Shown here: piece by piece, positions 1 to 64,000 of the stretch
Numbering within the stretch: the stretch's first letter is position 1
How the letters are laid out: each line of letters opens with the position of its first letter
NCBI RefSeq assembly: GCF_001194135.2
Contig: NC_068981.1
Location: 19,858,350 to 19,922,349, forward strand
From: Octopus bimaculoides
Lineage: Eukaryota
Direction of reading: 5' to 3'
Length of the DNA: 64,000 nt
The notes under the pieces: generated by a model
Database searches by the model: none
Seen by the model: only the letters and a program-made list of their open reading frames with translations
Told to the model about the DNA's origin: nothing
Made by a program: the position numbers and the translations under genes

Positions 1-1054
1 GTATTTCAGGAATATTTATTTTCTGGGGCTTTTGGTTTCACTTCTCATTAATATCTACAGACTAGTTTCCACAGGCAGCCAAAGAAATTTGCTGTCAAGA
101 CATTCAAGTTTATCAACTGATTGCTGTTACTTTACTCACTTTAATAAATACACTTGTATTAAACTTCAAAATACTTATAAAACGTTAAGTCCTCACATAT
201 TTATGAAGCCTTTATGCTAATTAAAACATAAATCTAGTAACATGTGACAGGTACCCCTAGCGTCCTCTGCTAATGAGTAATTCATTGTCATTTTTTATAT
301 AAAATATATTTTAAATGGCAGTTGACTTTCATCAATTTATAGTAATTTATAGAAAACACAAACAAACCAGATTTTTAAACATCCTATTAAAGTTGTCATT
401 GATGAACAATATTTTAAAATAGTGAAATTAAATTAATTTGTAATTTGTAATAATTTCTGAGAAAAACCAAAAAAATGAAAAAGACATCTGATCTTTGAAA
501 ATTCAACTCTTCTTAACAAGTCATATTTTTTCTCTTGTATTTAATTTATTAATTTATGTTCATCACAAATAGAATAATTCTTTTGACAAAAATATCTTTG
601 TTGTTGAGAATATTCCCTGACAGAACAACCAATTGTTTGAAGAAATCATTCTCAGAACTCTGATTGTCTTCATAACTAATGAAATTATGATCTTGTTAAA
701 AGTGTCATTTATTACTTGTTACACAATTCATTAGAGGGAACTGAAGAATGGAGTTTTAACTAATGATGATAAGGATGAAAGTTCACAATCTTATTTTAAA
801 ATCTCAGTTGGATATTTTAATATATAAAGTTTTGTTTCTTATATACGAGCATTGTGTTGAGAGGTTACGAACACAGAAGCATAATCACACACTCATATAC
901 ACGTGCCCTCCCCCCAATATATACACATTGAGAGAAAGAAAGATGCACACACACACATACATACATATTAAGACACACTCTCATACATGTGCCCCTCGTG
1001 TGCACACATTAAGAGAAATTCAGATACATACATGTTGAGTGAGGCACACACACG

Positions 1055-1123
<69 letters not shown>

Positions 1124-3398
1124 ACTTATAAATTTGGTAAATAAAGGTGGAAAGTATTATTTATTCTATTGGAGTACAACTAGTGTAGTTTTTAATACTC
1201 TGTGTTTAATTCAAACTTGAAACAAATGGCAATTAGAGAAAACTAATGAATTAGAGAAATTTAATGAAGTAAACTATATGTTCATCTTTGAAATTGAAGT
1301 TTGTTTAGTTGTGATCTGATATTGATTCTCATCTACCTAATATCTTATATCTCTAAAATGAAAGATATCTATATTAAATAGCTGAATAGTGTTTCAAGCT
1401 GTTTAATGATTATATTGACTGAAAGACAGGAAAGTTTGTTTGCCAAATATGTTAGTGCAAAGGTCTTGATTGTTTTCAGATTTTGTGTTTTATATGGAGG
1501 AATAAAAATATTTGTCCTGGCATGTGAGATCTATAAAATGAGAACATGCCAAGAGAGAAGGCTACCTGTGTTTGCTTGATTTACTAAAAATAGCAGCTAA
1601 ATTCCCTTTAAATCATTTTTACTACCCAAAAGAAAAAGTGGATGCATCAGGTAATTTAGTTAGGGTACACTATACCTAGAAAATTTTTTAAAGGAGAATG
1701 TCATGGTTGGATTACATGCTTGCACAGAGCTGACCTAGGTAGGAACAGATGAGGGTTGGTGACAGGAAGAGCATCTGGCCATAAAATCTGCCACAGTGGA
1801 ATTTCATCTGACCCATGCAAGCATAGAAAAGTGGATGTTAAAATGATGTTGATGGTGGTTGTGGTTGTGGTTGTGGTAGTGATGGTGGTGGCGGTGGTGG
1901 TGTTGATGATGATTTTCTCAAAGTAATGTATTTTATCTAACTGTTTTCAAAATAATCCCAATATACCAAATGCTTTCATAATGAAGGTTTTATATCAACT
2001 GTTTCATTTTCTTCTAGATATCTCACAGTTTCTTTGTCCCTTGACATATATTATCATAGATTTCAAGAGAATTGTCTGTTTTACAGGAATGGATTGTTGT
2101 CCCAGTGTTGAAACATCCTCCTCTTAATGAAGATACTATTTCCCATGAGGTTGAGTTGAACTTGATCTTTATAAAATACTGAGGCTGTGATCTTTATAAA
2201 ACACACAACCAGTAGATCAACATAAAGCAAAGAAGCTTGTGTGTTGTGGCTCTGGTTGCTAGAAATAGAGCTAAACCTCCCTCAAATCACACACCTCTGT
2301 CTTAAAAGGGGAAGAGTGCTCTGTAAAATATGGTGTACATTGTCTAAAAAAGAGACAGGATGGTCACAGCTTGAGTACTTGTGATCAGCACAAATGCTTT
2401 TGCACTTTAGAGCAGCACCAGTTATAGTTTTAGTAGTAAATGAGGATTATGGATACAGCATAAAGGGGATCCACCAACTGGAATCTTTTTTGGGGAATAA
2501 TTATCTTCTGGAAATGCTAATGACAAAAGTAAGTGCAAAAGAGGAAAATACACCATCATTGATATCAGTAGAGATTGTTAATTTTAAGACATGATTTTGT
2601 TTCATTTCTCTTTGTTAACACTGTTTAGGTTGGAGGCTGAAAACCAATGTAAACCAATAATCTTTGGAAATATGGGTACATTTTGCTCCCTCTGCTGTAA
2701 ATATCTATCTAATATTTTGTAGGAAAAGCAAATATAATTAACCAACAGCTGAAGATATATTAATTGTTTTTAGAAGAACACATCTGTGTTCATTCATTGT
2801 CATAATTGAATGAGAAAATTATAGCAGCTTGTTTGTTGCTGGTTATTCCAAAACCATACTGATTACCAAAAAACAGTCTTTTTTTCCTGTTAAGAAATAC
2901 ATATTATCGTCATCATCATCATCGTCATCATCATCATCGTCATCATCATCATCATCGTCATCATCATCATAAACATCCTCATCATCATTGCTTTAACATC
3001 CACTTTTCTATGCTCACATGCATTAGACAGATTTTTTTTTAGGTAGATTTACTACAGCCAGATGCCCTTTCCATTGCCAACCCTCACTTGTTTCGAAGTA
3101 AGGTAATATTTCTCCATGACCAGTCATTGTTTTCATGGAAGATTGAAAATGAAGAACACAGTTTGTATGACAGTGACATTCATTAATAATTATCATGTGA
3201 AGTANNNNNNNNNNNNNNNNNNNNNNNNNNNNNNNNNNNNNNNNNNNNNNNNNNNNNNNNNNNNNNNNNNNNNNNNNNNNNNNNNNNNNNNNNNNNNNNN
3301 NNNNNNNNNNNNNNNNNNNNNNNNNNNNNNNNNNNNNNNNNNNNNNNNNNNNNNNNNNNNNNNNNNNNNNNNNNNNNNNNNNNNNNNNNNNNNNNNNN

Positions 3399-3460
<62 letters not shown>

Positions 3461-4399
3461 GATTGGCTTCTTTCAGTTTCAACCTACCAAATCCACTCAT
3501 AAGGACTTTAGTTGGCTCCAGGCCATTGCAGAATGTACTTGGCCAAGGTGCCATGCAGTGGAACTGAACTGAAGACCATGTGGTTGGATGCAAACTTCTT
3601 ACTACACAGGCATGATTCATGAGTCATTTATTACTAAATCAACTAGCTTGAGTGAAGCTATATACATCACTGATGAAATCAAATAAAACAACAGCATATC
3701 TGGAAGTGTCTTCTATATTAGACAAGAAAATGAAAAAACATAATTTGTCGTTGACTGACATTAATTATTTTTGCACCTGATATATGCTTTATCAAGTCTT
3801 CATGGATAAAAGGCAAGAGTTGAACACTGATATAAGACTAGCTTCAATAATTTACTAGTACTATGATATAAAGTATTGTGTTGTGTTCTAGCACGTTGTT
3901 GCTGTTGTTGAAGTCAGTTCTAGCAATTAGGTGGGCCTGTGGTTAAAGGTATTTTAGCTATGATCATTCATTCTTTTCAGGGGTGTGTAGTTCTACATTA
4001 TTTCATGTGACATTTTTTTCTCCAAAGATTGCAGAGAGTGATTTGAGGGAGATATAGCTGCTACTTCTAGTAGAAAGAGCAACTAAATGACATAGATAAA
4101 TCACATGACATACAAATATATGCGTTGACCATGCAATATCCACATAAAAATGTATATATATAACCTATGTCACATATACACGTAAACACTTATGTCAGCC
4201 ATGCATGATTAAGTTGTTCAGTTCAAACCCTCATAGTATAGGTGAGATTTTACTGTGCAGTACCTGGAACAAATCTTCTACTGGAGCTTGTGGGGTAACC
4301 AGCAACTTATGGTGGGGGGGGGGGGTTGTGCAGAAGCCCATTTGTGTGTGTGTGTGTGTGTGCGCGCGTGCACACGTCCATATACCCAAATACACACAC

Positions 4400-4508
4400 T
4401 TCATCATCATCATTGTTTAACGTCCGCTTTCCATGCTAGCATGGGTTGGACGATTTGACTGAGGACTGGTGAACCAGGTGGCTACACCAGGCTCCAATCT
4501 GATTTGGC
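4400..4508 (-). mobile_element. Short 3'-end copies of the RTE-tail family; representative copy
   Basis: Shares CGTTTAACGTCCGCTTTCCATGCTAGCATGGGTTGGACGAT with copies at about 31200-31347 (-), 32690-32935 (-), 38305-38410 (+), 58497-58710 (+) and 31540-31950 (+), and a related 3' UTR segment at 63895-64000 (+). Most end in (GAT)n or (GAC)n tails. Confidence 0.85.
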
Positions 4509-6042
4509 AACAATAAAACAGTGAAAGAACTGAGATTTTCACATGTAATTATTCCAGGTTTCATTTTGCCACTTATCAAGACAATTATTCTTTATTTAGA
4601 AACCGAAACCAGTATAAATATGTATATATGGACAAAGGACAGATGGATTTTATTTTCTCTTTCTTCCCCTTTCAACCAACAGGTTTCCAGTTCTTCCTCT
4701 GTCCATCCTCATGTGGCTTTTTAACATCAAATTTTATGCTACATTATTGCCTTTTAAAATAGACACATTTGTTTTTTTAGCACCAGGTTAGTTCTGATTG
4801 AGCAAATCTCTGATAAAAAAGCAGTCAAGCAATCATCCTGCCACATTTATATATTCCAAACTATAATGTCCAATATCTGTCTTTTTTATCAAGACTGTAC
4901 CATATGTAATATAAGGAAGATTTGATTGCTATTTCTAGCAGTTCAAGTGGTAGCTAAGTGGTTCATAACTGTCTCCGCTAGTATGTGTTCATGAAAATTG
5001 CTGTGCATGGATGTGCTAGTCACTGTGTATATTGTGTTTCTGTATATTAATGTTACTATGTATGACATTGGATAGATTTGTCTAGCAACCATAAAGAATA
5101 TCTGTGGTTATCTCATACATATATGTATGTATGTATGTACATGAGACAGTACAGTGTGAGGTGAGTGGGAACTGATTGTTGTTTCCATCAGGTTTAATTG
5201 GTCTGTTGCAGGTGGAAATACAAATGGAACATGCTCATGCAGTAATTTGAAAGATAAATTATTTTAAGATACATACAATATATTATAGTTGCCGCTGTTG
5301 TTTATTCCAGATTAGTTGTGATCAAATACATTATTGATAAAAAGCAATCCTGCTGTGATTATTTTTTCTTTTTGTAAGTTACGGAATCACATTGTCCAAT
5401 GTATTCCTTTTTTTTTTTAAGACTACTGAATATGTGATTTAAGGAAGATGTGGCTGCTATTTTTATCAGTCTTAGCTATTATATTGGAGATTTCATTATT
5501 GACTGACACATACCTACATGCACATATATGCACACACATACATATATATCCATGCATGTACACACACATACACACATACATACATACATACATACATACA
5601 TACATACATACATACATACATACATACACATTAAATAATGATGCTATTGATATATGTGTGTATATAGAAACATGCAACTTACAAAAATACATATAGATAT
5701 ACACACACATGAGACTGTAGTGTGTGATTTAAGGAGTGTTTGGTGCTGCATTTACAAGGTGTAAGTTGTCTGTTTTGAGATCAAATACAAAAAAATACTT
5801 GCAATTCTTTGAAATGCTCGCCTAATATACGCAGTAAATGGTAGCAATTAATTTGATTGGTTACCTAATTTAGTTTAAGTAAAGCCATTTCATCTTCTGC
5901 ACTTGTGCTGTTTAATCAGGAGAAAATGAAGACAAAAGAATTCCTTGTGTGTGTGTGTGTGTGTGTGTGTATGCATGCATTCGTGTGTGCATGTGTGTGT
6001 ATTTTTATTTATGCTGGTGTAAAACCCAGTCTTATTACTTAC

Positions 6043-6149
6043 CTTCTCCAGCTTGTTTTCTGTTGCCATTTATGCTGTGTCCCTTTCTGTCAGGTAACTT
6101 AGATGTCCAGCATTCAGTAAAACAGAGATTCATAAAAATAAGTACCAAG
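6043..6149 (-). CDS. Candidate exon, unknown gene (LVLIFMNLCFTECWTSKLPDRKGHSINGNRKQAGE)
   Basis: Acceptor TTATATTTCAG| and donor AAG|GTAAGT, with an open frame over 107 nt. No homology recognised. Confidence 0.3.
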
Positions 6150-6374
6150 CTGAAATATAAACTGAGGTTAATATGATAACTAAAACCCTTCAAGTTGATT
6201 CCTAGCATGGCTGCAATCCAATGACCGAGACCAGAACAAAAAATTCAAATGTCAAGAATGTCTTAAAATACTCATGTAAACACATATATCAACCATGTGA
6301 TGTACACATGTGAAAACATGCATTGCTCATGTTAGACACACAAATAAACACATAGTCAAAATGTCATATACACA

Positions 6375-6455
6375 CATAAATACATCAACCAAATGCAATA
6401 TACATATACACACATAAATACATCAACCAAATGCAATATACATATAAACACAAAC
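6375..6455. repeat. 38-bp tandem repeat next to an assembly gap
   Basis: CATCAACCAAATGCAATATACATATA occurs at 6383 and 6421. Confidence 0.75.
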
Positions 6456-6962
6456 ATCAGCCATGTGACATGCTCATATGAATGCATACTTTAGCTGTAC
6501 CATATGCATATTAACATATNNNNNNNNNNNNNNNNNNNNNNNNNNNNNNNNNNNNNNNNNNNNNNNNNNNNNNNNNNNNNNNNNNNNNNNNNNNNNNNNN
6601 NNNNNNNNNNNNNNNNNNNNNNNNNNNNNNNNNNNNNNNNNNNNNNNNNNNNNNNNNNNNNNNNNNNNNNNNNNNNNNNNNNNNNNNNNNNNNNNNNNNN
6701 NNNNNNNNNNNNNNNNNNNNNNNNNNNNNNNNNNNNNNNNNNNNNNNNNNNNNNNNNNNNNNNNNNNNNNNNNNNNNNCATATCCTAGCTAGAAGGAAGA
6801 GATGTGAAGATTTTGTCTAACTTCCAGCTATTTCATTCACTAGTCTTGGTTTTCTTTCTTGCCATATTTATTTATACAGTTTTCAATCTCTTTTTCTTTT
6901 TCTACTTTCTACAACTAGATTTAATTTCAATGTCAATAACAAATCATATCATATCCTCATAA

Positions 6963-7080
6963 CTATTATTATTATTGTTGTCCTTATTATTACTATTATT
7001 ATTATTATTATTATTACTATTATTATTATTATTATTATTACTATTATTATTATTATTATTATTATTACTATTATTATTAC

Positions 7081-7137
<57 letters not shown>
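6963..7137. repeat. (ATT)n microsatellite
   Basis: Direct inspection; source of the poly-Leu ORF. Confidence 0.95.
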
Positions 7138-7473
7138 CTGCTAAATTATTATTGAGAATTATATATTTCCATCTTTATTAAAATCTAATGTATAGTTGTG
7201 GTGAAATGGTGCTGGAAGATAAAACCTGTTTGGTGACAGCCTGACAATGATCAAAGCATTTAAAAAAACAGTAATTTATAATAAAGCATAGCATTATATT
7301 TTACTGTGTAGGGGATGTAGATTTTTCAGCGATACTTCTTTTTTTTGTTGTTGTTTCTTTTTTTAAAACTCTTAGAACTCTTATAAATAATTGTTTCCTC
7401 TAAGTATAAAAAGGGTTTTGTAGATTTGTTTTAGAACTCTGCCGGAATTCTTTTTTATTATTATTTTTTCCAG

Positions 7474-7524
7474 GTGGAATCAAAGGAAATCGAACTTAAA
7501 AAAAATTCATTCTTTCAAACTTGA
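7474..7524 (+). CDS. Candidate terminal coding exon (VESKEIELKKNSFFQT*)
   Basis: Pyrimidine tract + CCAG| acceptor, stop at 7522-7524, AATAAA at 7582-7587. In phase with the candidate exon 2087-2149. Confidence 0.25.
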   Translation: MESKEIELKKNSFFQT

Positions 7525-7705
7525 ATTGTAAAGTGAAAAGAGTAATTTATTTTATTTAATGGTTTTTAATTCAGTGTTAGCAATAAAAATCTGCTTTTGA
7601 ATTTGCCTAAAAACCGTTTCATATATTCATATATAATTAATAATCTAGGCTAGAGATATTACACTGAAGGAGAGTAGATAAAATTATTTATTTATTTATT
7701 CATTC

Positions 7706-7707
7706 CA

Positions 7708-7749
<42 letters not shown>

Positions 7750-7825
7750 CATTGTTATTGTGCATTGTTGATTATTGGTGTATATTATAATTATTATTAT
7801 ATATATTATTATCATCAGCATCAAT

Positions 7826-7896
<71 letters not shown>

Positions 7897-7915
7897 TATT
7901 ATTATTATTATTATC
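7706..7915. repeat. (ATT)n/(CAT)n compound microsatellite
   Basis: Direct inspection; source of the poly-His and poly-Met ORFs. Confidence 0.95.
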
Positions 7916-10900
7916 ATTTTAATATAACAAAAAAGAAAGATAAAGCTAATACATGAGATTAGTAATCATTCTGAACTGTTGATGTAATTTCTGAGCAGCA
8001 ACTAGATTATTAAATAGCTGTGCCAAACATTGATTCTTGCTAGCATGTCACAAAAACAGATTTATTTCTGCTACACAGTCAGAATAATAATTAAAAAAAT
8101 GTATTAAAAAAAAAATATTATAAAAAATAGAAAAAAAAGCAGGAATGCACCAGTATACATTAGTGTGTTCCAAACTGCAGATACAATTTTTACTGTTTAC
8201 AATTAAGTGCTGATATTTTGGCAAATATGTAATTTTGTATTATTTTTATTTGTTAAGTACATCGTGTTCACAGTTTTAGCAAACATTGGCTTTCTGTTTG
8301 CTTTCTCTAGCTATTACAGCAAATCTAGTGAACTGTGAATGCTCCCAATGTTTAGAAGAAAGGAAATATATATATATATATGCACATGTGTATACATACA
8401 TGCACTTGCATGTATGTATGTATATATATATATGTATATATATATATCATCAGATACCAATTAGTTACACCTGTCTTAATAAAGCAAGTCTCATTTTGCC
8501 ATATGCTAGGGTTTTCTTTGTTTTTTTTGTAAATTTGTGTAAACCCTTCTCTCCCTATTCAATAAAACTAAATTTCACTTTATGTTTTTTCCCATACCAC
8601 CATGATGGTAGTCACTTCTTTTCAGCTGTAGGCTACTACAAAATAATCAATTTATTTCAATTTATTTTCCTCTTGATTATTTCCTTTTTGATTTTTTTTC
8701 TTTTTTGTTAAGATTCTCGAAAGGTTCACTTATTTCAGCCTGATTTGTTCGATTCCTTCATTAAAGCTGCCAATAAAGCATGAATGGAATTAAATTTTGA
8801 ATATCTGATTTATTGAAGCTAATAATGTTTTCAAAATAATCTATGTAATTTCTGTACAATCTTAGAAAAAACTGAAATTTCCTATTTGATTTCTGTAAAA
8901 TCTTCTGCTTGTGATTAGCGGTAAATAATTGTGTCCATTCTTTGGACTTATATATAGTATAGAAAACATCTTTGGTACAACCTCTAATCTATCCCCAAAA
9001 TGTCATTTGATAGTTGATAAAATATTGTTATATATATGTATGTATACATATAAATATACATATATATATATGTGTGTATTTTTTAGTGTCTGATGTTAGT
9101 TGGACATTATGAAAAAGCAGAGCCTCAATATAATTGTTTGACTTGCAAGAATTAGTGGCCAAATCTTTTTCAGATTACTTCCTCAAATCTCATCAAATCA
9201 CTCCCTATCATTTTACATATGCGTTGTTTATGTTATGTTATATATATATATATGACTAACCTAGCTTTTAATGTCTCTAGTATTGCCAGAAAAAAGGTGC
9301 CAACAAAATACTGAGAAAAATTATAAAAAGACAGACAATATGAGGCATGATAGCTAAGAACATCCAATAATATCACTAAGTAATTTCCTTCAGTGATTTA
9401 TTTTCCAATAATATAGATGCTTTGAAAACAAACTTTATTAATATCACCTGATATTATTGGTTAACTTCACAATAATAACTCCCATCCAAACTACCACTAT
9501 TAACACATGCACTGGTAAGGATTGAATAAAATTGTTAATTTCAAGATTATGAGTTGTTGGAGGTTGGTTAGCTTGACCTACAGCTTTACCAACTATCATA
9601 AGTATAAAAAGTGAGCTAAAAGAAATAACTTAAGTGGGCCAGTGGTATGAATTTAAACAATTCAAGTGGGTGGTAATGCCAAAAATTCTAAATGAAATTA
9701 AATTTGCCTTTTAGTTGGTGAAAAGAAACAAAAATTTGATTGCATTTGTTAGCAACTTTTAAAGAAAAAGGAATATAATTTCAAGAAAATTAGAATTAAT
9801 TTCACAGAGAATTGCTTCAGGTTAATAAACTGGTCGCTGGGATGCATTTCGATCTTATTTAACCTCATCAGTGGGGCATAATCTTCTCAAAACTTTGTTG
9901 GTTAGGTCACACAATTGGCAGATACAAAAAATAGTTTATGAAAAAAACACTGAATGGAAATTGACAGAATTAGTATAATTCCATTTCTCTGATTTTTATA
10001 TCCATTCCTATGAATCGTCAAAGGAAGAGAAGTTACAGTGTTCTACATATCTATCAGATGTTTACCTGATACTCTATATGAAATGTTTACTACAGACTCT
10101 GTATCTTGAATTTATCAGACTCTTTGCCTCAAATGTTTAACAGATACTTGCTGTCACATATCAGATGCTCTGTACCTTGTATTTATCAGATATTCTATAT
10201 CACATCCTGTACCATGTATCTGGCTGTTGCCTTGCAACTGCATGGCTTCACTTTACTACTCTGTGTGATAGGATTGAACTCAGTATCACTACTCAGTACC
10301 TTGAGCAAATATATTCTACTATAGTCTTGAGTTTTAAGTAGGCCAATGATATGAATTTAAACAATTCAAGTAGGTAATGGTGTCGAGTATTACAGGAGAT
10401 GGAAACAATGTGCAAGTAGATTGGCAGGACCATTCACGTTCTTGGAGGATAGGGGTAGACTTAATCAGAAATCTAGTTTAACATGATTATCTGAACATTG
10501 GGTACCTTTTGTGGATCTCACTTGTTGCAAGCATTTTCACTTGGTGTCTGGTCTGAATATAACTTCCTTACTTCCTTCAGTCTTGAAGAAAATAATCATG
10601 GCTGGCTGCCCTTCTTCCTCTGACTAAACCATTAAAAGGATTTATAAACTTGTTAACAGTTCAAATATTCTTGTGACATATTCAAAACCATAAGAAAGAT
10701 ATTTGCTGTTTTTTTGTCATGGAGAAATATTCTTGCTGCAGATGAATAGGTGTAAACATTCCAAAGTCAATTTAAAACTTCCCCTACCTAGATGATGGAT
10801 ACATATAGTTTGGAATAGTTATCTCCTCTTCAGCACTGAACACTGGAAATGAAGTGCTACGGACTGACAACGAAAGACCAATTCTCCCTAATTCTCTCCC

Positions 10901-11413
10901 TTTTATATTTGTACACATCACTGCCTAGCCCTTCTAATCTGTATTAAAAAGAAAATATATCTTATATTTATGAGATACTCTGTACTAAGTATTTATTAAA
11001 TACTCTGTACCACATGTTTATCAAATGCTTCAAGTCAAATTATTAGGAAGTAAAACTTAAATAATAAGAAGGTTCAATTTACTAGATTATTCTCTTGTTT
11101 CAAGTTTGATTTATGTGACCTATCTCACCTTTATGTCAAAACAATAAGAATAATGAGCACACAATGAGTAGAAAGTACTTGTGAGATTTTAAAATACTCA
11201 AATGTTTGAAGCTGTATTAAATATATATGCGTATATCATATATATATATGTATATGCATTCACATATACGTGTGTGTGTGTGTGTGCGCGTGTGTGTGTG
11301 TGTGTACATACACCATATATGTATATACATATACACATTGCATTGCCACATTAATATTTTGCCTGCATTAATGTTATTTACCATCTCTCAGCAACCTTCA
11401 TCTCCACTACTTT

Positions 11414-11459
<46 letters not shown>

Positions 11460-12508
11460 TTTCCCTCTGGCAGATTGTAATCCTCTCTACAATCCTTTTC
11501 TTATTTCCCATGATTCTAATTCTATTGCCTAAACATGTTTCATTCTTTTTGAACTTGGATTCTCTACCTATCACTTCATTCATTTTTACATTTCTCTCTT
11601 TTGTTCAAAAGCTAACAATCTGCTCTTGGTTTTTTTTCTTAGCAGATTGGTCTTGGTCTGTTTCTTTTTTGTCACTCTAGTCAAAAGACCTTCATTATTT
11701 AATATTCTGTGTCACTCCATTACAAGTTGTGTTTGTTTTAACCATAAAAGCTAGATTTAACCCCTTTGTTAGCATATTTCTATTGAATACTCTGCCTTTG
11801 TTTCAATTAATTTTGAAAATGATGAATAATAACAGGAGTAAACAGATTGTCAATATTAATCTGATATTTGGAATATAAATTAATGGGAAATTTTAGTGGA
11901 AGTTTTTGAGATCACTTTAAAACAAGCACCAGAGGCAAGTTTGATAGCAAAGGAGTTAAATATTGTTGTACATAATTTTATAATTTTCATAGGTTTGTGG
12001 TTATCCTGTTTTGTCCCAATCCTATTGTATCAGCCCTTTCCTTGGTAAAATTTATTATAAATCTACCAACCTTGTGTGTGAGTATCCTGTTGATAAAATC
12101 TGCTGAAAGCACCTTGATACACACACACACACATAGGCCTGGGTAAATATTTTGGTAAGTGTCTTCTATTATAGCCCATGGCTAACCAAATCCTTGTGAG
12201 TTGATTTAGTAGATGGAAGCTGAAAGAAGCCAGCTGTGTGTGTATGTGTGTGCATATATGTAATTTTCTTTTTAGTTTAATTTAAATTCTTCATGAGAGT
12301 TTAAGCTGGTCGCTAACAAAGCTACAACACTTTTTGAATTAAGAGAGTTCCTGATGTTTGTCAAAATGTGGTTGAGTTAGTGTGTTAGTTCAAATGTCGA
12401 TGCATACACCCAAGTGTGTACATATGTTCACATAAGAATATTGGATGGAGAATTTTTAAGTTATACATGAATGTATGTGTGCATGTTTGTAGGTAGATAT
12501 GTACGTAT

Positions 12509-12994
12509 CTAAATTACACAAAAATGAAAATAACACTGACATCTTATTTTAAGAGACATATTTACCAAACTAACATAAAAATAGCTTCAAATACTAAAGA
12601 GTAAATTTATTCAATAAAATTGCCATTGACTTCAGCCTCATCCTCCAGACAACTTCAGAATCTCCTGCAACTCTTCTTGATGGTCACCTTGTTTAAGTTG
12701 GTGAATACTGCCATAATCCCTACTTTCAGTTCATCTTTGGTGTAACAAGGAGTTTTGTTGATCTCTCACTCAACTGCGCCCCACACATAATAATTAAGGA
12801 GGTCGCAGTCTGGGGAGTCAGGTGATCAAATGTTAGGGGTGATGTGATCGCAGAAATTGTCTGACAGCCATGACTGAATTCTCCTGCTTGTGTAGCATGG
12901 TGCAACTGACCCTACTATAGACAAAATCAAAATAAACAATGCACCTACACGATATTAAAATATAAAATAGCAACAATTTACCCATCACACCCTG
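12509..12994 (-). mobile_element. Second, more deleted copy of the same maT-like element
   Basis: Collinear with 23407-23789 and with the right end of the 23.4-kb copy. Retains GNFIE* and the CAATTTACCCATCACACCCTG terminus; the left TIR is absent. Confidence 0.85.
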
Positions 12995-13745
12995 TGCATA
13001 CATATGTATATTTACATATATGTACGTGTGTGTGTGTCTATTTTATTGTCTCCTTGCCTTGACATCATAGAGCAATAGTTGTAACTGAGTGTTACTGTCA
13101 TGCAAGAAATGTTCTTTGTCGTCATTCTTCCATGGATTATATCTGGGCATGGTCAAATATTACCTTACTTGGAAATACATGAAGGTTGACCGCAGGAAGG
13201 GCATCCAGCCCTACAAAATTTGATCCATTGAGCATATACATATATATATATATATCATGTGGACAATCATATTTTCAGCTGGGACATTACAACCATATTG
13301 ACAGTTCAAGTGCTTCAATTCTGTATATGTACATATATTTACTTGATTGCTAACATTTATCAATGGTTTCTCCCATTGTTTTGATGCACCATTTTCTTTC
13401 ATTAATAAAACTATCTGCATTTTTGATGACATGGGTATGCTAGTTTATTAATAAAATATGTTTACTTAAGTCTACATTTTATATTGAGTACTTGTCAGAT
13501 AATGCTTCAATCAATGTTTAACAAGCCTCCATGAATGTTTAAACACCTATGAAATACTATATGCATGCACATGTGTTATAACTGTAATTAGGTAACACTG
13601 GAACATCTGTTCACTTATTTTCCTTTATGATAACGAAAAATCTTTTACAGGATTTATGTTCCCTGGAGTCTTAGTTATCTCTTAACTGTATTCGTTCAGG
13701 TAGATTGATTATATCATCATCATCATTGTCGTTTAACGTCCGCTG

Positions 13746-13802
<57 letters not shown>

Positions 13803-13804
<2 letters not shown>

Positions 13805-14195
13805 AGGCGCAATGGCCCAGTGGTTAGGGCAGCGGACTCACGCCCATAGGATTGTGCTTTCGATTCCCAGACCGGGCATTGTGGGTGTTTATTGGGCGAA
13901 AACACCTAAAAGCTCCACGAGGTTCCGGCAGGGGATGGTGGCGAACCCTGCTGTACTCTTTCACTACAACTTTCTCTCGCTCTTACTTCCTGTTTCTGTT
14001 GTGCCTGTAATTCAAAGGGCCAGCCTTGTCACACTCTGTGTCATGCTGAATATCCCCGAGAACTATGTTAAGGGTACACGTGTCTGTGGAGTGCTCAGCC
14101 ACTTGCACGTTAATTTCACGAGCAGGCTGTTTTGTTGATCGGTTCGACTGGAACCCTCGACATCGTAAGTGATGGAGTGCCAACAACAACAACAA
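13803..14195 (+). mobile_element. tRNA-derived SINE family C, apparently full length
   Basis: GGAGGCGCAATGGCCCAGTGGTTAGG (A box) ... TTTCGATTCCC (B box), a unique body of about 300 bp and a (CAA)n tail; many CpGs retained. Confidence 0.75.
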
Positions 14196-15399
14196 TATAT
14201 AATGTACACACAAACACACAATTTTTAATCAACAAATGAGAGAAAGATAAATCCATATATGTAACTATTTTGTATTTATATATCATCATTTTATTTTTGT
14301 TTTCCATGATGGCATGTGTTGGATAAGTGTCATGATCCAAATCCTTTCTTTTTAGGAACTCCTGCTTTTATAGACTGGTACTTATACATGTCATTTTGGG
14401 TTATATTCTATAGCTAGATGACTTTCCTATCATCAGCCACTTTAAAGTGTATACTGTGTAGATTTTCTAGTGACACAAACAGCAAAGGGGTTGGTAAGTC
14501 CTTAGTGAGACAGTGTTAAAAGAACCTTGCAATCCTACAGCTCCACTCATTTTCCATATACTTTACAGTTTATACTAGGTGCAGTTTTTCTGGCACCAAC
14601 ACTAGAGAGGTTATCACATCCTCAGTGAAACAGGACTAAAGGATCTCTCAACCCTACTTTATCTATGTTCTCTCATCAGAGAACTCAGTAACCAAAGACA
14701 TACTTTTACTCAGGTAATAGGATTAAAGTCTGAATGGGTGAGTGAAAAGAGCATGAGCAGAATGGTAGATACAGTTAGTGGAGTGGAGATAGGAAGGGAG
14801 TATTGGGCAATAACGGTGTTGGATGAAGCAAAAGTAGATGATGGATGACAAACAGAAGCAGTTCAGAGAATGAGAGAGAAAGAGAGTGTGGTGGACGGTA
14901 GGTCAGACAGGGGGAAGTCAAGCAGTTGGGATGCAGATGGTTAAATGCTTAGAGATGCGTAGAGTGAGAAGGACTATCCAATGCAGTCCCTTAAACATGA
15001 GCTAGTGAAGGAAGAGTGTGGTAGATTAAAGAGGATGGTGACAAGGAGGGTTAGGCAGTGCAATGAGGATGGTTGTGATGGTGGGGAACTATTTGTCATT
15101 TGCAAGCATCACAGATGATGAGATGCCAGATGGGAAGATATGAGTGATAGGGAAATGATTGAAGTGAGTGAGGAGATGGATAGAGGATGAAACATGTGCA
15201 CAGGTAGAGTGATGGGAATAGATCGATAGTCTCCCATACAGTGGCCTAACAAAAGGTGGGAGTGGCAGTTTGATGGGATGGTGGTAAGGAGGAGCAGCCA
15301 TTCATTGTTTGTAATCATCATTGGTGTTCGGGAGATAAGAGGTGGAGTGGTATGAATGATTGAGAGATGATTGAAGTGAATGGGGAGATGGGTGAAAGA

Positions 15400-15465
<66 letters not shown>

Positions 15466-16192
15466 CAGTTTTAGGATTTTTGCCAGATAATCACTGGAAA
15501 TGAACCAGTTGTAATTTACTTGAAACTGTATGTATTTCCCATGCAATATTTGTATTTTAAACATGTTTACATCATTTTTTTTTTCCCTTTGTGTGTTGGT
15601 GAGAATAATAGTCCATCAAAAACAGGGAAACAAAAGCCTGTGAAAACATACTTTCTGATGTGACATAATTACAGTTAGCAGTTTATTTACAGTACATACA
15701 AGGTGTATAAGTTGGCAGTGGTGTAACCATCTCAGCTCTTGTACTTGTAAATAGTTAGTGAAACCTTCAGACAATATTATGTGCAATGATTACCCCTTCA
15801 TTTTAATCCAGACACAGAGAACAGCTACAGCCATAAATTATTGGAGACAAAAGAATATTGGTGAATTAGTAATTATATGGGTTAGGGTTGTCTTATGTTT
15901 GAAGCTTACACACTCATTCAGGTATGCCCACACAAGCTTACACGAATAAATATAGCTAAGGTCTATTGGCAATTGGTACAAAATGAAAATGAAAACCAAC
16001 GAGAAATAACCTTGTTACCAATGCAAGTAGGTTTTCTCCGACCTGTTTATGATGATCCGTTATTACTATTATTTCGACTTTGCTTTCATCCTTTCAGGGT
16101 TGACTAAATAAGTCCCAGTTAAGTACTGGGATCAATGTACTTGACTTATCCCCTTCCCCAAAATTTCAGGCCTTGTATCAATACTAGAAAGG

Positions 16193-16230
<38 letters not shown>

Positions 16231-16231
<1 letters not shown>

Positions 16232-16486
16232 TTATGTTTGACTTTTGTTTTGCATTTGTACAAGTTGGATCCAAGTCTCACCCAGAGACCTCAAGAGACA
16301 ACAAGTTAGAAGTTCATGTAGGTGTTATGCCTAGGGTACCATATATTTGGATTTGTACAGTTTTGTTCAAGTGAATGTTTAAGAAACCATAAGAAAATTA
16401 TGTGTTTGCTTTAAAATTTGAGATCACATAGACAGTATTTTACGTAGGATATGGGCAGTTCCCATGAACACTATCTTTTGAACTTC
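16231..16486 (-). mobile_element. Third R4/Dong-like 3' end
   Basis: EVQKIVFMGTAHILRKILSM* followed by a distinct 3' UTR and a (TAA)n tail; the 5' part is lost in a gap. Confidence 0.75.
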
Positions 16487-16511
16487 NNNNNNNNNNNNNN
16501 NNNNNNNNNNN

Positions 16512-16561
<50 letters not shown>

Positions 16562-16587
16562 CATTATTATTATTATTATTATTATTA

Positions 16588-17140
16588 TAGATGTTATTGT
16601 GTGGTTCCACTGTACATGTACCTGTGCGTAGCTCTGTGAAGCTTGGGTACACTGTGTTTTGTCTTCTTCCATTTGTGGGCTTTTCAATTATATTGAAAGT
16701 ATTCTATATAATATATGTTCAGTGCCTAATAGTATTATTTTCTGTATTATGATGTAAGTCTTAGTGTTTCGGTTATATATTTGACTGTTGTTTATTTTTT
16801 CGTTATTATTCTCAAAGCACCTTTTATTGTGGGAGATTGTTTCTGTTTTTATATCATTATTATTGTTCAGTAGCTTTATTTTTATAACGGGCTTTCACTT
16901 CACTACCAAGAGCAGCTCTGTGTGCCTTGGGTATGCGCTGTGGTTTGCTGTGATACTATTATGGTATTGAAAGCGTTCTGTGTAGGATCTGTGCAGTGCC
17001 CAGCAGTGCAATTTTCTGTATGTCATATATATTTGTAACTCCTGGTGTTTTTGTTATGTATTTGTCTGAATAAGTTTTTATTATACCTAAGGCACCTACT
17101 ATGATAGGAATTGTTTCTGTTTTTAGATTCCACATTCAAG
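16588..17140 (-). mobile_element. Second R4/Dong-like 3' end (different subfamily)
   Basis: Open 58-codon stretch 16959-17135: MWNLKTETIPIIVGALGIIKTYSDKYITKTPGVTNIYDIQKIALLGTAQILHRTLSIP*. (TAA)n lies on both sides. Confidence 0.8.
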
Positions 17141-17375
17141 TTATTATTATTATTATTAAGGCAGCAAGGTGGCAGAATTGTTAGCACGCTGGGCAAAATG
17201 CTTAGCAGTATTTTGTCCGTCTTTACATTCTGAGTTCAAATTTCTCCAGAGTCAATAAATAAATACCAGTTGGGTAATGGAGTTGATGTAATCGACTAAC
17301 CCCCTCCTCCAAATTTCAGGTCTTACTTTTGCCTATAGTAGAAAGGATTATTATTATTATTATTATTATTATTAT

Positions 17376-17817
17376 TTTTTAATACATCGCACAGTATCCA
17401 ATATTGTGATGTTGATTGAAGATATTGTGTCTACCAGGGGTTTGTACTGTCTGTCAAGTCACAAAAGAATCTCAGGCAGACAGTACATTATGCAATATGC
17501 GTGCTGTTCCAGGTAATGCTGATTTTTGCAATACACTTAGATTGTAAGGTATTTTAAAGTTTCCAGATGTTTTTTCAGGTTGGGTAGTATTGAACCCAAT
17601 GCTCCAATGACAACAGGGACAGCCTTTCTGTTTGACACTCATAGCTGCCACATCTTAGTGATCTCAATTGTCAGATCTCCATATTTATCAGTCTTTTCTC
17701 TTTCTTTCATGATAATATTTTGATCTCCTAGCACTGCCACGTCGATTATTAGGCACTCTTGTTTGTCCCTCCAAATGGTTACTATGTCCGGCCTTTGGTA
17801 CTCTAACACTTTGTCTT
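17376..17817 (-). mobile_element. R4/Dong-like non-LTR retrotransposon 3' end with restriction-like endonuclease
   Basis: Minus strand RPDIVTIWRDKQECLIIDVAVLGDQNIIMKEREKTDKYGDL...VPVVIGALGSI...LQKSALPGTARILHNVLSA* (one in-frame stop, one frameshift). Carries the PD..D..K REL motif and is flanked by (TAA)n-type repeats. Confidence 0.85.
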
Positions 17818-17818
17818 A

Positions 17819-17855
<37 letters not shown>

Positions 17856-18283
17856 GGCAGCTAGCTGACAGAATTGTTAGCATGCCAGGCAAGATGCATA
17901 GTGGCATTTCATCCATTTGTATGTTCTGAGTTCAAATTCTGCCAAGATCGACTTTGCCTTTCATCCTTTCGGGATCGATAAAATAAGTACCAATTGAACA
18001 TTGGGGTCAATGTAATCACCTTAGCCCCTCTCCCAAATCTGCTAGCCATGTGCCAGAATGTGAACCCTTTTTTTTTCTCTTCTCTTTTTATCTCAGGTTT
18101 TGTTGTAACTCTTGGAGTCTTGCATGCATTGTGGGTTTGCTGCCTGCAGCCTACAGTTCCATGCTATCTGTTCTTTTAAACTATCTAATACTTACCTGTT
18201 TATTCTACTCGTGCTAAGGAAACAAACTTCTTTGTAACAGTTCTCCTGAGCACTCTATTCCAATTTCCTTTATATTTTTTTGA

Positions 18284-18328
<45 letters not shown>

Positions 18329-18344
18329 GATGATGATGGTGATG

Positions 18345-18558
18345 AAGGTGGTGAAGTGGTAGAATTGTTAGCGAGCCAGCAAAATGCTTAGCAGTATTTT
18401 GTCTGCTGCAATGTTCTGAGTTCAAATTCCACTAAAGTCGACTTTGCCTTTCATCCTTTTGGGGGTTGATAAATTAAGTACCAGTGAAACACTGGGGTTG
18501 ATGTAATCGACTAGTCCTCTCTCCCACATTTTAGGCCTTGTGCCTACAGTAGAAAGGA
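18345..18558 (+). mobile_element. tRNA-derived SINE family B with Deu/Nin-like central motif; representative copy
   Basis: A box TGG(C/T)AGAAT, B box GAGTTCAAATTCC, central GACTTTGCCTTTCATCCTTT.GGGG..GATAAATTAAGTACCAG. Other copies at about 16035-16194, 17158-17347, 17854-18050 and 47240-47450 (+), and 22950-23100, 35512-35700, 35735-35940 and 58790-58975 (-). Confidence 0.8.
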
Positions 18559-18819
18559 TCATTATCATCGTCATCTTCATCATTATTATTATTAAAGGTA
18601 ACAAGCTGGCAGAATCATTAGCAGAGTTAGATTTGAAGGAGATTTGACAGAAATTTATTGTAGGTCAAGCAGTTGTGTATAGGTTCCTTCAGTGATTTCA
18701 TTGGCTTCTCTTCTCTATGACATTCGTGGCTTACATAGAAGAAATAGTACAGAAACCAAGGTAATGCACAAATACACTTAGAGCCCTCAATGTTTCCACA
18801 TTAGCCAACAGAAATAAAT

Positions 18820-19120
18820 GAACAGCAATGGGTTCAGTTTTATACCCCACTCTCTACCTTCTATACACGAAAGTTACTGTCACCTTCAACAACATTTACT
18901 CATACACAGATCATTTCACCCTTTATTCCTCACTTAATTTTCAGCTCACAAGTATTATCTACATACTACTTAAGCACCTCATGTTAAATTTACATTTCAT
19001 GAGCAGTAATTTCCAAAAACATCCTCCAATGGAGTCATACCAATCTTTTCTCTTTCAACAACACAAAGACAAAGTTACCAAACATCTAGAAAGCGTTATT
19101 GTGCCCTACTCTACCTAAAC
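18820..19120 (+). mobile_element. CR1/L2-like LINE reverse transcriptase relic
   Basis: GSVLYPTLYLLY...IYSYTDHFTLYSS resembles the QGSVL.P.LFLL..ND.....SYADD.TL.SS RT motif block. Confidence 0.55.
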
Positions 19121-19779
19121 ATGAGCAGATTAGGAGAGTCAGTATAGGCTACTTGCATAGTCACCGACTCTCTTCATCAAACTAAGAAAATACAATTCTG
19201 ATGAATGATTGCTGGCACGGACTATTTTCAATAGAGCGAGGGGATTGGTTTGTTACTAAGAGAGGTTGTAAAATGAATTAGAGAGAGTGGTGGAGGGAAG
19301 AATTATGATAATTATGAAGAATTTATTTACACTATCTGTCAAGCAGATTTATTGATTTTCTCACTCTCTTCTTTAAGTTAGATTAAGTATATAATAAATT
19401 ATCTCAGGTCATGATATATATAATTCATCAAATAGTTTTGTCTTCAACAAATAAATCTTGTTATAGAAAAATTTCTCTACTTTAGTTTTGATTTCCTTAT
19501 CGTTTCTGAAGGAACAATATTTGTTGTTTTTAGTTTGGTATATATTCCATTATTTCTTATAATTGCTTCAGTAATTAATGTTTTCTAACTTTAACACATG
19601 GCCACCTGTTTTGGGAGAGTGATGTGGTCATTTAAATTGACCACAGTACTTGGTTAGTACTCATTTTATCAACCCCAATCAATGGCACAACATAGGTTTT
19701 GGTTGCCTTGTGTGACAACCAAATTGGCTGCCCTACCCCCAAAAACATAATAAACCTTTGACTATAGCAAACACATATA

Positions 19780-20680
19780 TACTATGAGTACCAAAAAGTA
19801 AAGTCATATTTTCAAGCAAATAATCTGATGTCATTCCACAAATAGTTTAGAAACCAATAAAGGGTATCTTTGCAACCACCCAATCAGCATAAAGTTAATG
19901 ACCAATTGTTAATATGGACACATGCTCTGTGTGTGTGTGTGTGTGATAGTCCATGGGAGACAAGGTTTAGTGTGCTATGTATTCGGCATTGCGTGCTTTA
20001 TGAATTTTATAAGGACAACAAAGCAACATGCAGAAGGGAAAACATATATGTGCATATCCTGATAGTGTAAGTGTTTGGAAATGCCAAAGCTGGTTTAACA
20101 AATTCAAAAATGGTGATTTCAATCTTTTGGAACCACGAAGACCACCTGTTCTCGATAACGACACAGTGAAGACAGCAATTGAAGAGGATCTGTCAAAGTA
20201 TTGGGGACTTATCCTGGAGTTTTAATAAACCTTGGTCCACTGTCAAGGTCATCACTAGCAGACTGAGATCAGTGGATAGAGAAGAAAAGTGGGTACCTCA
20301 TGAGTTGTCCTCTAAGAATAAAGCAGTGTGTTCTATAAGATAAACCAAGAATAGATAAATTCATTAGACTTGAAAGTTCTACCTCACCCTCCCTATTCAC
20401 CAGACCTAGTACCATCAGATTTTCAATTATTCAGGTGACTTGAACACTTTACCAATGGAAAAAAACATTCATGGGCAGGGACAATACTGAAGCAGCACTC
20501 CAAACGCTGTTCTTTTAAAGAACCTGGTTTTTTGGGGTTTTTTGCCCAAGAAATTAGAAAACTGGTTTCAAGGTGGGGAAACAATGGCAATTATATTTGA
20601 ATTAATAAAACTATATATGTTTTATATAGATTTGAAATCATTACATGAAGTGTAACATTACTTTTTGGTACCTCCTAATA
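19780..20680 (+). mobile_element. Mariner (DD34D-type) transposon, internally deleted and frameshifted
   Basis: Terminal inverted repeats share the exact core GTACCAAAAAGTAA (19788-19801 and 20658-20671), and TA follows the right end. Peptide relics include IRHCVLYEF, CQSWFNKFKNGDFNL (HTH), KWVPHEL and LPHPPYSPDLVPSDF. Confidence 0.9.
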
Positions 20681-22227
20681 TAAAATGGCCGTCCTTGGAT
20701 AGCCTGTACCCCCCATGCTATGTCATTGAGCTCAAAAAGAAAGAAAGGATAAGTCGATCCTGGCAGGATTTGAAAATGGGACACAATAACTAAATTCTGC
20801 AGGAAATTTTGTACAACACTTTACCAAATTCATAATCCACCACTACAAATTTGTTAACCATCACTCATTACTATAGTAGATATTGTTAACATCATTTTAA
20901 CTTTCTTTTATCTGAATTTGTTGGTCTAACAATTTGGAATAACCAGAGATAACAAGAGAAAAATAAACATTAAAGGAAGGAAACTGTTAAAATTCTATAG
21001 TCAAATTTACATTGTTAACATTAGGAAACATAACATTATTAAATAGTAGTTAATTAACTGGAATGGGAAAAAAATGGAAAGTTCTTTTTCTAACTTCCTG
21101 TAAATGGTGATTAGATATTTAAGTTTTGACTATGGAATCTATATCTCAACTCTTTGATGGCTTCAATTATTCAGTTCTTCATACACCATGCAAGAGACAA
21201 AAGAGAAGGTATTTGGGAAGAGATAATGTATTTGGAAAGAGGTAATCTATTAAAATAACATTATTTATTTATTTATTTTTGACTAAACTATTCAGTTGGC
21301 CATAAACAGTTCAATGTCAGAAGGTTAACACAATATTTTATTCAAACTAAAAATAAATTAAAATTTTTTATAAAGTTAGGCTTTAATTAACAAATTGGAT
21401 TATGTGTTTTGGCAGTTGTGTAGAAAATGAAATAATAAATTTCTGAATTACTTCAAAGACTATTTTGCCAAACTATCCAATATAGCAAAGCATCTCACCT
21501 TAATAGGGAAACTAGGAAATAATTCTTTAATACCCAAACTACGAAACATTTTAATATCCTAACTAGAAAAATATGTAAACTTCACATCCAAACTAGGAAA
21601 ATATCTTACACTAACATTATGAGGGAATGTATTACTACTATTTTAACAGATCCATCAGAGTGTTTACTCAACTTTTTCAAAAATCATGTCATGTATTGAT
21701 TTTAAATTGATGATAATGTTTCTTTCTTTTTTTTTTTTAATTCATTACTTGATTCTTTTTTTTAATAAATTAATTTTTAGAAAATGAATTTCCAGAGAAT
21801 CAAAAAAGAAATGAATATAAATTAAAATGAAACAAAATTAGACATTGCTAATTAAATCAAAAGAGTTATGTAATCAATGAATGATAAATGTGATACAAAA
21901 TATCTGAAATACATAGAGGGATGTGGGTGTGGTGTGGAGAAAGGTTGAAAAATGTGGGAGATAAAGGATACAAATTTGGTAATAGATGACATGGTTGAAG
22001 AATTAATGAAAGATGTAGCTGAGATACAATCAAATAAAAAAATTTAAAAAACCCTGAAGTTTCTAAATATTCATTGGATTTCCTACTTACATTTGATGAA
22101 TGTAGTTTAAGAGAAGAACTGGCTGAAAGAAAGATCTGATGATTGAAAGAGGGAGAATCCTATAGTGATATAAATACTGTTTACTCTGACAGAATGTGTA
22201 AGGGAGATGCAGGTGGTGGTGGTGATG

Positions 22228-22413
<186 letters not shown>

Positions 22414-22542
22414 AAGAGATTTGCTTATTTTACAAAGAGGAGAGGAATACAGCTTATTTTAGGATAGGAGTATAATTGGCTGCAAGGTAAGGGTACTGTT
22501 TGTTTTAAGGTAGAAAAAAGTTAGCTGCAGAACAGGAGTACA

Positions 22543-22655
22543 GCTGGTTGTAAGGTCGAAGTATGGCTTGTTGTAAGGTGGAATATAGCTAGTTGTAGGG
22601 TAGAGTGGAGCTAATTGTAGGGCAGGAATGGAGCTAGTTTTAGGTTAGGATAGCT
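22543..22655. repeat. About 22-23-bp degenerate minisatellite
   Basis: GCT.GTTGTA.GG...GA.T..A repeated about 5 times. Confidence 0.7.
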
Positions 22656-23380
22656 ACTGTTATTTCTGCTGAGTAACTCCTGTCCAATAAACTCTCATGT
22701 ACATTTAACAGGCGTAGTCCTGACTACTTTAGTAAACCACAGCCAATCTGATATTGATAACATTATGCACAATCTGACATGGTGATAGTGGTAGTCAATC
22801 TCTTGATTGAACTACAAATGCTGTTTCCATTGGTTTTTTTGAAATGCTGATACTATTTTTAGTTACAATTTCTGGCAGAAGTGTCATCATTTATTGATCT
22901 TGGAGTGGGAGCACAGAGCTGGAATGGATACTGTAAGGCATCCTGACTGACTTTCTAACAATTTGGCCAATCCACCACCCTAGACTGGTGGTAATTATTT
23001 TATTAACTGTGAAAGGTTGAAAAGTGAAGTTGATCTTGATAGGATTTTAACTCAGTGCATAGAAAGTCAGAAGAAATACTGCCATGCACTGTGCTCAGCA
23101 TTCTATTGACTTTGTAAAAATGCATATATAAAAGTTATGAAACCTATTGAGACAGAAACATATGTCCACAGCTGTCCTCTTGTCTTCAGATAATCAGATT
23201 ATCTTTCACTTATTAATATATCAATTCTGAAGAAATATTGATACCTTTGTTTTATCTTTTCTGGAAAGGATGGTGATTTCAGATTTAAAAATTATCTTGT
23301 ATAGTATCTAATATACCTTCATTCATCTGTGTGTGTGTGTGTGTATTTTGTGTGTATATTTATATATTTCTATATATATG

Positions 23381-24252
23381 CAGAGGATGGTGAATAAATA
23401 GTTGTTTAAATTACACAAAAATGAAAATAACGCTGACACCTCATTTTAACAGATATATTTACCAAAATGACATAAAAATATCTTGAAATACTAAAGAGTA
23501 AATTTATTCAATAAAATCACTATTGGCTTCAACCAGACAACTTGGGAATCTCTTGCAATTCTTCTGGACAGTTTCCTTGTTTAAGTTGAATGCTGCCATA
23601 ATCTTTGTATTCAGTTCATCTTTGGTGTTAGAAGGAGTTTTGTTGATATCTTATTCAACTGTGCCCAACACATAATAATCAAGGGGTTTGCAGTCTGGGG
23701 AGTTAAGTGGCCCAGATGTTAGGGGTGATGTGGTCGCAGAAATTGTCTGACAGCCATGACTGGGTTCTCCTGCTTGTGCAGCATGGTGCAGAGTCCTGTT
23801 GCCAGACATAGGGTCTTCCAGCAGCCACCCTCTTCACCCAGGGCAGCACTACCTCCTCCAGGCATTTCATGTAGGCCTCCATATTGAATGTGAAGTTGTG
23901 TAGGAAGATGAATGGAGGCATAACGCTGGCATTACTAGTGATTACTCCAATCACCATGATGTTGACTGGATGTTTGATTTTTCTCATTCTCGGTACATGA
24001 CTTCTGTTTGCACTGCCCTCAGATTGACATCCAGACACTTTGAAATGTTCATATTGGGGTCTCCGGTGTGAATGCTAAGCAGTACTGCATGTCATTTCCA
24101 AATTTCTAGCAGAGTGAATTGCGTCATGGTGCTGTTTTTCTCAAAGACGACACCCAACTGACCCTACAATACTGTGCAGTCGACAAAATCAAAATTAAAC
24201 GATGCGCAAAATTAAAAATATAAAATGGTGGCAATTTATTCATCACACCCGG
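23381..24252 (-). mobile_element. Tc1/mariner maT (DD37D)-like transposon, deletion derivative
   Basis: ORF 23703-24038 contains HPVNIMVIGVITS...WQQDSAPC...WLSDNFCDHITPNIW, and the C-terminus DFIE* lies at about 23504. Imperfect TIRs are CAGAGGATGGTGAATAAATAG and the reverse complement of CAATTTATTCATCACACCCGG, with TA next to the right end. Confidence 0.88.
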
Positions 24253-26136
24253 TATACACACACACATATACATACATGTGCATACTCACACACATGCACA
24301 TTCTTACACACACACACACATATTTGACTACATTTTTTTGTCTATTTTATTAAGTAATACAAGTTTTGCTGAAGCAATCTAACACCAGTCTCTTTGGATT
24401 CTGTTTTATCGTAAATTTGTGTGTGGGGTGACTGGCATAGTCAAATGGTTAAGGAGTTAATATTGCAATCATGAGGTCATGGGTTAAATTCCAAAATGCA
24501 AATGTGAGCAAATGTCTTTTACCACAACCTGAAGACAGCACGAAGCCTTGCGAGTGAAAATGAGTTGGTGAAACCTCATTGAAAAAGTGTCAGATGGACA
24601 GTACATAGAATTCATGGCACACAGAGTATTGTACTGATTCCTGCCAAAGTCACCTTTGCTTTTCCTTTCATTCCTTCATTACTGGCCCTGTACCTATATT
24701 AGAAGCAATTATTGGATTTCCACAATCAAACCCAGAACTTGCCTGTGTTGCTGAAGTAGCAAGAAGAGAATCTATATGTAAACCGTTGAGAAAAATCTAC
24801 ATACTTAATATAATAAACCTTTGATGTTAATTACTCAATTATACATCAGCATTTAAAACAATAGTTAATTTAGTGTTAATATATTTAATGTAGAGAAAAA
24901 TGAAAAGTCGTATTAGAAATGTCTATATGATGAAGAAAGTAAACATTATATAAATGTCTAATATATTATTTGAAGCAAGTACAAGAGATAACTCTGGTCA
25001 TCTTTTCATCTTATTAAACCTCCTCAGTGAAGTGTATACACCATGATTCTTACTGAATATAGTGATGAGGAAACACTATTAAGGCCATGGTGTGAGTTAC
25101 TTCCTTGTGATCAAACAAATAAAGGAAAATAAAATGTATCTTCTGCGCAAGTAGGTTTGTAAAAGTGGTTATAGGAAATTTTGTCATAAACATTTTTGCT
25201 GCAGGAAAATTCACTGAAAGAAATTTCATTTTAAATGACCTCGTCATGTTTTTTTAATGTTTGACGTTGAATAATGACTTGCCTATTTAATAATGCTTTT
25301 ATAAAACCTTTTATCAATCTTCTTTTATTTATTTAAAAAAAACTGTTGATAAGCTTTGTGTTATGGCAAATTTTTCTATACGGCAAAATCTCTTACAGCA
25401 AATTTTCCAGACACATGAAAAAGTAACATTCATTCTTTGGTTGTTTGCTTAATACCTGTTTGTTTTTTTTTTATCATTCTTGCATTGACAGGGAGGTATC
25501 TGAAGTAGCATTATATGGTTAGCTATTTTTCTTGTCACAGAATCCTTACCTGATTTTCATGTAACAGATTGTTTTTTTATACCACTGGGGTTCAAAAGCA
25601 CAAAGCAGCTAATCTTAATGCTGACTAGGAATGTAAATATCATGCTACTGCTTTCCTCAGGCATTGACAAGTGAACCCATGAAATTTCCACATTTCTGCA
25701 TATATGCACACACACATGTGCACACATGCATCCATGCACACACATGCACACACACACACACTTGTGTGCATGTGTCTGTTTATATGTGCATGTGTGTGCC
25801 TGTATGTTATTATATGTAATTGATTTACCGCTCTTTTGAAATTTCTGGCTTTGTACCACAATTTGAAACCATTATTATTATAATTCCCCAATTTTAGGAC
25901 TTGTGCTTATAGTAAAAAGGATTATTATTATCAGGCAGAAAAAGAAGGGAAAACAGTCTTGACGTTTTGTATACTAGTCCTTCATCAGAATAAATGAAAA
26001 AAACAGAAGTACAAGAGGTGGTTGGAAAATAAGCTCTTGTATATTATATATACATATATGTGTATATGTATATATGTGTATATGTATATATATACATATG
26101 TATATATATATGTATATGTATATGTATATATGTATC

Positions 26137-27037
26137 AGATGTGGTGTTCAAGAGAGACAACTGTGCTGGTATGGTCATGTGACGAGAATGGATGAGGATA
26201 GCTGTGTGAAAAAGTGCCACACCCTAGTGGTTGAGGGAACCTGTGGAAGNNNNNNNNNNCACACCCTAGTGGTTGAGGGAACCTGTGGAAGAGGTAGACC
26301 CAGGAAGACCTGGGATGAGGTGGTGAAGCACGACCTTTGAACATTAGGCCACTCCGAGGCAATGACTAGTGACCGAGACCTTTGGAAATATGCTGTGCAT
26401 GAGAAGACCCGGCAAGCCAAGTGAGACCATAACCTGTAGCCTTTGCCAGGGTGTAGCCAGCCCACTTATGCATACCTTTCCTTCATTGGACACTAAACTC
26501 TGCTTGCAAAGACGTGTTGGGGCAAGTGANNNNNNNNNNGGACACTAAACTCTGCTTGCAAAGACGTGTTGGGGCAAGTGAAATCGAAATCGTAATTGAA
26601 CCAAATTCGATGACTGGCACCCATGCCAGTGGAGCACTAACGGCACCATCCGAACGTGTTCATTGCCAGCGCAGCTGTCTGGCTTCCATGCCAGTGGCAC
26701 GTAAATAGCACCATTTGAGCGTGATCATTACCAGCATCTCCTTACTGGCACATGAAAAAAACATTCGAGCGAGGTCATTGCCAGTGTCGCTAGACTGGTT
26801 CCTGTGCAGGTTGCACGTAAAAAACACCATTTCAGCGTGACTGTTGCCAGTACTGCTTGACTGGCCCTCATGCCAGTGGCACGTAAAAGCATCCACTACA
26901 CTCTCGGAGTGGTTGGCATTAGGAAGGGTATCCAGCTGTAGAAACTCTGAAAGATCAGTTTGGAGCCTGGTGCAGCCATCTGGTTCGCCAGTCCTCAATC
27001 AAATCGTCCAGCCCATGCTAGCATGGAAAGTGGACAG
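26137..27037 (+). mobile_element. 5'-truncated RTE-clade LINE: ORF2 C-terminus plus long internally repetitive 3' UTR
   Basis: CGVQERQLCWYGHVTRMDEDSCVKKC...GRGRPRKTWDEVVKHDL is the typical RTE C-terminus. The 3' UTR ends in the family tail CCCATGCTAGCATGGAAAGTGGAC. Confidence 0.85.
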
Positions 27038-27040
27038 ATG

Positions 27041-27492
27041 TACTGTTATATCGATTATGTCCACCTGATTAACAAAAGAGCAAAAGATTGCGGTTTTGAA
27101 ATGATTCTGCACAAAGTTATCTGGCTATACTACAGAAGCTGCTTTTGCCATTATTACAACAGTAGGATGGAGCAGAGGGCCTGTACTTTCAGCAGGACGG
27201 GACACTGGCCCATTATACTACACTTGTGCGAGACTGGCTGGACGCCAACCTGCCCTGTTGATGGATTGGCAGGTGAGGACCACTTGAGTGGCCGTCTCAT
27301 TTGCTGGATTTGACCCCACCTGGTCTTTTCCTGTGGGGCATTCTCAAAGAGAAAGTCTACTCAACAAAGCCCCGCAACATTGCTGAACTTAAGGAACAAA
27401 TTCAAGATACCAGATAACTTTGTGCAGAACCATTTCAAAACCGAATCTTTTGCTCTTTTGTTAATCGGGTGGACATAATCGATATAAGAGTA
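27041..27492 (+). mobile_element. MITE-like Tc1/mariner derivative (rosa/DD41D-like) with about 83-bp TIRs
   Basis: 27041-27124 and 27410-27492 are near-perfect inverted repeats. The interior encodes LYFQQDGTLAHYT...VRDWLDANLP.*WIGR*GPLEWP..LDLTP..LFLWGILKEKVYSTKPRNIAELKEQIQ. Confidence 0.85.
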
Positions 27493-27783
27493 TATCTGAA
27501 ATAAGGGTAAAAAAAGAAATAAAAATATAAGATTTCAGCTTTCAAATGACATACGAAATAGAAAAATTGAATAAGTATCAACAAAGTTACAAGCAAAAGA
27601 AAATATATAGTTACTTATGGCGGACCCTGTATATATATGTGTATATATATATGTTCCCTTTCCCTTTCTCTCTCTCTGGGAGAGAGGCACAAGCACATAC
27701 ACAGACATATACACACACGGCAGTAACTTCCGCCTACCAAATTCAATCACAATGCTTCGGTCAGCTATATATATATATATATA

Positions 27784-27970
27784 TGGGAGAATTTACGAAA
27801 AACCAACAAATGAAGACAGGTGGTGTAAACAACAAATGGATGTATTAGTTTAACGCTCGGAAATAGAGAAAGTCTTTGACATTTCAAGCTACGATCTTCA
27901 ACTGAAAGGAACACAGAACGAAATAAGGAGAGAAACAAGGAGAAAAAAAATATAAATGTATTGGTCAGCG
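27784..27970 (-). mobile_element. Penelope-like element terminal-repeat relic with degenerate hammerhead (27874-27908)
   Basis: Minus strand CTTT-CAGTTGA-AGATCGTAGCTT-GAAAT-GTC-AAAG matches the CTGNNGA...GAAAC-GTC layout with a CTTT/AAAG stem I, inside a non-microsatellite block. Confidence 0.45.
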
Positions 27971-27973
27971 ATC

Positions 27974-28026
<53 letters not shown>

Positions 28027-28306
28027 NNNNNNNNNNNNNNNNNNNNNNNNNNNNNNNNNNNNNNNNNNNNNNNNNNNNNNNNNNNNNNNNNNNNNNNNNN
28101 NNNNNNNNNNNNNNNNNNNNNNNNNNNNNNNNNNNNNNNNNNNNNNNNNNNNNNNNNNNNNNNNNNNNNNNNNNNNNNNNNNNNNNNNNNNNNNNNNNNN
28201 NNNNNNNNNNNNNNNNNNNNNNNNNNNNNNNNNNNNNNNNNNNNNNNNNNNNNNNNNNNNNNNNNNNNNNNNNNNNNNNNNNNNNNNNNNNNNNNNNNNN
28301 NNNNNN

Positions 28307-28339
<33 letters not shown>

Positions 28340-29040
28340 ATATATATATATGTTTTGCAGCCACCAATTTCACTTTCAAAACATTGGTCGGTCTAGGTCT
28401 GCATTAGAAAACACCTGCCCAATTTGCCACACAGTGGAACTGGACCCAATACTAGATGGTAGTGAAGCAATCTTCTTATTGTCACACATCCATGCCTTCG
28501 CTTGGTATTTCAACAAAAAAATGTAATTTGCTGACAATTTCTTTTTTTGGGGGGAAATATTCTATAATGAATATAACAAGCAGTTATTCAGAGCGCTTAT
28601 CTAGATTACTGTGTATGACCCACTCTTTAGTGTTATAACTCAACTTTAATGACTTATAGAGAAGACTTGTAAAAAGTAATTATTTCAACTTTATTGAATA
28701 AATCACTGTGTCCTCACACACTAGAATCTACTTGGTTATTTTTATCTGTAGAATATTACTTAATTTTCTATTATATAGCTTTTATCTATATATATATTTT
28801 AAAAATTAATTAGAGGCTAATGTTGATTTTAGTTATTAAGAATATTATCGCATTCACTAAACGAGTTGTGTGTTTATTTCTGATTAAACTTGTATTGATT
28901 TTTACTTTATTAAAAATTCTGAGGCTTTCTGATGTCTTTTGTGAGTGGATATATGTATAAATATATATGTAAGGATATACATATATGTGTGTGTCTGTAG
29001 ACATATGTATATATGTATGGACATGTATGTATATACGTAT

Positions 29041-29440
29041 ACTCTTACTCTTTACTCTTTTACTTGTTTCAGTCATTTGACTGCGGCCATGCTGGAGCAC
29101 CGCCTTTAGTCGAGCAAATCGACCCCAGGACTTATTCTTTGTAAGCCTAGTACTTATTCTATCGATCTCTTTTGCTGAACCGCTAAGTTACGGGGACGTA
29201 AACACACCAGCATCGGTTGTCAAGCGATGGTGGGGGTACAAACACAGACACACAAACATATATATATACATATATACGACGGGCTTCTTTCAGTTTCCAT
29301 CTACCAAATCCACTCACAAGGCTTTGGTCGGCCCGAGGCTATAGTAGAAGACACTTGCCCAAGGTGCCACGCAGTGGGACTGAACCCAGAACCATGTGGT
29401 TGGTAAGCAAGCTACTTACCACACAGCCACTCCTACGCCT
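29041..29440 (-). mobile_element. tRNA-derived SINE family A, near full length
   Basis: Minus head AGGCGTAGGAGTGGCTGTGTGGTAAG (A box) ... GGGTTCAGTCCC (B-box-like) ... CCTTGGGCAAGT, with a GAGTA-repeat tail. Partial copies at about 3461-3613, 12135-12240, 29620-29696, 50570-50670, 55057-55215 and 58163-58430. Confidence 0.85.
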
Positions 29441-29710
29441 ATGAATACGTATATGTATTTATATGTATATTATCCCTGTCTCTATCCGCTAGCCACTCTC
29501 CATTCACATTGTTGTAAGCTTATTTATCAATCCACTTACCCTGTTCAATCCTTGGTGCTGCTTACATTCACCTCTCTGTAACTTGAGACTGTCACATCTT
29601 CACTGCCATCTTGTCTGTCTCGAGGCTACAGTAAAAGACACTTGCCCAGTGGGACTGAACCCGGAACCATGTGGTTGGGAAGCAAGCTTCTTACCACTGT
29701 ATCTATAGAT

Positions 29711-29802
29711 AAATATGGAACACTTCACAAATTTGCGTATCATCCTTGCACAGGGGCCATGCTAATCTTCTTTGTATCATTCCAATTTTAGAATATGTAC
29801 TG
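29711..29802 (-). pseudogene. U6: U6 snRNA retropseudogene, 5'-truncated
   Basis: Reverse complement CAGTACATATTCTAAAATTGGAATGATACAAAGAAGATTAGCATGGCCCCTGTGCAAGGATGATACGCAAATTTGTGAAGTGTTCCATATTT aligns to U6 from about nt 14 to the 3' end with 8 substitutions. The ACAGAGA box is mutated to ACAAAGA and the 5' stem-loop is missing. Confidence 0.95.
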
Positions 29803-30004
29803 TATATATATCATCATCATCATCATCATTTAATGTCCATCTTCCATGCTTGCATGGCTTGGATGGTTTGACATGGAGCTGTCAAGCCAGACAGAGGACT
29901 GCACCAAACTCCAGTGTCTGTTTTGGCATTGTTTTATACACATGCATATATGTAGATGTATACATGTGTATATATAAGTATGTATATGTGTGTGTGTGTA
30001 TACG

Positions 30005-30549
30005 AATTATAAATATCATTACAATACAATCGTATTATTTTCCAGCTAAAACTAACACCGTGAAGTTAGAATTATAAATAATAGTGGCACAACAAGGCAC
30101 CAATGTTTGCTGGAAATAGCAGTCAATAACCGTATGACGCTATGTAAAGCTTCACTGAATGTATACAGGCAAAGGTGTATGTGGTTGGCGAACATAAAAA
30201 TTTTCGTCTTACCTCTGGGAAGAACCCTGGATAAATGAACAACCTAGAATAGATAATCTAGTACTCGAGTTTCAGACTTTCCAGAATATGCTCGATATCA
30301 TAAATTTGGTTAGTCTTCTTCAGCTAGGTTCACCAAAGACGAAATTTAAAATATTCGCTACATGAGTGCCTGTATATTCGTCTGATATGTCTAGCCATAA
30401 ACAGAACTGAGATCAGTGAAAAAGTTTCATATAAAAATTATAAATATCATTGCAATACAATAGTATTATTTTCCAGCTAAATAAAGCACCGTAAAGGTAG
30501 AATTATAAATAAGAAATAGTGGTACAACAAGGCACCAATGTTTGCTGGA
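30005..30549 (-). mobile_element. Candidate retrozyme / Penelope-like pseudo-LTR: 431-bp monomer plus about 110-bp partial tandem copy containing the hammerhead
   Basis: 30005-30114 and 30436-30549 are near-identical direct repeats (AATTATAAATATCATT...CACCAATGTTTGCTGGA), period 431. The unique spacer holds the hammerhead, has nested inverted repeats, and is visibly more CpG-rich than the background. Confidence 0.55.
30255..30330 (-). ncRNA. Type I hammerhead ribozyme with intact catalytic core and palindromic minimal stem III
   Basis: Minus strand reads AACCTAG (stem I 5') - CTGAAGA (core) - AGACT..33 nt..AGTCT (5-bp stem II, extended by imperfect CCA/TGG and TATG/CATA pairing) - GAAAC-TCGA-GTA (palindromic ACTCGAGT stem III, GUA cleavage triplet) - CTAGATT (stem I 3', 6 of 7 paired). 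Predicted cut between 30262 and 30261. The 10.1-11.1 pair is A-U rather than the usual G-C. Confidence 0.8.
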
Positions 30550-30688
30550 TTTCAGCTGCATGGAAACTCAGCATTACACTTCTCTGCATTAGATTACTAT
30601 GTGGTCTGATAGCTCTGTTAGAACAACTTTCTGTGATAGGCACATGATTATTTGGATCCATATCTTTTATCACAAATTTACATATACT

Positions 30689-30733
<45 letters not shown>

Positions 30734-31034
30734 CATGCATACACACACACACACACGCACACACACAGAGGCGGATGTTAAATGATGATGATGAAGATAC
30801 ATGTATTTATAATATTAATGCACAATATATGGATTTATTTTACCCAGTGGTACTCACAAAAAAAAAAAACTTCTTTNNNNNNNNNNNNNNNNNNNNNNNN
30901 NNNNNNNNNNNNNNNNNNNNNNNNNNNNNNNNNNNNNNNNNNNNNNNNNNNNNNNNNNNNNNNNNNNNNNNNNNNNNNNNNNNNNNNNNNNNNNNNNNNN
31001 NNNNNNNNNNNNNNNNNNNNNNNNNNNNNNNNNN

Positions 31035-31065
<31 letters not shown>

Positions 31066-31948
31066 TAGACAAAATGAGATAACAAAGCCAAGACTGTGAG
31101 GAGTTTTCAGGACATTTATAAGGAAAAAGATATATAGTCTTACAGTTGTTTCTGGGATATTATGGATATTCCTTCATTAGAGTGTGAGCTGGTTAAATCA
31201 TCATCATCATTATCATCGTTTAACGTCCGCTTTCCATGCTAGCATGGGTTGGACGATTCGACTGAGGACTGGTGAAACCCGATGGCTACACCAGGCTCCA
31301 ATCTGATTTGGCAGAGTTTCTACAGCTGGATGCCCTTCCTAACGCCAAATAGAGGTAAATATATGATTTTGTAATAAGGAATTATTCATATATATATTTA
31401 TGTATTTAGGTATCATCCTCATCATTTAATGTCCGTTTTCCATGCTGTCATGGGTTGGATGGTTTGGTTACTACAACTGTTCTTATCACTTTACAGACTC
31501 TTCTGGGTGTTTTTACATGGCACCATCACCAGTGCTTTTTAAGTGACTAGTGACTGAGACCTTTGGTGATATGCTGTGCATGAGAAGACTTGTCAAGCCA
31601 AGTGATATTATAGTTGTGGCTGACGCTGGTGTCATGTAAGTGGCACCCATGCCGGAAGAATGTAAAAAGCACCTTTTGAGCATTGGGCATCACGTAGGCA
31701 CGTAAAACTCCTTTCAAGTATTGGGCCTCATGGCGGCAATGACCGAAACCTTTGGCATTATGTCGTGCTTGAGAAGAAGACCCATCAAGCAAGTAAGATC
31801 GCAGTCATGGCAGATACTGGTGTTGTGCAAATGGCACCTGTGCCAGAGGCATGTAAAAGCACCCATGCCAAATCAAACTGGCGTCTGGTGCAGCCTTCTA
31901 GCTTGCCAGCCCTGGTCAATGAATGCTAAATGATGATGATGATGATGA

Positions 31949-32033
<85 letters not shown>

Positions 32034-32989
32034 TACATATCTATATGCATATATGAGTGTGTACACACACATGAATCTCCTGATCTGAACCTAATACACA
32101 CTTATGTTGGACACACCAGTGTACAAAGCTATTTTGATGCTTGACTAAACTTGAAACAATAACACAAGTCCCACTTCAGACTAACAAAGTCTTCCGACAA
32201 TAACTTTCTACTAATGCACACTCTACAAACACTTTTCCTCTTATCCTTTTCTGTCCCACTTCTTATAGATCTACTTCCCAAACCTACATGCACCAAGTAT
32301 AATTGTCATTTCACATATCTCCACCCATCCCAGAATTAACAACTTGCCAAAGACTATAAATGCCTAAAAGAACCTAAATAAGTACAGTTTGATTAAGTTT
32401 TACAAGCCAAAAGTCCAAAGTTACCTATCAGCCCTCTACTTCAAAATATATACCATCATCTTTTAATGCCTGTTTTCCATGCTGGCCTGGGTTTGATAGT
32501 TTGAGTGGAAACTGGCTAGCCAGAGAGCTGTACCTTGTTCTAGTTATCTGTTTTGACATGGTTTCGCTGGCTGGGTGGCCTTCCTAATACCAACAACTTC
32601 ACAAGGTGTACTGGGTGCTTTTTACATGGCACCAATACCAGCGCTATTATGTGCACCAGCACAAGTGCATTATTTATATATATTCATCATCATCATCATC
32701 GTTTAACGTCCGCTTTCCATGCTAGTATGGGTTGGACGATATGACTGAGGACTGGCAAGCCAGAAGGCTGTACCAGGCTCCAATCTGATCTGGCAGAGTT
32801 TCTACAGCTGGATGTCCTTCCTGACACCAACCACTCTGAGAGTGTAGTGGGTGCTTTTACGTGCCACTGGCACGAGGGCCAGTCACACAGTACTGGCAAT
32901 GGCCACGCTCAAAAGGTGTTTTTTACGTGCCACCTGTATATATACATACATATACATATGCCACCTACATATATACATACACACACACA

Positions 32990-33077
<88 letters not shown>

Positions 33078-34133
33078 CACTCACACATATATATATGTAT
33101 ATATACATACATAGGTACACACACACACATATATATACTTATATGTATGTACGTATGTATATATATATATGTATGCATACATATAATGTATATTGTATAT
33201 TTTGTATTAATTATACAGCATTGTAAATTTACTCCCATGATAGCCAATTCATGTTACTGAGTTTTGTATTAAAGAACTTTTGAAGTATGGAAAGGTAGAT
33301 TAAGTCATCCGATATGGACAGTTAATTTATATTTCCACTCTTGGAAGGTTAGTTAACATGAAGCCATTTGATAACATGGATGCTTTTAATGTACAAAAAC
33401 ATGAATGTACCCAGTACTTATATCAAGAATTTTATAGTCTAATTTATGGTTGTAATCTTGGATGTCATACACACATACACGCATATACACATTTACAAAA
33501 AAATATTAAAAAATTTGTTTTTAAATTTTGATTGTTCCTGATTGAAACAGATATAGTTAATCTACTTAAGCGATATTAATTGTACCTATTAGGGGCTTTT
33601 CTAAAATTACTTTCTTTAATTTTGGAATTAAATTATTGTTGTGAAAACTTTGAACTTTAATTAGTAATACTATTTATTAACATTATTAGCATTAATGGAA
33701 AACTTCTAAGCAGAAATTTTAAAATCTCTGTTTTTATTCTGAATATTTCAGAAGTTTTGTTTTAAAATAAACCACTTTGAAATATGTCTTGTGCTAAGAG
33801 AATTCTTTCCCCACCACCCTTGCCATTGTTTATGTATCAGCTTATGTCAGTATTAATAGGTTCTGATGGTAAATTTTGGCAGCTTCGGTGCTGTAGTATG
33901 AATATTAATGCTGCCAAAAGTAATCAACTCTTGGCATCTTTTATTATACAATGTACTATTTTGTGGAATTATCTTGTATTTTATTCTCCTTAGGCTCTTT
34001 TCTTATAGCTTATTTGAGTTGACTAGATAATGCTTATTTACTAATAACTATATTTTGTTACTTTTTGTGAGCATTTCTAATTAGTAACAGGTCATTTGGC
34101 TTCAGAAGTAAAAGATGATGATAGCGACAACAA

Positions 34134-34167
<34 letters not shown>

Positions 34168-34239
34168 CATCATTTCTTCTTCATTGCATGATAAAAGTGT
34201 GGTACTACAAGTTGGTACTGTTAAAGGACAATGTGTTTA

Positions 34240-35470
34240 CTCATCTGTTAATGAAACCGAGCCTAAACATATTTCCTTGTTATCCCCAGAGTTTTGGCTG
34301 GTGGTCCTCTGGAAACTGGAGTTTGTTGCTCTTTGTTGCTTGCTATTGATTTCCATTACTTTTGTTTGTCTTGTTTTTGATTTATTTTCCCAATTTTGTT
34401 GGGGCAAGTCAGCTTGAAGGTGTGTTTTATTTCGACAAATATAGCAACTAAGCTTTCTGTCCTGTATAATTAATTTCTGGCTTTTGTCCTAGTGCTTCCC
34501 ACTGGGCATAGTTCTTGTATTGTTGTGGCCTTTCTGGGGTCATTAGTACTTGCATGACTATTTTGACACCACTCCCCTAACCACAAATCATTTGTTAAAC
34601 TTTTTTTGACCATACTCCCAAACTGAAACGCAAAAGCCACTACTAGCCATGAGTGTATTTTGTCTAGTGTCTCTCATTGTGATTCTTGTGGTTCTTTAAC
34701 CCATGTATTGGTTCACAAATGTAGAAACATAGATACACCTGACAATTTCGACCTGTGGTTTGGCTGCATCTTCAGTTTCAAAGTTACAACAAATAATATC
34801 AAAACTTTTGCTTTTTCAATTGAGATTAATTCTCTCAGTATGTAAGACTTGTTGTACAACTTGATGCAAGGAGAATTTTCATTTATTTCCATCTTTTCAT
34901 CAGCAGAAAGTTATAATTTTTTTCCTTCACCCTCTCTTGGATTATCTTGCATGGCAAAGAAATGCTGCTGATTTTTTACAAAATTCTGCCGTTTGCATAT
35001 TTTTCTTGTAACTGTGATAGGCCTCATAATTCTGTTTGTTTAGTCTTGAAGGAAGATTTGTTTTCACAGAAACAGGTAGCAATAATTAGATTCATCTAAG
35101 AGTTGCTTTATTTTGTTGTTGTTATTATTGTCATTATCTTCCAAATTACTTATTTGAGTATTTTGGGACATTTTGCTTTTTCAATTGATTACTATATTAT
35201 TCATTGTTTTCTTCCTCTTGCATATTTAGTTCTATTTTTGTTGCTTTTTTATAGCCATTGTTGTGTACCATATGAGATTGCCATTTTAGGTGTCAAAAAG
35301 TAATGTGTATAAGTAATATTTAAAAGATTTGTGAAGCATACCTCTTTTTTTTCTCTTGTACACTCCTAGGCATTGAGATCAGCCTTTTTTAAAGTTCTTT
35401 TCACTAGTGCTCCCCAAAAATTTCAGCTGATAATGCTTGGATAAATCTTGTGTTGAAAGAAGTAAAAACA
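34240..35470 (-). mobile_element. Degenerate gag-like retroelement relic with CCHC zinc knuckle (34401-34446)
   Basis: Minus strand CYICRNKTHLQAD(+1 T)CP equals CX2CX4HX4C after removing one inserted base. It sits in about 1.2 kb of A-rich, coding-like sequence interrupted by stops. Confidence 0.55.
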
Positions 35471-36169
35471 TCTTCATACTACATGAGTCAAATATAATAA
35501 TAATCCAAATATAGGCACAAGGCCTGAAATTTTAGGGGAGAGGGCTAGTTGATTACATTGACCCTAGTGCTCAACTGGACTTTGAAAGGTTGAAAGATAA
35601 ATTTGGCCTTGGTGAAATTTGAACTCTGAATGTAAAGACACACAAAATACCACTAGACATTTTGTCTGACATGTTAACGATATTGCCAGCTCACTACTTG
35701 AATAGTACTAACAACAACAATAGTAAAAATAATGATCCTTTCTACTAAAGGCACAAGGCCTGAAATTTGGGGTGAAGGGATAAGTCAATTACATCAACCC
35801 AAGTGCGTAACTAGTACTTATTTCATCAACCCCAAAACGATGAGAAGCAAAGTCAACTTTGGTGAAATTTGAACTCAGAATGTAAGGACAGACAAAATGC
35901 TGTTAAGCATTTTGCCTGATGTGCTAACGATTCTGCCAAATTTTGGCACAAGGTCAGCAATTTTGAGGGAAGCTGCTAGTCACTTATATCAACTCAGTAT
36001 TTGACTGGCACCTTATTTTATCAACCCTGAACATGGAATATAAAGAGTTGAAAGAAATGCCTCTAAGCATTTTGTCTGATGTGCTAAAGATTCTGTCAGC
36101 TTGCCCCCTTAATAATAATAATGGTAATTATAATGATGATGATGATGATGATGATAGTTGTTGTTGTTG

Positions 36170-36480
36170 TTATTACTATTTCTTTATTAGCTACAAAGGT
36201 CTAAAATATCAGGAACAGTTCAAGAAATGGGAAACTAAGCAGTAGGAGTTTACATGAGCACAAAATACCAAGACCAAAATTAACAAAGTTCCCCAATATG
36301 AGTAGGAGGCACAGCTGCCTAGGGCTCATGAAGGAACCCCATAGACACCCTCCAGTTTTATCCTGGTACTGAGGGTAAGTACGCTCTCCAGCTATCATTC
36401 CCCAACCTACAGGCACATGCACAAAGTGGACCATTCACTTGCCATTCTCATCTGCCTCTCAACAAATTTCCTGGAGGGCA
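36170..36480 (-). mobile_element. Possible L1/Tx1-like LINE 3' end
   Basis: Minus strand RKFVERQMRMA-like stretch, then a pyrimidine-rich UTR ending in AATAAA next to simple repeats; weak. Confidence 0.3.
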
Positions 36481-38181
36481 GCACATCCCACTTTACCCTA
36501 AATTCCTCTCCAAGTTGAAATTTTAAAAGTTGATGAGAAAAAGTTAGTCAATAGTTTAACATTTCTGAAATATTCATGTTTTTATACAAATTTCCCTGAA
36601 GCAAAACAGGAACGAATTTTTCATGTTAAATTTCCCAAAAGTGTTTCTTGATCACACAAGAAATATTTATTGATAAAGTTAAAAAATTTGTGCTTTATCT
36701 TTCAGAATATTGTTGTATTCTTGATTCTATCTAAGAATTTTTTTAAAAACTTAGGAATTACAGAATATACTCCAAATGTATGTAAAGGGTCAGTTTATAA
36801 CAAATGAAGACATTTCTAATCAGTTCTAATTTATTTGAAAAATGGCAATCTTCCTTAGACACAGACCACATCCCCACTCTCTCCACACACCATGTAATGT
36901 CATGTTTTTAAGAATCAACAATTAAGAAAAATTTAAATGGACAAGTAAATTAGCTAATTACTTTAGTTGTTTATAATCTATCAACTTCAGTATGATTCTA
37001 ATAGATTGTGACATGTTCTACGCTAATTAGGATGCCACATAATCTATTCATCTATCACAAACGCTTTAAAACCTCCATAGATCAAATCTGTTTCTGTTCT
37101 AAAGTAATCACCTAAATCCCAAACAAATTTCAGAATTTGGTACCATTCTCTGGAATTATGTTGGGTCTAACACCATCATCTTTATTGATTTCTACAAACT
37201 GAATCATAAGACAGGTTTCATCTATGCAAGACTTTATCATATATGACAGGTAAGATCCTGAACAGCAAAATTTATTGTGCATATATGCACTCAACACACA
37301 CAAATACATTAACACACACACACACACATACACATGCTTGCATTCAAATACTTTATACTCTCACATATAGTAACACAAATTCAAAATGCCTTTGGATGAA
37401 CTTCTGTTTGTGGTTATCAGGGCTATTTGAGAAAACGCTTTAACATTAATTTTGATTTGCTCAGCAAAGATGAACCAATAAATGAGCTTCTTTGTAGGCA
37501 CTCAGCTTATTAGAAATAGTGAACAAAATCTTTTCAAATCATACTCCACCATCTTAAAAAAGAATGAAGTAACTTGTTGTATACACCTCCCACTTCTCAG
37601 CTCAGGGTGAAATATCTTTGATCATAGGCTTACTGGAATCACATTAACCTGAGTTTTACCAATAACAACATCAGCTTGGTTTTATAAAAGCACATTGGAA
37701 TCAGTTGATTCATTAGTTGTATAATTCTTCTCTTAGTGGAACTGTTTGGTTAAGCAAATCAGGTTGTTTCAATGTTGTCTTCTAATAAACGTGGCTGCTT
37801 GCAGTTGCTTCTGCTGAAAGAGTATATAGACATAAATATTAAATTATCTAATGTAGATGACAAACTTCATCAAAGCTGCACTAATTCATGTGGATTTGAT
37901 AATTAAAGTTTTTTTATTGTTGTTATTCAAACTGAAGTCTGTCTTGATCAGTTAGACTGTGGTCATAGGTATTCCAGCCATATCCATCCTATCTTTTTTT
38001 TGTAATGTAACATTTCTGGTATTAGTTTATCAGATTTATCCTTCCTATTTAAAAACGATATAATTTGAGAGAGATTTGGTAGTTATTTCTAACTGATCAT
38101 TGCTGGACTTTCCAAAATAAGAAATGGGAAATTACTATTTTCAAATCTCACAACAAGAGATATTCAGCAACAGTACTTTGG

Positions 38182-38521
38182 AGTAAAGATTTTTGCCAAC
38201 ATAACATGGCAGTCCTAGTTTAGGACGAATGTTGCTGTAATTTAGCCCCAGGAAACATCGTCTCCAGCTGGCTATACGACATAATCTATATTTGAAAATA
38301 TAAGGCCTGGTGTAGCCATCTGGTTTCACCAGTCCTCAGTCAAATCGTCCAACCCATGCTAGCATGGAAAGCGGACGTTAAACGACGACGACGGCGACGA
38401 CAACGACGAAGGACACAGATCATGTTGTATAGCCAGCTGGAGATTATGTCTACTGGGGTAAATCACAGCAACATTTGTCCTAAACCAGGACTGCCATGTT
38501 ATTTTGGCAAAAATATTTACT
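38182..38521. mobile_element. Foldback/MITE with about 105-bp inverted arms, carrying an RTE-tail copy between the arms
   Basis: 38182-38288 and 38417-38521 are reverse complements (TTTTTGCCAA.ATAACATGGCAGTCCT.GTTT.AGGAC.AATGTTGCTGT...CTCCAGCTGGCTATAC). Confidence 0.8.
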
Positions 38522-38809
38522 GATAAGAAATGGTTGAGTAATTCTGATAGAAAATTTTGGATTTATTGTTAAGTCTATCACAGTAAATGTACTTTCTGAT
38601 TATAAACATTTCATTTATGACTTTCCATCATGGACAATCATATCTTTTTGTAGATCTAAGACAACATTCTAATGTGTCTTATCCTTTAGAATCTCTTGCA
38701 GAGCCCAGTCTTTTGCATGCATTTAGGCCAGATTCCTGACTTGAGGATATATCATTCCTTTTTACTCACCATTGTCAGAAGTCTGTGTGTCTTTGTGCAT
38801 ATATGTATA

Positions 38810-54164: not shown

Positions 54165-54606
54165 TCTCACACGCACATATATTGAGAGACAGAATGAGAG
54201 AGAGAGAAGTTTATTGAGATAGATTGATAGGTAAGCAGACAATGAGTAAGGGAGGGAAGGGGATGTGAGTGAATGAGTAATAGAGAGAGGGAGAGAGGGG
54301 GGAGAGAATCAGCCTTGTGAGCACTGTTGCAGAACTAGTCTTTTTGTTTACATTCTACAATACATGTTATTTTGTACACAAACACACCTCCCCACCACTT
54401 CTTTGTGTTCCTCTGCAGTTCAGTAAATGCCTCTGTGAGGTTGATATGAACGAAATTTAATTGAATTGGTTTCAAAATAGAATTTACTGCTATATAAATA
54501 TAGAAATCAATCAAAACGTTGTTTCTACCATTTCTTAGATCGTTTTGTTTTTGTCTGTTTGTCTAAGTTCTTTTTTTCTTTGTTGTTTCATTTGTTTTTG
54601 TTGTTG

Positions 54607-54645
<39 letters not shown>

Positions 54646-55329
54646 NNNNNNNNNNTTTTTTTTTTTTTTGTTATTGTTTTTTCATTTTTTTTCAATAAAT
54701 GCTTTACAAATTTGAGGTGATATTGAAATATTTCAGTTTTGGTTGATTTATACCATGTGCTTTTATCAAGTTGCAGTATAGATTAAAACCCAACAGGTCT
54801 CATTCATTGGCTCAGAGATGTAAGAACGTTCTGATGAAAACGTCAAAATGAAAAGAGTGGTGGTTAGTGGCAGAGGTGGTAGTGTGTGTGTCAGGACATA
54901 TAAGCTGTATTTGAAAATGTGGTTGATCTCACTGGTCAAATGACTTATGTAGAACTATTTCAAGTTATGGATGGATGCATGCTGGTTTAAATACGTTTCC
55001 TATAAAGCTGGAGAAAAATGAAATTAAAGTCAGTGAAAAATTAACTTTTCAACTAGCTGTGTGGTTGAGAAGTTTACTTCACAGTCATACAGTACTGGGT
55101 TCGATCCTATGAGTAGTGTGACAACTTGAATAAGTTTTTTTCTTTTTCTGGCATATCTTCAGATCAACAATATCTTATTTGTTGAATTTAGTTGGTGGAA
55201 ACTATGTGGAATACTGTCATTTGTGTATGTGTATGTATGTATATATATAGATGACTAGATGGTCTTTGTTGCATTGACGGACAACCTACATATATATCTA
55301 TCTGTCTATCTATCTATCTATCTACCTAC

Positions 55330-55365
<36 letters not shown>

Positions 55366-58037
55366 ATATNNNNNNNNNNNNNNNNNNNNNNNNNNNNNNN
55401 NNNNNNNNNNNNNNNNNNNNNNNNNNNNNNNNNNNNNNNNNNNNNNNNNNNNNNNNNNNNNNNNNNNNNNNNNNNNNNNNNNNNNNNNNNNNNNNNNNNN
55501 NNNATATTTATTTATTTATGGATAGATAGATAGATGGATAGATATAGACATACATAAATTCAAACACACATACACACACACATATATATACATAAATTCA
55601 TACACATATATGTACATGTGTGTGTGTGTGTCTTTTGTCAATGTATATTTGTAAAACATATAAAACATATCTGAAGAAAAAGGAAAACTGGTGTTTCTTG
55701 AATTAAGTCCTTTATGATATTTGTTCTGCACTGAATTACACATTTTCTTGTCACTCTCATCATCAAAAATGGAGTAAATGTACATTGTTGTACACAATAA
55801 TACAGTTCTATACTTATGTGATGAAAAACAAAAGATAATAAATAACTAAGAATATTGTTAGTGCTTAGTTGTTGCTGTTTAGTTCTAGATCAGGTGAAGG
55901 GACCTGTGATCCAGCTGTGATTACCTTGACATTCTTGTTTTCAGGACTACATCATATACTGTCTCCTTCCTTTTTATAATGATAGGGTGTGATCTGAAGG
56001 AGATTTAGTTGCTAGTTCTGGCAAAGCTGACAGCCACATGGAGCCTTTCTCATTGGCTTGTGTTAGTGCTTATTGCTGCAACTAATAATATCCTATTGCT
56101 CTCTTCTCTCCCTCTGTCGCCTTAAAAATCTTCATCCTTATTTTCTCCACCTCTTTGCATTTTGTTGTGAAAGAGGGACATGATTGTAGAGGTTTATATG
56201 TGGTATAGGCATGTTTGATGGCATGAGGTAGTGAAACATAATGCAGTGAATGTTGAGGACTATAGCTGCTGGTGTGTGTAAAATGTGTGATGATGCGTAG
56301 GTGTGGCACAAGGACAATGAATGAAGACAGGACTCTTTTTAGTGCATGTTAGATCTGCGATGGTGTATAAGAACAGAATGTGCAGTGAATATGTCCAAGA
56401 TCTGTGATGATGCATTGAAGTAAAACATGAACAGTGAATGGGTACAGTGAATGGAACAGTGAACTATGTATGGGTACACGTAGGATGGACATTGATTGTA
56501 AAGGACAGCATAAAGTGTTTTTATGATGTGTTATGATGTACAGAGGTGAAATAGGGACAGTGAATAGAGAGAACAGTATAAGATGTGTCATGATGTACAA
56601 CAGTGAAATATAGGAAGTGAGTGTAGAGGACTGTAAATGATATAAGATATGTGATGTTGTATGGCAGTTAAATTAAAGAGTGTATAAGGTGTGCATACAA
56701 TGTATGATAATTTTTATAAGTGAACATAAAGGAATATATGAGGTGTGTGTATGGCACATGATATAAAGTAGTGTAACATGAAACCATGAATGTAAATTGT
56801 TATATGAGGTACATGTAAGATGCGTGAAGCATATGTATTGAAAGTAGATGATCTGCTTTGATTGGAGATGAAATATTTTAAGCATGGTCTATCAAATGTA
56901 TAATGCTAACTTATGAGAAATGCTCAACAGAAATATGCATCAAAGATATTATAAATATGTAATCTGAATGAATGATATTATATTAGATGAAAAGGTGTTA
57001 TGAATTAGTAGTGGAAAGTATCTATGATGGATACAGACCAAGGAGGTTTTGAGATAATATATTGTATGAAGGTCAGATTTGAGAATATTGGGTTTCATGC
57101 AAGAGATGACACAAAATTGAGGCACGAGGAAAGATGCTGTATAACAAGCGCATTCAACTGATGCCAGTACAGACACATGGCAATAAAAAGACTAATAATT
57201 TCAATGGTTATATATATAATTTTATGTAAGAAAGTTTTGTTTAAAGACAAAGTTTGAAAGTATATTTGCAAGAGATTTTTCCAATCCAAGATATTTCTTT
57301 AACTTAGTCTTCTTACAAGTTAGAAAGAGAATGTCTTCTTTCTTTCTATGTTTCAACCAAAATTATTATTCTTGTCATTAATAAATCAATGACTTACATA
57401 CAGCTTAGGAAATATAATAAAGTAGTTTTAGTGTAATTTATTTAACTTTGCTTTATTCTGTATCCATACTGGCATGTGTTTGTGATTTATACAGTGTTGT
57501 TGATTCTCGAATAATCTAATTGTTATGTCTTTTGAAATGATTTGATTTTTAAGTTTTATTTATTTCACAATAGCTTTATATTCTAGTGTATATTTTATGT
57601 TATTGCAATAGAAAATTCACTTTAAACTGCTATTCTGTGATATACATATATATTTCTCTTTAGTCTAACAGCACACACATACAATTATGTATGTGGGTGG
57701 GTATGTAAATGTATGTGCAATATATATTATTACTAGATATGCATAACTCACAAAAAGTACATCTTAATTCATCTAAATGAGGCATTTATTCACTGGCAGT
57801 GCTCTACAGCAAATTAAAAATTAGTAGCAGGTATAACCAATGTCTATGTAAAATAAATGGAAAGAACGAATCTTGAATATTTCCTTATAGACACAATATG
57901 TGTACATTTACTTCATGTTAACCTCCTGAACAGTTAAAGGTTTCTATAACTTGAAATTATTTATGTGGTAACAAGATGTGTGTAAACATCACAAAATAGA
58001 TTTTAAAGCATTTATTCATTTAGAGTGATATAAAGAT

Positions 58038-58152
<115 letters not shown>

Positions 58153-58461
58153 CACATACACACATAGCCAGTTTCTTTTTGTTTCTTCCTACTAAGTTCA
58201 CTCATAAGACTTATATTGTCCAGCTATAGTAGAAGACATTTGCCCAGGCTGCCATTCTATCGAATTGAATCTGATAAATGGGCTTCTTTTAGTTTCCATC
58301 TACCAAATTCACTTACATGGCTTTACTCAGCCCAGGGCTACTGTAGAAGACTTTTGCTCAAGGTACTGTTTAGAGGGAGTAACATCAAAATCATATAGTT
58401 GGGAAGTAAACTTCTTAATCACATAGCCATAAATGCAGACATTGCTTCATGGTCAACACGT

Positions 58462-58493
<32 letters not shown>

Positions 58494-61400
58494 TACCATG
58501 TGACTGGCCCTCATGCCAGTGGCACATAAAAGCACCCACTACACTCTCGGAGTGGTTGACGTTAGGAAGGGCATCCAGCTATAGAAACTCTGCCAGATCA
58601 GATTGGAGCCTGGTGCAGCCTGCTGGCTTGCCAGTCCTCAGTCAAATCGTCCAACCCATGCTAGCATGGAAAGCGGACATTAAACAACGATGATGATGAT
58701 GATGATGATGAATTTCCCCAACCACTCTTTCTTCTATTTACTATTGTACTGCTTTGCCAATGTTTCTGAAAATTGCTTGTAATTTAGGCCCAAGGCAGAT
58801 AATTTTGAGAGGATAGGCTTAGTCAATACCACTGACACAACCACTTGACTTTATCAACCTTGGTGGGATGAAAGTCAAAGTTGCCATCAGCAATTGGTAT
58901 TCTCTGAATGTAAAGTACAGGTCGAAATAACTACAACCAATTTTTTTCTTTCATTTTTGGTGCTCTAACAATTTTGGACAACATCCAACACACTCTACAA
59001 TCACCCTTTCTGCACTAGCAGTCACCACTCCTCTTTCTTAAGCCACTTGTTTTTACATCCACCACTCACTCTTACTACTGTCCATCTCTGTTACTATGCC
59101 TCACTCTCTCTGTCATTACTCTCTCTTCTCTTCATCTTGCTGGACATGTTACTAGTCTTACAGAATGGATGCAAGACAACTTCACTAGTAACAGTAACAT
59201 AATAAAATTGCACTCAGTTCTGTAAAATGATGATGAATAAGCAGGGACAATATAAGATTGAGACACCTTTGTTTTGTCACGAGAATGCCATAATCAAATG
59301 CAGCCATTATTCTCTGTAAAGTGGTTGATAATAGGTAGGGAATCCAGCCACAGAAACTGAGTTGGAAAGGAAGTATATGAACAAAACACAATCCTCCTAC
59401 TCATCTAGGAAAGCATCGCTTTCAAATAAGAGCTGACTCAGACTGTGAAAACTTGTACAAATCATACCAGCATCGAAAGTGGAACATGAAAAGATAATAA
59501 TAATGATGATGAATGTTATTCATGTTATGCTATATACACATAAGCTATTATATAATGTATATTTCATATTGTATATTTTGCATTATTTTGATGGTGCATA
59601 TGTTTTCTTTTTTATCATTAAAAATTTATACTTCAGCTTACCTTGTTGAAAAAGGGTGTTATGTGTTAATGAAAAAAAAAAAACATATCTATGACAGATG
59701 TAGTTAGAATAAGGAAGTCTTAGGATATTGTAATTGTAACATAAGGGTAGGGAATATTGCATAGATGCCAAAAAAAAAAAAATGAAAACGTGAAGTGGTT
59801 GTTGTGGTAGTGGTGATGACTGATTGTGATGAAGATGAGGATGAGGATTAGGATGACTGTGATGATGATGATGAGGAGGATGATAACAGCAGTCATGGTG
59901 ATGATGATAATATAGATAGTGGTGGTGGTGGTGGTGGTGTTAATGATAAATGTTAAACTAAAAAATTTACGTTTTAACATTCAGGAAGAATGTGACACTT
60001 AGATAAAATGTCTTGCATTTGGAAGTTGGCCTTAATGAATTAGCAGAATGTTGTATGTCATTTTGGTTTTATAGTTTACCAGTTAAGTGGGTTTAACTTC
60101 CACATCCTTTTACAAACCTAAGCCGTCTCTTGGTTAAGCCAACCTGACATTTCCATTGGAGTACCATCTTTTATAAACCACAGTTGTGTCACTGAACTTC
60201 ATATTTACTAAAATAATGTTTAAACTCACCAACTTCACACTAAATCTACTATTAATTGTTGCATTAGCTTTTTAATTAATTAATAAAAAATTTTAGGATT
60301 TTTGATGGCTGAAAGATTCCTCATCACTTACACTGGGTTTCTTTTTCTGTTATTACTGTTCTACCACTTTTGTCTTCGTATCTGTTTGAATTAAGTTGGT
60401 TTAGAACATGAAATAAAAGATGGGAAGTAATTTTGAACTGGAAGCAATTAGTAAACCTATTAATTACTAGTTTCCTAATTTTTAAAGATTGCTATCATCT
60501 TAATTTCTTCTTCTTCTTCTCCTCCACCTCCTCCTCCTTATGATTATTATTATTATTATCATTATTATTATTATTTGCAAAGCAAATATTCTGCTAGGTA
60601 AACCTCTGTATGCTTGTATGCTCAAGCATGTACTGTCTTCTATCATGAGAATGTGCTTGAGTGTGTGTGCATGTGTGTGTGTGTATGTACACACACACAC
60701 ATGCATGTATTTATGCATGTGTGTATACTTATATTTGATCTTCTCTACTGTATTTAGTTCTGTATTATTGTGGTCATTGTAGTTCAATAGAAATACATTT
60801 CATTAAACATCAGTGCCAATTTTTCAGCAATACTAAGAATCATAGACACAGTTGTCACCTAAATAATATATGTGTGTGTGTGTGTGTGTGTGTGCACATT
60901 GGTGCAAAACAAGATGGAGAAATTAGCACTCAAATACCAGAAGTAGAGTAAAATATAGTGTTTTATGGAAACTAAAAAACTTCATATACTGTTATTGTGT
61001 TTCACATAACTGATTATTAGACAGAAGTGAACCTTTGGAACAATAAGATAGCTTATAGATATATATGTTTGTGTATAGATGCATGTACACGCACACACAC
61101 ACGCACACACACATACACACACACTACTTGGACTTTTCCTCTCTAATCACCCTCTTCTACATTACATCTGTAATAAAGGACTCAGCCTGAAATTTTGGTT
61201 AATTCACATTTTGTTAATTATGAATTTTAATTTGCTAAAGATCAGCTGTCTTAAATAATCAATAAAAGATCAATTAATGCAGCAATTTGTGCCTCTTACT
61301 TCATTTATTAAACTCACTAACAAACCAAAGTCAGAAGTTGGGGCAGGTTCTTTTATGCAGGCACTTTTGTTAAATTTGGTAGCAAAATCTCTCTAAGACC

Positions 61401-61659
61401 ACACCCTATTACCTTAAGAAAGAAGAATATATTAGGTAATTATAGTAAGCTAGGTGCTAATGTAATTAATTTACTGCTCCAAAAAGAAAAAAAAATAGAA
61501 ATTTGTCAAAATTATATCCATTGTGAAGAGAAATTCATTATCTTAAATAATTCTAGTCAAGAAAGGCAAGGGAGAAAACTCTGGAAATCAAATTAATTAA
61601 AATTATTCAAAATTCAAATGCAGTGAAAACCTAATTTAATCTTTAGCAGTATGGTAACA

Positions 61660-61702
61660 ACTCCAGACATGTTTCTGTTTGATTAGACCTCATCAGTGGA
61701 GT
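61660..61702 (-). ncRNA. Minimal type I hammerhead ribozyme motif with decayed stem II (Penelope-type)
   Basis: Minus strand ACTCCA-CTGATGA-GGTCTAATCAAACA-GAAAC-AT-GTC-TGGAGT: perfect 6-bp stem I, intact core, palindromic ACATGT stem III and GUC site. Stem II closure is mutated. Confidence 0.65.
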
Positions 61703-61979
61703 ATAGTCTAGTCATAACTGCCATGTCTTAGATGATTAGAAAAAATATATAAAAATTTGATGAATGAACATTAAGAAGTATTAACTTTATAAAATGATCT
61801 GAGGAAAAAATATCAAAAAAGATGGGATGGTCATGGCTGGAACACCTTTGAGTATTGGTTGGTTGGCTAACAGTTGACCAAGGGCTAAGAAGCAACAACA
61901 ACAATACTCAAAATATAACGCCACTTTTTCCACAAATCTGAAATGTTTCCTTCTGGTAGACTTACAGCTTTCTTTTCAG

Positions 61980-62079
61980 AATGGCACAACAATATGGAGG
62001 TTGGCTTATGGTTTGGGAGATAGCCAATTTTGTTTTATTCCTTTAATATTTCCATCAATTACTAACCCTGATATTATTG
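61980..62079 (+). CDS. Candidate internal exon, unknown gene (NGTTIWRLAYGLGDSQFCFIPLIFPSITNPDII)
   Basis: Acceptor CTTTCTTTTCAG| and donor TTG|GTAAGT, with one of three frames open over 100 nt. No homology recognised. Confidence 0.3.
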
Positions 62080-63374
62080 GTAAGTTATGTTTATCAGAAA
62101 TGTATTTTAAAAATTCTGCGCATCTGTCTGAGACGGTCTCTAAATCTCTCTTTCTTTTCTCTTCTACTTATGTTTGAAGATTTTGTTTTAGCTGATTATA
62201 GGTGAGCCGATAATATATATAAGAAAAGAAAAGCAACAACAGAAAAAGAAAAAAAAAAAACAACGAAAGAAGCAAACTTTTAGATGAGAGAGAAATATAT
62301 CAAAAGTAAAATATGAAGTTTGCTCTCATTCTCAGTTTCTAACAGGTTATTTGAAGGTAAATTACAATCCTTAGTGTCGACTAAGTTATTATATGAAACA
62401 GAAAACAAAGTGGAATCAGAAGAAATTTCTAGACATTAAAATGAGGGAAATTAGATTCTCATGGTAATCTATTTAAGATCTGAAATCATACAGAATCACT
62501 CTGTCATTTCGTTCACCTTTAGCTCTCCTACAATTTTTTCTTTGTGTGTGTGTGCGCGTGCGTGCATGCATGCATGCATGTGTGAGTGCGTGTGTGTATG
62601 CGTGCGTGTGTTCATATGAGTTTTTCAAAAGGAGAATAGTTGAAAAAAAAAAATGAATAGTTTGTTAGTGTGAGGTGAAGGTTCAATTATAATTACACTG
62701 CTAAAAGTCTATGAACTATACAACATTATTGAAGCTGAGAATTGGTGGAGATTGTAGAATGAAAAGAAGGTAAAANNNNNNNNNNNNNNNNNNNNNNNNN
62801 NNNNNNNNNNNNNNNNNNNNNNNNNNNNNNNNNNNNNNNNNNNNNNNNNNNNNNNNNNNNNNNNNNNNNNNNNNNNNNNNNNNNNNNNNNNNNNNNNNNN
62901 NNNNNNNNNNNNNNNNNNNNNNNNNNNNNNNNNNNNNNNNNNNNNNNNNNNNNNNNNNNNNNNNNNNNNNNNNNNNNNNNNNNNNNNNNNNNNNNNNNNN
63001 NNNNNNNNNNNNNNNNNNNNNNNNNNNNNNNNNNNNNNNNNNNNNNNNNNNNNNNNNNNNNNNNNNNNNNNNNNNNNNNNNNNNNNNNNNNNNNNNNNNN
63101 NNNNNNNNNNNNNNNNNNNNNNNNNNNNNNNNNNNNNNNNNNNNNNNNNNNNNNNNNNNNNNNNNNNNNNNNNNNNNNNNNNNNNNNNNNNNNNNNNNNN
63201 NNNNNNNNNNNNNNNNNNNNNNNNNNNNNNNNNNNNNNNNNNNNNNNNNNNNNNNNNNNNNNNNNNNNNNNNNNNNNNNNNNNNNNNNNNNNNNNNNNNN
63301 NNNNNNNNNNNNNNNNNNNNNNNNNNNNNNNNNNNNNNNNNNNNNNNNNNNNNNNNNNNNNNNNNNNNNNNNNN

Positions 63375-63413
<39 letters not shown>

Positions 63414-63436
63414 GAGAGAGAGAGAGTTAGCATCTC

Positions 63437-63690
63437 TCATGTATTTACATAATCGTCTCAGTAATACATTTAAGATATTATCACAGATATATCCATATTT
63501 ATCATCTCAGTTATATATTTAAGATGTAATCTTTGTTGTTTATCTATTTTATCATCACAGCTATATAAACTTGTATCTGTAATCTCAGTTATAGATATAA
63601 TCTCAGTGATATATCCATATGATTGCTATCATCACATTCATTTAGATAACTTTATAATCTCAGTTATATATCGAAGATAACATCTCAGTT
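63437..63690. repeat. Degenerate repeat built on ATCTCAGTTATA
   Basis: The ATCTCAGT / ATCACAG motif recurs about 8 times with variable spacing. Confidence 0.6.
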
Positions 63691-64000
63691 CATATGAACA
63701 CCCACCCCTATGTAATATGGGGTAACCAAGTATCTAGCAAGACACCTATGCTTGTTCCTTTATCACTCTACAGTAGTTCAACACCTGGTATAAAGCCACT
63801 TCCCCATCTCAAATACCCCCCCCCATACAGACACACACACCTACACTTAGTTGTGGGTGCATTTTCCATTTCCTTTCTCCCTGATCTTTTCAGCGTAGCA
63901 AGATACTTGGCAACCTCACTAGTGCTGGTGGCATGCAAGGAGGTACCCAGTACACACTAAAACGGTTGGCATTAGGAATAGCATCCCGCTGTATAAACCA

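What the first reader, a model, noticed from the sequence alone, without database searches (positions are those of the whole stretch)
30005..30549. Candidate retrozyme: 431-bp partial-tandem unit carrying a type I hammerhead ribozyme with an intact core
Seen in sequence: direct repeats 30005-30114 and 30436-30549 (period 431) bracket a spacer whose minus strand has a full hammerhead core (CUGAAGA, GAAA, GUA site), a 5-bp stem II, a palindromic ACUCGAGU stem III and a stem I paired at 6 of 7 positions. Established: Penelope-like elements carry minimal type I hammerheads with palindromic stem III in partially tandem pseudo-LTRs, and metazoan non-LTR retrozymes are tandem monomers of a few hundred nt that self-cleave and circularise. 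Inference: this is a non-coding, self-cleaving mobile RNA unit that may yield an approximately 431-nt monomer or circRNA. No gene annotation would flag it.
Basis: partly seen in the sequence, partly recalled or inferred. Interest (0 to 1): 0.85.

Follow-up and report, generated by a model that had tools for sequence, protein, structure and literature searches.

The report
Decayed hammerhead-ribozyme retroelement relic
A 551-bp stretch of a probably octopus genome is most likely an old, partly duplicated copy of a small non-coding mobile element carrying one hammerhead self-cleaving RNA motif, a known kind of element that cannot release an RNA circle from this copy.

Summary
Direct repeats 29999-30114 and 30430-30549 are 87.5% identical (E 5e-38). 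They bracket a spacer whose minus strand carries a complete type I hammerhead at 30330-30255, with an intact core, a GUA site and a palindromic helix III.

The motif beats chance. My descriptor finds 1 hit against 0.003-0.03 expected per window. Rfam Hammerhead_1 scores 24.3 bits over the full model in a narrow scan. That is below the 34-bit gathering score and invisible in the standard scans. Two chance look-alikes got no hit.

The 431-nt unit also folds as a rod with the hammerhead at its tip (z about -4; 2 of 60 background windows match this).

The best reading is an old, solitary 1.27-unit insertion of a hammerhead-bearing non-autonomous retroelement, either a metazoan non-LTR retrozyme or a Penelope-derived element.

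Three limits apply:
- There is one ribozyme and one cleavage site, so this locus cannot release a 431-nt monomer or circle.
- The weak helix III implies cleavage as a dimer.
- The 10.1-11.1 pair is A-U, not G-C.

No RT lies nearby and no second copy is in the window. The source genome could not be searched, so family membership is untested. This is a new member of a known kind, of modest interest.

The parts
30430..30549 (-). Upstream partial copy (repeat A'), read on the hammerhead strand. It is the 5'-truncated extra 0.27 unit.
   Evidence: 87.5% identical to 29999-30114 over 120 columns, E 4.7e-38.
30115..30429 (-). Unique part of the unit (spacer). It carries the rod arms and the hammerhead domain.
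   Evidence: No second copy in the window. The 431-nt unit has MFE -107.8 kcal/mol, z -4.0.
29999..30114 (-). Repeat A, the 3' part of the full unit. It holds small hairpins (UUCCAGC/GCUGGAA, UGGUGC/GUGCCA).
30255..30330 (-). Type I hammerhead motif with all three helices and the full core.
   Evidence: Own descriptor gives one hit in the window against 0.003-0.03 expected by chance. Rfam RF00163 scores 24.3 bits over the full model, below the gathering score of 34.
30317..30323 (-). Core box CUGAAGA (C3 to A9).
   Evidence: Read directly.
30274..30316 (-). Helix II: AGACU/AGUCU (5 bp, with A10.1-U11.1), plus a 33-nt distal part predicted to extend it (CCA/UGG, UAUG/CAUA, 8-nt loop).
30263..30273 (-). 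GAAA box followed by the palindromic helix III, ACUCGAGU. In cis this gives 2 bp plus a UCGA tetraloop. In a dimer it gives 8 intermolecular bp.
   Evidence: the cofold of two copies is -38.5 against 2 x -13.9 kcal/mol.
30261..30262 (-). Predicted cleavage site, 3' of A17 (GUA|C).
   Evidence: Inferred from hammerhead numbering applied. Not assayed.
30326..30421 (-). 5' arm of the long imperfect rod.
   Evidence: Pairs with 30150-30227 through 51 bp in 8 helices.
30150..30227 (-). 3' arm of the rod.
   Evidence: The plus strand also folds well, z -3.3 in the tool's own run and -2.7 in the re-run with 20 shuffles.
29987..29998 (.). (TG)6 microsatellite abutting the element's 3' end. A possible insertion target.
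   Evidence: About 5% of the window lies within 10 nt of such arrays, so this is weak support.

Best explanation
This is an old, inactive, solitary insertion of 1.27 units (about 551 bp, 29999-30549, read on the minus strand). The element is a small non-coding retroelement that carries a hammerhead ribozyme. The kind is known: metazoan non-LTR retrozymes, thought to be non-autonomous derivatives of Penelope-like elements.

Inferred life cycle of the family: tandem copies are transcribed, and two hammerheads pair through their palindromic helix III to form a double hammerhead. [quoted passage not shown] A host tRNA ligase closes it into a rod-like circle. A Penelope-type reverse transcriptase then copies the circle for more than one turn and inserts the cDNA, often at microsatellites. 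That produces exactly this kind of circularly permuted partial tandem, whose ends do not coincide with the cleavage site.

Shown here: the repeat, the motif, the rod fold and the preference for a dimer.

Inferred: the RNA-mediated origin, cleavage itself, and the existence of a family.

This particular copy has one ribozyme and one cleavage site. A transcript could at most be cut once, probably only with a partner RNA in trans, and it cannot give a monomer or a circle.
For: - The direct repeat is real, at 87.5% identity and E 5e-38.
- All core nucleotides and all three helices are present.
- The descriptor hit is 30- to 300-fold above the shuffle expectation.
- Rfam Hammerhead_1 scores 24.3 bits over the whole model. 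Rescaling its E-value gives about 4e-5 per 64 kb for that one family. Helix II is not even scored by the model, so its 5 flush base pairs are additional evidence.
- Chance look-alikes score nothing.
- The unit folds with z about -4. Only 2 of 60 background windows do as well. The hammerhead sits at the tip of a 51-bp rod. This matches the 'highly self-paired' circles with a freely folding hammerhead described in PMC7229834.
- The double-hammerhead cofold is about 11 kcal/mol better than two monomers. This fits the dimer-dependent type I hammerheads with a 1-2 bp helix III and a palindromic loop (PMC4209133, PMC7229834).
- GC is 35%, and the 431-bp unit lies within published retrozyme ranges (PMC7229834; bioRxiv 10.64898/2026.07.22.740005, which also describes solitary monomer copies).
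- One end abuts (TG)n. Microsatellite bias is reported for Penelope-like elements (PMC8557442).
- Cephalopod genomes carry Hammerhead_1 loci and Penelope elements: 235 hammerhead loci are reported in the giant squid (PMC6962438).
Against: - The Rfam score is below the gathering threshold, and nothing is reported by the standard scans.
- The 10.1-11.1 pair is A-U rather than the strongly conserved G-C, and no loop 1 / loop 2 tertiary motif is recognisable.
- The 86-nt hammerhead region is no more stable than shuffles (z -0.36). The hammerhead fold (-9.7) is not the minimum-energy fold (-13.9).
- In the full unit, the helix I strands prefer other partners.
- There is only one ribozyme and no second copy of the unit in 64 kb.
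- No relatives were found in JGI metagenomes or the protein collection.
- No RT or GIY-YIG lies nearby.
- The rod folds on both strands, so it is equally a DNA-level inverted repeat.
- Family membership and activity are untested.
Confidence: 0.6

Rival explanations
1. It is the 3'-terminal piece of a heavily 5'-truncated autonomous Penelope-like element, with its pseudo-LTR (a partial tandem made at insertion), rather than a dedicated non-autonomous retrozyme.
For: Penelope-like insertions are typically strongly 5'-truncated and preceded by a partial copy. They carry their hammerhead in the pseudo-LTR near the 3' end and favour microsatellites (PMC8557442, PMC4209133). The layout here, partial copy then full unit on the hammerhead strand with a (TG)n flank, fits.
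Against: No RT or GIY-YIG remnant was found in ORF pieces of 45 aa or more within 5 kb, and no RT motifs by pattern anywhere in the window. The hallmarks of the metazoan Penelope minimal hammerhead are absent: no bulged nucleotide after A9, no G10.1-C11.1, and helix I is not short. The unit's rod-like self-pairing is described for retrozyme circles, not for Penelope UTRs.
Confidence: 0.2
2. The hammerhead-like motif is a chance match inside an unrelated local duplication or an old foldback/MITE-like inverted repeat. Nothing is or was self-cleaving.
For: The score is below Rfam's gathering score. 10.1-11.1 is A-U. The hammerhead region has an ordinary folding energy. The rod folds on both strands, and 3-7% of background windows fold comparably. 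The arms end in CTTCACTGA / TCAGTGAAA, which could be read as terminal inverted repeats.
Against: Expected chance hits are 0.003-0.03 per window. The Rfam score omits helix II, which adds 5 flush pairs. Look-alike strings score nothing. Finding a complete hammerhead exactly at the apex of a rod, inside a partial tandem of retrozyme size, is a conjunction that chance does not readily give. Real hammerhead loci in cephalopods number in the hundreds (PMC6962438).
Confidence: 0.15
3. The direct repeat is an assembly artefact (collapsed or duplicated haplotypes in a gapped draft).
For: The window is a draft with 13 runs of N. One of them (30877-31034) lies about 330 bp away.
Against: The two copies differ at 12.5% of positions and by indels. 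That is far more than haplotype or read-error divergence, and no gap lies inside 29999-30549.
Confidence: 0.03

Closest known systems
Metazoan non-LTR retrozymes (Cervera & de la Pena 2020, PMC7229834; Li et al. 2026 preprint 10.64898/2026.07.22.740005)
   Same: A type I hammerhead with a 1-2 bp helix III capped by a palindromic tetraloop. A unit of a few hundred nt, low GC, no ORF, a highly self-paired predicted RNA with the hammerhead free at one end, and a head-to-tail repeat layout. Solitary 'monomer' copies are described.
   Different: Only 1.27 units and a single ribozyme. Helix II is long and interrupted (5+3+4 bp) instead of 4 bp plus loop 2. 10.1-11.1 is A-U. At 431 nt the unit is slightly above the 170-400 nt range given in 2020. 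No evidence of copy number, expression or circles. Not reported for cephalopods in the papers I could search.
Minimal hammerheads in pseudo-LTRs of Penelope-like elements (Cervera & de la Pena 2014, PMC4209133)
   Same: A partial-tandem (pseudo-LTR-like) arrangement, palindromic 15.2-16.2 / loop 3 implying action as a dimer, a longer than usual helix II, mostly solitary genomic copies, and association with microsatellites.
   Different: No RT/GIY-YIG ORF nearby. [quoted passage not shown] No G10.1-C11.1. Helix I is 6-7 bp rather than 4-5.
Newt/salamander satellite 2 and axolotl HHR_Amex1 hammerheads (dimer-dependent type I)
   Same: [quoted passage not shown] The double-hammerhead conformation is favoured. 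The Rfam Hammerhead_1 consensus aligns over helix I, the core and helix III.
   Different: Those occur in long tandem arrays with conserved loop 1 / loop 2 contacts. Here there is one copy and no recognisable loop-loop motif.

Membership tests
Hammerhead ribozyme, type I (Rfam RF00163) | Conserved core CUGANGA ... GAAA, an A15.1-U16.1 pair, and H17 not G | tested here: met
   CUGAAGA at 30323-30317, GAAA at 30273-30270, and A-U closing helix III, with GUA at 30264-30262.
Hammerhead ribozyme, type I (Rfam RF00163) | Three helices around the core, with helix I open-ended | tested here: met
   Helix I is paired at 6 of 7 positions. Helix II has 5 bp plus an extension. Helix III has 2 bp plus a tetraloop in cis.
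Hammerhead ribozyme, type I (Rfam RF00163) | Score at or above the curated gathering threshold (34 bits) | tested here: not met
   24.3 bits in a 106-nt scan. No hit in the gathering or 801-nt scans.
Hammerhead ribozyme, type I (Rfam RF00163) | G10.1-C11.1 pair at the base of helix II | tested here: not met
   A10.1 (30316) pairs with U11.1 (30274).
Hammerhead ribozyme, type I (Rfam RF00163) | Site-specific self-cleavage | not testable with these tools
   Needs in vitro transcription of monomer and dimer constructs.
Metazoan non-LTR retrozyme | Tandem array of at least 2 units, each with a hammerhead, so that a unit is flanked by two cleavage sites | tested here: not met
   There are 1.27 units. 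The repeated 115-120 nt excludes the ribozyme, and there is one hammerhead only.
Metazoan non-LTR retrozyme | Non-coding unit of a few hundred nt with low GC (<45%) | tested here: met
   431-bp period, 34.6% GC, ORFs of 47 aa or less. The whole window is about 32% GC, so GC does not discriminate.
Metazoan non-LTR retrozyme | Highly self-paired (rod or branched) unit RNA | tested here: met
   z -4.0 and -3.9, with 2 of 60 background windows as extreme. A 51-bp rod. The circle fold is 57% paired.
Metazoan non-LTR retrozyme | Multi-copy dispersed family in the genome | not testable with these tools
   None in the 64-kb window. The source genome is not in any searchable collection. Metagenome and protein look-ups were empty.
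Metazoan non-LTR retrozyme | Expression as linear and circular RNA of unit length | not testable with these tools
   Needs RNA data.
Penelope-like element (pseudo-LTR with minimal hammerhead) | RT plus GIY-YIG ORF between or next to the repeats | tested here: not met
   No Pfam hit in ORF pieces of 45 aa or more across 25.5-35.5 kb. No RT or GIY motifs by pattern in the window. Badly decayed ORFs could be missed.
Penelope-like element (pseudo-LTR with minimal hammerhead) | [quoted passage not shown] | tested here: not met
   Helix II starts flush after A9 with an A-U pair.
Penelope-like element (pseudo-LTR with minimal hammerhead) | Palindromic 15.2-16.2 / loop 3, and a partial-tandem insertion | tested here: met
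   ACUCGAGU palindrome. A partial copy lies upstream of the full unit on the hammerhead strand.

The most novel reading that the evidence does not exclude
The locus is a fossil of a cephalopod retrozyme family that has not been described. Its hammerhead has a long three-segment helix II and an A10.1-U11.1 pair, and works as a double hammerhead. Intact tandem members elsewhere in the genome still produce rod-like circRNAs of about 430 nt in octopus tissues.
Probability: 0.3. Interest if true: 0.45.

Novelty: new member of a known kind. Interest (0 to 1): 0.3.

Why it matters
If a family stands behind this copy, ribozyme-made circRNAs and their presumed Penelope-driven mobilisation would extend to cephalopods. 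Cephalopod genomes are known for massive repeat expansion. It would also add a hammerhead variant (A-U at 10.1-11.1, long interrupted helix II) that curated models miss at their default thresholds. That second point is a practical warning: standard Rfam annotation under-counts such elements. The locus on its own is a dead copy and has no evident function.

Tried and rejected
1. Rfam at gathering threshold over the whole window found only a U6-like RNA. An 801-nt E-value scan found only microsatellite-driven miRNA look-alikes at 29932-30004, which I reject as low-complexity artefacts. Only a 106-nt scan recovered the hammerhead.

2. A self-BLAST of the unit against the window found no further copy.

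3. An exact look-up of 10 window ORFs in the protein collection found none. A homology search with the longest reading frame of the unit found no candidate.

4. Two metagenome scans. The 21-mer from the repeat gave 0 hits. The core plus helix III pattern gave 4 loci, representing 2 distinct sequences. All have about 50% GC and lack helices I and II, so they are chance matches. I then used them as negative controls.

5. Six-frame Pfam and motif searches for a Penelope RT or endonuclease were negative.

6. I tested whether the 141 nt between the unit and the right-hand (TG)n (30550-30690) belongs to a further upstream copy. It shows no similarity to the spacer.

7. Sigma-70 promoter and intrinsic-terminator scans do not apply to a eukaryote. 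tRNA search found none.

8. An assembly artefact is rejected because of the 12.5% divergence between copies.

9. I looked for a host gene in the window, to fetch the same locus from another assembly. No convincing exon was found among ORF pieces.

Full report
**Context**

The window is a gapped draft of an AT-rich eukaryotic genome, about 32% GC with 13 runs of N. It is crowded with TG/TA microsatellites and SINE-like repeats. A mariner-like ORF at 23706-24038 (-) has its best database relative in Octopus bimaculoides, at 65% identity. The SINE sequences also look octopod to me, but that is memory and was not tested. I treat the source as an octopod or close relative.

**The observation**

The direct repeat is real. 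Positions 29999-30114 and 30430-30549 align over 120 columns at 87.5% identity (E 4.7e-38), with a 4-nt indel among its gaps that shifts the period from 431 to 435.

On the minus strand the spacer contains, in order:
- AACCUAG
- CUGAAGA
- AGACU, then 33 nt, then AGUCU
- GAAA
- CUCGAG
- U, A
- CUAGAUU

These run from 30330 to 30255. This is a complete type I hammerhead. All core nucleotides are present, along with A15.1-U16.1 and a GUA triplet whose cut falls between 30262 and 30261. Helix I pairs at 6 of 7 positions and helix II has 5 bp. Helix III is only 2 bp plus a UCGA tetraloop in cis, but the 8-nt palindrome ACUCGAGU can pair between two molecules.

**Is it more than chance?**

Three lines of evidence say yes.

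First, a structural descriptor I wrote finds exactly this one site on both strands of the window. The descriptor requires the core, at least 4 flush pairs in helix II with a loop of 40 nt or less, at least 2 pairs in helix III, and at least 5-6 of 7 pairs in helix I. In 300 dinucleotide-preserving shuffles it finds 0.003-0.03 sites per window.

Second, Rfam. Nothing appears at gathering threshold or in an 801-nt E-value scan, because the speed filters drop it. A 106-nt scan returns Hammerhead_1 (RF00163) over the whole model (1-45) at 24.3 bits, E 3e-4 for that search across 4227 families. The gathering score is 34, so it fails the curated membership cut-off. Rescaled by me to the single family, the E-value corresponds to about 4e-5 per 64-kb window and about 2 per 2.7-Gb genome. 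The model treats helix II as a 43-nt local insertion, so the 5 flush pairs there are extra evidence that the score does not count.

Third, negative controls. A scan of JGI metagenomes for CTGAAGA, then 30-55 nt, then CTGAAACTCGAGTAC gave two distinct chance matches without helices. In scans of identical size, neither gets any hammerhead hit.

Against this, the giant squid genome is reported to hold 235 Hammerhead_1 loci (PMC6962438). Real hammerhead-derived sequences should therefore greatly outnumber chance hits of this quality in a cephalopod genome.

The 431-nt unit is unusually self-complementary. The minus strand folds at -107.8 kcal/mol against -87.2 +/- 5.1 for shuffles, z -4.0. The plus strand gives z -3.3. 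Among 60 random 431-nt windows from the same 64 kb, only 2 reach z <= -3.9.

The fold is a long imperfect rod. Positions 30421-30326 pair with 30150-30227 through 51 bp in eight helices. The hammerhead domain sits at one tip and the repeat-A hairpins at the other. This holds for both the linear and the circular fold, and the circle is 57% paired. It matches the published description of metazoan retrozyme circles as small, low-GC, highly self-paired RNAs that leave the hammerhead free to fold (PMC7229834).

**How the ribozyme would work**

On its own the 86-nt hammerhead region is not unusually stable (z -0.36). The hammerhead-constrained fold (-9.7 kcal/mol) is worse than the minimum-energy fold (-13.9). 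Two copies cofold at -38.5 kcal/mol into a classical double hammerhead, with an 8-bp intermolecular helix III and helix I strands exchanged. That is about 11 kcal/mol better than two monomers.

This is the behaviour described for newt and axolotl hammerheads and for Penelope-associated hammerheads, which cleave poorly as single motifs and better as dimers (PMC4209133, PMC7229834). I therefore infer dimer-dependent cleavage.

Deviations that may lower activity:
- A10.1-U11.1 replaces the strongly conserved G-C.
- No loop 1 / loop 2 contact motif is recognisable.
- Within the full unit, both helix I strands have competing partners (GAACCU with GGGUUC, and CUAGA with UCUAG).

**What the locus is**

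The layout on the hammerhead strand is a partial copy (A'), then a full unit (spacer with hammerhead, then A). The element's ends do not coincide with the cleavage site, so the copy is circularly permuted relative to a self-cleaved monomer.

This is what more-than-unit-length reverse transcription of a circular or multimeric RNA would give, as proposed for retrozymes and Penelope-like elements (PMC4209133, PMC7229834). It is also the pseudo-LTR pattern of Penelope-type insertions (PMC8557442). The 3' end abuts a (TG)6 array. Only about 5% of the window lies that close to such arrays, and Penelope-like elements favour microsatellites (PMC8557442). This is weak support.

No RT or GIY-YIG remnant is detectable within 5 kb or by motif anywhere in the window. 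The hammerhead lacks the Penelope minimal-hammerhead hallmarks. I therefore favour a non-autonomous retrozyme-type element over a truncated autonomous Penelope element, but I cannot exclude the latter.

The two repeat copies differ by 12.5%, so the insertion is old. That also rules out an assembly duplication.

The repeat does not include the ribozyme. The locus has one hammerhead and one cleavage site. It cannot release a 431-nt monomer or a circle, because that needs two sites. With a dimer-dependent ribozyme, even the single cut would need a partner RNA from another locus. The locus is best seen as a fossil that points to a family, not as a working circRNA gene.

**What could not be done**

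The decisive test is whether hammerhead-bearing paralogues or tandem arrays exist elsewhere in the genome, with covariation in helices I and II. This was out of reach, because none of the searchable DNA collections holds this genome. The attempts through metagenomes and the protein collection came back empty.

I found no paper reporting retrozymes in cephalopods. Only automated Hammerhead_1 counts exist (PMC6962438).

**Verdict**

This is a new member of a known kind and most likely a dead copy. Interest is modest. The most useful general lesson is that curated hammerhead models with default filters miss such variants.

Noticed in passing
window 29709-29811 (-): A full-length U6 snRNA-like sequence (Rfam U6, 93.8 bits, E 7e-23). 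The ACAGAGA box is mutated to ACAAAGA and the 5' stem is not conserved. On the same strand it is directly followed by a 5'-truncated tRNA-derived SINE (29700 down to about 29620) and directly preceded by the (GAT)n end of another SINE. It looks like a U6 retropseudogene or a U6-SINE chimera of the template-switching kind, not a functional U6 gene.
   Followed up: partly
window 23703-24038 (-); also 20013-20222 (+) and about 27000 (+): Mariner/Tc1-like transposase fragments. The 111-aa ORF has its best relative in Octopus bimaculoides (LOC128250757, 65% identity), and one relative carries PF13358. This is the only pointer to the source organism.
   Followed up: partly
window 29803-29870, 31193-31260, 31399-31466 (+), and inverted at 30773-30798: At least four copies of one SINE-like repeat that starts with (ATC)n TTTAA[CT]GTCC. 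Two copies of a tRNA-derived SINE head lie at 29372-29422 and 29647-29697. ARAGORN calls no tRNA there.
   Followed up: no
window 29932-30004 (+/-): Sub-threshold Rfam matches to several miRNA families (mir-297 at 40.6 bits against a gathering score of 90, and others) fall on a TA/TG low-complexity palindrome. They are almost certainly spurious.
   Followed up: yes
window about 8304-8734 (+), 10870-11307 (+), 37914-38344 (+): Other 431-nt windows with folding z-scores of -3.3 to -4.3 in the background sample. These may be inverted repeats or palindromic microsatellites. Not examined.
   Followed up: no
window 43556-43783 (+) and about 25500-26300: ORF pieces that by eye resemble non-LTR (LINE) reverse-transcriptase N-terminal and C-terminal regions. 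The piece in the 25.5-35.5 kb batch gave no Pfam hit, and the 43.5-kb piece was not scanned.
   Followed up: no
window 30877-31034 and 12 other N runs: Assembly gaps. The nearest lies about 330 bp from the element, so anything further upstream on the hammerhead strand (for example more units) could be hidden only beyond the 141 nt of unique sequence and the (TG)n/(CA)n array.
   Followed up: partly
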